DNA from: Gekko japonicus | Taxonomy: Eukaryota | Direction of reading: 5' to 3' | DNA: 64,000 nt | NCBI RefSeq assembly: GCF_001447785.1 | Contig: NW_015177015.1 | Location: forward strand, 396,165-460,164 | Shown here: positions 1 through 64,000 of the stretch, one piece after another | Position numbering within the stretch: the stretch's first letter is position 1 | Layout of the letters: every line of letters starts with the position of its first letter | The notes under the pieces: model-generated | Databases searched by the model: none | What the model was told of the DNA's origin: nothing | Seen by the model: the letters and a program-made list of their open reading frames with translations, nothing else | Program-made: the position numbers and the translations under genes

Positions 1-3000
1 CTTTCTTTGCCTGGCTCCTACCTTTTCTTGTCTTTTTCTTCAGAGTAGCATGAGGTAGTCCATGCTTCCTTTGATGTACCAGAAGGAGGCCATGTCCCTA
101 GTAAGTATTCAAAAGACAGCAGCTCTTCCACTTATTAGCACAGCAAATGTTTGCCCTAGATGGAATGGTTGGCCATGGTAAACACCATGTGATCTAGGCC
201 TGCCATTTGCCTGGGGGTGGTGGGCAAACTCCTGCTTCCAGGTGTCAGGCACTGCTAGGGATCTTCACTCCAATGGGAGCAAAAAACAGGGGTGGGGAGC
301 AACATCACAGAATGCTGCAAGATCACCTCTGGTTTGTATGGTAAAAACCATAGAGATGGGTCAGTTCCTAGAGTGTCATGACAATACAAACCAGACATGA
401 CATTGCATTGTTGTGCAACATTTCTCTCTGTCACCCAAATACTCCTATTGGTTGTTAGTGCTGAGAACCTGGTTTCATGTATTCAGATTTGAAGAATACT
501 AAAAACAAAAAATTGCGTATCTGGCACTCACTGTATTAATACAGTGGGATCCCTTCAAAAATAGAGACAGTGTGTGGTCACTGAGGAGCCAAATGTCTAA
601 TAAGTAGGTCTTCCTTTAAGCAAGAGTTAAAAGCAATGGGCTGAGCCCTGGAACGCGTTTTCAGTGTTGTATATGAACTACTATTGATATTGTGTATTTC
701 TTGTTATTCAATTACAGTTTCTGGCTTCTTGTAATTTAAAAATACCCTGAACATGATGATGCATTTTCTGCACATCTTAGCTAATCACTGTTGCTATTCC
801 TGTCCTTTTACACTTTTTTCTTCAGGCGGTATAACAAAAGGACTCGTGTGCCAACTGATCACATTTGTTTGGAATTCCTGGAGTTAGTGATGAAATGATT
901 TGCTGGGATTAACCCCTTTGCTACCTGTTCAACACCAAGAACACTATGGGTCATGACCTGGCTATATTGCGGGTTTAAGGCTTGTGTTTTGTGTACATGG
1001 ATCACTAGAGAGAAGTTTAAACTGGAACTCAGAATGGCAGTAGTGCATTTGTCATCGGAGCCTTTCACTCAACAGGCATTGTTGCAAATATATGAACTGC
1101 CTTATACCAAGTCAGATCACTGGTCCACCTAACTCAGTATTTTCTGTTATGACTGGTAGCAACCATCTAATATTTCAGGCAGAGATTTTTGTCTTTTTCA
1201 GCTCTGTGATCTGGGAGGGTGAGGTATTTTTTCATCAAGGGCTGCTTCATGCCATACATTTTTATATGGAGATAAATTTCAGTGCCAGAAAAAAAACCTA
1301 TTTCACATGTGTAGTGTGATGCATGTGACCATGTGGAATTGTGTACAGAAATGAGGAAGCAGCTCCATGTAACCTGCGTGTCAGAAAGCATAACGTGGGA
1401 AGTGACCCTCAGCTGTTTACCGAGTAGTGTTTTTATTGTGTTTGTCATGACTGACAGCCTGAATTGGCTACATGCCCAAAACACTCTCGTGAGGTATGGA
1501 TGGGTTAACTTTTGATTTTTTCCCCCCAGCATTTCCTTTGCCTGTATGCCAAGCAACAAACGCATTGGAAGGGGTGGGAGGAGAGGGCTATTTAACAAAT
1601 AATTCCTTTATAACTTTTCTTCTCTTCACGGCATGTTTCTTAAGAACTGAGGCTCTCCGGGAGTTACCAGCAAATTTCTACTTTACCACCCATTTTTGTA
1701 CTGAAATACTGCGGAAGAAACGTATTTGTGTGGAGGGCACCTGTTAATTTAAGGCCCAGTTTACACACTGCGCTCAGATGTGGGTAATGATAGCCCAATG
1801 GTCCCTTGAATAAGCTGCTTTGTGTGGGGTGATCAGAATGGAAAGGAGGGGGAGAGTAGGGGGGGCTCTAATGTTTTCATTGCCTACTATTGCCTGATTC
1901 AAATCTCTCTTGGTATCTTTTTCTCCTGTTGGAAAGGGAGGAAATCTGCTGCATGGGGAGTAATCAAGAAAAGGACAGGTGAGGGATGGTCTACACGATG
2001 CCTCCTAAAAGGAGCACTGTTAAGACATATTACCAGGTGAATAGATCCTAAGCAGAGTTACACCTTTCTAAGCTCACTGACTTCGATGGACACAGCATGG
2101 TGACACTGTGTTTAAGGCAGTCACTGTACTGAAAGTGTACTTAGCCCTCAGCTTAACTAGTACGGGATATATAGCATGTGAACAATGGAACAGTCAAGTG
2201 TAAATATTTAATAGTGCTGCACTCTCAAAATGTCCTAACCTCACAAAAAAGGTGGGTTCTTCTCTAATACAGATAGATGTGCAACATCCTGATGCTAAAG
2301 GTATGTATAGTTTTCATACCAATGGAATCGTTTGTACTCAGGATTGCCTTGCCTGGAGATTTGGAGGTGGAGTCTGGGGAGAGGAGGCACCTCTGCATGG
2401 TGAAATGCCACAGAGCGGGTGTGTGTGTATAACATATGGCCTGTCTAGGGCTCTTATTCAGCCCGCAAGCAACTGGTGCAAAGGAAGGAACAGGAGTGTG
2501 GGGGGGGGAGTGGCCAGAGGCACTTCAATCATGGCTTTAGAGTAGCAGAACAACTTCATCTGCAGCAGGCAAGCAGAACACACCACACAGCCCTCTAAAC
2601 AAGCCCAAGCCAGATCCGAGTTTATGTACAAACAAAATACTATTCCTTCTGAAGGCTGGGCAATAGTGTTCCTGTTAATGCAGCTTGAAATAGAATTGAC
2701 CTTCTGTGCCTCGCAGTCACATTGTTGACTCATGAGCAGTTTGTCATCCTCTGAGTGGTTGAGATGCCTAATCATGTCTTTCTGATGTTCTTGTAGGTGT
2801 GAGGGCAGGTTGTTCTCACACCGTATATCTGTGCCCCATTAACACAGCCGCAAGTGGGTATCTGATGATCTATTAGTACATTAGGTAGTCTTTGCTACAT
2901 CACTCCATCTGCGCACTATCAGAGCTGCAGTATTTTGGATGTGGCCATTGGTCCCACTTTAGAGAGCAGCTCTGAAAATGTGAAAGCAGCATCTGCCAAG

Positions 3001-4099
3001 GCTGTGAGGATGCAGGGGTTATGCCAAGCCAGGATGAAAGAAGCATACCATTCTTCCCTGTCCTTCCTTAGACCCCAGCACCACCAACACCCGTACCTCC
3101 TGCTGCCTGTCAATATTGCATTATTCCTGCCTTTCCTTCTCCTTAACTGTTGTTTGAGGGCTCACTTTGTACCTAGATTGCAATAGTAAATTGGCATGGA
3201 AGTGCTATACTGTAGTGTTACTACTTCTGCTGAATACAGAATATAGGCCCCAAACCCAGCAAAAGGTAGTAATGTTTAAATCCTACTGGAATTAATTCGA
3301 TTTTGCTACCACCCATCTTCCCAGGAGCTCAGGGCTGTATATTTGGTTCTCCTTCACCCATTTTATCCTCATAACCCTGTGAAGTGGGTTAGTTAGAGAA
3401 CTAAAGTCACCAAGTGGTTGAGTGGGGAATGAATTGAGGTCTCTCTGATACTGATCCAACACTCCAACTACTATGCCATTTAGGCTCTTTAGGACGAGAT
3501 GTTAGCTGCAAGAAATTCATCCCACTAATTTTAAACAGACATGAGCGTGACTAACGTTTCTGTGTGGGGACATTGTGTCTGATATAACCTTCCATTTTCT
3601 CTTGAACATTACAATATCTGCATATTGGGTGTCACTTTTCTTGCAATATTGCTCCTTGTGAATTGGTATGATCCGGCAGTGGGCTAAGAAATGTGGTCTT
3701 TTCACTTGGATTAATCTAATGTTACCCTTATGTATTAGATGGGCACTATTTGAAGGGATGTTGTATGCCTGAAAGAGTTCTATAGTTTTATGGCATTACT
3801 TGTATGATAAAGTTTTCATAGAGATCCAATGTGAATTACTGGATTTTTTAATCTTAGAAAGAAGCAGTTTAAGAAGTGAATGTTAACATTTAAAAGAATA
3901 ACACAAAGAAGATGGTAACCAAAGCTGCAATCAGATCCAATATAAGTACTTTTAAATCCAATTGATTTCATGGGAAAGGTTCGAACACGTTAAACTTTCA
4001 CACTGGAATCAATGGGACTTTAAAATGCTTATCTGAGCTGGATTATATGCACAAATATGTAAGAATTATCCTTCAGGATCAGCCCAAATGTCCCTTGAG

Positions 4100-4265
4100 C
4101 CTACCTCTCCTCCATTTTATCATCACAACAACCCTGTGAGGTAGGCTAGGCTGAGAGAGTGTGACTGGCCCAAGGTCACCCAGCAAGCTTCCATGGGCAG
4201 AGTGGGGATTTGAACCTGGGTCTCCCAGATCCTAATCAGACACTCTAATCATTGCACCACACTAT
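4100..4265 (-). mobile_element. tRNA-derived squamate SINE (Squam3-like)
   Basis: Reverse copy of the 16685-16915 element; B-box GGTTCAAATCC on the minus strand. Confidence 0.8.
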
Positions 4266-4454
4266 ACCAATGTGAATTCTTTCCCACTGTAAATTTGTTA
4301 TTAACACTGGAAACAATAGAAAGGTAAAAAAAAAAAGAGTTAAGATTCTGTCCAGTAGTATTAGATTTTTCCTGTAAGGAAAAGAAAGGCGGCAGTCTGC
4401 AGATGTCCTCGGTGTATAGTAAATGTAAACTTGATGTAGCAGATTTAATTACAT

Positions 4455-6120
4455 ATTTATTTATTTATTATTTCTATTTGTATCCTGCCTTGCCGGGCAC
4501 GCTGGCTCAAGGCGGCTAACAGAGTTAAAATAATGTAAACAATACAGAGTTAAAACGATTAATAAATACAACACCAAGTTAAACAGCAACAGTTTACAAG
4601 TAAAACCGACAGATGATGGCGATAATCCAAATCACACCCAATGATAGGAGTAGCATCCAGTGAGGTCTCAGGCCAGAAGATGTTCTAGATTTCAGGCCAG
4701 ATGTTCCAGGGCATATTCATCAGTGGCAGCTCCTAATCGAAAGCCTGGTGGAAGAGCTCCATTTTACAGGCCCTGCGGAACTGTAAAAGGTCCCACAGGG
4801 CCCTAATGTCCTCCGGGAGCTCATTCCACCAGTATGGGGCCGCCATTGAGAAAGCCCTGGCTTTGGTGATATTCAGTCTGGCTTCTTTTGTACCAGGGAG
4901 GGTCAAATGATGTTGCGACCCTGACCTCAGTGCTCTCTGGGGCACATGTGGGGAAAGGTGGTCCCTCAAGTAGGCCCCTGACCATATAGGGCTTTAAAGG
5001 TTAAAACCAGCACCTTGAACCGAATCCGGTACGCTATAGGCAGCCAGTGCAGTGTCCTCAACACAGGCTGGATGTGGTCCCATATAGAGAGGCCCATCAA
5101 CAGCCTGGCTGCGGCATTCTGCACTAGCTGCAGCCTCTGGATCTAGGACAAGGGCAGCCCTACATAGAGAGCGCTGCAGTAGTCTAATTTCAAGGTGACC
5201 ATTGTGTGGATCACTGTTGCTAGGTCATTGCGTTCGAGAAAGGGAACCAACTGCCTAATCAGCCATAGGTGGTAAAAGGCCACCTTGGCAGTGACTGCTA
5301 CCTGGGCCTCCATTGTTAAGGAGGCATCCAGGAGCACTCCCAGGCTCCTAATCCTCGGCGCTGGCACCAGTGGTGCCCCACCGAAGTTCAGTAGTGGGAT
5401 CCCTACCCCCGACCCGCTCCGACTCAAGGACAGGACCTCTGTCTTCATTGGATTCAATTTCAATCGACTCAGTCTAAGCCAGTCCACCACATCCTGAAGC
5501 GCCCGCTCCAGGTAATGTGGGTTGGAATCGGATCAGCCGCCCAACAACAGATATACACCCCAGCCCGTGCCTCCAGGGAATCTGGGCGAGGGGGCGCATG
5601 TAGATGTTAAAGCCCAACAACAGATATAGCTGAGTGTCATCAGCGTACTGATGACACGCCAGCCCATGCTTCCAGGGAATCTGGGCAAGGGGGCACATGT
5701 AGATGTTAAACAACATTGGGGATAGCACCGCCCCTTGAGGCACCTCGCACAACAGCAGGTGCCTCTGGGATGTCTGCACCTCTAACGCCACCCTCTGTCC
5801 CCGACCCTGGAGAAAAGAGACAAGCCATTGCAAGGCAAGCCCTTGGATTCCAGTGCTGGCGAGGTGGTGGATCAGTAACTGGTGGTCGATGGTGTCAAAC
5901 GCTGCCGACAGATCCAACACCAGTACCGCTGTACTGCCTCGACCCAGATGCCTTTGGAGGTCATCTGTGAGAGCGACCAGTGCCGTCTCTGTCCCATGAC
6001 CCGGTCGGAAGCCAGACTGAAATGGGTCCAGCATGGAAGTGTCATCCATAAAGCTCTGCAACTGAATCGCCACTGCTGTCTCCAGTACTTTGCCCAAATA
6101 GGGCAAATTGGAAACCGACC
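4455..6120 (-). mobile_element. L2 LINE, 5'-truncated, RT region plus (TAAA)n tail
   Basis: DPFQSGFRPGHGTETAL, LDLSAAFDTIDH, PQGAVLSP, YADDTQLY, LKLNPMKTE, LDYCSAL motifs. Confidence 0.92.
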
Positions 6121-6486
6121 ATCCTTCAGGCAACTTCCAACTCTCTGATTCAAAAAGATCGCCACCATATCCTGCTGTGGGCCTCTGTGCTAGGAAGATA
6201 CATACCCAGGACAAATACATTCCATAGCTCTGCTAAAAGTTTCTATCCATCCCCCAGGTTTTCTTCATGTTGTTAAGAGAGGTGGTAGGTTTGATTGTAT
6301 AGGGCACCACCCTGTGGCATCCCTTGGCATGACATGTGCTTTGGATGAAGCACAACAAATGTAGTAGAGAGCACAAAGGTAGGATGGACTTCCTAATGAC
6401 AAATGGCTCAGCCAGTTATGTGCAGTTTTCCATGACTAGTTCCACAAGAGTATCGATCAAAATATACATTCAGATGCACATTTGGG

Positions 6487-6732
6487 GTTAGATGGATTCA
6501 TGGAGGAGAAGTCCATCAATGACTACCAACAAAGGAGAGTAAAGGAAATCTCCATTTTCAGAGGCAGCAAACCTCTTAATAGCACAGCTAGGAGGCAACA
6601 TCAGGGGACTCCCTTGGCCTCTCTAGTTCTACTTGTTGGCCCTCCAGGGTAATTGGTTGACTGCTGTGTGAAACAGGATGCTGGACTAGATGGACCACTG
6701 GCCTGATCTGGCAGGGTTGGTCTTATGTTTTT
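6487..6732 (+). mobile_element. CR1 LINE 3' end fragment
   Basis: ggatgctggactagatggaccactggcctgatc...tcttatgtt CR1 3' terminal motif. Confidence 0.75.
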
Positions 6733-9700
6733 ATCCAAGTGCACATCTGCTTAACCAATGTGGTGCTGACAGACATCTGTATTCAGATATGCAGTCCACT
6801 GAGGCTAATGGTTAGGTGATCCAGCAAGTGGTACATATCTGGAGAGCTGCTTCTGAGCACAGATCTCCTTATCTGGATCAGGATGTAAGTAGTTATTAAA
6901 CAGGCAAGCTCCCACTAATTATATTGTCAGAATTAGAAAATATTCCTTCTAATATATGTATACTTGGAGAAAGCTAAGTACACCGTGTACAGTTGGAGAC
7001 AGTTAGCCTTTAAAAGCTTCCCCCTGAAATGCTTGTTTTCATGGCATGTCTTTTTTGGGGGGGAGGGGGTACTATTGGCCAGAACCTGTTTCACTGCAGG
7101 GAGGAGCTGAGCCTTGGAATCAGTGCTGTGGCCAAGTCACCTACTGGCCTAGTCCAAGGGCTCAAGGACACCTCCCTCTCATTATGGGGTAATAGCATCA
7201 AAAGGGCATACAAAGAAGTTGCTGAGTCAGGGAATGACAGACATCTCTTATTCCAACGTAGCACTCAAACTGCCTTTGGTCCTTTTATAAGGCATTTGTG
7301 GACACCTGTGACAGATATATATTCATGTATTTTTGTTTGCTGTTCTATCCCAAACACTTCAGAGTAACTAACAAATGGCTCCCAGTAAGGATTCCCCCCA
7401 TCCACGCATTTTAAAGGTTTCTTCAGTAGAACTGCAACATGTAATTCTTCAGGAGAGAAAGCAGAAGACATTCGTTACAAAATCAAATATGTATGCTAGT
7501 CACAAGAAGTTACAATGCAGAGAAAAGCCCAAATGGTTTTTAGTGGCATAATGAAATGCCTGTGTTTTGCAATGGAGCAGACAGTACTAGAAAATCCACT
7601 TAACATTTAGTTCTCATTGAAGTCAATTGACACTGTTTCAAAACACCACAAAGTTGTGTTGATAAGTTCTCAGCTAGAATGCACTGAAGGGCATATTCAG
7701 TTCTGTATTTTCACAAACACCCCATCTTCTGGAGTTATGCTGCTCCTTATTTCAGGATCTGATTTCAGCCATTGTATCCATTCTTACCTTTCATAAAGAT
7801 AATAGTTATCTCCTTCAAGATAATTGTTTGTGTATATTCTAATCAGGAAGAATGTTGGAAATATCCTCTTTGCCCAGCTTTCATTACAAGCCATGCTGAT
7901 CTAACCAATGTACTCTGAAATTGGGTTATAATAAAGTGATAATTGTAGAACTATTTTCAGTGACTTTTAATTTATCATCAACATTTGCTGCAGGTAACAC
8001 CTTGGTAGAGACAATTTCATTTTAGCTCTGTCTTTGTTCTTAATTTGGAAGCAATAGTGAATTACACCTTAAAAAGAAGAGGCTTATGGAGGTATGATTC
8101 TCCGATGTTGCCCCTACTTAAAATAAACAATTATATTGGCTCTAAATTTACAATATGGAAAAGAAGCTTTTGATATCTGGGGCAGAGGGAAACCAATCAC
8201 AGTGAGAAAGAACTGTCTTGATAGTGTTGATTCTCTATGCCAATAGCACATCCTTGACTTAGAACTTTTGTTTTTGTGGCATTCCCCCCCCCCTCCCATC
8301 TACATCGCCCAGAGCTCAGCACAACCTGGGATAGGGCAATTAATGAATTTAATTAACAACAACAACAACAACTGTATTATACTATTTGTTTCTTTTCTAT
8401 TTATCAGAAAGCTCAGATTAAAGTGGTTACTTCTAAGAAGATACAGAAATGCCATTTTGTATATTTTGGGTACATGAACAAAAGAGAGGATTTTGCCTGT
8501 GTAAATGTATACACATTATAATGACTGTTGACAAAGACTTTTCCTATTAATGATGCAGAGAGAAGTAAAGCTTATAGATGGGACTAAATCCTATTGAACT
8601 CAGTGGGACTGACTTCTGAGCAGATATGCATGGGACTTTTTTTTTTTGCTAATGACATCTGTTTTACTCTTGCTGATAGACAGTAAGCTGTATAGGGCTC
8701 TCAGGTCACAATCCGAAGTTCCTGTGTGTGTTTTAACATAGGCACAACAGATGATTATGCCCACTTGTCCATTCCTCCCTGGATCGTATGTACTGTCAGA
8801 TCCTTTTCCCTACCAGCAGTGGGGCAACATGAGACCCTTAATTGCTGCTGCAGGCAGGAGGGCAGGGAGAAGAGGGATGCAGGGAGGAAGAAAAACCACA
8901 CTTCTCTGGGGGGCACTTTTAGGCAAGCAGGAGCTCTGAGCAGCAACATGGCAATCCTAGCCATGGATGAAACATACCCTCAAAGGTCACAAGGTGTCAC
9001 AACTTGTGTGCGCAGGTAACTGAGCTCAAGTTATGTCTCCTGAGTCAAAGGCCTAACAGCATGAAAGGGTTAGTTATGCCCCTGCAAAGTTAATAGGATT
9101 GCAGCGGGGTGGAGAAAGAGGATTGTTGACTGGGTGAGATGCTAAGAGGTGTTTTTAGCCAAGACAGATGCCCTGTGTGAGCCAGGTTCTCTAAGCACTG
9201 ATCTCCTTACACAGGGAGAGACTGTTGCTGAGATGGGAACATTTTTGCTGGGCTACCAGGAGTTTGCAGGAGCAGCTGAGCTTGTCTTGTCATGACTGAA
9301 AGAAACAGCTTTGTCAGATAACCAGCAGGATTTCAACAAGGTTTCCCAGGATAAGGCACAAAGGGAATTCTCCACTGAACCTCACAATTATAACTATTAC
9401 CACAGGCCAGGCCTCATGACCATGAGGACAAGGTGGATTGAAATTTACATGAGAGTAATAGTAAACATGTCTATTTGGAAGTAAGTCCCATTTAATTCAA
9501 TCTTACTTCCAGGAAAGTATTCCTAAGATTGCAGTTAGAGCAGAAGATGTCTAGGTAGGTAATTTTCTTTTTCATATCTTTTTTTGCAATGTCTGAAAAA
9601 TTATGATGCATGCTAGATCACTCTGCTGGTCCCATGCAGTTGCTTCTCTGGGTAGGTGCCATTATGATATTGCATAAACCACTTAACTTCATTTAAAAAT

Positions 9701-11404
9701 TGCAGGTGTTACTGGGACAACCACCAAACAAGAGCAGCAACAGTAATGGATGGGAAGAAACAAATTCAGAGGGTCACATTGAGAGGTTTAGCAAGCCTGA
9801 TAGTGTGTGGGATGCCTATTAAGGAAGAGGGCTAGAATGGAAAGGATATCAGTAGTGCAAAACCTTCAGAGAGTACATGTCTTCCAATATGACTACATGC
9901 AAGTTCCTCTGCTTTTATTGCATTGTGGCTCATCTCCATTTTTCCTCTCCAACAGTTGGTACGTATGACTATAGAAACAGCTTGCACTTGTTTCCTAGCT
10001 AGTCACTTGTTAACAGCCAGTCCTTCTAGTACAGCATTAGACAAGAAGCCATGTATCTTTAAAAGAGAGCAGATGGACCCAACTCTCCTCCACGGAGCCT
10101 CCCTTCAACCTGAGGTGCTCTTCCTCCAATGGAAGAGCCACTTGAGTAGGGAGAAGGCTCCTTAGGCTGGAGGAAGGCTTCAAATTTTGCTCAGTGGAGT
10201 GGTAGGATGGGGTGTGTGGATTGGACCCATCCCAACAGAAAGGGCTATCCCAGCAGAACTAGCTCTTTTTGTCTTGTAAGGTCATGTTCTTCTATATTCT
10301 TCTTCAGCTTGAAAGGAATATCACCTCCAGGATTGCTTGTATGAACAGATTTCAAAGGTCTTGTCAGATTCTCATTTCTCGCTTGATGCCATGCTTTGGC
10401 TTTTCAAAGACCCATTTGTTTTTATCTGCCCCTGTGTTGGTACCTCTTCTGTTCTTCGCTATGGACACTGTGCTACCACTGCTAAGCAACACACAGCATC
10501 TCTGAATTGGGAGACTTAAGGCAAGGCTTATGAATTGAGTTCCCAGGTGTCAGAACAACTATGAGGATCTTTGGAATTAAGTCAGAACTCTTCATGAACA
10601 CTGTACACAATTGTCCTCAGTTTAATATTCTTTGATTTTGTCGAAGAGACCAATTTTAAGGCTATTTACTTTAAGTACACTATAGTTAGAAATTTCATTA
10701 CAGTTCTTATTTGTATCACTAGTAGAAAAAAGCCACCTACTTTAAAAACACAAGAGTATAAGGTTGGAGGGCAAATTAAAATATGACAGTACAAAACAGG
10801 GAGGTCAGTACAAGGTCAGCAAATTCAAAACAGCCATTATTTGAAAATATTCAAATATAACAAAACTATTTGATGCAGTAAATTTCATATTCAGTTGTAG
10901 CATACAACAAAAAGAAGCCACTTGTCCTTCCAACCTTCAGGATATCAATCTCTAGAAGAGTAGAGCCTACATCTAAACCACCAGAATCTGTCAATGATAC
11001 TGTTGGATGGTTGCATCCAGTGTGACTTCCTCATGTAAACTCACAATGTATCTTACAGGCACTTGAGAGTGTTACACTTTGCACAGCCTCCATAGCTCCC
11101 TAGCTGGTATTTCTCTAAATGGTAAGGGAAATATGTGAGGAGAGAGACTTACATACTAGAAGATGGTGGGTGGGGATAACCTTCACCCTACAAGTCCAAC
11201 CCATATCTGGAGTTTTTTCTAAGCATCCTACTGATCCCTGAGAAGCCTATGTAGGTATTTGGCCATAGGCAAGAGGAGCTGTGTTTATCAGTAAGGCCAA
11301 GTCTGTTTCCAGCTGAACTTATTTACCATAAGGTAAAGACTGGCTTCCCCATTCTAGTTTGCCCTCTGAATTGCAAAACACCTTTTCCATCAAATGAAAA
11401 CTTG

Positions 11405-11559
11405 GTGTCCAATGGACTTCCTGAAGTATTCCTGTTCCTCTAATGTTACTGAGTGATTGCCACTGTTAATGTTATTCTGTTACCGTGTCCAATGGACTTC
11501 CTGAAATATTCCTGTTCCTCTAATGTTACTGATTGCCACTGTTAATGTTATTCTGTTAC
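11405..11559. repeat. Two-copy ~80-bp tandem duplication just downstream of the TCEANC2 stop
   Basis: 11405-11484 versus 11485-11559 differ by one substitution and a 4-nt indel. Confidence 0.9.
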
Positions 11560-11639
11560 TCTGAAAGACAGAAGAGGCTCCATATTTCTTTACAGGATGC
11601 AGTCATGCCAACCCCCCAAACCTGTGCCAGGCACCTGAG

Positions 11640-11828
11640 TCACTTCTTGTGGCTTTGTACAAATGTGCTAGGTGACAACATGCCATTTTGGACTTTTGCT
11701 AGAGTTTCAGGCTTGTGCTTTAAAGCAAACACAAGGGCTCGCACGGTCCTGCGGTAGGGCACGTTAATGAGACGGGAAGACAGATGAAAAGCTTCTCGCT
11801 CAATATTTTCCACCAGCGGGTGACCAAT
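11640..11828 (-). CDS. TCEANC2: TCEANC2 last coding exon ([16 protein letters not shown]...FVQSHKK*)
   Basis: CAG acceptor, TGA stop; the four exons total 627 nt = 208 aa. Confidence 0.95.
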
Positions 11829-13365
11829 CTGAAAACAGAAAGTAAGAAATAAGATCCTTACGTTTAATAAGGTGACTAACTGTTTGAAATTGGAGGCTGG
11901 TTTCTTAATCAGCTCAAATTCAAGGAAATCCACTTCACATCACAAGTAAAACAGGAAGAGCAATTTAATTTCACTCCAGCAATTAAGGAACAAGGCAGTG
12001 TGGTCAGTCACTTTTTGCCAGCCCAACAGGAAACTAATCTGCAGCCATCCTGGGGTATCATGTTCAAGTGCAATTACAAACGACGTAGCACTGCCTCCAG
12101 TAACACTCTCTGATACAAGACTCTTTTGATAACATTTCAAACTCAGCTCCAAAACCAAATCCTAGATGCTCTAAATACTTGGCAGGATTGACTGGCGGGG
12201 CTGTAAAGGGAAATGTAGACTCTGTGAGCAAATGTAAGGAGGTGTAATTAAGAAAACGGAAAGGGATTTGCTAAATGTTAATTATGAAGTTATTGCTTCA
12301 ACATGTGCCAAGCCATGTAATTTGGCACAGCTGAGACATCTAAATAAATTATATAAAAATAAATGAAAAGGCAACTTCTGCCCACCAAGAAAAGTGTTTA
12401 TTTCTCTTTTTTGCTATTAGTGCCAAGGAATTCTGTAGCTCAGGAGAAGTCAGGATGCTCAAACATTACTATCCTAGTGTTTGTTTCCCCTCCTGTGTGG
12501 TTATTACCGTTTTCTAATCTTACCTGCAGCTTATGCAGGGATTATGCTACAAGTATCCATTGAAGTCACTGACGCTTCTTGCATTCTATAATGTTACATG
12601 TCTGCAGGATTGTGGATTTAGTTCACTTGGTCCAAAGATCACTAAACAATGTCTTTTGAACTTTTCCTACTCCTGTTAAATCATTCTGCCTCTTCCTTTA
12701 CTGATATTATCCCCTGTTCATCTCTGATGGTTCATGAAAATGCATGTAGTCCTTCTCTGTCTTTGTACTAACAGCTCTCGTGGGAAAGATTAAAATAATA
12801 AGATGGCTGCTGTCCCATTCGCTCTTTAAGTTCCCTTTGGATGAGGATGTTCTTTTGCTTGGCCAGCAGTTACACTTATTTAGTCTCATGTTACTGGGAG
12901 CCAGATTCGAGGGATTTCAGCAGAAGGAAATCCCTTACATTTGGGGCTATATAACTAGCCTTGCTCAGTATTTGAAGCTACCCAGCACATTTCATGGCAG
13001 AGTGGGTATTTGAACTCAGAATTCCCAGAACCTAGTACGGCACTCTAACCAGAATACCACACCTGCCTTCTACATGGCCACTATGGATTGTTTTTCATGC
13101 TTCCTGTGCATGTAAGTGCATTTCCAGATGTGGAAAGGGTGGCCCTATATCTCCTTAGTCACTTGTGACTTTTTCACACATGTGCATGTGCAGCAACAGT
13201 AAAATCACAGGACTAGAAGAGCATTGCCGCAGAGGCAATGGATGAAAAGACAGGGAGGTGCAGCACAGCCAACTGTTTACGGCAGCACTAAAGCTAAACT
13301 TAGACGTTTGCATCCAGGTCTTCATTTAAAGAAGGAGAGACCTTGTGGGTGTGTACTGAAGAATT

Positions 13366-13740
13366 TTACAGTTCCACAGGGCCTGTAAGATGGAGCTCTT
13401 CCACCAGGCTTTCAATTAGGAGCTGCCTTAAATACCAAGGAGTGACCCTGTGCCCTGGCTTTACCACCTTCAGCCTGTCTTGCCACATAAATTAGTCGAT
13501 CAAATTGAGCCGATGTTAGAATACCATCAGGACTATCACCTAAGTAGTAGGAATCAGTGCTCTTGCACTTTAATTGAGTATTGTTTCCAGCACTTTAGGA
13601 AAATGGATAATTGACTGTTTTGTTGTTTTATGTATTTTAACTGTACTTATATATGCATTTTTATGTAAGCTGCTCTAAGCCTGCCTTGGTGGGAAAAGCG
13701 GGGTATAAACTGAACAAACAAACAAACAAACAAATAAAAA
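13366..13740 (+). mobile_element. L2 3' end with (CAAA/TAAA)n tail
   Basis: gcctgtaagatggagctcttccaccaggc shared with the other L2 copies; terminal microsatellite. Confidence 0.8.
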
Positions 13741-15665
13741 TATATGGATATTTGGGCCAGGACAGTCCACCAGTTGAATATAGTTTAGATCCATTGTCAT
13801 GGACCAGCAACATCAAACATCTGTCTAAAGGCTAAAGTGCCCCAATTGATATGTCAAACTTAAGGGCTGTCTAGTAAGTGAAACTGGGCATGCTAACTTC
13901 AGGAACTGCCATTAACTCCTTAGCAAAAATGGATTCACAGCTTTCTGACCAGCACCAACAAGAATGGTAAACATATTATTTTTGAACTTTGCTTTGCAAT
14001 TCTTGAGTGCTTTGACACTATTTAAAAGATAATTAATGAACACAATAAATATATAATTATTATGGAATTTAATAAAGCAGGTTAACTGATCATTAAGATT
14101 TAGAGAGAATTCTTGTGTTCATTACTTAAGGATACCACAGGGATCTGATGTTTACCACCCCTTTTTATGCTTTTGACCCTTTCCTTTGTTTTTCATGATA
14201 ATCTTGGGTTCCCAAACACTTAATTACAGGGGGAAAAGCTGCTTGAACTACAGATCATCTAAAAGGCATAGGTGCATATTTAGTACATAAAAATACCAGG
14301 TATAACTCTGTATTTGCAGGTTTTCTTTTCTGTGTATTCTAAAAATGACAGATATATACATTTGACTTACATATGGACCACATAAAATGAACTTCAGGTT
14401 TTTCTACACCAGTGCTCCTCAGAGCTCCCATGGCCACTGAGCCTTCAACTAACATAACCCTGTGTCAGTTTAATTGGTAAGGCACCCACTAATCATTCCT
14501 GGATTATTAAGTCTGCACCTCTAGTGCATGAGAACAGAAACAAACAAACAAAAACTGGGTGGGAAAATTATGTAGAAACGTCCTAATAAATCATGTTTTT
14601 GGTCACAGGATTTGATGTGTGTTATCCATCTGCAGAAAGGTTTGTCTGAACTATAAGACCAAAGATACAACTTCAGTGTAACTTTGCCCTGAATTCTGAT
14701 GCACAACTGTCTGTTCTTGCTGTCACTGGCACACTCCCCTATCTTTCCCACCTCCAAGAGTCTTTCTCCCTCTTCGCAACATCCTTGACATCTGTCTTCT
14801 CTCACTTGTCTTTCCCCTTCTGTGTTCTGGCGGCTGAACCAAAATGCAGAAGGCATAGCTGCATTGCCAACTTTGTTTCTGGTAGCAGGACTCTTGTGCC
14901 TTTAACAGCTAAACAGCAAATGCAACAGATGCAGCTTTCCTTCATCACTGACTATTGCATGTTCCCTTAAAGCACCTTCAGGGAAGAAGTTGACTATTCT
15001 AATAACTGTACAGATCAAACCTCACTCCCATATCACAAAGCAACTTTGGCTGACTTAAAACAAAATAAATCGTCCATGCCGTAAAGCATTTTTAGGGGTT
15101 TTAAAGATTTATTTATTTAGACATTTTACTACTGTCTTCCTTTCTCAGGGGCTAAGAGGGTGAAGACATGAATAATATTTTTAGAACAGTGAAGCCACTG
15201 TGAAAATACCATCATGGCATTCAATTCAAACATCCTTTTCTCTGTTGGGGAGAACTTTGACAAACAAACCTGTTCAGCAGCATTTCCTTGTGCTCCAGTT
15301 GTAATGCAGAAAAGCGGGCTATGAGTGCTGCTTGTGATATCACCACTTCATACAGACATAATCCCCAGATCAGTTTTGCAACTTAAAAAAATAAGCCAAC
15401 TTTTTTTAAAAGGCAGACATCTTGCCAAAATATGGAACGTGGAGAGAAAGAGGGCAAGACTGACACTGAACCAGCATTTCACTTGAAGGTCAGGCAAATT
15501 TGTCTAGCCTGGTTCACATTTGCTGCGAAGAACCCACTGTGAACACAGTTTAAATGTTATAGCTATCTTTAGCCAACATTAACAATCTGTATTTTTGAAT
15601 CCGGATTTTTTTGGGGGATAATTGGTATAAAGTTATTTTCTAACATTTAATAACAAAAACATTAC

Positions 15666-15859
15666 CTCCATCTGTAGAGCTTCAGCAAGTAGCTTCTGTG
15701 CACTCTTTCGAAGGCTCTCTGTTTTAGGACTGCTTCGCACTTCTATTGAGGGTCTGTTTGAGTGGTCTTTGATGAATGTTCGCCACTCTGTATACACGGC
15801 TTTTGCAAGAGTGGCCACATCCTGGTCTGAATGCTTGCGCATTTTGTTCACCGTATGAC
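15666..15859 (-). CDS. TCEANC2: TCEANC2 coding exon 3 (GHTVNKMRKHSDQDVATLAK...ALQME)
   Basis: AG/GT bounded, 194 nt, phase 1 to 0; ORF track 15633..15851 matches TCEANC2. Confidence 0.95.
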
Positions 15860-16684
15860 CTTGCAGAAAGTGAAAGAAACAACAACTGTTAGTATTTATC
15901 AGTACATAACAATGACAGGAGAGCTATGTGATTAAAGAAACAGCCTCTGCATAGCACACAACCAAGGATTTATCACATAGACTTTGATAAAGCTATAAGG
16001 TAAAAAGATACTAAGGACAACATTCAGACATATAATTACAGAAGACCGCCCACAGCTCTCACCGACTGCTTTATCTGTACACCTATGCTAATATTTAGTT
16101 GTCATTTAATACAGAGAATCCAGAGGACTGATGAGGTGAGCTCTGTGCGCTCAGCAATGCTTCCATGCCCTCTTGTTCTAAGCAGAGCCATCACTGCTAG
16201 TTCTTACGTGGTACAAAGATAAAGGCCTGGATCCATGGAGCATGACCTCCCCTCCTCCTGTTGCAAGACTGCACCTTAAAAAAAATGTTGGGATTTTTTT
16301 GTTGTTCAAATAAGCCTCTTGCTGCAGTCCAAAATGCAGGGGTGTTTTGGGCTACAGCCAAACAGAGGAGGCTAGAATGCTGTACCCCACAGGTAAAAAT
16401 CCTTCCATCCACTGAAACCCTCTGGTGGATCCAAGTGATTACTTGTCACAACAAAGCAGAAATGCAGGTCTAGCCATGCAACCTCCATTCTGAGAGGCAG
16501 TATATTTCTGATTCCAAGATGCTGAGGAAAAGCAACCAGGGAAGGCTCTGTCTTGCAATCGGCACCTATCTGCACCATCACCAAATGCCAACATATGCAT
16601 CTGAATGCTACACGTGCTCTGGCCTGTTAATTTTTTTCCTGGAAAGAGAGGTCCAGGTCAGAGTGTCAAGGCATCTTCAAGCTG

Positions 16685-16915
16685 AGAGCCAGTGTGGTGT
16701 AGTGGTTAGAATGTCAGACTAGGATCTGGTAGACCCAGTTTCAAATCCCCACTCTGGCATGGAAGCTTGGTGGGTACCCCTGGCCCAGTCACCCTTGCTC
16801 AGCCTAACCTACCTCACAGGGTTGTTGGGAGGATAAAATGAAGGAGAGGAGTGACGTAAACTGCTTGGGTCCCCACTGGGGAGAAAGATGCAGTATAAAT
16901 GAAGTAAATAAATAA
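16685..16915 (+). mobile_element. tRNA-derived SINE (Squam3-like), near full length
   Basis: A box TGGTGTAGTGG, B-box-like GTTTCAAATCC, L2-type tail ending in (TAAA)n. Confidence 0.85.
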
Positions 16916-16984
16916 ATCTGTTTAAATGCTGCAGTGTGATGCAAGCCTTGCAGCCATTGGAGTTTCTGTGTCTCCAAAACTGAC

Positions 16985-17565
16985 ATTTATTTATTTATAT
17001 TTATATTTATTTATTTATCTTTAGATTTGTATCCCGCCCTACCCCGAAGGCTCAGGGCGGCTAACAAGGGCACAAAGTGCCAAGATTAAAACAATAAAAG
17101 CACATGATATAAAACAGTAAAATACAGTAACAAAATCACAGTGCTCCATTTGTCACAAGATGGGGTAGATCTTAAACCCAACGGTAACTTTCCCGAAATC
17201 TATCATCCTTTTGCTGCCAGGGGCACCTCGCACCCCCAAAGGGGCCAGATAGTCGTGATGATGGTGCGACGGTGCATAGATGGCAATGATGGAGTAATAG
17301 TGGCGGTGGCTCCTACTCGAAAGCCTGGTGGAAGAGCTCTGTCTTGCAGGTCCTGCGCAACTGAGAAAGATCCCGCAGGGCCCGGATCTCCTCCGGGAGC
17401 TCCTTCCACCAGGTAGGAGCTGCCACCGAAAATGCCCTGGCTCTGGTCACCACAAATTTAATATCCTTGGGGCCTGGAATTTCCAGGAGATGACGACCCC
17501 CCGACCGTAGTGCCCTTGGGGGAACATATGGAGGTAGGCTGGACCCTGACCATAACCCTGGACAT
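16985..17565 (-). mobile_element. L2 3' fragment
   Basis: RAFSVAAPTWWKELP...CKTELFHQAF ORF end plus (TAAA)n tail. Confidence 0.88.
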
Positions 17566-17569
17566 AACA

Positions 17570-17696
17570 TTTGTTCTAGAGGGTCGCCATGTTGGTCTGC
17601 AACAGAACAGCTAGACTCAAGCCCAGTAGCACCTTAGAGACCAACAAGATTTTCGGGGTATAAGCTTTCGAGAGTTAAAGTTCCCTTCATCAGATA
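17570..17696 (-). mobile_element. Penelope-like element terminal-repeat fragment with hammerhead core
   Basis: Minus strand reads CTGATGA-AGGGA..TCTC-GAAAGCTTA...TTGGTCTCTAAGGTGCTACTGG, the reptile Penelope terminal motif; related copy at 52485-52575. Confidence 0.7.
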
Positions 17697-18674
17697 ACTT
17701 TAGTTGTCATCCTGGGAAATCAGACTGAGGAAGCGCCAATGCAAATGCTTTCAAAAAGTGCTTTCAAAATATTAACAGCACAAATAACACTTTCCAAGGC
17801 CCTGCTGCTACAAACTGGCAAAATACTACACTAATCAGGAGCGGGAGTAGAACAGCTCATTCCTCCTCTGAGAGCACCTCTATACTCACTTAATATGAAA
17901 GGAATAAGCTACAGTACCTTTATCTTTGATCTCATTGGATAGCTCTTTGCTGGGTAAGGATCAATGCACAGAAAGCACATGCAAATACAATGATTCATGA
18001 TCAATGATACCACTGCAAATTTTGCCATCCTAGATTGGAGGAACAAGGCTTCTGTGCTGTGCTCTGGACTTCGGTACCCAAATAATTCTTGGAATCTGCA
18101 TCACATTTTGCTGTACCTCCCATGGGGAAAAACAATTACTGAATCCTGGAGGATTTGCCCAACTCAGGATTAAGCTTGTGCAGCATATTCACAGCATATT
18201 CAAGCAAGATGCTTATCACAGGGTAACTGGCTTTTACCTACAATACTTGTTATTATTTAGGACACTTGATGGGTTAGGATGGTTAGAGGTGCTTTATCTG
18301 TTATCTTCAATACAGCAGTTGCTGTTACAGAATAACTCTTAGATTTTTCAAAAAAAGTTACTGATCTTCATTAGGCACTTTTTAAAAACACAACAATTTA
18401 AATTGGCCAGCACAGGGAAAATTTCCTTTCCGCCCTCTAATCTATTTTTCTCTAATCTAACTAATAAGGGCAGTGAGTGGAAAAGGTACAGAATGCTTTT
18501 AATAGTTAGATAGAAAAGGTCTTTCCCTGTGCCTATCAGGTTAAAAGCCACAATATTAAAAAAAACCAACTTTGGTTAAACGGTGTTTCTAAGGGAATGC
18601 ATCTGATGCATGTAAGTAATTCCTACCAATAGCCACATATGCAGCCAACAAAATCTTTTTAAAAAATGATTTAC

Positions 18675-18816
18675 CTATTTTTGTGGAACGGAGAATTTCT
18701 TTGGAGGGAATTTTTTTCCTTAGTTCTTCTAAGGCCACAATTAGATTCTCTTTAGTTTGAACTGAAAGCTCTAGCATAGATTTCCATCTGTTTATATCTT
18801 CTACAACCACAACTCT
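18675..18816 (-). CDS. TCEANC2: TCEANC2 coding exon 2 ([17 protein letters not shown]...STKI)
   Basis: AG/GT bounded, 142 nt, phase 0 to 1; TFIIS N-terminal-like domain sequence. Confidence 0.95.
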
Positions 18817-19679
18817 CTAGAAAGGAAAATTATCATTAGGAGACAGAGACATGCATGCTTATTGCAAATAAAGGTATTCTGCTTTGCGCCAGCTAATACA
18901 GCAGTTATTGACCCATGAATTATTGATGATGAGAGTCAGTCAAGAACAGAATCCCTGATCAGCCAAACAGAGGAATACTCACTTCACAGCAAGTCCCTCA
19001 TGTTAAAACAAGGCACAGAAATCCAGAGAGCAAAATAAGCTCATTAGGCTGCCACTTTCAATCCACTTATTATTCTGAAGTAAGTACTTGAGCAGATATT
19101 TTTTGAAAAAGCATGAGAACACCTCATACACTTGTCAACCCTTCCTCCCAAATTTAGCTCTTGTTCTTCAGTACCTCACTATCCAAGATCCTTGCTATGC
19201 AATGTATCCCAGTCCATCAGCAGTTATCCACCCCAGCCCAGAATGCCCTCAAGAACACTTAGCATGTGTCGACTTCGTTTTCAAACCACAACCATTACTG
19301 ATTCTCATCATCTGCACTCTGTTTCAGTGTCCAATTTGCTCATAACCCTGTGCATTACAAGCTCCATCTTTTATTTACTGCTCTCTTCATTACCAAGCTA
19401 CACTAACAGGCCGGCTCCACGTTTTTGTGGACTGTGGGCAATAACCAAGCCCCCCTTGACCCTTGGTACCAATGCTTCCTCTCCAGCCACTCCTCTTTCC
19501 CACATCGGCCTCTCCCCTTTGGCCAAGGAGGACAGAGCTAGCTTCCCTGCACCAGTGGCCAGTGTTGGAAGTTGCCTTAGGCCCTGGCAACTGCACCACC
19601 TTGCTGACTATTGACACTAGCCATATACATTGTTGTCCAGTCACGTAACTTCCTGCCCTCCCTCTCAAGATCTGCCTAA

Positions 19680-20320
19680 GTTCACAGAATCAGCATTGCT
19701 GTCAGATGGCCATCTAGCCTCTGTTTAAAAACCTTCAAAGAAGGAGAGCTCACCGCCTCCTGAGGAAGCCTGTTCCACTGAGGAACTGCTCTAACTGTCA
19801 AGACGTTCTTCCTAATGTTTAGCTGAAAACTCCTTTGATTTAATTTCAACCTGTTGGTTCTGGTCCGACCTTCTGGGACAACAGAAAACAACTCCACACC
19901 ATCCTCTATATGACAGTCCTTCAAGTACTTGAAGATGGTTATCATATCACCTCTCAGTCATCTCCTCTCCAGGCTAAACATACCCAGCTCCTTCAACCTT
20001 TCCTCATAGGACTTGGTCTCCAGACCCCTCACCATCTTTGTTGCCCTCCTCTGGACACATTCCACTTGTCAAATCCTTCTTAAATTGGGGTGCCCAAAAA
20101 TGAACACAATACTCTAGGTGAGGTCTAACCAGAGCAGAGCAGAGGTCTAACCATCACTTCAAGTGATCTGGACACTATATTTCTGTTGATACAGCCCAAA
20201 ATGGTATTTGCCTTTTTAGCTACCGCATCACACTGCTGACTCATGTTCACTGTATGGTCTACTAAGACCCCTAGATCTTTTTCACACATACTACCGCCAA
20301 GGCAAGTCTCCTTCATCCTA
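19680..20320 (-). mobile_element. CR1 LINE 3' fragment
   Basis: EKDLGVLVDH..MSQQCDAVAKKANTILGCI and FKYLK...WNRLP...FKQRLD ORF2 motifs; ATTCTGTG tail. Confidence 0.92.
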
Positions 20321-21383
20321 TAATTATAATTATTCCCACCAAATTTATACTGATGGCTTCCAAATCTACTTTTGTCATCTCTGCTTTTTTAAAAACTTCT
20401 TGCATGATGTCTCATTTTCCAGCTGCAGTGTATATGCTTCATAGAACTTGGGTTGCAAAAGCTGTTTATAAAGTAGACCGTATCGCAGCATTTCCTTGTG
20501 GAAGCCCTGGTGTTGCTGCAGCTGCCAATGCAGCATAGAGGCAACAGGGCTTCCAGATTGCAGCTTTTCCTGCATTTTTCCTACCTCAGTCCCCATGGCA
20601 CCCTCCCCCATCCACACTATGGGGAAGAAATGTTTCAAAGTTTTTAATAAAAAACAGCCAATAAACATACCAATATACTATTATATTGATTTGCCAATTC
20701 TCAATTATTCCTAAAAAATGCAAAAAAAAATTATTGATGGCAGTGGGGCGGCTGCTGTGGGGACATCAAAGCAAGTTTGGAAAGGACTGCAGAAACACTG
20801 AGGAAACCCAGATGGTACACAGAAGCACCACAATCCTATGGGGAAGCAAGAAAAATATCCAGTTCCCAATTGCATCAAATTTGTGGCAAATCCCCAATGT
20901 GGAAACAGCCAGTAGTCTTGTCTTCCCAAAGATTGCTTAGTGTTTTGCTGTCAATGAAACACCGTACTCTGAAAAATTAAGATGTTGGGCTCTCTTTTGA
21001 TATGCTTAACATTCCAAATTGCACACAGAGAGCAATCTTGCTGAAGTCCTATTGGTAGCTTTACAAGCATTGCAGGGCCTCTCTGGCATATGTGCCTTGT
21101 AAATGGTACTTACAATGTATGAGATACAGTTCCCACTGCCCTAGAAAAACATAATCATATACTCTGTGCCATTTTTAATGAAAGATTTTGTCCTTATCAT
21201 TTTGAAAGGAATGTCCTTTGTGATTTCCCCCCCTCTTCTGAGTATTGATTGCCCTACTGGATTCTGCCTAAACACCTCTGAAAATAGTTCCTGCATTGCG
21301 ATGCATAGCTCCAAAATTGCTGACAGATTACCTGAAATGAAAGGATAACCTTGCTGTCAGTGGTAGGATATCCAGTTCCCTAC

Positions 21384-21485
21384 CTTCAGAGACTCTAAAG
21401 TGGCTTGCTTGTAAATCTTTTCTCCGGGATCTTTCTTCTTAGGACATTCTTGAGTTCTGGGTTTCCGTACGACAAACTTATCCAT
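21384..21485 (-). CDS. TCEANC2: TCEANC2 coding exon 1 (MDKFVVRKPRTQECPKKKDPGEKIYKQATLESLK)
   Basis: ATG at 21485, GT donor at 21383, AG acceptor at 21496-21495 upstream; matches recalled N-terminus of human TCEANC2 (MDKFVIR...YKQATIESLK); 102 nt, phase 0. Confidence 0.95.
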
Positions 21486-22039
21486 GATGCAAGCCTTAAA
21501 CAGGAAGAAGCCATTGATTATAATTAAAAAATCAGTGTGAAAGAAGAGATGCTTTGCTATACTGTTCTTCAGAAAAACATAAGGGGTTGATCTTGATTCT
21601 GGTATTACATCTAATAAAGTAACTTGAGGACTGACAGAAGAAAGGAATGGTGATTGGAGATGGCTTTAGTGCCCTATGTCTGTGCAAGCTACCATTCAGT
21701 GGTAAGCAGTTGCTTCTTTACTGCTACATAATATGTTTAATAATATTCAGTAGCAATATTTAATATTGCTGAGCCCTGGTATTTAAAACAGGCTTGACGT
21801 GTCACCAAAAAAACAAAACTTTGTTTCAGAGGAAAGGAAGCATGTCCATTATATAGGTGCATTGCTTCCAGGTAGTCTTACACCCGAGGCCCTGACAGGG
21901 ATGTCTCAAGAATTAAAGAACAGGCGGGGGGGGGGGGGGGGACGGAGGCTGTTGCCTGAAATGGATGGACAGAGGATACCTTCTTACTCCGAATGGGGCA
22001 GGGAAGGACTAATTTAGCAGGCACATTAAGGTTAGAGCA

Positions 22040-22275
22040 CCCTTACCTCGAAAAGCGTATCGTCTTTCCACATTCATTTCCGCGACTGCATCGCCCTTCG
22101 GCGAAAAAAACTACATTTCCCGTCAGGTCTCGCGGCGTACAACGGCCCGAACTCTCGTGATACATCTGTAGCCTCCTGCCAGGGGTCCCGGAAACAGGAA
22201 GTGGGGAAAAAAAGGAACACAACAACAAACGACTGTGTACGCGTCTAGTTGGATTGACAACAAGATGGCGGTGAC
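22040..22275. promoter_or_regulatory. TCEANC2/TMEM59 bidirectional CpG-rich promoter, including the probable TCEANC2 non-coding first exon (donor GTAAGG at 22046)
   Basis: Local CpG enrichment; ZNF143/SBS-type ACTACATTTCCC at 22110-22121; ETS-type CCGGAAAC/CAGGAAGTG at ~22188-22203; YY1-type CAAGATGGCGG over the TMEM59 ATG. Confidence 0.8.
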
Positions 22276-22459
22276 GCGGCGGGGCCGTTTGGGGCTAAGC
22301 TCTTTTTTCCTTTTGCTCTCCTTTGGTTGCGAGGGCGCTTGGGCTGCTGACGAGCCTGTTCCTGCCTCGCTTTCCGAGGGTTTTGAGCCGGCGCTGGGAA
22401 GTACTGCTCCGTGCCAGCGGACCTGCCAGAGTACCTACCCGCTGCATACTTACCCCAAG
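22265..22459 (+). CDS. TMEM59: TMEM59 exon 1 (signal peptide ... CQRTCQSTYPLHTYPK)
   Basis: ATG in AAGATGG context, hydrophobic signal peptide, conserved YPLHTYPK, GT donor; 195 nt. Confidence 0.95.
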
Positions 22460-24475
22460 GTAATGGGGAAAGACCCTGAGGTTGCCCCCGTTGCAATAAG
22501 CTGTGCCCTTCAGCCCCCTATTTTTACACCTTCACAAGGGGATCTCTTAGCACACTCACTCCAGAGGGATGTCACTCGACCCCACCTGCCAGTAAATGCA
22601 GTTACCAGCAACTGGCTTCAAAGATCCTGGGTGGCGCATAGACAGCATTGTTTGTTGACTGTGGTATGGGGAGCGATATGACACAAAGAAGTGCACAGAA
22701 AAATTAGAATTAATGCTTATGGCTGTTGTCTCTTACACGTCCTGCAGCACATGTCCTCCAGCATATGACATAGTATGTTGTGGCAGAACTCAGCAATCCG
22801 GCAGTTTAGTGTCTGTTTGCTGCAGAGTAGGGGCATACCCAATGAAGGGAAACCCTTATCTTCTAACTACTCCTATCCCGTTACTGGGAGCTAGAGAACT
22901 TGCACCCCTAAATCCATCACCCCTTATGGTATTTGTATAGTTTGTGTTACCTAGCAAAATGCCGACTGCTTCCTTAGTAGTTGCATTCTCAAGTAAGTTC
23001 TGCTGGTTGCACCAAGGTCTTTCCACAGTGATGCACCAGTCCAGGAACTTCTCTCAAAACACTGTAAAGGTCTGTTTCAGAATTCCTCCCTTCATATTGT
23101 GTTATAGTTAACTTTGTGTATCTCTATCCTTAGACACTGGTTATTTCTTTGCTGTTCCACCACTTAATGTAAGGTGATAACTGGAATTATTTCCCTGTGT
23201 TATATGGAGCCTTCATTGTTGTTAGAGAAAGAAATATTTTGGGAAGTATGATTAGCAGTCAGTGGTGAAAAGATAATTGTTGTTTAAGGATGATTTTGTG
23301 TGCACTAGAATGGCTGAAGACATATTTACATGGCAGTTATGTAACTTGGTAAGTATAACAGGAGTGAGAAGCTTTAAGAGAGGTTTATCTCTTGATAAGC
23401 CTATCGTTCGTATGTCACTTGTCCAGTGGGTATTATAGGAAGGAAGATCAGTGACTGCATGCATATATGGGATTGCCCTGATTCTTAGAACCAAAGAACA
23501 CAACTTTTGCATTTTGAATTGATTTGTGATTCAGTATATGCAAAAAGTGTAATGGATACAGAAACATATTATGAAGTGGAAAGACATTTTAAAAATTAGA
23601 ACATAGTGCACACTGCTGATGAAGCAGAATGTTTGAGAGCAGTATTTTAAATGAAGTTATATTTATTTCCTAACTCAGAATTTTTCTTCCTCTACAGCTG
23701 GGGTTTCAGTGTTCTAGAACACTGCTCTTTATGCATCATCTCTTATGCAGAAGTTCTTGTTACCGTTGCACTGTCTTTATTTGACCATTTCTCCTATGGC
23801 TGCTTCTAATGAGCTGATCTGTTAAGCTAACCAACAGATGTCAAACAAATACATATCAGCTAAACAGACCTAGATTTGTCAGATCTTGTCTGGACTGTCC
23901 ATTTTTATATACCCTATCCAGTACAAGGAAACTATGGGTTTTCCCCCCTTGCTGATTAGATCTTTTACACCCACAACATTTGTACCAAAGTCAGTACAAA
24001 ATATTTTCTACTGTAATTGTTTGTTTCCAGACTTTTTTCAAATGTTTTATGTTATGTTGGCTTTACATCCAATTTGTATTTTACTGCAATGAAGCCATAC
24101 AGACTCAAGATCTATCCCTACTTTGCCCTTCCCACAGCAGCCCTTTTGACCCTTGAAAAAGCTGTGCTTGGATTAGGAGACTCACATGGAAAACAGCAAT
24201 ATGGAGCAGTGTGCGCGCATAGTGAGAACACTTTGGTGAGGTCTTTGCTCTTGCATCAGCAGAAGACTGGTAGAATCGAACCTGATAAACTGTTAGTGGT
24301 CTTCTCTGTTACAAACCTGACTCAGTCTCCTGGTTCTTGTTAAAGAAGCATAATTTGATAAAATGACAAGTACAGTACACTTTGTGTGCTTCTGTGGTAC
24401 ATTGATGTAAGAAATTTTTGAAAATTTTGGGATTATGAAAAGAGTGAGTTTGACTTATTGGTATTTAATTACTAG

Positions 24476-24581
24476 GAAGAAGAGCTTTATGCATGTCAGC
24501 GAGGCTGCAGACTTTTCTCCATTTGCCAGTTTGTAGATGATGGTGTTGATTTGAATCAGACCAAACTGGAGTGTGATTCTG
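24476..24581 (+). CDS. TMEM59: TMEM59 exon 2 (EEELYACQRGCRLFSICQFVDDGVDLNQTKLECDS)
   Basis: TAG/GTAAG bounded, 106 nt, highly conserved TMEM59 sequence. Confidence 0.96.
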
Positions 24582-27270
24582 GTAAGACATTCAGCATCTT
24601 TTTTTGAGAATATTTAGAAGTAGATATAAATTTGACCAAAGATGCAGTCACAGCTTTATGGTTAATGGTTGGGCAGCACAACGCAGCAAATGGTTCGTCT
24701 AAAGGAGTAGGAACAGATTTATTCTAACTTTTTCAAAAAGTTAGTCTCTGAAGGCCCAACATATTTCCGGCCACAAATGTTCCTTTATCAAGGGATTCTG
24801 TGGTTAATGGATAAATTACATTTAAAATAGCATATTCTAATACAGGTAGAATAACATGTATTTGACTTGTTAAAATTAAAATAATAAAATTGTCTACAAG
24901 GATAAGTAACATTTCCTCCCATCAGAAAAGATCTTGATACCGTAAGTGTATTTTAAATGGTAGCTTTTTCATTAGAGAAGTTTCTAGAAATATAATTGCC
25001 CAACAGAAATCAGATATAAGATCTATATATTAATTGTAGCTTAAAATGCATTAATATGTTTTTATTATCTGTTTTCGCAATAGTACAATGCTAAATACTA
25101 TTCTACTTTGCCCCCAAAGATATATTGTAAGGCAAACATAACTAGGAAGTTGTCAGTCACAAAGCCATTTTCTTTTCTGTTTGTCGGGACAAGACCGTTT
25201 TTATGCCATGTTGGAGATGTTTGCATTTGTCATGAAGGTAGTGCTGTGTACAAGCAGAACTGGGCACGAAATATAAAGTTTCTGAGTAAGTTTTATAAGA
25301 TCTGACCAATCCAAACTGTTTCTCATACAGTGTGCATTTGTGCGATTTTCTGAAGTGCTAATAGTGCATCATTTGTGAGAAGTTTGGGAGAAGGACGTTT
25401 CGGAGAAACAGCAGAAAAGTCACAGAAATCTTGGGTTGTGCACAAAAGCACTACAATGCTGTGAAGAACTAGGGGGGAAAACCCACTTCCCAACCCTATC
25501 CAAAATTACCTGTGTGGAAATGGCCCGGTTGAGGGGAGAAGGGGGAAAAGGAGACATATTTTTCTCAACTGTGTAAAAGGCAACAATTCACTGGGCACTT
25601 AAATTATGGGCTGGTAAAAGGGGATTCTAATGGTTAAATAGGTCATAGCTTGTGGATAACAAGTAGTGGCTTGTTAATGCTACATAGAACTGAGTTAAAG
25701 GAGTTTGAAATTCAGGACTATACTGTAGAAAATAAATATATCTTGCCAAACTGCTTGCCATAAAAGGATGCTTCTGTTCTGTTCTCTCTTACTGGTATCT
25801 TAAGCCTGAAGTCAGTTGTATATAAAATTACTTTTGTGTCCTATGGTAGCTGTATAGTGATGTAATCTAATGTGGATATCCATTAAGTACATTGTAACTG
25901 CTAAGATTTGCTGGTGTAGGTGCATTTTATGAGCATGCCCTCTAATTGCCAGAAATCTGAATGGAATTCTGATGATAAAATAGGTCAGAGTTTGTGTCTA
26001 GCAGTAGCAGTCCTTACTCACAGAATAAATTTCTGGAATGGAGGAAGACTGATGAGTTGGCGCTTAAGGAGTGGCAACTTCTGTTCTGTGGCATTCTGGC
26101 TTCATTTTTGTAGTGAGGCAACGAACTGCTTTCCTCTAGTAATATAACCAGCACTTTCCATGAGACTGCTAGTGTTTGACTTGGTGACACTTTCTGCTAG
26201 TTTAAGGCGGGTGGGGGTGGGGGAGGCCATCTACCTGCTCAATGTTAGAGATGTAAAATTTCCAGAAATTATGAAGCCAAGATTGGGGAGTGGGGAGGAC
26301 AGGTATTCTGAGAAAAATTGAAATGCATACAATACTTTTTATAAATACTAAACATATTTTGCTGCTTTCATATAAATTTAACAGGTAAAATTAAGTAAAA
26401 TTTTAGAATTTAAAGTATAAATGCCTTAGTTTTCTACAAACAGAATTGCAAATGTACTCAGTACTTGAGAGACAGCTGAAAACTGCTGCATCCAAAGTGG
26501 TGAGCATATGTTTCTTATTTTTTGCAATGAGAGATATGAAGAAATAAACGCTGAAACCAAAGAACATTTTCAGCAAGGAGTTTTTTAGTGTTCCCCAATA
26601 TTTCCTAATTTTCTCATTGAAAAAAATGAGGGTCGGAATTCTCTGGATTTTTCAGCTATACATCTTGAGTGAGTTACATTACACTCATTTCAAAAGGAGG
26701 GGGGGAAATCATTGGATTTTTTTCCGTCGTCCTCAAAACTTTCCAATTTTTTGTATTGATTTTTTTTAAAGTCCTAATGGGAAGGGCACACACTTTTTAA
26801 ATGAATTTTCCCCCTTGTTTTTTCCAGGTGTTCACATACGTTTCTGCAAGATTTTCTTTGTCTTCTGGCATTTTTTCTTTTTCTTTATGATAGTATTCTT
26901 TGGCTTAAAATTTTGAAACTGCCAAAATATGCAGTATCCTAAGAGTAATACCAAAACTGAAACTGGTATGTGTAGTCCAAGGTCCTATAAAAAGTGAAGC
27001 AGAAAGCATTTTGTCCAACACATCCTGTTTCTTTTTGCGAGTTCTCTTCTTGCATCATTCTTGAATTCTGAAATATAACTCTCCCTTTGGTTTTGGCACA
27101 GCTGCCTCACCTCTGACACATTCCTTTGGGGGGATGAGTATCAGGAAGTAGGATCCAGCAGCAACAGCAGCAGCACAGAATGGCATGTTAGTTTAACATC
27201 CAAGCGTGCTTCAGTTTATGACCTGGAAGGTGTGACCTTTAGTACTGAGAGTATGCATCTTCATTTGCAG

Positions 27271-27365
27271 CATGTACTGAAGCATATTCTCAGTCTGATG
27301 AACAATATGCTTGCCGTCTGGGATGTCAGAATCAGTTGCCATATGCTGAACTGAGACAAGAGCAA
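27271..27365 (+). CDS. TMEM59: TMEM59 exon 3 (ACTEAYSQSDEQYACRLGCQNQLPYAELRQEQ)
   Basis: CAG/GTGAGT bounded, 95 nt. Confidence 0.96.
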
Positions 27366-27544
27366 GTGAGTATTTAACTTTTTAAAAATCAGTGAATACC
27401 TTTTCAATGTTTGCACTTCCATTCTTCAGCTGTATTAAATACAAATGGTGGCGAGAAGAGCTGGTTTAAGTTTAATTCATTTAATTTTGTTACTTCAGTA
27501 ACATGTAAAAATAGTTTAAAAACTAACAAGCTGTTTATTTGCAG

Positions 27545-27697
27545 CTCATGTCCCTGATGCCAAGAATCCATCTTCTATTCCCCCTTACACTTGTAAGATC
27601 ATTCTGGAGTGATATGATGGAAACAGCCCACAGTTTCATTACTTCCTCATGGACTTTCTACCTTCAAGCTGATGATGGCAAAATAGTGATATTCCAG
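27545..27697 (+). CDS. TMEM59: TMEM59 exon 4 (LMSLMPRIHLLFPLTLVRSFWSDMM...GKIVIFQ)
   Basis: CAG/GT bounded, 153 nt. Confidence 0.96.
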
Positions 27698-27947
27698 GTA
27701 CTTCTTAGCTTGTTCTGCTGTACAGAGTTTAAAGGATGTATTGGTGTTTATAGTTCAGTTATAAATCAAGAAGCTACCTAGTATAATTTGGTCATTTTCC
27801 ATTGGGATTACTGGATTATTTGTTTAAATGCGGGGCATTTATAAATTGTTAGGTATAATGCATGTGTCTCTTGATCGTGCTTGTTGATTTGTTAATGGTA
27901 TATTTTAGGACTGTATATGTACTTTGGAAGTTGTCTTGTAATTTCAG

Positions 27948-28029
27948 TCAAAGCCAGAAGTTCAGTATGTTCAGAGACCTCATCAGGAAACCATGGATCT
28001 AAAAGAATCAACTCAGAGCAAAGCATCTT
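27948..28029 (+). CDS. TMEM59: TMEM59 exon 5 (SKPEVQYVQRPHQETMDLKESTQSKAS)
   Basis: CAG/GTAAGT bounded, 82 nt, SKPE motif. Confidence 0.92.
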
Positions 28030-28439
28030 GTAAGTTATTTGAGGGAACTGTGGGAAATCAAATCCTGCTAACTGGGCCAGCCCAGGCACTCCCTGAGCCC
28101 TCCAAAAGGGGGGGAGAGTCGAGCCTGGCAGTGGCGGAGCTGGCAGCTTCCTGCTTCTCTTTCTCCTCTGCAAGGGAAGGCAGGTTGCGACAACCACTGA
28201 GCCCACAACAAAGCCAGAGAGAGCAGAGCCGTACGTGGTGGAGCTGCTCTTCCTCCCTCCTTCATGCAGGCAGAGTGGGCAGGGGGAAAGCAAGCAGGGG
28301 GACCTGGGTGGGCTGCTGGGTCTAGCAGCATGACTCAAGGCTGTCGCTTGCCAGTGGCGAGCCTCTTTTGGTCCCTCTGGGTCCCTAGACAGTCCCTCAG
28401 GTACACCTGTTGGGTGGGCTGCCTCTGCATACTAATAAT

Positions 28440-28934
28440 CAGGGGTCAATTTTTGCGGGAGCGCACAGGAGCGGAGCTCCAGCAGTAAGGAGCCCAGGGG
28501 GTGGGCACATGCAACAAGCCCCGCCCCCTGCTCCCAGCAGCCCTCAGTTGGGCCACGAGGAGCAAGAAGCAGCCAGGGAAGTTTCAGAGTCCCCCCCCCC
28601 CACCCCGCGCGAGAGCACCNNNNNNNNNNNNNNNNNNNNNNNNNNNNNNNNNNNNNNNNNNNNNNNNNNNNNNNNNNNNNNNNNNNNNNNNNNNNNNNNN
28701 NNNNNACAAGTTTATTCAGGGCACAGCCCCCCCTCCCCCGTGAGGACAGATCTGCCCATCCCCCCCCCCCCCAAATAGCTAGCAATCTAAAACAGTCCAG
28801 TGGAGCCTGAGCAGTGGGTGTTACCTTCTGACACACTTCCAGTGATGTCAGGGGGTGTGGCATATGCAAATAAATTATGCAAATAAGTTATGCTAATGAG
28901 CTCCTGCACCTCTTTTTCTACGAAATGACCCCTG
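28440..28934. mobile_element. Non-autonomous hAT transposon (MITE); spans an assembly gap at 28620-28705
   Basis: TIRs CAGGGGTCAATTT / AAATGACCCCTG; 8-bp TSD CTAATAAT / CTAATCAT; sister copy at 60236-60634. Confidence 0.85.
28620..28705. other. Assembly gap (N run)
   Basis: Run of n between poly-C/GC-rich flanks. Confidence 0.99.
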
Positions 28935-29487
28935 CTAATCATAATTTGTTAGCAGAAAATCAGTCTTTGTATGCAATGGAAAATTGTTTTGCTACTGTGC
29001 GTGACTCCACATCAGTAAGTACACATGATTGGAAAGTTTCTATAATGATTCCAGTTAACCTGCCTCTGTCCAGAGTACAGTTGGGTAGGCTGGTTATTTG
29101 AATGTGGAAACCACACCAATTTAAATTTTAATCTGTCCAAAGTCCCTTACTTTGTGACTGATACCTAAACCTTGTCAGCTGATGTGCATAGTTGTCCTTG
29201 TACCCTCAACCCAGCAAGGCACTATATGTCCAAACAAGTGTTTTTAAAAAGCAGTGATTGTGCTGCTGCTTTCCTCCAACTGTGTATCCCACTGAACCAC
29301 AAGCCACTACTTAAACTTGGCATTGTCAGCTTGTGGTGCTCAACAGAAGGAGCTCCTGGAAGAAAAATAGCTGGCTAGACAGTAGTGACCCCAGTGGATG
29401 TTGGCCATCTTGCTTACAGTGTTTGAATATACATGTACATCTCTGGTTTTATGATGAGTTCAGTGAAGCTGCACTTTAACTTTTCAG

Positions 29488-29572
29488 CAGATCTACAACC
29501 AAGAGGGCCTCAGATACATTCAGAATTTTTTGAAGAGGATGAAAGTGACACCTTCTTCAAATGTATTTCAGT
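29488..29572 (+). CDS. TMEM59: TMEM59 exon 6 (NAGNAG acceptor; alternative start at 29491)
   Basis: TTTTCAGCAG acceptor, GTATGT donor; (S)DLQPRGPQIHSEFFEEDESDTFFKCIS in frame with both neighbours. Confidence 0.9.
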
Positions 29573-30265
29573 GTATGTATCTTGAGCATGCAAAGCAATG
29601 ACTTAAAAAGGGAGAGATTCTGCCCATATGTAATTCAGTCGGTGACCACTCTGAGGCTGTCCTAACCTGTGTTTAATAGCAGCTGTGTAGAGAACTTGTT
29701 AAAGTTAAGCTTCTGATTATGTTGCATCTACTTTCCTTCATGAATAGAAGAATTTACTGTAGTGCTCCACCCATGTCCTTTTAAAACTGACAGTCACTTG
29801 CACGCTTGAAGCTAAACATTACTTCTGAGGCCAAAATGTGCTGTAATATTGCAGAGCTGGGGAGTCAAATTTGAGCAAAACTGCTATTAATTTGAAGAGA
29901 TTGGCATTGGTTTGCGTATGAAAAACTGCTAAGCTGGCTTTGCTGCTCAGCCAGTCAAACTTAATGTGTTTTCTTCTCATCGTTAATTTATAGGAGCCAT
30001 TTACTGTTTTGGTGCTATTAAAATGTATTCACAATGAAATACTGAGTGCTTCATTTTAGGTAAAAATGAGTGGGACAATAAATAACCAGATCCTGACCTG
30101 TCAAATGCAGTAGTTTTATTTGCTTTTAGGAGCTAGCTGACTGTGGGTGGCATCTAAGATTTCTCAAGGTGGACTACGTGGGTAGATCAACTTCAGACAT
30201 TGGGATGAAAGGAAATAAATATGCCTTAAGCTTGACTTTGAGTATCCTTCTTTCTTACATTTCAG

Positions 30266-30374
30266 AAATTCTGGTTGGATATTAACTACTACACTTATCC
30301 TCTCTATACTGGTGTTGCTCTGGATTTGTTGTGCGACTGTTACTACTGCTGTGGAGCAATATGTTCCATCTGAG
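30266..30374 (+). CDS. TMEM59: TMEM59 exon 7, transmembrane segment (NSGWILTTTLILSILVLLWICCATVTTAVEQYVPSE)
   Basis: CAG/GTAACT bounded, 109 nt. Confidence 0.96.
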
Positions 30375-30904
30375 GTAACTTTGAACGTCCAGCATTCTGC
30401 TGCATTATTCTCATTAATACCTGGAAACATGAGGGTATTTGGAGGGGAACGAGGGTACTTCTTGACATGTGAGGTGCATCTAACAATTCTCTTGTTAGTT
30501 CATATAAGTGGCAGTTCAATATTGTGAACAGACATATTGGGTTTTGATCAGTTGTTCTGTAGTAGAGTTCTAGAGTACACTTGTTCTGTAGTAGAGTTCT
30601 AGAGTAACCATTAACTGTCTCACCAGCTGATACGATTTCTGAAGGCAAATTTGAGATTTTAGGGGTTATTATGCCAGAAAACAAAAGGTAACCAGGATGT
30701 CATGGGGGTGAATGCTAGCAGTGGAAAGAAGAAAGGCACCTGGTACACTAGTTTCTGCTTGCTAAGGGGTTCTTCTTTAAATATGCTAGATATTGTTTTA
30801 TAAATACAATATTTAAACATTCAGCATTTGTCTTAAAGCTGTGATTCAGTCATTCCAAGAAATGTGGATAAAATAGTACAAAGTATCTCAAAAGCAGAAG
30901 GCAC

Positions 30905-31105
30905 CTTGGTGGTGGAAAGTGTTGTCGTCACATGGTAACCCTATAGGGTTTTCAAGGCAAGAGACGTTCAGAAGTGGTTTGCCATTGCTTGCTTCTGCGT
31001 AGCAACCCTGGGCTTCCTTGGTGGCCCCAAAACCAAGTAGTGACCAGGGCCAGCCCTGCTTAGCTTCCAAAATCTGGTGAGATCAGGCTAGCCTGGGACA
31101 TCCTA
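30905..31105 (-). mobile_element. 5S rRNA-headed SINE
   Basis: Minus strand GATCTCACCAGATTTTGGAAGCTAAGCAGGG...TACTTGG resembles the 5S internal control region, followed by a LINE-type tail. Confidence 0.8.
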
Positions 31106-31318
31106 ATCAGGGGAGCAATATATGACCCTTGAAAAAGCAATGGTGTTTAGTGTTCAAGGGTAAGGTATGCTTTGAGTGTCACTATTGTCTCTTAAGAATA
31201 ATTGGCTTTTTCACTCCCTAAATACTTATTTGTGCACAAAGGAAAGAATTCTGGTGGGTGAGCTAAATGATTGTATTTTGTCTGAAATGCCCTACACACT
31301 GATGTTTGGTTTTTCTAG

Positions 31319-31471
31319 AAGCTGAGTATCTATGGAGACTTGGAATACATGAATGAACAGAAGCTGCACCGATATCCAACTTCTGCTCTTGTGGTGGTTA
31401 AAGGCAAAACTGATGAACAGGAAGCAGGACCCCTTCCAGCAAAAGTTAACCTGGCTCACTCAGCAATATAA
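31319..31471 (+). CDS. TMEM59: TMEM59 last exon (KLSIYGDLEYMNEQKL...VNLAHSAI*)
   Basis: TAG acceptor, TAA stop; completes the YVPSEKLSIYGDL ATG16L1-binding motif; AATAAA at 31577-31582. Confidence 0.96.
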   Translation, partial: KLSIYGDLEYMNEQKLHRYPTSALVVVKGKTDEQEAGPLPAKVNLAHSAI

Positions 31472-32289
31472 ATAGCTTTTCAAAATTAATTTGGTTGTCT
31501 GACTCTACAACTTCTGTCAGCTCTGGTGACTTTTTCTAAATAAGGACTAGGGTGGGGAGTTCAGCTTTCAGATGCAAATAAAGTTACCAAATCAGTGGAG
31601 GCTCTACTGTCCGTGTATTTTCCACTAATGAAAAAATTCAGATGGTGGGTGTAGGTTTGTGGTGTATGCACACTTGTTTGCAGCTTTTTTTCTTACCAAA
31701 AATTACAAATATTGTCTGTACAGTGAGGTCCTGGTATTTGCATATGATGGCCATCTGTTAGTCCTTCAGAATGTATATTTGGAATCCATTTCAAAAAAAT
31801 ATAAGGAATCTTCGGTGGTCAAAGATGCCTGGAAGTTGACTTCTCAGCTACGGATAGAACCTAACATGTAGAGCTGCTTGTAAAAACCTTTCTGCCTGGT
31901 ACAGCCTGTGTTCCATGGAGAACAATCAGTTTCTTTCTGCACCTTGTCAACTACCAGTACTATAGGTCAGAAGTAAAATTTTAATAAAATTCCACGTATG
32001 TCCAGTTGGAATTCTGTATTGTATTCCTTTGAAGCAAGCTCCCAAAGTGGTTATTTAAAATTAGGTTATATTATTTTTCATATTTTCTCACTTAGATTTG
32101 CTGGCTTTCACATCTTAATGTGATTACTTCACTTCCTGAAAACTGGTTCCTAAGCAGAAGCAAAACTGTAAGCAAACAGAGTATTGGCCACCTCTGTGTT
32201 CTAGTACTAAATTGACCACAATGTGTGTAGTGTGTGTGATGCTATCTTCACCAACACTTTTTTTTTTTGTATTTTGCGTGTGTCTGCAC

Positions 32290-32490
32290 CTGGAAGACTG
32301 GTTGACCTCTGGTGATTGACCCCTAATGGGCACCTGGAGGATATTCAGAGAAGTGGCTGAACAAAGCCTGCCTTTGTCCTCCCAACTTTGTATTCCAAGG
32401 AAGTCTCCCATCCAAGTACTAACCACAGTCAACTCTGCTTAGCTTCCAAGATCTGATGAGATCAGTCTTGTCTGGGCTATCCAGGTTAGG
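32290..32490 (-). mobile_element. 5S rRNA-headed SINE with a different body and A-rich tail
   Basis: Minus strand GATCTCATCAGATCTTGGAAGCTAAGCAG...GTTAGTACTTGGATGGGAGAC. Confidence 0.78.
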
Positions 32491-34856
32491 GCTTCACCAA
32501 CACTTCTTGAAACTGAGGTCATGTGTTCTTTTTACAACTTAACTGGAATACCTCAATAGTTTTATAAGAGTGAACAAATGTCTTATTGAATACAATTCTG
32601 TAAATCAGTACTTTCCATGAGAGCTTTCAAGTTCCTATTAGCTTGGTTTGCTTTTTAAACATAGTTCTTAATGGGAAGCACAGAGAATTTGTGCCCAGCA
32701 TTATGCACATGTGCTTCTAAAACGTTAATTCGCTCTTTGGCAGGGAATAAAATTGTATTAGGAAAGATTGTGTAATTAACTCTGGCATCATAAGCAGAGT
32801 TACTCTAAGCCCATTTACTTCAGGGGGCTGAGAAAGGTGTAACTCTCCTTAGGGTGGCTCTGTTGCTCTTCTGAAGTCAGATGAAAAAAAAGAGGTAAGC
32901 AATTGTAACTGGAGAATTTATGATGGTCTAGATGCAAACCGCTAAAATAAAAATCAGATGGAATTTTCTGTTAGTGTTGTTATATTGGAAGAATCTCTAA
33001 GTATAGTGTAAAAATTGACTTTTATAATTTAATTTTGAAAGTGGGCTTTTCTATTTAAATTAGTGCTCCCAAAAAGCTGTAATAGGATCCAAACAAATTA
33101 TTGCCAATTTCTTATCCGGGCTCTACATTGTGTTTTCTAAAGTCTGAGAAACAGGCAGTACTCTGATTCAACCTGTGAAATAGCTGCTCTGAAGCAACTT
33201 CTGCAGTCAATTGTGTCTCACTATTACATGGTAACTTCCACAATCTCTGTGGTCTTGGTTTTTTTTAACATGCAGGGGTGAAAGATACTATGCAGTGATT
33301 ATTTCAGCCATATTTACTTTAAACTATACATTATGTTAGGATTAATTTAATTTCTGACTCTAATTTTGTGTGATATATCTGCTTAATTGTGAAAACTCCC
33401 TAACTATAAGTGCACAGGAGGTGAAATGGACTGAAATTAAGATGTCTTAACAGCATGAAGTTATGTTACATTGACTGTTGTTAAAATGGAGGGGCTCATC
33501 AAGATATTGTGGTGCTTGTTTCTAGACTTGTAGCTCTTTATGGCAAACTTGAATAAGAATCTATTTAACATTGTTCAATAAATCCATGCCTCAAAGAACT
33601 AGCTGCTCAGTTTTATAACATGAAGACTTTACAATCTGTGTAGCAAGTCTTAACTTTGAGATCATCATATTCCATTGTGAGTGATCTTAGAAACAGCTCT
33701 GAAAGCTGCCCTTTGCTGGGATCCAGATCAATCAGGTGAAAAACACTCTTCCATATGTATGGCGATACCAGTATTCAGATTGCTTTTAACATTAAAATAT
33801 CCCATAACTTCTAGACACTCACTGTTATTTCCTATGATTGCACAGGACAGCATCCCGGTCCATTTTACTGTATAAATCTCTAATATAACAGTGTTACGAG
33901 GTAGCTCTCAGTTCTGATATAGAACCACAAACTTATCTCAAACTGCTCTTCACAGTCCCTGAACTTTAATCCGCCAGCTATGTTGTGTTGGTATGAGGGG
34001 TGGAACCAAATCATAGAGGTTTGTTTTTTTTAAAAAATGAGACTTAGTATTTTGGCTCCAATGTGAAATTTGGTTAGCCAAGTTGCATTCCTACGTAACA
34101 ATCACCCTAGCAATGTGTGACGACGAATATATAGCACCCAGATCAATATTTCTGCTCATATTAGATCTAGCAGGTTATGTCATGCCTATCTGTAGGACAG
34201 TGAAGCGGGGCCACCCACAAGCACAATAGGAGCTTGCATGCTCCGGAGCCTTCCTAGATAAATCAGTAAATATCTCTGTCAATTTGTAAAATTCCCCACC
34301 CCTACCATGACCTAATGAGAAGACAACATGCTCAGTGTGTCCAAAAACCACAGAATATTGAGGGCACTTCAGTGTTGGGGATGTGTGTAAGAATTGGACT
34401 GGTTGAGGCCTGACCCACAGTAGTATATTCAGGGGTGGAAAATGGTCGGTAAAATCAGTAAAAGTCAGTTTTTTAAAAAAATTGGTCAGTAAAGTCTATT
34501 TCTTTGATTTTTGTGAATGCAGTTTGTGTTTTTCCATTTTCATTACTGCATTTTTGGGGAAACATGATGACTTCCCAGTGAAAAGACAGATTGTTTTCAG
34601 TTTAGTTATGAAGTACTTTAAGGACTTTGTTCCTAAGAGTAAAAGTGGTTTAGTGAAATCTTCCACAAAGTATAGAAACATAATTAACCTCTTAAAACAC
34701 GAGACAATGAAAGTAGAGGTGATGGATATTGTGGAATTCGACATGGCACAGCTCATGCTAGGAGTTGAGAAAGCAATGGAAGAAGAGGACAAGGGGAAAA
34801 ATGCTTGTGGAAGCAGTGCAAAAAACTGTTGAGAAACTAAAGAGTTCCTGAATAAC

Positions 34857-35775
34857 TTTATTCATTTATTTATTCAATTTATACCCCACCCTCCCTGCTG
34901 AGTGGGCTCAGGGCGGCTTACAAAGAGATTAAACATATAGACAGCTGTGCCCTGTGGGACCTAGTTTATTTAATTATTAATTATTCAACTTATACCCTGC
35001 CCTCCCTGCAAAGCAGGCTTAGGGTGGCATACATTCATTAAAACAAATTCCATAATATATAAATAGCAGTTAAAATCCATTAAAATCCACATACAACAAT
35101 TCAGTTTCAGTAATAATAATAATAATAATAAGTGCTGTCAATGGTTTCACTAATTATGCAAGGCAGCATACTCTTTATAAGTTTTTCAGTTACTTGTGTG
35201 ATGTTCTTCACACAGGCCGGCTATCACAGCAGAGAGTTGGTGGTGATAGTGGGGGCGGCTCCTAGTTGAAGGCCTGGTGGAAGAGCTCCATCTTGTAGGC
35301 CCAACGGAACTGTAAAAGGTCCTGAGGGCCCTGATCTCTTCTGGGAGCTCATTTCATCAGTACGGAGCAACAACTGAGAAGGCCCTAGCCCTGGTTGTGG
35401 CCAGCCTGGCATTTTTAAGACCTGGGAGGCCAATTTTGTGACCCTGAACACAGTGCTCTCAGGGGAACGTGTGGGGAAAGGCGTTCCCTCAGGTATGTGG
35501 GCCCCTGACCATAAAGGGCTTTAAAGGTAAGTACCAGCACCTTGAAGTGAATTCGGTATGCTATCGACAGCCAGTGCTGGATGTGCTCCCATATAGTGAG
35601 GCCCATCAGAAACCCGGTTGCAGGATTTTGCACTAGCTGTAGCTTCTGGATTTGGGTCAAGGGCAGCCCCATGTAGAGAGCATTACAGTAGTCCAATCCT
35701 GAGGTGACCATTGCATGGATCACTGTCGCCAAGTCATTGCATTCGAGTAAGGGAACCAACTGCCTAAGAACACAA
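34857..35775 (-). mobile_element. L2 fragments (two 3' tails plus RT C-terminus)
   Basis: LDYCNALYMGLP..KLQLVQN..FKVLVLTFKAL motifs; (TAAA)-type tails at ~34857 and ~34965. Confidence 0.88.
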
Positions 35776-36755
35776 GCTGCAGCCCAGCAACTGATGAGCA
35801 GAAAGGTACGGGTTGATATGGATTTCTCCTGATGTTCCCCTCCTCTCATTGGTCCCTTCTGACCCCTGGGAAGGGTTTTCTCCCATAGACAAAAAGGCAC
35901 ATGGAGTGTGTTTGGGGGCGGTACAGTGTGGAAGGAGAAAGGTGAGATCCGTCCCTCTTCCGCCAGCAAAGCTACACATCCAAAAGAAGTGTGACCCTCC
36001 CCCCCCCTTGTTACTGCGATCCCCAAGCCATGTAGCTGTTGCAGATTCACTCCAGTGCTGAGTTAAATGTGGAAGAAGCCAATTGTTTTTACTGTTGTAT
36101 TATGGGCAAATTTCCCAATTGCTTATACAAGTTCCCATGAGTCTTCATGGGCTTTAACTTGTAGGATTCTGATGCTAAAAGTCTTGTATGTGCTGTGCTG
36201 TTTACCTTGTAATCAATATATATGAACAAAAGGCAGAAATCCATTTTTAGTCATCGTAGTAGTCCCTTTTAAAGCACAATGGTTTCTAATCCATGTTAGT
36301 GAAAACAAACTCAAGGGAGTAGCATTTCTACCAGAAAATTAAAGATAAGAACATTAAATGGCCAGCCACTTTCCTATGAATCTGAAACACAGTCTTCGTC
36401 AGTCGTATATCTGTCTCACTTCCATTGGCAGGGATACCTGTCTTAACTATCCACCAGGAGTCAGGATGCAATTACTTAATCATCATTTGTGTCCTTAGCC
36501 ATAGAGACAGTTGATCTGGTTTCACGTGTTCACATTGACTACCTTTATCAGGTATGACTGGGATTAGAATGACCCTTGTCTGTTTCTCCTTGGTAACCAG
36601 GTAACCCCACCTCAGGAATGCATTTAGTAGTTTGGTCTCCTAATAAAGTAAAGCAGTTTCAAAGGAGCTCTTGCTATACCTAGCAGCAAAGTCTGAACAC
36701 TGATGGAAGACTTGTCAAAACAGCTCCTAGTTGCTTTGCAGTGAGCAGGAGGAAG

Positions 36756-36776
36756 ATGAATAGAACTCATCCCCAG
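36756..36776 (+). CDS. LDLRAD1: LDLRAD1 exon 1 (MNRTHPQ)
   Basis: ATG in AAGATG context, 21 nt, CAG/GTAT donor; corresponds to recalled human MNKVFPQ. Confidence 0.75.
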
Positions 36777-37124
36777 GTATAAAATCATCCATCACCTTTG
36801 AGAAGTGATTTGTAATTATTGTTTTTAGTATGATCAGCCACTGGGTTTTTTAAATGCTGGCTTCAGTTGGTTCCTACGAATTACAAGAGTAACACTGATC
36901 TCAAATGAAATAATATTATCTGCATGTTTCACAAATACGGAAAATGTTTTTTAAAAAATTTAAAATCTCTGTGTGGTGACATACATTCTGCAATTGGATA
37001 GGGATGTGGTAAATTTAACTTACATGCTGTCTCTTTGCTTTAAGGTTATGCATGTTCTCTGTGTGTTGTCTTAGAGATTTTTTTCCTTACCATAAGGTAT
37101 GAATTTTATTTTTATTAAATACAG

Positions 37125-37173
37125 AATGCCGTTTCACTGGGTTCAAGAAAATCCCTCTTTGCTGCTACGAGAG
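37125..37173 (+). CDS. LDLRAD1: LDLRAD1 exon 2 (NAVSLGSRKSLFAATR)
   Basis: T-rich tract plus CAG acceptor, GAG/GTAATT donor, 49 nt, phase 0 to 1, expected position and size; protein sequence poorly conserved. Confidence 0.65.
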
Positions 37174-37824
37174 GTAATTAGTACTTGTCCTCCTACAAAA
37201 TATTTCTGTAATATATAAAAAATAAAGGACACACAGGCATGTTCAAAAAGTAGAAAATAATTGAAAGATTTAAAGAATGTAATATACATATAAATTACCA
37301 ATTAGTGTTTAATAGTTTGGTCTAAAAATGGGCTAATTATAGAAGATGTTATAAACAAAATGCCTTTCATTCACTGAGAAGTAGCATTCTCTAGGCAGGA
37401 GATCTGTGTCTAGAAACGTCATGAAACATACCTAACTTAATCTTTATGCTTTAGTTGCAGCATTTGTCAGGGGTTTTCCACCTCCATTGAAATGGTGGAG
37501 CAGAGGCCGTATGTATGACAGCAGTGAGAAACTTGGAGGGAATGTTTGTTTCAGAGTATTTCAGAGCAGTTTGCTTATTTCTGTCGGCATCTTTTGTCTT
37601 CAGTCTCCACATTTCCTAGTAGAAAAGTTTTAGAAAAAAGAGTCCATGGCATTTCACGACAGCTAATTCTTAAACATCTCATAAAAGGATGGCAATGATA
37701 GATTTTTGAGACTCTAAAGGCAAATATGAGCCTTGTGGGAGAGAGGGGAGAGGAACTGGTGAAGGATTACAAGCAGCTGCTAAGACCTAATCCTCCCTCA
37801 GTGGCAGCTTCACAAAATGGACTA

Positions 37825-37932
37825 ATTTATTTATTTATTTATTTATTATTCACATTTCTATCCCGCCCTCCCCGGAGGCTCAGGGCGGCTTACAGGGCAT
37901 AATGCCAGATAAAACAGTAAAACAATACAAAA
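37825..37932 (-). mobile_element. L2 3' tail abutting the DIRS right terminus
   Basis: (TTTA)n plus atcccgccctccc...gctcagggcggcttaca, as in the other L2 tails. Confidence 0.8.
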
Positions 37933-38325
37933 AAACAGGTGATCTACGAGTGGTCATCTGTGCATTCACACCGATGGGTCTAGTGCGCCTGCGCTGGACC
38001 AGACCAGTACTGTAGCAAGCTCTTTCCGAAGGAATCTTCGCGCTCGTTCCCTCAGGCAGCAGCAGGAGCCCAGTGCGCATGCCCAGAGGGACGGGCGCGG
38101 ACATCCCCTCAGTTCCTCCAAAACACCGCCGCATATCAACCTCCAACAGGAAAGTAGAAGCTGACAGCAGCGGGGAAGGAGGGTGGGTGGTGTGAATGCT
38201 CAGATGACCACTCGAAGATCACCAGTTACTGGTAAGCAACCTGTTTATCTTCTTCGTGGTCTCTGTGCTTCACACCGATGGGAGATTAGCGAGCTATAGC
38301 CTACCTGGAGGAGGGTGCTGGCAGG

Positions 38326-41216
38326 TTAATGCTCAGCCGAAGACAAAATGCGACGTCCCATGTCAGCCTTGCTGTTCCTTCGGACGTCAATGGCATAATG
38401 TCTGATAAAAGTATTAGGAGTGGCCCAAGTTGCAGCGTTACAGATGTCGTGCAGTGGCACTCCTTTGAGAAAGGCAGTGGATGTCACAAGAGCTCTGGTG
38501 GAATGAGCCCTGATAGGGCCAGGCAGCTGTCGTTTCGCAAGCAGGTAGCATAGCCGAATTAATTCCACTATCCACTTAGACAGTCGTTGCGATGTAACAC
38601 GACTTCCCAGTCTTGAGGACGCATATGAAACAAATAAATGCGGATCTCGTCTGGTCGGCTGCGTCCGTTGCAAGTAAAACAAGAGGGCTCTCTTAACATC
38701 CAACGTATGAAGCAGTCGGTCCTCATCCGACGTAGGGTTTGGGAAAAAATCTGGCAGTACTACTTCAGCCTGCAGATGGAATTCCGAGACAACTTTAGGT
38801 AAAAACGAGACGTCTGGCACCAAGCGAATCGCGTCCGGGAGGACGGCAAGGTAAGGTGGGTCATGCCTAAAAGCCAACAACTCTCCCACCCTCCTGGCCG
38901 ACGTGAGGGCGGTCAAGAAGGCTGTTTTCCAAGCCAGTAGGCGTAACTCACATGAAGCAAGCGGTTCAAAGGGCTTTCGAGTCGGCGCAAGACAAGGGGC
39001 AGGTCCCAGGGGACAACTGGAGATTTAACAGGAGGATAAAGTCTCAACAATCCCTTCAGAAAACGTTTAGTAACTGGATGCATGAACAGTGTGCATCCCT
39101 CAATCTGAACATGAAATGCCGATAGAGCGGCTAAGTAAACACGCAACGAGGAGTGGGAGAGTCCCGAGTCAGCTAGGGATAGTATAAACGAAAAAACTTT
39201 CTCCAGTCCAGCTGAAGCTGCGTGACGTGTATCAGTTCCCAGGAAGGAACAAAATTTCTTCCATTAACTGTCGTAATACCTTCTTGTGGACGGTTTTCTC
39301 GAATTCAATAAGACGTGAGCTATACGCGTGGAGAAGGTTGAGAAATTATTCGCCACGCCGTCAGTTTCAGTTGTTTGACGTTGTGGTGCAGAACCGGTGA
39401 GTCTGGAAGACAAAGTAGGTCTGGGGCAAAGGGAAAGTGATGAAAAGTTCCCTGAGATAGTTCCAGGAGCGTGGAGAACCAGGGCTGTCTGGGCCACCAA
39501 GGCGTCACAAGAATCACGTCTGCATTCTCTCTGAGAATTCTGCGAACCACTCTGAGTAGCAGAGGCAGGGGAGGGAACATGTAGAGATGTTGCTTGGACC
39601 AAGGATAAAGCAGACCGTCCCCTAGGGACTGTTCGTCGTAACCTCCGCGGCTGCAGAATAGACGACACTTCTTGTTCTGACTTGTGGCAAAGACGTCGAC
39701 TTGGGGAGTCCCCCACTTCTGGAAAAGAGGAAGGAGGTAACGATGGCTTATCCCCCATTCGTGTAGGCTGAGTCCAGAGCGACTTAGATGATCTGCCTGC
39801 ACGTTCAGACGTCCTGGTATGTGAGTCGCCACTAGAAAGATATTGTTGGTTCTGCAGAGGTCCCACAAATCTATTGCAAGATTGCAAAGGCGCATGGATA
39901 CCGTACCTCCTTGCCTGTTTATGTACGAGACTGCCGTGGTGTTGTCCGTCAGAATGGTAACGCACTTTCCCTCGATTAAGGGGAGGAAGCTTGTCACCGC
40001 GTGGCGAACTGCCAGAAGTTCTAAGTAATTGATGTGAGGAGCTACCATGCTTGCGTCCCACCTGTCTCCGATGGAGAAACCCATGGAGTGGGCACCCCAA
40101 CCCTTCATCGAAGCATCTGTAGTAATGGTGACTTCTGGTACTGGAGGGTGGAAAGGAGCTCCCTGGAGGAGATTTTCTGGTAGAGTCCACCACCTTACTG
40201 CATCCCTTATGTGGGCAGGAGGTGCAAGTGTTATCGCGTGAGCGTCCCAAGACGGATTGTATTTGCGTAGAAACCACAGTTGTAAGCGCCTCATCTTGAG
40301 CCTCGCGAAAACCAAGACTGCCGTCGTTGCGGCCATGAGACCTAATAGTCGTTGGATGAGGAAGGCTGTGGTCGTGGGCCCTGTGCAGAAATGTGTGGCA
40401 AGGGAAGTAATGTCCTTGGCTCTGTCTGGGGGCAGGTATGCCATACACACAGTGGAGTCCAGGATGGCCCCTATATACTGTATCCGTTGTACAGGGCAAA
40501 GATGTGATTTTTGTAGATTGACCTTCAGTCCCAGGTCGTCCAGGAGGGACAACGTGTCCGTGACGTTCAAGGTGAGAGAGTGTTCCGACGGAGCGACCAT
40601 AAGCCAGTCGTCTATGTAGGGGTAGATGGACACCCCTTTGAGACGTAGGAAAGCCGCCACTACAATCATCACCTTCGTAAACACTCAAGGGGCGCTGGAG
40701 AGGCCGAACGGAAGGGCCGTGTACTGGAAGTGTTCTTGGCCTATAGCAAACCTGAGGTATTGACGGTAAAAGGGGTGGATATTGAGGTGAAAGTATGCGT
40801 CCTGCAAATCCAGGGTAGCCATCCAGACCCTCTTGTGGAGTAGTGGTAAAATTTGTTGAAGAGAGACCATACGGAAGCGGTGATATGAAACGTAACGGTT
40901 CAATCCTCTCAGATCTAGAATAGGTCGAACTCCACCGTCTCTCTTCGGCACTGTGAAATAGCGGGAATAGAATCCCCGTCGCTGGAGGTGAGGTGGTACA
41001 GGTTCGATGGCCCCTTTTTGCAGAAGGAGGGAAACCTCTAGAAGGAGGGGGGAGGGAGGGGTGTAGACTACCACAGGAGTGTCTGGACTCTGATGGAATT
41101 GAATCTTGTAACCATGGGTCAGGATGGAAAGGACCCATTGGTCTGATGTAATGAGACTCCAGGTCTGCAGAAAAGGGAAAAGGCGGGTGGATGCTGACTC
41201 GGGACAAGGAAGTCAA
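38326..41216 (-). pseudogene. DIRS ORF3: 650-codon N-terminal region overlapping pol, followed by the tyrosine recombinase (one stop at 39264-39266, one frameshift near 38980)
   Basis: SRKPSTRRYYDS*WKKF, WDLPLVL, TSARRVGEL, FLPKV, AHSTRA, AATW, RHY: R/HxxR/W/Y catalytic set intact. Confidence 0.92.
39320..41212 (-). pseudogene. DIRS pol: reverse transcriptase, RNase H and methyltransferase-like domain, with one nonsense codon at 40685-40687
   Basis: KGAIE, RPILDLR, LDLQDAY, LPFGLSSAP*VFTK (probable CGA>TGA), YIDD, TDAS, HINYLEL, TDN, DVFA...YMFPP...PWWPRQPWF; same frame as gag. Confidence 0.93.
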
Positions 41217-41572
41217 AAACCCTGCTTAGAAGGCTTCGTTTGCTTTCCTCTCGGTGCTTGTTGTGAGGCACCAAACTTAGATTTCTGATAAGCCGGTTTC
41301 TGGCTCCCAGAATATGCATGCGGTCTCCAGCGTGATTCTGGTGATTGATGCGACGAATTGCGCCTCTGCCAAGGCCTGGACCAGGTACGTGGTCTGTGTT
41401 GTTGTCTTGAAGAAGACGACACTCCTAACGCTCTGGAAGCTTTAATACTTTTATCCAACTCCTGCAGAGTTGCGTCAGTGTTGGCGTTAAAAAGTCCTTG
41501 CCCATCGAAGGGCATATCTTCGACTTGGGCTCTAGTGTCAACTGGAAGAGAAGTACTACGCAACCAGGAATT
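41213..41572 (-). pseudogene. DIRS gag, C-terminal fragment (SWLRSTSLPVDTRAQVEDMPFDGQGLF...KQGF*)
   Basis: WLRS...EDMPFDGQGLF motif typical of vertebrate DIRS ORF1; truncated upstream of ~41572. Confidence 0.85.
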
Positions 41573-41574
41573 AG

Positions 41575-41649
41575 CTCTGCTTATAGCTGGCATCATAGCT
41601 GGCATCATTGTATTGATTGTTACTGTTGGAATCCCTCCATCCACACCAG
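41575..41649 (+). CDS. LDLRAD1: LDLRAD1 exon 3, 3' part only (ALLIAGIIAGIIVLIVTVGIPPSTP, transmembrane); 5' part replaced by DIRS sequence
   Basis: Hydrophobic run ending GIPPSTP resembles recalled human ...LVTILGLPSCTP; CAG/GTCGGT phase-1 donor joins in frame to exon 4; upstream sequence is DIRS gag with no polypyrimidine tract. Confidence 0.75.
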
Positions 41650-41749
41650 GTCGGTCAGTGCTAGCTTTTAAAACATTTTTATTATCATCAAGCCATTTCC
41701 AAGGAATAATTGTAGCAACACATTCAACATACCAAATGTTGAATGTGGG

Positions 41750-42045
41750 TGGTCTTGGTCCTTCTCTGGGATCTCTATGCCTGGAAGTGATATCATTGCC
41801 TATGGCACATTGCAGGAGACGTGCTATCATTTAAGGAAAAACGCTATGGTTTTTCCTTAAATGATTGATCATCCCCCCACACAAACAATGTGCCCTGCAC
41901 TATGACATTACCTCCGGGTGATGTCATTGCGTTGGGCATGTTGGCGCAAACACAACACTTTGGGATGGGGTTCCCCCGCCAGCTGGATCAGGGCCGGCAG
42001 ATTGGGGGTTGTGAAAGCGGGCAAACCCCTGCCCCTGGCACCCCA
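41750..42045. mobile_element. Palindromic MITE-like element (probably hAT-derived) with a central perfect 17-bp hairpin
   Basis: ATCATTTAAGGAAAAAC-GCTATG-GTTTTTCCTTAAATGAT at 41826-41865; a similar degenerate element at ~195-460. Confidence 0.55.
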
Positions 42046-42049
42046 ACTG

Positions 42050-42480
42050 TCTGGCTGCTGTGGTAAATTGCCTAAAAGTGAACAAATTTAAACTAAACCC
42101 TGAAAAGACAGAGGTGATGCTGGTTGGGAAGGTGGAGATCTTGAAGGATATGATGCTTCTCACTTTTGATGAAGTTCAGCTTGAACCACTTAAGAGCCTT
42201 TGTGTTATACTGGATCTAACTTTATTACTGGAGAAGCAAGTTAATACAGCTGCAAAAAACACTTTCTACCAACTCAAGCTAGCCCAAAAGATGGCCCTTT
42301 ACCTTGATACTGGATCTATGCACAGTAACATTGAAAGCAGACCATAGCTTCAAAAGCAAACTACTGTAATGCACTGTAGATTGGTCTCCCCTCAAAATCA
42401 GTTTGGAAACTCCAGTAGGTGCAGAATGCCGAAGTTTGGCTATTATCTGGAGCTAGATATGTATTCCATTCTGCAGTCAC
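42050..42480 (+). mobile_element. Old L2 RT fragment
   Basis: NKFKLNPEKTEVMLVG motif, ctactgtaatgcact, gcagaatgc. Confidence 0.8.
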
Positions 42481-42838
42481 TCCCTTCATGGCCTTTCAAC
42501 CTAGCCTATCTCACAAGGAGACTGTGAGGATAAAATGCAAGAAAGAACAAGTTGTGCCACCTTGAGCTCCTTAGAGGAGGAGTGGGATTAAAATGCAACA
42601 CATAGAAGTTTGTCACCTATTGTCAGGTAACACTGTGCTCCTGGTGAAATGAGCTCCATTAAACCTTGTGCTCCATTAATACTTATGCCACAACAAATGT
42701 TGTTAGACTTTAAGGTGTTATGCTATCCCTTTTTTTGTGCTACCTCTGTAGGATTTGTTGCAAGGGGTGGTGGTGGGTGGATTGATGAGATCTGATGAAA
42801 ATGTCTCTGTATCAACATTTTTCAAAATCTCTCTTCAG

Positions 42839-42976
42839 TGAATCGCTTGTGTGTCACTACCAATAATCAGACGGGCTTTTTATGTGATGACAGAGAGGCC
42901 TGCATCCCTGCCAGCCAAGTCTGTGACCAAAGAAGAAATTGTGCAAATGGGGAGGATGAGCAAGAATCATTATGTA
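42839..42976 (+). CDS. LDLRAD1: LDLRAD1 exon 4, LDLa repeat 1 (NRLCVTTNNQTGFLCDDREACIPASQVCDQRRNCANGEDEQESLC)
   Basis: AG/GTAAG bounded, 138 nt, LDL-receptor class A Cys pattern. Confidence 0.95.
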
Positions 42977-43727
42977 GTAAGAATCATATTTCACTCTGTT
43001 GGTCCATGTCACATGCCCATTTGCTCCCCAGTGTTTCTCAGAAGTTTTCTAAGGTGTCACACCATAGCAAAGACACTTAGAGAGGGAAAAAGAAAACTTG
43101 AGGGTAACGGTAAAGTTTTCTGCTTCCATTGATTGTAAGTGGTTAATTGCTGTAGCTCTTGTATGTGAATAATGAAGTTCACAGGTAGGAAAATGAATTC
43201 CTGGTCATCTGATAATTCCAACCTCAGTGAAGGTTATCGGATAAACCAGTATTCTCTGTTAGAAAATCAACATAACCATAAGACCTTTTTCCCCCCATTA
43301 GGATGTGAACTACTTTTTCACAGAACTTAAATACTTCGACATCTGCCTACCTTTGCAGGTCCCATAGCATCACCCTTGTAGTGAAAACAAAAAATGGTAA
43401 AGCCCTTTTAAAGCAAAAGACTGTCACTGGAGAGATTAAGATTAAGTTGACACAACAAGATAGTGTGAGTTACATCATCACTGACTGCTTCTCATTTTCC
43501 CCGTACAAGATGATAGGGATGATCCCTTCACATAGCCAGAACATTTCTAAGCTTGCTTTTAAAACATTTACACAAATTTAAGCTGTTTTATTATAAGAAT
43601 CCACAAGTCATTACTAATGCTATTTATGACTAATTAGTAAATTTTAAATTACTAATATTTTGTCCTCCTGCATATTATATACTGTGCTGTGGGATGGCTT
43701 AATACACTTCGGTTTCTTTTCTTGTAG

Positions 43728-43856
43728 ATGATTTGCCCAACAGCCTTCCGGGATACCTCATATTTTATTGTGGCAACCCCAGATCTTGGATCTATGCTGA
43801 CAAAAGATGTGATAGGATGAATGACTGTGGAGATTGCTCTGATGAAACAGGGACCT
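43728..43856 (+). CDS. LDLRAD1: LDLRAD1 exon 5, LDLa repeat 2 (DLPNSLPGYLIFYCGNPRSWIYADKRCDRMNDCGDCSDE)
   Basis: TAG/GTAAGT bounded, 129 nt. Confidence 0.95.
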
Positions 43857-44717
43857 GTAAGTTCCTTCTCTATGAGGCATGCAAACTATATTTATGTGAT
43901 ACATGTGATGTGCTGGGCAGATAGTCTGGTAGGGTGGAGTTACTTTTTTGCCTGTTTTCTTAATTTACAGAGAATCTTTTCATTTATGTTCTGCCTTTTC
44001 ATGTTTAATGCATGGGGAAGGACCTGCCTCTTTCAAGGACTGCAACAAGCTCTAGGTGCTCTGTACCACTTTCTCGCTGCTGAAGGCACACAAAAGGAAC
44101 TGCTACCTGGCAGTTGCTTCTACTACCTGTAATAGCACATGGTATTATAACAACTGGTATTCTGCTTCCCTTATTCTGTATGTAGGCTGAGAGCCGTCCA
44201 GTAATATCTACTCATTAAGAAATCTTTAGAAGTGATCTCTGGAGTCAAAATTTGAGAGGGGGCTGTTGAAATATTGAAAGAATAACTTCAGCAGAATACA
44301 GTAACCCTTATTTGCAGTGTTTTCTTGAGAATCTGGTGAAATATTTTTTATGTTCAGTGCCTAATTTCTTTCCCCCATAGAAACCAAATTGCCTTGCTAC
44401 TCCTCTGCTGTAGTTTTTACAATCTGTGTTAACGCCGGCACACTCCAAATTTTATTTCATATTAAATAGTAGTTGCAGTAGCCAAAGTGACTTCAGGCAA
44501 AAAAGATCAGAGATTATGTGTGAAAGGTGGAATTTTGGCTGTTGAAGCTTGTCATAATAGGAACTAGAAAAACAGCTGCTATTGAAAATGTGTCTTCTAT
44601 GGAATAACAAAAGTGTAGGACTTCTTTTGCAAGAGGGCCATTTTTTGGCCAATATAAGGGTGGAATGTAACATTAGGGAGAGAAACAGTACATCAGTGAC
44701 TTTTCTTTTCATGCCAG

Positions 44718-44866
44718 GGGCCAGTTGTACTCCTTGTGGGCCTCAGTGGTGGAGCTGCACCATGGTAGTCTTCCATGCTTACTGTGCCTGCATTCCCAGG
44801 AGTCTTTGCAACGATGGAGTACAGCACTGTTCGGACTGGTCTGATGAATATGTCTGCTCGAGATAA
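44718..44866 (+). CDS. LDLRAD1: LDLRAD1 last exon, LDLa repeat 3 (...CGPQWWSC...QHCSDWSDEYVCSR*)
   Basis: CAG acceptor, TAA stop, conserved QHCSDWSDEY. Confidence 0.95.
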
Positions 44867-46011
44867 GCAGCCCAGGACTGGAAACTCTCAGAAGAGAATG
44901 GGAAGAATCCATCAAATATGGTTGCTGTGTGACCTCCATTAATTTTGGATTTTATGGGAAAAGTGGAACACTGCTCCTTGCACTACCACAATTATTTGAA
45001 CTTGATTTTTTCCCCTGTGAGTGAGTGTAAGAGGCTCTGCTTATAAACTTCGGTGGCTCTTGGGAACACTGCATAGGCTTGATGTTAAGGGAGAAGGAAT
45101 CTGGCTTTATGAATCTCACGGAGTTGAACCAGTTGCTGGTTTGTAATGCAGACCCTGCAAAACCTTGATTCTTAAAATCTTAATGACAGGAACTTTAACA
45201 AAAAAGATTATTAGCAAGGATAATACATCAAGCAACATCCATTCTTTCAGTCACAATCTGATCCTATGAGTGACTGCTGCATAAGTACTCGCAGCGTACT
45301 AGTCAACATCTTATTTCTAGTATTATGAGGTCAGTGACAATTAACTGTGATTAATTATGCTTTGCTGGTTATACTTCCTGCTCACTGCCCTTTTCCACAA
45401 TTGTCTGTGGATTCTTGGATGCTTTAGGTCAGGCTTCTAAGAGCAATTATACCAGTATATTTTATGGTCAATGTGTGATGGCAATTTCTTTGGTATTTGA
45501 TGCACTGGGACACCTCCATTCATTTCATGATGTTGAATTCAAGCAACAGTCCTTGTACCCATCTGATTAACTTTCTGCCTTGCATAGCAGACAAAAAGAT
45601 CACCGTATCTTAAAACTCTTGTCCTAATGCAGGCGATATGACCAGAAATTAGTAATCTATTATGTAAAATGACACATTTTGTTGGTGTTTGTAGCTAGGA
45701 TGCAACTGTTTAAGAAGAGCTTTGTGTGACTCATAATTTTTATCTAGAAGAGAACTGTAAACTTGGTCTTATGTAATGGAAGTATTGTATGAAGCTATAT
45801 CCAATAACAGATCCTTCCTACCATAGCCTATCAGACAAAAATGGACTTGCCTATAGTCATGTAATGTTGATGGTGCAATAGATAAATATTTACAAGCTAT
45901 TAATTGCCTTAGCAAATACTTTGTATTTTGCAGCACAAACGATGGAAGTGTTTAAACACTGTTGGATGGCAGATAAAAGTTAGAAGTCATGCTTACTAGA
46001 TTGAGAATCAC

Positions 46012-46326
46012 TTCTTCTTGTTCAGTCGCACAGTCGAGTCTGACTCTTTGCGACCCCATGGACCACATCACGGCAGGCCCTTCTGTCTTCCGTCGTGCTC
46101 AGGAGTTTGCTTAATTTCATATTCGTTGCCTTGATAACACTGTCTAACCATCTCATCCTTTGTCGTCCCCTTCTTCTTTGACCTTCAATCTTTCCCAGCA
46201 TCAGGGTCTTCTCCAGTGAGTGCTCCCTTCTCATTTGGTGGCCAAAGTATTTGAGTTTCAGCTTCAGTATCTGGCCTTCCAGGGAACAGTCAGGGTTGAT
46301 TTCTTTTAGGATTGACTGATTTGATG
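46012..46326 (-). mobile_element. BovB (RTE) LINE 3' end
   Basis: SLEKTLMLGKIEGQRRRGRQRMRWLDS...VHGVAKSQTRL and CTGAACAAGAAG tail. Confidence 0.92.
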
Positions 46327-46424
46327 ATCACTATAACATCATATTAAGTACGTCATTGTTTAAGTAACTGAAACATAGTGACTTTAAGACAAACAAATCT
46401 ATTCTGGTATAAGTTTCATGAGCC

Positions 46425-46905
46425 AGAGTTTTGACTGGAGTAGGTCATAGGGACCATATCACTTCAGTCTTGTTCCATCTACTGTGGCTTCCAATTTGCT
46501 TCCTGGTTCAATTCAGGATGCTGGTATTGATGTTTAAAGCCCTGTACAGCTTGGGACCAACATACTTTAAGGACCACCTTCTCCATACAAACCTACATGC
46601 TCACTCTGGTCATCTTCAGAGGCCCTGAAGCTAGGTACGTGGCAACCTAAGAGACTTTGGAACTCCCTCCCCCGGGAGATTCACCTGTCTCCCTCTATCA
46701 GTGTCTTTCACCAGCAGGTGAAGTCTTCTTTGTTTTGTCTGGCATACCCTCAATTATGATTATTGGTCTTCCTTCTGGCATTGTTTGTATGTTTTTAACT
46801 GAATTTTATAATTTTAACTATGTTTTGTCTAAATGTTAATGTATCTTATGTTCAACACCTCGTGGATCCTGATTGGATGGAAAGGCCACATTAAAAATAT
46901 TTTAA
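46425..46905 (+). mobile_element. Old L2 3' fragment
   Basis: RDHITSVLFHLLWLPICFLVQFRMLVLMFKAL motif. Confidence 0.8.
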
Positions 46906-47523
46906 ATAAAATATGTACTTGAAAAATTCTCCAATATGACTTTGTAAATTTTAATGGCTTCTTGAAGATTAAATATGTTCCAACAGAGAGAGAATGTTAC
47001 AGTCAGTTATTGGGTAAGGGAGAGCCTTCTCTCTTCTCCAAATGTTTAGGGGAGCATGGATGAAGGGGGATTTCCAGTTTGTCTCTCCTTTCCTATGATT
47101 CCTCATGGGCCCTCAGCTTATGGACTTCTAATGTAGATCTCAGGTGACCTCTTTATTACTTTAAGGGGAGGAGGATATAGGCAACTAGTCAATGAATCAG
47201 TGTTATATGAATAGTAGTAACACTTTGATTTCTCATAACAACTAATGTTTTGATTTCTCATCTCATTTTCCTATAAGAAATATTTCAAGATCAGCTAACA
47301 ATGGACATTTGTGTACCTCAGACCATTAGCTGTGCAATCCTAAACAGTTACGCCTTTCTTAGCCAGTTTACTTCAGTGGACTTAGAAAGGTACTTAACAT
47401 GTTTCAAATGGCTGAAAGCATGTATGTACCTCATTAAAAGTGTGTGTGAGAGAAATCACATTTAGCAGTAAGTGTTCATCCCTTAAATCTTGTATTTATT
47501 TTGATATATCCATTTTTTTTTAA

Positions 47524-47864
47524 GGAGCTGCGGAGGCTCAAGTGGTTAAGACACTGAACTGCAGGCTGTGGAAGGTCAGTAGTTCGAGACCCGAGTTGCC
47601 GCATGACGGAGTGAGCTCCCGTCTCTAGTTCCAGCTCCTGCCAACCTAGCAGTTCGAAAGCAAGAAATTGCAAGTAGATAAATAGGTACCACTTTGGTGG
47701 GAAGGTAACAGCGTTCCGTGCACCTTGGTGTTTAGTCATGCCGGCCACATGAACACGGAAACGTCTTCGGACAGCACTGGCTCTTCGGCTTTGAAACGGA
47801 GATGAGCACCGCAACCCTAGAGTCAGACTCGACTGGCTTTCGAGCAAGGGAACCTTTACCTTTA
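47524..47864 (+). mobile_element. Sauria SINE, full length
   Basis: tRNA-like head, gccaacctagcagttcgaaagc / gtagataaataggtacc core, (ACCTTT)n tail, flanked by a repeated ATCCATTTTT. Confidence 0.9.
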
Positions 47865-48716
47865 TCCATTTTTGAGGCCTGGTCACCTTTTATAACACTA
47901 TGGAAAATGTGATTTCCCCCCCATGGGTGGGAGTCTTTCTCTACTTTACATTGCTATGAAATAAATTCACAAATTCTCTTCACCAACCTTATGCCACATG
48001 CTCACCTTCACATTGGTAGATGAACAGAAAAAGTCTGTTCTAATATAAATCCATTTTAGCTTATTTAGTTACATCTTAATGTGGTTTACAGGCGGTCAAT
48101 GACACTATAGATAAATGCCTTACAGGAATATGTGACAAATATAAAATGATATCAGTGTAGCTTCTCAGTTCCAATTTTTTATTGCTGTATCTTAGAAATG
48201 TTAACAAAAACAGGGCGAACCACACTAAGCAACAGTCCTTTTCTGTCATTATGGCTTCGTTTAGGCAAGTTAAGACACAGTGGTTCACCACTAGCTGAGA
48301 CAAGCACCAAATGATTGCTTGAATCAGTAAAAATAGTCATGAATGTTCAATTACAGGCATCAGACTTTCATATTTAACACCTCAAGAAGTGTGTTTCACA
48401 ACAGAGAACCTTCATCCATTTCAACTGTAAGTCAGTGATGTACAGTTGTGTGAATCAGCCCTTTGACATAAGAGTATGGCGAGGAATCTTCTGAACTGAA
48501 CCTATTTCATATTAGCCAAAAGGTGACTGTTTATTGAAAAAATTAGGGCTCATTTCAGAAGTGGAATGAGCTCATCACTTGTCTGAGAATCTTGTTCTTT
48601 TACACTAAAGGTAGAAACAGTTTGTCATATTACTAGGATAGATATTTCAATCCCATAGTTTATTTTTTAAAAATGGTTTTGACATTTGTATGGATCTTGT
48701 AATTTTGCCATCAGAA

Positions 48717-48970
48717 TCAATAAGAATTTAATAAGTCCCAGTCTTCCATCAAGAGGCCCAAATGCTTTGCTTTTAAGTTCTGGTCTTTGGGTTTAGGTGA
48801 AGGAGTCCTTTTCTTCTGTAATTCTTCATTATCTTCAGTCTTCTTTTTTAGTAAAGGCAAATTGCACACCTGTGCTCTTCTCTTGTAAAACTGTAAGTTC
48901 TCACAAGTCTTTCTATGCCCTCCTTCTAGAGGGGACTCACAAGGTTCTTCGGCCCTGGCTCTTTTTCCAT
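48717..48970 (-). CDS. LRRC42: LRRC42 last exon (YGKRARAEEP...EDWDLLNSY*)
   Basis: CAG acceptor, conserved C-terminus EDWDLLNSY; total CDS 1254 nt = 417 aa; minus-strand AATAAA at 48535-48530. Confidence 0.95.
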
Positions 48971-49533
48971 CTGCAAAAAAAGATGTCATGAAGTACCAAG
49001 AATTACTGTAACGTCTATACATTTTCAGCCCTATTGTGGCCTATATTAAGAGCTTCAGGTCTCAGACCAAGATCTGATGAAGCTATTTCAGAGCACTGGG
49101 GGAGCCAATTGCATGCATAGTCATGGCTTTCTTTCAGTTTTCCAGACTGCTGTAAAGGACACAAGGCACAAGCCTAAGCAGCTGTAATCAGAAGTAAGTC
49201 CCATGTTGTTCAATGGGGCTTAGTCCCAAGAAAGTGTTCTTAAGAGTGCAACCACAAGCTAGTATTCATTTTCAAAAGTAGACTGCCTCTTCAGCTTTGG
49301 GACTTGTGGGGGGGTGTCAAATAATTTGTTCAAAATTAAGCCTAAACAGATTCTTTGGAGTGCAGTTTCAGTGGTCTGTATCCTGTCACTCCACTCAGCA
49401 AAGTCTGAAGCCTTTCTCTAACTTAAGTGGCTCTTCCACTGGACTGGTAAGGCAGTGAACAATATACATCCTCTTCTTCATAAACCAATAAAATGGCCTT
49501 AGCATACAAACAAATCCTTATGAAGGTACATAC

Positions 49534-49618
49534 AGAAATGCTGGACTGCTGCTCTAGATTTCAAGCTTCTTTGTGGATTAATTCCTTCTTGCATGATGTG
49601 CTCCCATTGCAAAACTGT
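49534..49618 (-). CDS. LRRC42: LRRC42 coding exon 6 (TVLQWEHIMQEGINPQRSLKSRAAVQHF)
   Basis: TAG/GTATGT bounded, 85 nt, VLQWE motif. Confidence 0.92.
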
Positions 49619-50074
49619 CTAAAAAGAGTTCAAGAATCAGTCATCAATAAGCTAACAGGAAAAACAGCTAAGAATATTATTCCATGTTAGATATCCAGTG
49701 TGAAAGTACATTGGATTTAAGTTCCATTTTATATCACAGTTCCACTTTACACAGCCAAACAAGATCCTCAAAAGAAATAAACAGCCATAGATGACAGCAG
49801 CTGCAACTGACAGACAGTTGAGTTTAGATATTTACACAAACATTTGATAGTGAAAGTCTGTCTGGTGATAATTCTTATTTTACTTCCTGCTAATGAAATT
49901 TAACATTTTGTTAAAGAATGTAAACAAATGTATTATGATTATTCACCTTTGCCCCTGAATTTCTAATACATTTATAACATCTCCTTAGAAGCAAACAATT
50001 TACTTAAAATCAATACTTTTCACCACATGGAAAAATGCAAGAAATGGGTTTTGATGGATTAAATTTGTACATAC

Positions 50075-50185
50075 ATGCTCTGCCCATCCCTCTGTTTTGC
50101 AGTTATGATCAAATTCTTTCAAAGGCACTTCTGAATAAACTAGACCTATTTGAATCTGGATCCGCTGAATTACTACCATCATGTC
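50075..50185 (-). CDS. LRRC42: LRRC42 coding exon 5 (DMMVVIQRIQIQIGLVYSEVPLKEFDHNCKTEGWAEH)
   Basis: TAG/GTATGT bounded, 111 nt. Confidence 0.94.
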
Positions 50186-50370
50186 CTAGTGAAAAAGAAA
50201 ATTCAAAAAGAGTCACGATCAAATAGAATGTGACCATGCAGAAAAACAATATATTGGAATTTCTTCTTTTTTCCTTGAAATTCCTATACATAAGGAATTT
50301 GTTCACTGAATTTTGTTCCCCTCCCCAAATGTTATATTACATATCTAATAGGACAGAAGATTTTTTTCAC

Positions 50371-50459
50371 CTCAATGCCAGTTCCAGAAAGATCCAAATA
50401 ATTTAGCTTTTTGAAGGAAAGAAGGAACCCAATTCCTTTATTGGTGATGCCTGGATTAC
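50371..50459 (-). CDS. LRRC42: LRRC42 coding exon 4 (CNPGITNKGIGFLLSFKKLNYLDLSGTGIE)
   Basis: TAG/GTGA bounded, 89 nt. Confidence 0.93.
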
Positions 50460-51380
50460 CTACATAAAGTCAAGAATATAAATATTAAGCTGAAGACTAT
50501 AAAACAGGTTAACAGAGAAAAATGAATGAGATGTTGTCCTATCATGCTGGGGAAGAAGCTGTGCATAGAGTTGGAATCAGCAGCAAAGCCCACAGGAGAA
50601 GCTGGTGGAGCTGATCTTTCTCTGCTTCCCCTTCTCCCAGCAGTGTGCTGTTTATTTCAAAATTCCTCTTTGAGGGCTGAGGGCACTTCCTGAAGAAATC
50701 ACATCACAAATATGGGGGGCTGCAGTGAGGAGTGGCAAAGTTTCCCCCTCCAGCATGACACCCTGACTGACTCTTCAAAAACAGTTTTCCCCATCCAGGA
50801 CAAGTCACTTCCTTCAGTGGAAGAACTCTGAATTTTTAAAATGTCACATTGGATTTACTTTATTACATAAAGAAACTTTGAATTATGACCACTTGGTTGA
50901 AATACTGATTGTACAGTATCAGGGCAATGTATGTATGTCCAGCCTCATAAATTATATGGCAGACAAGGATCCATATTCTAATGTACAGTAAGCTAAATAG
51001 ATACAATTACAGTCCTATATTGCCCATTAACTGGAAAGTAAGTTCTGCTACATTCAAAACGGCATACATAGTAAGTGTGCACAGGATTGAAGCTTTAAGG
51101 AATCACACCATATAATGGCTATTATAATACTGTTTCTACACTGATCAACAGAATATGGGTTGGTTCTATTGCATGATACATAATATGTTTGACTGACCTC
51201 TTAGCTTAAACAGACAACAAGAGATTTCAGTCAAATACATTGACTTGTCAATGTCTCCCCTTTTTTTCTAATAGGAAGACAGTACTATCAAATTTTGATT
51301 CATTATGTTTTCTGATATTGACTAGGACTAATGTTGGGTTAGGAGATATATACATACATTCTAATCTAAATCATACTCAC

Positions 51381-51499
51381 AAGACAAATCTAATAGTGAA
51401 AGATTTTCAAGGCCCCTTTTCATCACTCGAACAGGTGCTGTCATTCTGCGAAGACCAGCATCTGATAAGCAATTATCTTTCAGAAGAAGCCGAGTTAGA
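51381..51499 (-). CDS. LRRC42: LRRC42 coding exon 3 (LTRLLLKDNCLSDAGLRRMTAPVRVMKRGLENLSLLDLS)
   Basis: TAG/GTGAGT bounded, 119 nt. Confidence 0.95.
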
Positions 51500-51937
51500 C
51501 TAGGATAAATGCAAATGTCAGTTTTCAAAATAAGCCAGATATTCATGTAAATTAAGTTTCTAGTTTTGAAAGCAGCCTGGTAATACAAAAGTAAACCCAA
51601 ATATGCCAGTTTTAAGAATGCTTAAATTAGAGTAAAGTGGAAATTAATATCCATAAAATATACAGCAGCACTTTATAATTTACCTGACTGAATGTGGTAT
51701 GTTTTAGTACCAAATCTAACGTGTATGATAAAGGCATCATAACAATTCAGAATTTTATATCTGTGTTGTCAGATAACCATAGTACCATAAAAAAGCCAGA
51801 ATACCAGGTGAAAATACATAGCTGAAACATAGTCAGTGTAGATTTATGATTCTGATAAACTCCTCACTAATGTTTCATTTGTTGAAAATCATATGCTATC
51901 AGTATAAAGTAAAAAAGATGTTATTCTGTATGTTGAA

Positions 51938-52404
51938 TAGGGATGGGCATGAACTGGCCCAGGAGCCAAAATTCGGCACAAACTTGGGCCAGTTTGGAGC
52001 CCCCGAATCAATATTTGGGGAAGGCGCCTTCCCTGAAAATTTACCGGACTTTTGTCTGGTTTAGTTCAGCTGTTTAGGGCCATTTAAACCTAAGAGCTGA
52101 GTGGCATGGGGTCTGCAGCTGAGCTGTGAGCCATTTCACTGGTCCATTTTGCTTCCTCCCAGCTTCAAAGCAGGGGGAGGGAAATGGATTGGTGAAACGG
52201 CTGCCAGCCATTTCAACCTAACAGGTGATGAGCACACCCACCCCGCTGATGGGAACACCCACCCTTTTGTTAGGATGAAAAGGCTACCAGCGATTAAACT
52301 CATCAGTTTCACTCCCCCTGAACTTGCCAGCTTGGCTTGGTTTGGGGTTCTGTTTGGGGGCTGCCCCAAACCCTGAACTGATTTTAGGTTCATGCCCATC
52401 CCTA
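51938..52404. mobile_element. Non-autonomous hAT transposon (Ac-like ends)
   Basis: Perfect 17-bp TIR TAGGGATGGGCATGAAC; perfect 8-bp TSD ATGTTGAA at 51930-51937 and 52405-52412. Confidence 0.92.
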
Positions 52405-52484
52405 ATGTTGAACAATGGGATATTATCTCTGCAGTTTTATTAACTGCCGATCATAAGAAGAGGTCCAATTACTTTATTTGACAT

Positions 52485-52575
52485 CTGAAGAAGTTTGTGT
52501 GCACATTAAAGCTTATATCTTAAATAAAACTTGGTTGGTCTTACAGGTGCCACTGGACTCAAACTTTGTTCTATT
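52485..52575 (+). mobile_element. Penelope-like terminal fragment with degenerate hammerhead core
   Basis: CTGAAGAAG...TAAAGCTTA...TTGGTCTTACAGGTGCCACTGGACTC. Confidence 0.65.
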
Positions 52576-53392
52576 ATCTGACATAGGTCATTGTTACACT
52601 CCAATCAGGAGGAAAGGCATGAAATGTTGTAAACATACACTTTTATTTTTTAAAAACAACACACCTACAACATCTTCAGAACTAAAATCAATTATCCAGT
52701 CTGTTTCTTCCCCCTCTTTTTGCAGAGGGCACCTTGGTTATGTCTCAAAGAGGCATTAACATATAAACAACCAAACACAAAACTTACGGCAACTATTACT
52801 ATCTTTCACTTCAGCATGGACATAGGCAGTGGATTTACGAGAGACGCTGAATCAGTCTTCCTTTTATACTTAGAAGCACCAAGGGAGCTTCTTGCTGCTT
52901 CAGATATGGTTGCCAACAGACTTGAGGAAAAGGCTCCTGTTCCTTTAACACAGACTTGATGGGTGGAAATGAACAGATGAAGTTTTTCATTGCATGGAGG
53001 TAAATAAGACCACTGGGTAAAAACATACCATTAAACCTCTGTTAAAGGGACAGGACATTTTTTTCTCCAGGAGGTTGCAATCCTAGGTTCTGAATATCTC
53101 TCAAGCCAAGAACAAAGTAAAATATTGACCTTTCCATGTGCCCTTATGAAATGGCAATTAAAACAAACATGACCATTGGGTTACCATAGCATATATTGGC
53201 ATATGGCATGTAGTTTGGCACCAACTTGCAACATTAATTCTCAGAATAAGGGTCAATCTGAAAAAGGAACTTTGTAAAGTCAACAAAGGAGTGCTTTAGA
53301 AAACTTTTCAGACTTGCTATACTAAAATAATAATGTCAAACTCTCCCAGTTCTTTTTATTTGCCAGGAAACAAACCCTCAGTGAACTTGTAC

Positions 53393-53524
53393 CTAGACAG
53401 CGTCTCCTTGGTAATATGTTCTAGCAGCTCATGGTCATCTCCAAGTTTACAACATGACAAATCCAAACATGTTAGATCTCGAAAAGATTTAATTTCTTCA
53501 AGTTTTTCAGAAATAATCAGATAT
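53393..53524 (-). CDS. LRRC42: LRRC42 coding exon 2 (YLIISEKLEEIKSFRDLTCLDLSCCKLGDDHELLEH...)
   Basis: TAG/GTAC bounded, 132 nt, LRR. Confidence 0.95.
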
Positions 53525-54564
53525 CTATAAAAGAGTACAAAAACCAAAAGTAAGATTCTACAACCTGTTCACTATCTTCCATTCCAGTGGCTGTCAGTAT
53601 TGTACACAGGAAACATTCTAAGAAGTTTAGTATGCCTTGAGGGCTACTCTGGATGTGATATGTTTATGCCCTGGCCCAATATTCTGTTTCTGCTCTTGCT
53701 CTATTCTGCTGCACAGTAGTGAAAATCTGTAAAGTGGTAGATGAAAAGCCAGATAAAGAAAATAAAAATAGTCTTAGTAAGGGGAAGGACTGTCTAAACC
53801 ACAGTTGTGAAAGACCTCATCAAAAACTTGAAAAGTATGGCTGTGTTCAGACAGAATGATGTTGGAATTTGCTTTCAATTCCCGTTGAGAGAAAACCAGA
53901 GTGAAAATACCTAACTAAATGAATAAGTTTAACAGGTGGTAACTAACAACAGTGTAGTGCCATGCATTCAGATGATTAACTATGCTTAGTTAATTAAACC
54001 ATATTTTCTTGTTAATTAAGCCATGTTTCCCTGCATATCTTCCAGGACAATCTGGATGAAATATGAAAGAGTATGCAAGAAGAAAGTTGGGATCAGGTCT
54101 TAGATTTTTGTGAAGTTGTATGGTGTGTGGTAAACCACGCCTATGCTTCAATCCTAAATTCATTTACTTGATAATAACGACCCTTGACTTTTTAACAGGT
54201 TTTATTTTTAACCAACTGGTACACAGTCTTTACTCCCAAGTAAAAGTATGTATGGTGTTATCTGATAGATACTACAACCACGTAAGGATACTGAATACCT
54301 GAGAGCACTGCTATAGGGTACACTGCAAACCTAAATATATTCTAGGTCACATGAACTGCCTGTTCCAAGAGCATTCAGCATTAATAATGAAAATATGCCC
54401 TATGCATGCAGTATTTAAAAAAGAAAAAAAAGAAAAGAAACTGACCAAGCTCTTTTTACAATATGGCATCTGCAATTTTACAGAGCATAAGCAAAAAAGA
54501 AAAAAATCCTGAGGAACCTGCAATCAAAGCAAGAAAGATTCAAGAGTAAATGTTACTTTTCTTA

Positions 54565-54980
54565 TGTGGTGGTAGAAAGTGTTGTCAAGTTGTAGACAGC
54601 TTATGGCGACTCTGTAGCGTTTTCAAAGGAAGAGACGTTTAGAGGTGGTTTGCCATTGCTTTCCTCTACATTGTGACTCTACACTTCCTTGGTGGTCTCC
54701 CATCCAAATACTAACCAGGGACACATTAACACATAAAGCTGTCTTATGCTGAATCAGACCCTTGGTCCATCAAGGTCAGTATTGTTTACTCAGACTGGCA
54801 GCAGCTCTCCAGGGTCTAGAGCAGAAGTCTATTCACATCACCTACTACTTCATCTTTTAAACTGGAGATGCCAGGGATTGAGCCTGGGACCTACTGCATG
54901 CCAAGCAGATGCTCTACCACTGAGCCACAGCTGACGCTGCTTAGCTTCCGAGATCTGATGAGATTTGGCTAACATGGGCT
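54565..54980 (-). mobile_element. 5S-headed SINE interrupted by a tRNA-headed SINE with a CR1-like tail (~54721-54931)
   Basis: 5S-like sequence breaks after CTAACCAGGG (54720) and resumes at CTGCTTAGCTTCCGAGATCTG (~54937); the insert has tRNA A/B boxes on the minus strand. Confidence 0.8.
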
Positions 54981-55731
54981 TTAATATTAATATGCAACAT
55001 TTTTAAAATCTTAAACTGTAATGAATAAAAGTAGCGCAAGCTTCACTAGAGAACAGTTGGTACAACATGAAACAAGAAATCTCAACATGGTCTCATTTCT
55101 AGATACTTAAATTTGGCAACTGGGACTATAAACAGACAAACCAGATTTTTCTACAAACCTGAGAAAAGCCCAGGTTTTCAGAAAAATCTGAAAAAAATAC
55201 TGAAAATAATAGCAGTGCCTGTAGCTTTAAGAAACAAATACCCTCTCAAGGACACTGTGGGGACTGCTAGAAAACCACAATAGTATTTCTAGTTTTCAAG
55301 CCTTGGTTTCTGTCATAAAAAAACATGGTGAGGGGGTAGGGCCCTTTCCAGGGCTATTTTGGCCTCTGAGGGAGGATTCATAAAGTCCAGGCCTGCCAGC
55401 AACAACCACTGGGTGACTTGCAGCATGTGATCTGCATGACTCACCAAGGACTGACTGCTTGCCACTGTTCCACAGCAACCACCCCATGAAAGCCAGTTAC
55501 AGTTTCAGACTAGGATACTGGACCCAGTTTAGAATCTCTACTCTGCCATGAAACCTACTTGGTGACCTTGAACCAGTCACACACTCTTAGCCTAACCTGC
55601 TTTATAGAGTTGTTATAAGGATAATGAAGAAGGGCCAGCTGTTATACCCCACTTTTCTCTACTTTAAAGAGTCCAAAGTGGCTTACAATAGCCTTCCCTT
55701 CCTCTCCCCACAACAGGCACCTTGTGGTGGG

Positions 55732-56036
55732 GCTCCTCCCAATTTGGTGTCATCTGCAAATTTAATGAGTAGCCCCACCATACTCTCATCCAGTTCATTT
55801 ATAAAAATATTGAAAAGTACCAGGCCCATAACCGAGCCCTGTGGCACTCCACTCTACACCTCTCTCCATTAAGATGAAATGCCACTGACTACTACTCTTT
55901 GAGTGCGGTTCTCCAACCAGTTCCCTATCCACCTAACTATCCTAGAGTCCAGTCCACACTCTTCTGGGGTACCCATCAGAACATGATAGGGAACCCTGTC
56001 AAAAGCTTTACTGAAATCCAGGTAAACGACACCTAC
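55732..56036 (-). mobile_element. CR1 internal RT fragment starting at the LRRC42 splice donor
   Basis: VGVVYLDFSKAFDRVP...WLENRTQRVV...GVPQGSV...FNIFIN...[10 protein letters not shown], with two in-frame stops. Confidence 0.9.
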
Positions 56037-56500
56037 CTATTTTTCAAACACAGTATCTGAAGCACTAAACTTCCATAAGCATCAGTAAATTTTTGCAAAG
56101 CTCTGAGTCCTGTTCTTGGCTCTGTAAACTTCTGTCTTGCATCTGCAGCATAGAAAAGCTTTTCTCCAATCTGCTCGGGAAAGCCAATCAGTGAATCAAC
56201 ATGATGGATGTTGTCTGCAATGTAACTTAAGACTAGGCTGAAGAGAGACTTGGCAGAATAGCGGAGATTTCCCTCCTTTGTGTAAGTGAAGATGAAGTGA
56301 TCTGTCCTGCCATTATCATTTTCCCTGTTCATACAGAGCTCAACAGAGAATCCTTTGGAAAACAGTCTTGAAGGCTTTGGTTTCAAAACATGGTCATTTA
56401 GTCCACCTGAAGCCTGATTTAATCTATATAGCTGCCCATTTTCCCGGATATACACAGACTCCATATCTGGTTTGTTTTCTGCATTGAGATAGCATGACAT
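56037..56500 (-). CDS. LRRC42: LRRC42 first coding exon
   Basis: YIRENGQL...KGFSVELCMNRE...DHFIFTYTKEGNLRYSAKSLF matches LRRC42; acceptor at 56514-56513, donor GTAGGT; 464 nt. Confidence 0.96.
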
Positions 56501-57199
56501 TTTTCAGAGTTTCTGTGAGAGAAAAAAACAATACAAAAACATAAAACAAATCAAATGGGGATATAATTTAGAAAATACAAGAGTTTGCAGCTTTCACTTC
56601 TCCAGGCTCTATGTCCTACAAAAAAAAATGCTAAAAAGGTGCCACAAGACATCCTATAGACTAAAGAGGAGCACTGAAAAGCCTCTTCAATAAATGTCAT
56701 TTTAAAAAGATATAAAGCAGATACTTAGAAAATGCTTGGCTGTTCGACTCCTCGGTTATTATCTTTTATTACAAAGTATGATATATTTATATTCCCTGAA
56801 ACAGGTGAGGAGACACTGTCGCCCTTAATATCCTGGTTGGAAAGATAAATGTCCACAATCCAACAGACCAAACGCATTCAGACGCAGAGCCACGCAGCAG
56901 ACTAGGGTCCATATCTAACAGGGCACTGAGAGCCATTCTATACCTGCAATTTCATTGGGGGGGGGGGGGCCCTGATAAAATAAGAAACACGTAACGTGTA
57001 GCAAACAGCCCCTTTAGGGACAAGTCTCCCTAACGCATTATTTGCGGAGAGCTGAGCCCTCTTTAATGGGGGTGGGGACATCCAAAATATAACACATGCG
57101 GTCTTAAGTGTACAGTCTCTACGATACACCACTTCTGTCTACTCATTCTCTACACTGCATTAAAAAGATTGGGGTCTCTGGCCTCAAGTAAGGGCAAGA

Positions 57200-57760
57200 A
57201 GAGACCAACCTGTGAGGCATAAGGCGGAATGAAGCGGGGCTCGTGGCGGCGCCGATCCTTCAAGTCCTGCCAGCTCAGTTGGCAGGGGACGGGCCTTGCA
57301 CCTTGGGAGGCCTCTTGAGCCTCCCTCCTCTCTCAAGTATGTGGAAAGACACTCAGCCTAGTCTTCCGGTCAAACCCGAAAGCCGCTCTTGGCCATGGTT
57401 CTCTGTGGGCGCATCACTATATCCTTTAACATCTCTATGTGGAAGTCCTATAATACTTCAAAATGTAAAGCGAGTTCCTTTTGAAACCGGAAGGGCTGAC
57501 GAGGACTAAAGAAGGGAGACCTCTAGCCTATTCTAACTCGATGGTGTGAAGCGCCTCCTTGGCTACAGAATGGCGACTGCGCAGCTGTAGTAATTGACGC
57601 GAAACCCGAAGCGCTCCCCGGGAGGGTGGGAGGGACCATTTTTGTTTGCTATGGAAACGGATTGAAGCGAGAGCACTAATAAGATTACCAATCTTTTAAC
57701 AGCTGCACAGTTGAGTGAAGATCAACAGGACCGAGCCTAAACGCCCCGTTTAGAGCAGCA
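57200..57760. promoter_or_regulatory. LRRC42/HSPB11 (IFT25) bidirectional promoter
   Basis: CpG-enriched interval between divergent genes; ETS-type CCGGAAG sites (~57362-57369 minus, ~57487-57493), X-box-like GTTTGCTATGGAAAC at 57644-57658. Confidence 0.7.
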
Positions 57761-58257
57761 TATTATTTAAAACAACCCAGCAAACATATACATGTAGGGG
57801 TGTGTTTCTGGTACTGTGATGCTTTTCTTTGTAGTAAATATTATAAATGGTGCTTAAGTTTTGCTCAGCTGTTGAATGTCTGCTTGTCATGTAGCAGTTA
57901 CGCGCACCGGCGTGCTACCCGAAAAAACAGCCAGGGATAGGGAGGCATGATAATATAATAGCGAGGGTTCGCTGCAAAATTCATTTTAAAGGATTATTAT
58001 GTATCAATATCTTTAAAATGAGTTTATCAAAGCTTCCCAATTTTGTTTAAAACTGGAAATTCGATGTACATAGATAACAATGTATTCTAGAGTTGTTTGT
58101 CTGGCTGTGATTTAGGAACCAGCTGTTGCTAAACGAATTTTTCCGTAATCCGGCCCCTGCTTGGCTTTCCCTTTAGAGGTGGAATTGGCTACTAAGCAAC
58201 TAGGCAACATTCTCAGTAAATGGTTTGGTGAATCTTGATAAAGTCTGAGAAGAGAGA

Positions 58258-58355
58258 ATGAGATCAACGAACTTTTGCCTTAGCACTGAAGGAGCGGATG
58301 TTATTCTAGCAACATCAAGTGATGAAAAATATCCTCCAGAAAATATCATTGATGG
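58258..58355 (+). CDS. HSPB11: HSPB11/IFT25 coding exon 1 (MRSTNFCLSTEGADVILATSSDEKYPPENIIDG)
   Basis: Matches recalled human IFT25 N-terminus; GTAAGT donor; 98 nt. Confidence 0.95.
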
Positions 58356-59171
58356 GTAAGTATGGTTTTGCTTTCACATTAGCTTCTAATGTTTGGTGAC
58401 TTGCTATATGTAGGATGTCTTCCAATCCTAGCAGTTCTTAAATTTAGTAAAACCATAAATTTCCTGCAAAATGCAACAGTAATTAGAATTGTAGCTTAGA
58501 GCATAATGTCAGAGAGAATGAGCTGTGGTTGAGGACATCCCGAGTTTGAGTGTCACCTCTACTATGATTATTTATTATGATTATAATCTACTATAAACTC
58601 ACGAGGGACAGCTTTAACTTCTTTAGCCCCACTCCTGCATCTGTAACAGTGGAATAATAGTAATGGTAGGTTTACACATTACGGGATTATTGTTATTTTA
58701 CTGCAAATGTTTGTGAAGTGCTTTGAAAACTGAAATCTAAATATTAGTACTAATTTTAAGAATTGATATGTGACTTTGCAAATAAGGCTCATTGAAGAAT
58801 AATTTTAACAGCAGCCATGCTGCTCCTTCAGGTGTTTCAAGAGTTCATGTACCTTGTTTCAGTAATTCTTGAAAGAACCCTGTGATAGGCTGCAATTATT
58901 ATTATCCCTATGTTAAGGATGAGATGAGGGTCACTAAGGCTGCCATAATAAGGGGTTGTCTAAAATCTTCAGTGAGGACAGTGCTGTTTGTGTAAACATT
59001 TTACTCATGGTATAGTGGACGACAGGCAGAATCATTTCTCATGTGAATTCTTTCAAATATTTTATCAAGTAGATCTAAAATTTTTGTTTTGCATTGATGA
59101 ATTTGAATTCTGAACTATTCATATTACAACTGTATGAATACATATTAGAATGTCTTTTTCTCTCTCAATAG

Positions 59172-59278
59172 ACAATCTGAAACATTTTGGACAACAACTG
59201 GGATGTTTCCACAGGAATTTGTTATTTGTTTTCATAAATGTGTAATTATAAGTAAACTCACAATCCAGTGTTATTTAG
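59172..59278 (+). CDS. HSPB11: HSPB11/IFT25 coding exon 2 (QSETFWTTTGMFPQEFVICFHKC...)
   Basis: TAG/GTAAGG bounded, 107 nt, conserved TFWTTTGMFPQEF. Confidence 0.96.
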
Positions 59279-59489
59279 GTAAGGCATACTATATAGGTAT
59301 AGCATACTATATAAACTTTTTTTAAGTTTATGAACAATATAGTCTAAATGTTCCATATTTCACATTGGTGGTCTTCAGTCCATGAATTGGGACTGTCAGG
59401 TGGGTAACAGCCCATTTGATTGGATATGTGTGCCTCTATTGAACCAGTGAGCTTGTGCTAAGAGCAAGCCATACCTCCTGACTCCTTGT

Positions 59490-59838
59490 AAGGTAAAGGT
59501 AAAGGTTCCCTTGCTCGAAAGCCAGTCGAGTCCGACTCTAGGGTTGCGGTGCTCATCTCCATTTCCAAGCCAAAGAGCCAGTGCTGTCCGAAGACGTTTC
59601 CGTGGTCATGTGGCCGGCATGACTAGATGCCGAGGCACACAGAACGCTGTTACCTTCCAACCTAAGTGGTACCTGTTTATCTACTTGCAATTTCTTGCTT
59701 TTGAACTGCTAGGTTGGGAGGAGCTGGGACCAGAGACGGGAGCTTACTCCGTCATGCAGCACTTGGGTCTCAAACTGCTGAACTACTGACCTTCTGGTCT
59801 GCAGTTCAGTGTCTTAACCACTTGAGCCACCTCAGCCT
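59490..59838 (-). mobile_element. Sauria SINE
   Basis: Reverse copy of 47524-47864 with (AAAGGT)n on the plus strand. Confidence 0.9.
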
Positions 59839-60235
59839 TTGTATGCACATGGAAAAGAGCAGCAGGACAAAAAGTTGAGGGCACTCAGTCATATTTATTT
59901 CTCATTATGTTTTTATTTCTCATTATGGTACATCTCCTGGTACTCAGTTTATGTTACCTCTCTTGGTTCTCCCAGTCTTCTATCTGCAGTCCATAGAATT
60001 CTCTCACATGCTGTGGGGGGAGGGGGGGACAGACTCCCAGGAACACTGAGGGGCTATTTTGGGATACAGTGGGAGGGGAGGCTGAAATTTCACTCTGTGA
60101 ACCGAAATCCTTCTGCTCACAGAAAAGCTCTAGTGTATCCATGCCAGTGTGTCCATGTTTTGTGAGTTCAGGAACTGGAAAGGTTGACAATCATTGTTTT
60201 ATTTGGATAAAAATATCTGCATGTTCTGTAATAAT

Positions 60236-60634
60236 CAGGGGTCATTTCATAGAAAAAGAGGTGCAGGAGCTCATTAGCATAACTCATTAGCCTAACTTAT
60301 TTGCATATGCCATACCCCCTGACATCACTGGAAGTGTGTCAGAAGGCAACACCCACCGCTCAGGCTCCACTGGACTGTTTTGAATTGCCAGCTACCGGGG
60401 GGGGGGAGGACGTGCAGATCTGTCCTCGCAGAGGAGGGAGAGCTTGTACCTGAATAAAACTTGGTCTTAAAGGTGCCACTGGACTGTTTTGGGCTGGGGG
60501 GCCCTCTGCAACTTACCTGGCTGCTTCTTGCTCTGACTGAGGGCTGCTGGGAGCAGGGGGTGGGGCTTGTTGCATGTGCCCACCCCCTGGGCTCTTTACT
60601 GCCGGAGCTGCGCTCCTGCAGGAAATGATCCCTG
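60236..60634. mobile_element. Non-autonomous hAT MITE, same family as 28440-28934, opposite orientation
   Basis: TIRs CAGGGGTCATTT / AAATGATCCCTG; perfect 8-bp TSD GTAATAAT. Confidence 0.9.
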
Positions 60635-61607
60635 GTAATAATATATGTTTTAATCTTCAAAGAAGACAAACTGTGTTTCATGAGAATAAATGTATCTCAT
60701 TGTTTTATATATATTTGGGAAAGTAGGCTTTTATTTCCAGATTTCAGCAAACAGTTGGTAACACTGACTGGTAACACTTGTCATCTTTTCTAAGCTGTTG
60801 TATACACTCATGAAAGATTAATTTTATCAACATGTATTTCTATGTTATTGAATTTAATGGTGTGAAGTTTATTTCTTGTACATTGTGGTAGATTTCCATC
60901 TGTGAAAATATACCTACATTTAAAAAAAAGAACATTGAAGCTGGAGGTAGCAGATAGGAACTCTTGAAATATGCTTTTGGTTTAGGAAGCAGTGACTGTA
61001 TCTTCGGGTGTTTTGATAACTTCAAGCTGCTCAGAGATGAACTGAGCTCACCATATCATTGGGCCTGGCATCCAAAATGGTCCCGCAGGCTCTAGGTAAC
61101 TAGAACTATCTAGAGTCAGCCCATGAATAGGCTGCTGTGTCCTCTGCACTGCAAACCAAAGGGATTCTTGGGATTAAGGAAGAGAAGATCACTGCATCCA
61201 GATTCTGGCATTATACATACAGTGCACTGCATTCACAGAGCCCTTATCTGAGTTCAGACACTTGTAATTCACAAGGTACTAGTTTCATCAGAGTTAGCTG
61301 CACTACTTAAAAATGCTAATAGGGGGAGGGTGTGAATTCCAAAATACAAAAGTATGATTTTTACATGGGTGGGGATCCACTGGTCAGAAAGTTTAGATAA
61401 TTCCAAAATGAGGGCCAGCCTTGGGGGTCCTCCTTTTAAAGCTCTGTGATATGATACTTATTTTACCTTCCAGGAATTATGACAGTTATCTCTTACAAGT
61501 GAATAAAGGCTACGTTATCTTTTGTTACAGATTTTTTTAAAAGGTTCATGTGAAATCAGGAAAATTTGAAATGAGATTGATAGAGGGTTTTTTTTAATAT
61601 TGTCTAG

Positions 61608-61676
61608 TGCAGACATTACGTATTGAAAAAAGCATGTCTAAAGATCCAGTAGATTTTGAACACTGCATTGAAAAAG
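61608..61676 (+). CDS. HSPB11: HSPB11/IFT25 coding exon 3 (VQTLRIEKSMSKDPVDFEHCIEK)
   Basis: TAG/GTGAGT bounded, 69 nt. Confidence 0.95.
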
Positions 61677-62918
61677 GTGAGTATACTTGGTTGGATGATT
61701 GCAATCTGATGTACAAATCAATCCTAGGTATATTTATTTGGAAGGCAGTCACACAACTCAGTAGGACTTCTGTGCAAGTCTACATAGGATTGGACGGTAA
61801 AACTGTAGTGTTAGAATAAAAGTGGGCTTTATTCCTTTGAAGTCCCAGGATTTAAAGGGAGATTCACAAAATCTTTCGTATGCAGAGTCAGTCCATGTTA
61901 CAGTTGTCTGCTTAGAGAAGCGTCCATCTCATTGCGAATCATTTCTTCATTTTGTCATTTACTGCACGATTAAGTACTCCTTTATATTACTCTACCTGAA
62001 AGAGCTACTGTAAATACAATTGAGATGCTGTATGTTATGTGCTTTAGATCTCCCCCCCTTCTCTATGGGAGCAACTGGGCTAATAGTCCATATGTTCTAT
62101 AATAGTAAGAATTATAAGAATATTTTTATCTCCATAATCGCTTAAATCACTTTTATTCCTTTATTGAGATGGAAAGCAGATAAAATAGCTTTAATATTAA
62201 GATGGTGAATTTTGGGTGGAGAATGAAAGCAGAACAATGGGGACAGGTACAAACTAAAGAGGGTTTTCTACATACTTGGAGAAATCTCACCTGTATGCAG
62301 AAAAATGCTACAGTTTGTCTTACAGTACAATCCTAAGGACACTTTTCTGGGAATAAGCCCCATTGAGTAGACTTCAGCAGACTTCTGAGTAGACCTGTTT
62401 AGGATTGTTCTTTTAATCCCCTTAATTGCCAGGGGAGCAACAAAAAGTAATGATAAAAGTGCAGATGGAAGCTATGGTGATTATTATTACACAGAAAGAG
62501 TGGAAAATAAGTGGTTACCACAAATTTGCAGCCTCCCTGAAGCTTCCAAAAATCCAAATAAATCTCAAAGTTTGTTGTTGTTCAGTTGCACAGTCGAGTC
62601 CGACTCTTCGCGAGAATGGAGGAAGCACCAAATGCAAGTGGAATCTGCTTCCTTTGAGCTAAATAGCAATGGAAATCTTGGGGGGAGAGAAGATGAGAAA
62701 TTTCCCTTCCCTACAGGCCCCAGCTTGTTTTAATCTAACTTTAATTTAACAGGGTTAAATTTTAGCCCCCAATGAAATTTATAAAACATAACTGAGTCAT
62801 TTCATTGAAGTCAGGATTTAATTCTTTCTTAATGATACTTTACAGTGCTGTAAATCTTATTTGATGGAATCTTTTAACAACATATTGCATATTAATTTGT
62901 ACAATTTTAAATGTTTAG

Positions 62919-62962
62919 ACTTGGAATATAAAGAAGGGGAGCTTCAAACAGAAGAATTTTCT
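62919..62962 (+). CDS. HSPB11: HSPB11/IFT25 coding exon 4 (DLEYKEGELQTEEFS); last exon lies beyond the window
   Basis: TAG/GTGAGT bounded, 44 nt, in phase. Confidence 0.92.
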
Positions 62963-63299
62963 GTGAGTGCATATCATTATTATTGTGACATGTACAAGAA
63001 CAGATAACTTTGAAAAACACCTTGAATTAGCCCAGTTAAGATGTCTGAAAGAGGTTTAGAAACATCCACAATAAAACTTGAAAAGGGAGCTTCATGATTA
63101 TTACATACAATAGTATTGTATAGTCATTGTCCAAAATTCAGAGACTGTTAATCATCCTATGGGACTGAAATTATTAAGTTACTGTGGTAAATGTTGTCAG
63201 TGACTGTTACAAGGATTGTCCCCACTCACTGATCTTTTATGCATTTTGTACATTTATTCATGAATACATAAGTTCTTGTATTGTGAGAAAGGGAGAAAA

Positions 63300-63628
63300 G
63301 TACTTCTTTCTCAACCTGCTCTATCCCATACATAATCTTATAAACTTCGATCATGTCACCCCTCAGCCGTCGTTTCTCCAAGCTAAAGAGCCCCAAGCGT
63401 TTTTAACCTTTCTTCATAGGGAAAGTGTTCCAACCCTTTTATCATTCTAGTTGGCCTTTTCTGCACTTTTTCCAATGCTATAATATCCTTTTTGAGGTGT
63501 GGTGACCAGCCATACATTACTATTGGAAATACCATTGCTTTGACCATATGGACTTTTGTTGGCAGGGTGATGTCTCTACTTTTTATTATGCTGTCTAGGT
63601 TTGCCATCACTTTCCTCCCAAGGAGGAA
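63300..63628 (-). mobile_element. CR1 fragment (~63300-63508) abutting a BovB fragment (~63509-63628)
   Basis: LLGRKVMANLDSIIKSRDITLPTKVHMVKAMVFP (BovB) runs into WSPHLKKDIIALEKVQKRPTRMIKGLE (CR1). Confidence 0.85.
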
Positions 63629-64000
63629 ATTTCCCTTCCAATCTGTGCAGCTATCAACCAGAGGCATGAAGTTTCCTGTACACAGGAGCCAGAAAATCTG
63701 CCTTGCCTGGCCAACCACTCATGGGGCCAAGATTTATTATTTTCATTTGTAGTCCGCCTTTCTGACTGGGACCCAAGGCAGATTATAAATGTGGTAGCCA
63801 AAGGAGCGGTATTTATGAGCCTGTTTTTTTTGCTGCACCTCTCCTATGCTTGCTCCACTTAGGTTTTGGTTTCTCATAGATGAATATTATGGCCCCTCCT
63901 ATTAATCCCATAACGGGACTGGTAGTGGATTACCCAGCTCTTTGGCAGTACTGGCTGTTCCTGTGTTGGGTCAGATCTGCCCAGGATAACTCTCCCGATG

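Follow-up and report, generated by a model that had tools for sequence, protein, structure and literature searches.

How does a DIRS1-like (tyrosine-recombinase) retrotransposon express three proteins from one RNA, and does the end of its gag gene serve as the place where translation branches? The question is raised by a DIRS-type element on the minus strand of a 64,000-nt stretch of Gekko japonicus DNA (NCBI RefSeq assembly GCF_001447785.1, contig NW_015177015.1, positions 396,165–460,164; hereafter "the window"), in which gag ends in a run of five U's and a leaky UGA stop. The original prediction was that this one site could yield Gag by termination, Gag-Pol by readthrough of the UGA, and a fusion of Gag with the tyrosine recombinase (YR) by −1 frameshifting on the heptamer G_GGU_UUU. 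We find that everything the original prediction stated about the sequence is correct. Its interpretation is only partly supported: the end of gag is very probably a translational branching point for all three DIRS proteins, but in most related loci the frame relations imply different routes, and the proposed routes, although they fit the frames of this copy, cannot be proven from it.

Frames at the end of gag in the window copy

On the minus strand, the motif GGGTTTTTGAC is located at 41222–41212 and occurs only once in the window (0.04 matches expected by chance). The gag ORF ends with the codons CAG GGT TTT TGA, followed by C, and its heptamer is in the X_XXY_YYZ phase. Frame 0 after the TGA reads directly into the conserved N-terminus of the DIRS reverse transcriptase (RT): the match to a pol profile HMM built from DIRS1-like relatives begins at residue 6 after the stop and covers positions 33–656 of 658, whereas the first ATG lies about 113 codons in. 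The −1 frame opens after a TAA at 41228–41226, two codons before the heptamer, and carries an ATG about 30 codons in. We considered whether this TAA could be the true gag stop, with the −1 frame being gag, but rejected this reading because that frame is open for only 16 codons upstream. The −1 ORF ("X") is not a separate protein family; it is the alternative frame of pol and corresponds to the known "long overlap" of DIRS1-like elements. The features of the element are listed in Table 1.

Table 1. Features of the DIRS1-like element in the window.
Position	Strand	Feature	Evidence
41837..42427	−	Repeated 5′ part of the element; 5′ edge near 42430, judged from read depth	DNA depth 32–106, against about 1 beyond 42428; no left inverted terminal repeat identified
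41213..41830	−	gag-like ORF (205 codons plus stop), ATG at 41830	ORF list and translation; weak similarity to gag ORFs of loci L034 and L074 (phmmer E 1e-4 and 1e-3); no Pfam hit; single copy in the genome at 88% likeness or more
41216..41222	−	In-phase heptamer G_GGT_TTT (X_XXY_YYZ)	The only one of 60 non-redundant DIRS1-like gag ends with a heptamer at the stop
41215..41219	−	Run of five T (U5) spanning the last gag codon and the first base of the stop; a P-site tRNA-Phe could re-pair on UUU in the −1 or the +1 frame	Run read directly from the sequence; slippage inferred from "shifty stops" and the prfB and antizyme sites
41212..41215	−	gag stop TGA (41215–41213) followed by C	Same tetranucleotide in 19 of 33 non-redundant standard-layout relatives
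41186..41211	−	26-nt linker between the codon after the stop and the first conserved RT codons; length 3n+2, so that everything 3′ of it is one base out of the standard DIRS1-like register	Frame arithmetic against relatives; linker peptides without significant similarity to relatives in either frame
40688..41212	−	pol, part 1 (RT N-terminal half), frame 0 relative to gag	Pfam RVT_1 E 2.5e-8; pol HMM positions 33–206
40685..40687	−	In-frame stop inside RT (a lesion)	Translation
39320..40684	−	pol, part 2 (RT C-terminal half, RNase H, C-terminal MT-like region), stop at 39322–39320	Pfam RVT_1 and RT_RNaseH; pol HMM positions 208–656; 48% identity to reptile-like pol proteins
39264..41225	−	−1 frame ORF (X, 650 codons from the first TTG); overlaps all of pol, runs into the YR N-terminal domain and ends at a premature stop at 39266–39264	No Pfam domain; homologue of the stop-free X region of relatives
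38326..39263	−	Tyrosine recombinase; SAM-like N-terminal part in the X frame, catalytic part in another frame after a break near 38985; stop at 38328–38326	Three-frame translation; phmmer matches to YR ORFs of 60 loci; Pfam Phage_int_SAM and Phage_integrase in relatives
37934..38227	.	3′ terminus and internal complementary region: 39-nt inverted repeat 37934–37972 / 38189–38227	92% complementary; very high copy number at 38094–38290

The assignment to DIRS1-like retrotransposons rests on a pol with RT and RNase H related to Ty3/Gypsy and a C-terminal MT-like region, which falls in a clade with reptile-like proteins (99 per cent support), and on a tyrosine recombinase, instead of a DDE integrase, located 3′ of pol. 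A repeat search recovered the right terminus and its internal complementary region but no convincing left inverted terminal repeat. The copy is dead, as it carries one stop in RT and one stop and one frameshift in YR. No other copy was found within the window (blastn), which also contains a run of N at 28620–28705, and protein searches with both pol pieces returned nothing closer than 48–60 per cent identity, so no same-family ORFs.

Gag junctions of related loci

To place these frames in context, we compared the window with related DIRS1-like loci (designated L001 and so on). In 45 of about 57 informative loci (36 of about 47 metagenomic loci and 9 of 9 further loci), gag is followed by a single stop and then, from the very next codon, by a ~1000-codon X-YR ORF in the same frame, whereas pol lies in the +1 frame. 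Viral contigs gave one distant locus. This standard layout, which we define here, is spread over both main branches of the pol tree. Among 33 non-redundant junctions with this layout, the gag stop is TGA in 29, TGA-C in 19 and TAA in none; for the pol and YR stops together, the respective counts are 13, 4 and 22 of 64 (Fisher P = 1e-10, 5e-8 and 3e-5). The X frame contains no stops in any of the 33, whereas synonymous shuffles of pol give 15–39 and never fewer than 5. Moreover, 11 of the 36 standard-layout metagenomic loci have no ATG between the opening of the pol frame and the RT motif, and 10 of the 33 junctions have strong hairpins just 3′ of the stop, compared to 3 of 33 controls.

These observations bear on the possibility that no recoding occurs at this site, and that Pol and YR are instead made from spliced or subgenomic RNAs or by internal initiation (for example, at the ATG within X), in which case the frame relations at the gag stop would have no function. 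In its favor, half of the described DIRS1-like elements lack the long overlap (PMC3266345), as does locus L006 in our set, so YR can be expressed otherwise, and in loci L073 and L077 the YR ORF opens 779 nt after the gag stop. RNA reads cover the region but are uninformative about translation. However, no joint across gag/pol is among the listed RNA joints, pol of the window copy has no ATG before the RT core, and internal initiation does not explain why X remains stop-free for ~670 codons up to exactly the gag stop in 45 loci, or why that stop is TGA(-C) and never TAA. We therefore consider this explanation unlikely.

The window does not conform to the standard layout: everything 3′ of its gag stop is displaced by one base, so that pol falls in frame 0 and X-YR in frame −1. 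Conservation of the heptamer had been named in advance as a test, and it was not borne out, as G_GGU_UUU is absent from all 59 other non-redundant gag ends, none of which is a same-family copy; L010 and L013, for instance, read CGG TTT. In-phase X_XXY_YYZ heptamers with Y = A or T occur at 0.27 per cent of codon positions in 60 gag ORFs, and only the window has one that ends at the stop. No significant structure follows the heptamer (MFE z-scores of +0.52, −0.67 and +0.27 against dinucleotide shuffles, for folds without pseudoknots), and no Rfam family matches.

However, the frame relation of the window also exists in one intact relative. Locus L057 has gag in frame 0, pol in frame 0 (after TAG-G) and X-YR in frame −1, with a classical A_AAA_AAC one codon after its −1 ORF opens, whereas locus L059 has pol in frame −1, with G_GGA_AAC 21 nt after the opening. 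The probability that all three permitted windows (those of the window copy, L057 and L059) would hold an in-phase heptamer by chance is about 0.09 × 0.17 × 0.008. The nucleotide alignment of L057 with its sister L003 is too weak beyond a 12-nt match to prove that the L057 heptamer is situated at the ancestral stop, and is suggestive only.

Possible routes to Pol and the tyrosine recombinase

We interpret the site as the gag-terminal recoding hub of a DIRS1-like element. The comparison itself establishes the standard layout, with its weak, mostly UGA-C stop, and the sequence of the window establishes the one-base displacement; what ribosomes do at these junctions is inferred from the frames, in the absence of any direct evidence of translation. 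In the standard layout, termination would give Gag, readthrough would give Gag-X-YR, and a +1 shift at or near the stop would give Gag-Pol, which is the reverse of the original assignment of readthrough to Pol and frameshifting to YR. For the window, we tentatively favor, at somewhat less than even confidence, the hypothesis that the re-phasing belonged to the lineage of the element and that the same hub served it. In this view, which is essentially the original prediction, readthrough of UGA-C gave Gag-Pol, and backward slippage on the U-run, with tRNA-Phe in the P site while the slow UGA-C occupied the A site, gave Gag-X-YR. The U5 run allows perfect re-pairing on UUU in the −1 frame, and termination, readthrough and +1/−1 shifting are known to compete at weak stops (PMC9841425).

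The main alternative is that the progenitor had the standard layout, with pol reached by an RF2-like shift from UUU_UGA_C to UUU GAC, and that this copy suffered a private one-base displacement in the linker after insertion; the X_XXY_YYZ phase of GGGTTTT would then be a coincidence of gag ...G-F-stop overlapping pol ...V-F-D. Several standard loci (L001, L006, L007, L009, L010 and L013) end gag with NTT TGA C. Pol ORFs of relatives in the clade of the window (proteins P0001-3, at 48 per cent identity, and P0009), whose layout is inferred from protein N-termini only, run uninterrupted through an F-D motif that fits the standard NTT_TGA_C overlap (relatives in this clade read AFDS or IFDW at the homologous place). 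The window's own +1 frame still reads V-F-D there and is still open 70 codons upstream, as in standard loci, so the displacement could be recent. The copy also carries one other frameshift and two nonsense changes, the linker is hypervariable in length among relatives (4–24 residues), and no 3′ stimulator was found. A comparison of the linker peptides in frames 0 and +1 with the linkers of clade relatives showed no significant similarity in either frame (P = 0.5–0.8) and did not narrow down the position of the displacement.

Conversely, a private lesion requires two coincidences: a frameshifting change within about 26 nt (roughly 1–3 per cent for a copy this young) and an in-phase heptamer within a three-codon window (0.8 per cent at the baseline rate, perhaps a few per cent in this G/T context). 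The read data also hint that sibling copies share the linker length, as position 41207 is covered by 16 of 16 DNA reads, where single copy is about 1, and by two sibling contigs, and no indel is listed in the linker. However, the gag part and the hub are about single copy at 88 per cent likeness or more, and no sibling copy could be read across the hub. With L057 demonstrating that the re-phased layout can exist with all ORFs intact, we regard a private lesion as possible, but somewhat less likely than a re-phasing of the lineage.

The same read-depth profile raises the possibility that the hub is a chimeric junction, in which two subfamilies recombined at or near it and the frame relation is an accident. 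The 205-codon gag segment (41223–41836) is single copy, whereas both flanks are repeated (depth of 32–106 at 41837–42427, 0.3–4 at 41246–41836 and 13–28 at 40655–41245). Additionally, one sibling contig ends 15 nt from 41207, and a 28-nt palindrome lies at the 5′ edge of the segment (41815–41876). However, the direction and content of the sibling contigs could not be read, and gag evolves much faster than pol (in third-position and overall differences), so that a drop below 88 per cent likeness at the gag/pol border is expected without any recombination. We consider a chimeric origin unlikely.

Relation to known recoding systems

The standard layout resembles gag-pol readthrough in gammaretroviruses (MuLV) and type II UGA-C readthrough in alphaviruses and plant viruses (UGA_CUAG in mammals, PMC9841425), in that a single leaky stop is followed in frame by a long essential ORF without its own start. 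UGA followed by C is the weakest terminator, and many DIRS1-like relatives even read UGA CUA, and a third of the relatives have a hairpin a few nt downstream. In standard DIRS1-like elements, however, the ORF after the stop is not pol but a ~670-codon alternative frame of pol that ends in a tyrosine recombinase. The window has UGA-C and a start-less pol rather than YR in frame, but its extended context is CUU-C, not CUA-G, and it has no detected 3′ structure.

As in −1 programmed frameshifting at X_XXY_YYZ sites (retroviral gag-pro/pol, for example, A_AAA_AAC), the window has a correctly phased heptamer and a −1 ORF that opens just before it, and L057 and L059 carry classical heptamers in the same position relative to their −1 ORFs. 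Unlike such signals, no spacer-plus-structure stimulator was detected in the window, L057 or L059, and the window's heptamer abuts a stop codon, which suggests single-tRNA P-site slippage at a "shifty stop" rather than tandem slippage.

Standard-layout junctions also share the P-site/A-site logic of stop-stimulated +1 frameshifting, as in bacterial prfB (CUU_UGA_C), antizyme (UCC_UGA) and Ty1/Ty3 gag-pol (PMC9841425), since pol is in +1, the stop is UGA-C, and the preceding codon is NUU in about a quarter of lineages and UCC in five. Standard-layout relatives such as L009, L010 and L013 have a P-site codon able to re-pair in +1 next to such a stop, with pol in +1. P-site codons nevertheless vary widely among lineages, and the pol frame stays open a median of 86 codons upstream of the stop, so our data do not fix the entry point. 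The window retains UUU_UGA_C, which allows perfect +1 re-pairing, but its +1 frame is a dead end of 33 codons.

The described DIRS1-like architecture (Piednoel et al. 2011, PMC3266345) comprises gag, pol (RT/RH/MT) and a YR ORF that overlaps pol, with the catalytic domain in the non-overlapping 3′ end, and matches the window and its relatives. The papers that we examined note the overlap, but not that the YR ORF opens at the codon after the gag stop, that this stop is TGA(-C)-biased, or that pol is +1, and they propose no expression mechanism; a large recoding review (PMC5009743) does not contain the word DIRS. We found no description of the hub in this literature, although earlier description by Goodwin and Poulter (2001, 2004, 2005) or Cappello (1985) cannot be excluded.

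A broader possibility, which we put forward only as a hypothesis that is more likely wrong than right, is that DIRS1-like retrotransposons use the single weak stop at the end of gag as a three-way translational switch, in which termination gives Gag, readthrough gives one fusion protein and a frameshift gives the other. Lineages could then permute which enzyme takes which route through a one-base re-phasing at the hub, with YR by readthrough and Pol by +1 in the standard layout, and Pol by readthrough and YR by −1 in L057 and the lineage of the window. The U5-UGA-C of the window would be a site at which ribosomes can continue in all three frames.

How DIRS elements translate pol and the recombinase from one RNA is not explained in the papers we examined, and the main experimental study states that little is known about their replication cycle (PMC7192593). 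The comparative pattern of one stop between gag and a ~1000-codon ORF held open across all of pol, a strong TGA-C bias at that stop, and pol in +1 makes this question directly testable with short reporter cassettes. If confirmed, this would be a retroelement that sets the ratios of three proteins at one stop codon by combining readthrough and frameshifting, and an example of frame routes being swapped during evolution. It would also explain why the puzzling long pol/YR overlap is preserved.

The gag junction of the window copy

On the minus strand, a 205-codon gag-like ORF ends with the codons CAG GGT TTT TGA, and the next base is C. The sequence observation behind the original prediction, that a slippery G_GGU_UUU followed directly by UGA-C could set three DIRS proteins at one site, is correct. 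After the TGA, frame 0 runs directly into the conserved start of a DIRS-type reverse transcriptase (RT) and continues through RNase H and the C-terminal region, with one in-frame interruption. The -1 frame opens two codons before the heptamer, crosses the whole of pol, and enters the N-terminal domain of the tyrosine recombinase (YR) before a premature stop, beyond which the recombinase continues and changes frame. The copy, the only one in the window, is dead, with three lesions outside the junction.

Coordinates of the features identified in the window
Feature	Position	Strand	Details
5' edge of the element	near 42430	minus	placed by read depth
Inverted repeat	41815-41876		28 nt, 82% complementary, 6-nt loop; centred on the gag ATG at 41830
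gag-like ORF	41830-41213	minus	205 codons
TAA preceding the -1 frame	41228-41226	minus	-1 frame then open for 650 codons
11-mer at the end of gag	41222-41212	minus	GGGTTTTTGAC; occurs once in the window
Linker after the gag stop	41211-41186	minus	26 nt
In-frame stop in pol	40687-40685	minus
End of pol	39320	minus
Premature stop in the -1 frame	39266-39264	minus	in the N-terminal domain of YR
Frame change in YR	near 38985	minus
Right terminus and internal complementary region (ICR)	37934-38227	minus
Highly repeated ICR/right-terminus region	37979-38290
Further intervals noted	37825-37922; 16999-17099; 34857-34922
Run of 86 N	28620-28705		assembly gap or masked

The inverted repeat centred on the gag ATG sits exactly at the 5' edge of the single-copy gag segment and could be a rearrangement or recombination scar; that the gag junction itself is chimeric is an explanation that we consider unlikely. 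The ICR/right-terminus region is extremely repeated, with a DNA depth above 2000 where single copy is about 1, and it is also present in RNA. In this region, 143 DNA reads join 38283 back to 37979 (a step back of 305), which fits a 305-nt unit in tandem, or circle-junction-like arrangements, in other copies.

Coding layout of DIRS1-like relatives

The long overlap of the YR ORF with pol is a described feature of about half of DIRS1-like elements (PMC3266345). None of the papers that we examined says how pol and YR are translated, and a very large recoding review does not contain the word DIRS. To place the window copy among its relatives, we took 80 DIRS1-like loci from metagenome contigs, one from viral contigs, and 21 from genome contigs, the last being eukaryotic DNA binned into bacterial MAGs. 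For each locus, pol was mapped with an HMM, YR with phmmer, and the upstream long ORF was located. For the pol tree only, the in-frame stop in the RT of the window copy was bridged with the letter X.

In 36 of about 47 informative metagenomic loci, and in 9 of 9 further loci, gag is followed by exactly one stop, and the next codon opens an ORF of 845–1022 codons in the same frame. The first ~650–670 codons of this ORF (hereafter X) overlap all of pol, the end of the ORF is the recombinase, and pol is in the +1 frame. This standard layout occurs on both main branches of the pol tree. Complete eukaryotic DIRS1-like retrotransposons were found in contigs deposited as bacterial MAGs (loci L082–L091 from the MAG 'Sedimenticola sp.', L084, and L092), probably because host DNA was binned with a symbiont; all nine with a junction have the standard layout, eight of them with TAG stops. 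The contig filed as viral (L081, from IMG/VR) carries a distant DIRS1-like pol (30% identity) on a long branch of the tree and is probably a eukaryotic retroelement, not a virus of bacteria.

Among 33 non-redundant junctions, the gag stop is TGA in 29, TGA-C in 19, and TAA in none, whereas the pol and YR stops of the same elements are TGA in 13 of 64, TGA-C in 4 of 64, and TAA in 22 of 64 (P-values = 1e-10, 5e-8, and 3e-5, respectively). The X frame has no stop in any of the 33, while synonymous shuffles of pol give 15–39 stops and never fewer than 5. Eleven of the 36 standard-layout loci have no ATG between the opening of the pol frame and the RT motif. X has no Pfam domain, and third positions of pol are only about 15–20% less variable than those of gag or the YR domain. 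X therefore looks like a translated spacer rather than a conserved protein.

Ten of the 33 have strong hairpins within 90 nt after the gag stop, against 3 of 33 control positions. In the strong hairpins of four loci (L008, L026, L036, and L042), the 5' arm starts a few nt after the stop and the 3' arm is the G-rich stretch encoding the conserved V-G-G-R(L) start of pol, so that a conserved peptide motif may double as an RNA stimulator.

What the comparison shows is the arrangement of the frames, the bias at the gag stop, and the openness of X; how ribosomes use the junction, and hence the translation of pol and YR, is inferred. We infer that the gag stop is leaky, that readthrough gives Gag-X-YR, and that pol needs a +1 (or -2) shift at or near that stop. 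The P-site codon is NUU in about a quarter of lineages, which is the logic of prfB (NUU_UGA_C read as UUU GAC), and UCC in five lineages, which is the logic of antizyme. However, the pol frame of the 33 standard-layout loci stays open a median of 86 codons upstream of the gag stop, against 18 expected from codon-order shuffles (23 of 33 with P ≤ 0.05). This reflects either the composition of the Arg/Gly-rich gag tail or entry into the pol frame upstream of the stop, and therefore the stop is only one possible point of entry.

A one-base displacement in the window copy

The window copy keeps TTT TGA C, and its +1 frame reads V-F-D across the stop, which matches G-F-D-Y, V-F-D-Y, and A-F-D-C in standard loci, and AFDS and IFDW in protein relatives of its clade. 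The conserved RT codons lie 29 nt after the GAC. Because this distance is 3n+2, everything 3' of the linker is one base out of the standard register. This single displacement turns a layout with YR in frame 0 and pol in +1 into one with pol in frame 0 and YR in -1, which are the frames on which the original prediction rested.

Either the displacement is a private lesion of a decayed copy or it belonged to the lineage. In favor of a lesion, the closest relatives look standard, the heptamer is unique among 60 junctions, neither a 3' structure nor an Rfam match was found at the site, and the +1 frame is still open 70 codons upstream. In favor of the lineage, one intact locus (L057) has the same frame relation (gag, TAG-G, and pol in frame, with X-YR in -1), with a classical A_AAA_AAC one codon after the -1 ORF opens. 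Another locus (L059, positions 1727–2070) presents a third layout of the same hub: all three frames are open for about 200 nt at the end of gag, pol is in -1 with G_GGA_AAC 21 nt after that frame opens, and the YR ORF is in +1. At the measured background of 0.27% per codon, the permitted windows would hold a heptamer by chance with probabilities of 0.09, 0.17, and 0.008, and the lesion reading additionally needs a frameshifting change to fall within about 26 nt.

Read data also bear on this choice. At 41207, six nt after the stop, 16 of 16 DNA reads and two sibling contigs cover the linker where single copy is about 1, and no indel is listed there. This suggests that several copies share the linker length, although the evidence is indirect, because alignments may simply end at the hub. 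Comparison of linker peptides gave no help. On balance, we tentatively prefer the lineage reading, with a private lesion remaining possible and somewhat less favored.

Inferred translation at the gag stop

The five U's followed by GA-C mean that a tRNA-Phe on UUU in the P site can re-pair perfectly one base back, where the next codon is UUG in the X frame, or equally one base forward, where the next codon is GAC. Meanwhile, a poorly recognized UGA-C would wait in the A site, where a near-cognate tRNA can read through it. That termination, readthrough, and both shifts compete at weak stops is established (PMC9841425); that they do so here is our inference. RNA reads cover gag and the hub at low depth and include 11 reads with the window's own letter at 41207, and no splice joint across the junction is among the listed joints. 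These data show transcription, not translation. The absence of any recoding at the site is, in our view, an unlikely alternative.

The interpretation in the original prediction is partly supported. The routes that it proposed (readthrough to Gag-Pol and a -1 frameshift to Gag-YR) fit this copy and have a precedent in L057, but they remain unproven, and we hold them only tentatively. We found no prior description of such a hub in the literature examined, although older papers outside it could contain one. For the superfamily, the idea of one hub for three proteins is strongly supported, with the routes swapped relative to those originally proposed.

What the first reader, a model, noticed from the sequence alone, without database searches (positions are those of the whole stretch)
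41540..41655. DIRS retrotransposon fused into the LDLRAD1 transmembrane exon; exon 5' half and acceptor are gone
Seen: antisense DIRS gag (...NSWLRSTSLP) runs with no spacer into plus-strand ALLIAGIIAGIIVLIVTVGIPPSTP followed by a phase-1 donor. I could not find the upstream half of this exon (in human, as I recall, a Cys/Arg-rich CCSRRGAC stretch) or its acceptor on either side of the element, and the DIRS 5' half is also missing. Inference: one deletion joined an intronic DIRS to mid-exon 3. All other LDLRAD1 exons are intact. Two in-frame outcomes remain: the junction TTAG (41571-41574) as a new phase-1 acceptor with a poor pyrimidine tract, giving 186 aa with a shortened anchor region, or skipping of this symmetric 1-1 exon, giving 161 aa with no membrane anchor. 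This may be a TE-driven remodelled or hypomorphic allele, or a mis-assembly.
Basis: partly seen in the sequence, partly recalled or inferred. Interest (0 to 1): 0.85.

Follow-up and report, generated by a model that had tools for sequence, protein, structure and literature searches.

The report
LDLRAD1 exon truncated at DIRS junction
In this gecko assembly the membrane-anchor exon of LDLRAD1 has lost its first 63 bases and its splice acceptor where it meets a truncated DIRS retrotransposon. Two other animals of the same species carry extra sequence at that point, so this is more likely an assembly error than a remodelled gene.

Summary
Six LDLRAD1 exons lie on the + strand. All are complete except exon 3. 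Its homology to every squamate ortholog starts at 41571-41574, directly against antisense DIRS ORF1. About 21 codons and the acceptor are missing, and they occur nowhere in the 64-kb window. These codons encode a Cys-rich stretch, "CCK..MCIPCTRRCICISAV" in three geckos.

The DIRS has its 3' end but stops inside ORF1.

Contigs of two other DNA samples of the same species never bridge 41571|41572:
- One single-copy-depth contig carries 383 unlike letters left of 41572.
- A DIRS contig carries 188 unlike letters right of 41571.

Those animals therefore hold at least 383 bp that this assembly lacks. RNA from another animal uses the exon 3 to exon 4 splice. The assembled individual differs from all these samples at SNPs, so its own reads were not seen.

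Unchecked scan notes report many exon deletions and frameshifts in essential genes of this same assembly.

My odds:
- assembly deletion artefact, about 0.6;
- real private or polymorphic deletion allele, about 0.33.

It is not a species-wide remodelling. Interest is low.

The parts
36756..36776 (+). LDLRAD1 exon 1 (MNRTHPQ), donor GT at 36777
   Evidence: tblastn gave 7/7 identity to P0091 and P0164. Sequence read.
37125..37173 (+). LDLRAD1 exon 2 (NAVSLGSRKSLFAATR plus 1 nt), phase-1 donor
   Evidence: 14/17 identical to Paroedura.
37174..37815 (+). Unique part of intron 2, shared with other individuals
   Evidence: X1 and X2 single-copy contigs cover 37100-37815 with 1 SNP and stop where the repeat starts.
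37816..37930 (-). SINE-like tail fragment with an (AAAT)n run
   Evidence: Sequence read. Three further copies lie in the window. K-mer depth is about 10^3 times single copy.
37934..38325 (-). DIRS 3' terminal region with complementary repeats (ICR/ITR-like)
   Evidence: Inverted repeat 37934-37972 / 38189-38227, 92% complementary. Direct copy read at 38246-38280. Structure as described in PMC3266345.
38326..39146 (-). DIRS tyrosine-recombinase region, two ORF pieces in different frames
   Evidence: ORFs. PHROG_1 integrase at E=0.0047. An HxxR ... RHY motif is visible by eye. No Pfam match.
39320..41074 (-). DIRS pol (RT, RNase H), split by a frameshift at 40684/40685
   Evidence: Pfam RVT_1 at 1.1e-08 and 3.9e-06. 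RT_RNaseH at 4.7e-04, below its cutoff.
41213..41571 (-). DIRS ORF1 (gag position), C-terminal 119 codons only. The N-terminal part and the left terminal repeat are absent.
   Evidence: ORF. X2 contig 14 fits 41003-41571 and then runs on for 188 unlike letters. No Pfam match.
41571..41572 (.). The junction. DIRS interior is joined to mid-exon 3. No contig of X1 or X2 bridges it.
   Evidence: table 8, records 7, 14 and 15. Ortholog homology starts here.
41572..41649 (+). Remnant of LDLRAD1 exon 3: 3' 78 nt, transmembrane helix plus PPSTP. The donor GT at 41650 is used in RNA.
   Evidence: X18 RNA joint 41649 to 42839, GT..AG, 3 reads.
41466..41574 (+). Candidate cryptic acceptors if the allele is real: cag|41468 (frame shift, early stop), agag|41470 (in frame, adds 35 codons of antisense DIRS), tag|41536 (in frame), ttag|41575 (in frame, weak)
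   Evidence: Pyrimidine counts in -23..-4 are 14, 14, 13 and 8 of 20. The gene's real acceptors score 12-16. No RNA evidence.
42015..42344 (+). LINE reverse-transcriptase fragment in intron 3
   Evidence: Weak RVT_1 match. High-copy depth.
42839..42976 (+). LDLRAD1 exon 4 (first LDLa domain)
   Evidence: 46/47 identical to Paroedura and 45/47 to Heteronotia. Splice sites read.
43728..43856 (+). LDLRAD1 exon 5 (second LDLa domain)
44718..44866 (+). LDLRAD1 exon 6 (C-terminal domain and stop codon)

Best explanation
The window holds the LDLRAD1 gene of a gekkonid gecko. Intron 2 carries an old, degenerate antisense DIRS1-like retrotransposon.

In other animals of the species this DIRS copy continues past window position 41571. 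Exon 3 is preceded by at least 383 bp that the window lacks. In this assembly the stretch between the interior of DIRS ORF1 and the middle of exon 3 is missing. That stretch holds the rest of ORF1 and the DIRS 5' end, the last part of intron 2, the acceptor and the first 63 nt of exon 3.

I judge it most likely that the assembler or a gap-closing step dropped this stretch at a repeat edge. The animal's gene would then be intact and nothing is remodelled.

Shown: the missing half-exon, the truncated DIRS, the lack of bridging contigs, and the longer form in two other samples.
Inferred: that the extra letters in those samples contain the missing exon half, and that the loss arose in assembly rather than in the germ line.
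For: Ortholog comparison:
- Three gecko proteins and all other squamates have 21-22 more codons before ALLI....
- None of this stretch is in the window.

Reads:
- X1 contig 7 is 922 nt at depth 69.8, against 71 for unique flanks. It fits 41572-42106 and has 383 unlaid letters to the left.
- X2 contig 15 has 73 unlaid letters to the left.
- X2 contig 14 fits 41003-41571 at depth 112 and has 188 unlaid letters to the right.
- No joint leads to 41572.
- X2 depth over the DIRS interior is at single-copy level (17-90), with about 0.45% differences. The same DIRS copy is therefore probably allelic there.
- The left edge, unique sequence to repeat at 37815/37816, is shared.
- The X18 RNA joint 41649 to 42839 shows the gene is spliced normally downstream.

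Assembly quality:
- The window has an 86-N gap of estimated size, so this is a scaffolded, gap-closed assembly.
- Both indels in unique DNA make the window shorter than X1 and X2 (table 4).
- Scan notes on the same genome list apparent exon deletions or frameshifts in HOXA13, HOXA4, HOXC13, VPS11, NEK9, BTK, ABHD3, PHKG1 and a NIPA2-like gene, and in the neighbours DIO1 and HSPB11. So many lesions in essential genes are hard to credit in a living animal.
Against: - No reads of the assembled individual itself were seen. X1, X2 and X18 all differ from the window at 37730, 42681, 42855 and 42909, all transitions. The window therefore comes from another animal, which could carry a real structural variant.
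- Logan contigs show presence, not absence.
- The 383 letters were not readable, so their content is inferred.
- LDLRAD1 has no characterised function. TM-less isoforms are annotated in other species (P0125, P0159), so a damaging allele could be tolerated.
- The scan notes are unchecked AI readings.
Confidence: 0.6

Rival explanations
1. A real germ-line deletion allele, private or polymorphic. After the DIRS entered intron 2, one deletion of at least 383 bp removed the DIRS 5' part, the end of intron 2, the acceptor and 63 nt of exon 3. Possible transcripts would be: skipping of the symmetric 1-1 exon 3 (161 aa, no anchor); use of cag|41468 (frame shift, early stop, probable decay); use of in-frame AGs at 41470 or 41536 (anchor kept, 35 or 13 antisense-DIRS codons added); or use of the weak TTAG|41575 (186 aa, anchor kept). 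All of these lack the Cys-rich juxtamembrane stretch.
For: - The window's animal differs from X1, X2 and X18 by transitions in unique DNA, so other true variants are expected.
- The DIRS copy and its left flank appear to be shared, which fits a secondary deletion.
- DIRS integrates as a full circle (PMC3266345), so a 5'-truncated copy implies a later deletion.
- Exon 3 skipping keeps the frame and is annotated as isoform X2 in Podarcis (P0125) and in a mammal (P0159).
- The frame is open for 75 codons upstream of the remnant.
Against: - The junction was not found in two DNA samples. X1's alternative contig has full, not half, depth.
- No RNA joint runs from 37173 to 41470, 41536, 41575 or 42839.
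- Many similar exon lesions are reported in this assembly.
Confidence: 0.33
2. Native gene structure. In this lineage exon 3 naturally begins at 41575, and the Cys-rich stretch was lost or moved long ago.
For: Exon 2 ends ...SLFAATR. Joined to the remnant, it gives a segment of the same length as in mammals. A 20-residue hydrophobic helix remains.
Against: - Paroedura, Heteronotia and Eublepharis all keep the Cys-rich stretch between the exon 2 sequence and ALLI....
- Other animals of the same species have different sequence left of 41572.
- The acceptor tract has only 8/20 pyrimidines.
Confidence: 0.02
3. The DIRS inserted directly into exon 3, so the other exon half should lie at the far end of the element.
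For: The element abuts coding sequence without a spacer.
Against: - No match to the missing half anywhere in the 64 kb, including 37174-38325.
- The far end abuts a SINE tail and unique intron DNA.
- The DIRS end at the exon is internal (ORF1), not a terminus.
Confidence: 0.02

Closest known systems
LDLRAD1 of other geckos (Paroedura picta P0091, Heteronotia binoei P0167, Eublepharis macularius P0164)
   Same: Same six-exon layout and phases. Exons 4-6 are 84-98% identical. The exon 3 helix and PPSTP motif are conserved.
   Different: The orthologs have 21-22 further codons at the start of exon 3 (CCK..MCIPCTR.CIC.SAV). The window has antisense DIRS there instead.
DIRS1-like tyrosine-recombinase retrotransposons (PMC3266345)
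   Same: ORF1, then RT-RNase H, then a YR-like ORF, all co-oriented. Complementary repeats follow the YR. Size is under 6 kb. These elements are abundant in lizards (775 copies reported in Anolis).
   Different: This copy lacks its 5' end (left terminal repeat and ORF1 N-terminus). It has frameshifts in RT and YR. Its YR is detected only weakly.
Annotated LDLRAD1 isoforms without the anchor exon (Podarcis lilfordi X2 P0125, a mammalian X2 P0159)
   Same: Exon 2 joined straight to exon 4, in frame.
   Different: Those are alternative splice forms of intact genes, not the result of a damaged exon.
Exonised DIRS gag in host genes (TMPO/LAP2alpha, PMC4495291)
   Same: DIRS ORF1 sequence lies beside or inside host coding exons.
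   Different: In that case the sense gag was co-opted and conserved. Here any exonisation would be antisense, and it is unproven and hypothetical.
Deletion-type errors of gap-closed short-read assemblies (general knowledge)
   Same: Sequence is lost exactly at a repeat edge, the window contains a sized N gap, and many small exon deletions are reported genome-wide.
   Different: Not demonstrated for this site. The assembly method is unknown to me.

Membership tests
LDLRAD1 ortholog | Exon-by-exon similarity to vertebrate LDLRAD1, including the LDLa domains and the LDLRAD1 C-terminal domain | tested here: met
   Exon 6 retrieves LDLRAD1 proteins. tblastn gives 84-98% identity to gecko orthologs.
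LDLRAD1 ortholog | Complete anchor exon with a Cys-rich juxtamembrane stretch before the helix | tested here: not met
   Homology starts at 41571-41574. The stretch is absent from the window.
LDLRAD1 ortholog | Transcribed and spliced | tested here: met
   Exon 3 to exon 4 joint in X18 RNA, 3 reads, from another individual.
DIRS1-like retrotransposon | Reverse transcriptase | tested here: met
   Pfam RVT_1 at 1.1e-08, 35.5 bits, above the cutoff.
DIRS1-like retrotransposon | RNase H after the RT | tested here: inconclusive
   RT_RNaseH at 20.7 bits, below the 24.8 cutoff.
DIRS1-like retrotransposon | Tyrosine recombinase instead of integrase, downstream of pol | tested here: inconclusive
   PHROG_1 integrase at E=0.0047. 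HxxR and RHY motifs seen by eye. No Pfam or PDB match. The AF2 model has pLDDT 49 and is unusable.
DIRS1-like retrotransposon | Methyltransferase-like domain between RNase H and YR | not tested
   No profile for it was at hand.
DIRS1-like retrotransposon | Inverted terminal repeats with internal complementary regions | tested here: inconclusive
   The 3' side shows a 39-nt, 92% complementary pair plus a direct copy. The 5' terminus is absent, so the pairing cannot be completed.
Real structural variant (deletion allele) | Independent reads or contigs cross the junction 41571|41572 | tested here: not met
   None in X1 or X2. Both carry unlike sequence on each side.
Real structural variant (deletion allele) | Reads of the assembled individual cross the junction | not testable with these tools
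   The source run was not identifiable.

The most novel reading that the evidence does not exclude
The junction is a real, segregating DIRS-associated deletion in this gecko. It would be a natural allele of LDLRAD1 that has lost the Cys-rich juxtamembrane motif. It would either secrete an anchor-less protein or splice antisense DIRS codons into the anchor exon.
Probability: 0.3. Interest if true: 0.35.

Novelty: not a real feature. Interest (0 to 1): 0.15.

Why it matters
If this is an artefact, the value is practical. Exon lesions in this assembly should not be read as gene loss or remodelling until they are checked against reads. This site adds to a run of similar reports in the same genome.

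If it is real, it would be one more TE-associated deletion allele in a gene of unknown function. It could serve as a natural hypomorph for asking what the conserved Cys-rich stretch and the membrane anchor of LDLRAD1 do. It would not be a new kind of mechanism.

Tried and rejected
The other collections hold no vertebrate genomes, so only proteins could be compared.

2. Looking for the intact allele as an ORF called on public contigs: a two-row profile of both strands of 41573-41831 found nothing. A blank there means little.

3. Missing exon half elsewhere in the window: tblastn at word size 2 and E up to 50 gave no credible hit.

4. Exon 2 as the "missing" Cys/Arg stretch: I considered this because the lengths match a mammalian protein. 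I rejected it because geckos have both the exon 2 sequence and the Cys-rich stretch.

5. Homology for ORF1 (gag): no Pfam match. The Atlas gave only a 0.81 lead to a cluster partly carrying the LAP2alpha domain. Treat that as a lead only.

6. YR fold: the single-sequence model had pLDDT 49, so no fold search was run. The PDB sequence search was blank.

7. Other DIRS copies in the window, to define the truncation point: none found.

8. Literature on LDLRAD1: only association-study mentions, with no functional work.

Exons were searched by reference one at a time. Frames of hypothetical splice products were checked only by local translation.

Full report
**What is in the sequence.** The window is vertebrate DNA with one 86-N gap. 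A search with the last coding exon (44720-44863) retrieved LDLRAD1 proteins. The closest are from geckos: Paroedura picta (P0091), Eublepharis macularius (P0164) and Heteronotia binoei (P0167). tblastn with these proteins places the exons as follows:
- exon 1 at 36756-36776;
- exon 2 at 37125-37173;
- exon 4 at 42839-42976;
- exon 5 at 43728-43856;
- exon 6 at 44718-44866.

All five have canonical GT/AG sites and matching phases. Exon 4 is 96-98% identical to Heteronotia and Paroedura, so the window comes from a gekkonid gecko.

**The observation.** Between exons 2 and 4 only the 3' part of exon 3 is present. The + strand reads ALLIAGIIAGIIVLIVTVGIPPSTP, followed by a phase-1 GT donor at 41650. 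In every squamate protein tried, homology starts at 41571-41574. The three gecko proteins have a further 21-22 codons in front, a Cys-rich stretch of the form CCK..MCIPCTR.CIC.SAV. By the Paroedura count, 63 nt of the exon plus the acceptor are missing. A permissive tblastn finds this stretch nowhere in the 64 kb.

Immediately to the left, on the other strand, lies the C-terminal 119 codons of a DIRS ORF1 (...NSWLRSTSLP...).

**The element.** Read on the minus strand, the order is as follows:
- ORF1, 41571-41213;
- RT, Pfam RVT_1 at 1.1e-08, split by a frameshift at 40684/40685;
- an RNase H-like stretch, below the Pfam cutoff;
- a YR-like ORF, 39146-38326. PHROG_1 integrase scores E=0.0047, HxxR and RHY motifs are visible, and Pfam and PDB give nothing;
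- a terminal region with a 39-nt, 92% complementary pair and a further direct copy.

This matches the published DIRS1-like layout (PMC3266345). [quoted passage not shown] The 5' end is absent, meaning the ORF1 N-terminus and the left terminal repeat. DIRS elements integrate from a complete circle, so a 5'-truncated copy implies a later loss.

**Other individuals.** I laid contigs of two DNA samples (X1, X2) and raw RNA reads (X18, X19) of the same species on 37100-43000.
- No contig bridges 41571|41572.
- X1 contig 7 is 922 nt at depth 69.8, against 71 for the unique flanks. It fits 41572-42106 and has 383 letters to the left that lie on nothing in the stretch.
- X2 contig 15 has 73 such letters to the left.
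- X2 contig 14 fits DIRS 41003-41571 and runs on for 188 unlike letters to the right.
- I calibrated the orientation of minus-strand records on contigs 8 and 16. Both end 23 letters left of 42600.

The edge between unique sequence and repeat at 37815/37816 is shared. In X2 the DIRS interior is covered at single-copy depth with about 0.45% differences. X1 and X2 therefore probably carry the same DIRS in intron 2, but in a longer form. Ahead of the exon 3 remnant they also hold at least 383 bp that the window lacks. The full depth of X1's contig argues against X1 being heterozygous for the window's form.

In X18 RNA, three reads join 41649 to 42839 (GT..AG). The gene is therefore expressed, and the exon 3 donor is used in that animal. 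No joint from 37173 reached the listing threshold.

**Real allele or assembly artefact.** X1, X2 and X18 agree with each other and differ from the window at 37730, 42681, 42855 and 42909, and at two small indels in unique DNA. The assembled animal is therefore none of these. Its own reads were not seen. The data show that the window's form is not the species' normal gene. They cannot show whether it exists in any animal.

Three points tip me towards an artefact:
1. The breakpoint sits at a repeat edge in a scaffolded assembly that has a sized N gap.
2. Both indels in unique DNA make the window shorter than the other samples.
3. Notes from this scan on the same genome list many apparent exon deletions and frameshifts. 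Several are in genes that an animal can hardly lose: HOXA13, HOXA4, HOXC13, VPS11, NEK9, BTK, ABHD3, PHKG1 and a NIPA2-like gene. The immediate neighbours DIO1 and HSPB11 are also listed.

Those notes are unchecked, so I treat them as a prior and not as proof. My odds are about 0.6 for an artefact and 0.33 for a real private or polymorphic deletion. The remainder is spread over a native short exon and a direct insertion into the exon, both of which the evidence contradicts.

**If it is real.** The TTAG|41575 acceptor has 8 pyrimidines in the 20 positions from -23 to -4. The four real acceptors of this gene have 12-16. The frame is open for 75 codons upstream, and better-looking AGs exist:
- cag|41468 has 14/20 pyrimidines, but it shifts the frame and meets an early stop.
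- The next AG, at 41470, is in frame and would add 35 antisense-DIRS codons.
- tag|41536 has 13/20 pyrimidines, is in frame and would add 13 codons.

Skipping of the symmetric exon is also plausible. Exon 2 to exon 4 isoforms are annotated in Podarcis (P0125) and in a mammal (P0159). Every outcome loses the Cys-rich stretch. I infer, without testing, that this stretch is a cytosolic juxtamembrane motif. None of these products has RNA support.

**Limits.**
- A profile search for ORFs of the intact allele was blank.
- The YR model was too poor to search with.
- ORF1 has no family match and only a weak Atlas lead.
Exons were searched singly by reference.

**Verdict.** This is most likely not a real feature of the animal. 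If it is real, it is an ordinary TE-associated deletion allele in a gene of unknown function.

Noticed in passing
window 38085-38281: The DIRS terminal (ICR/ITR-like) region has summed k-mer depth about 10^4 times single copy in both DNA samples and is transcribed (36-50x in X18). Contigs show variant joints: 38283 back to 37979, and 37972 skipping to 38185. These suggest tandem, circle-junction or deleted forms of this terminus.
   Followed up: partly
window 37816-37930; also 16999-17099, 34857-34922, 4454-4522: A SINE-like tail with an (AAAT)n run, directly abutting the DIRS 3' end. It marks the edge between unique sequence and repeat that is shared with the other individuals.
   Followed up: partly
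window 37730, 42681, 42726, 42805, 42855, 42909: Two DNA samples and one RNA sample of the species agree with each other against the window at every variable site in unique DNA. The differences are transitions plus two small insertions. X1 holds only 72% of the window's sampled 31-mers. The assembled animal is therefore a different, fairly divergent individual or population.
   Followed up: partly
window 42976/43728 (exon 4/5 boundary) and 37125-37173: The codon split between exons 4 and 5 reads AAT (Asn), where the other squamate proteins examined have Ser or Arg. Exon 2 is two codons shorter than in Paroedura.
   Followed up: no
window 42015-42344 and 41830-42420: A LINE reverse-transcriptase fragment in intron 3, with depth 9,000-24,000. 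X1's contig differs from the window here by 16 letters and 6 gaps.
   Followed up: no
window 40684/40685 and 38913-38916: The DIRS RT and YR reading frames are each broken, so this copy is degenerate and not an active element.
   Followed up: partly
window 35415-36050 (-): A 211-codon ORF with a retroelement-like C-terminal motif lies about 700 bp upstream of the LDLRAD1 start codon.
   Followed up: no
window 28620-28705: An 86-N gap of estimated size. It was left untouched and suggests a scaffolded, gap-closed assembly.
   Followed up: no
P0125 (Podarcis), P0159 (mammal), P0164 and P0178 (Eublepharis, Crotalus): Annotated LDLRAD1 isoforms skip either the anchor exon or the first LDLa exon. 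All internal exons are phase 1-1, so the gene tolerates in-frame exon skipping.
   Followed up: partly
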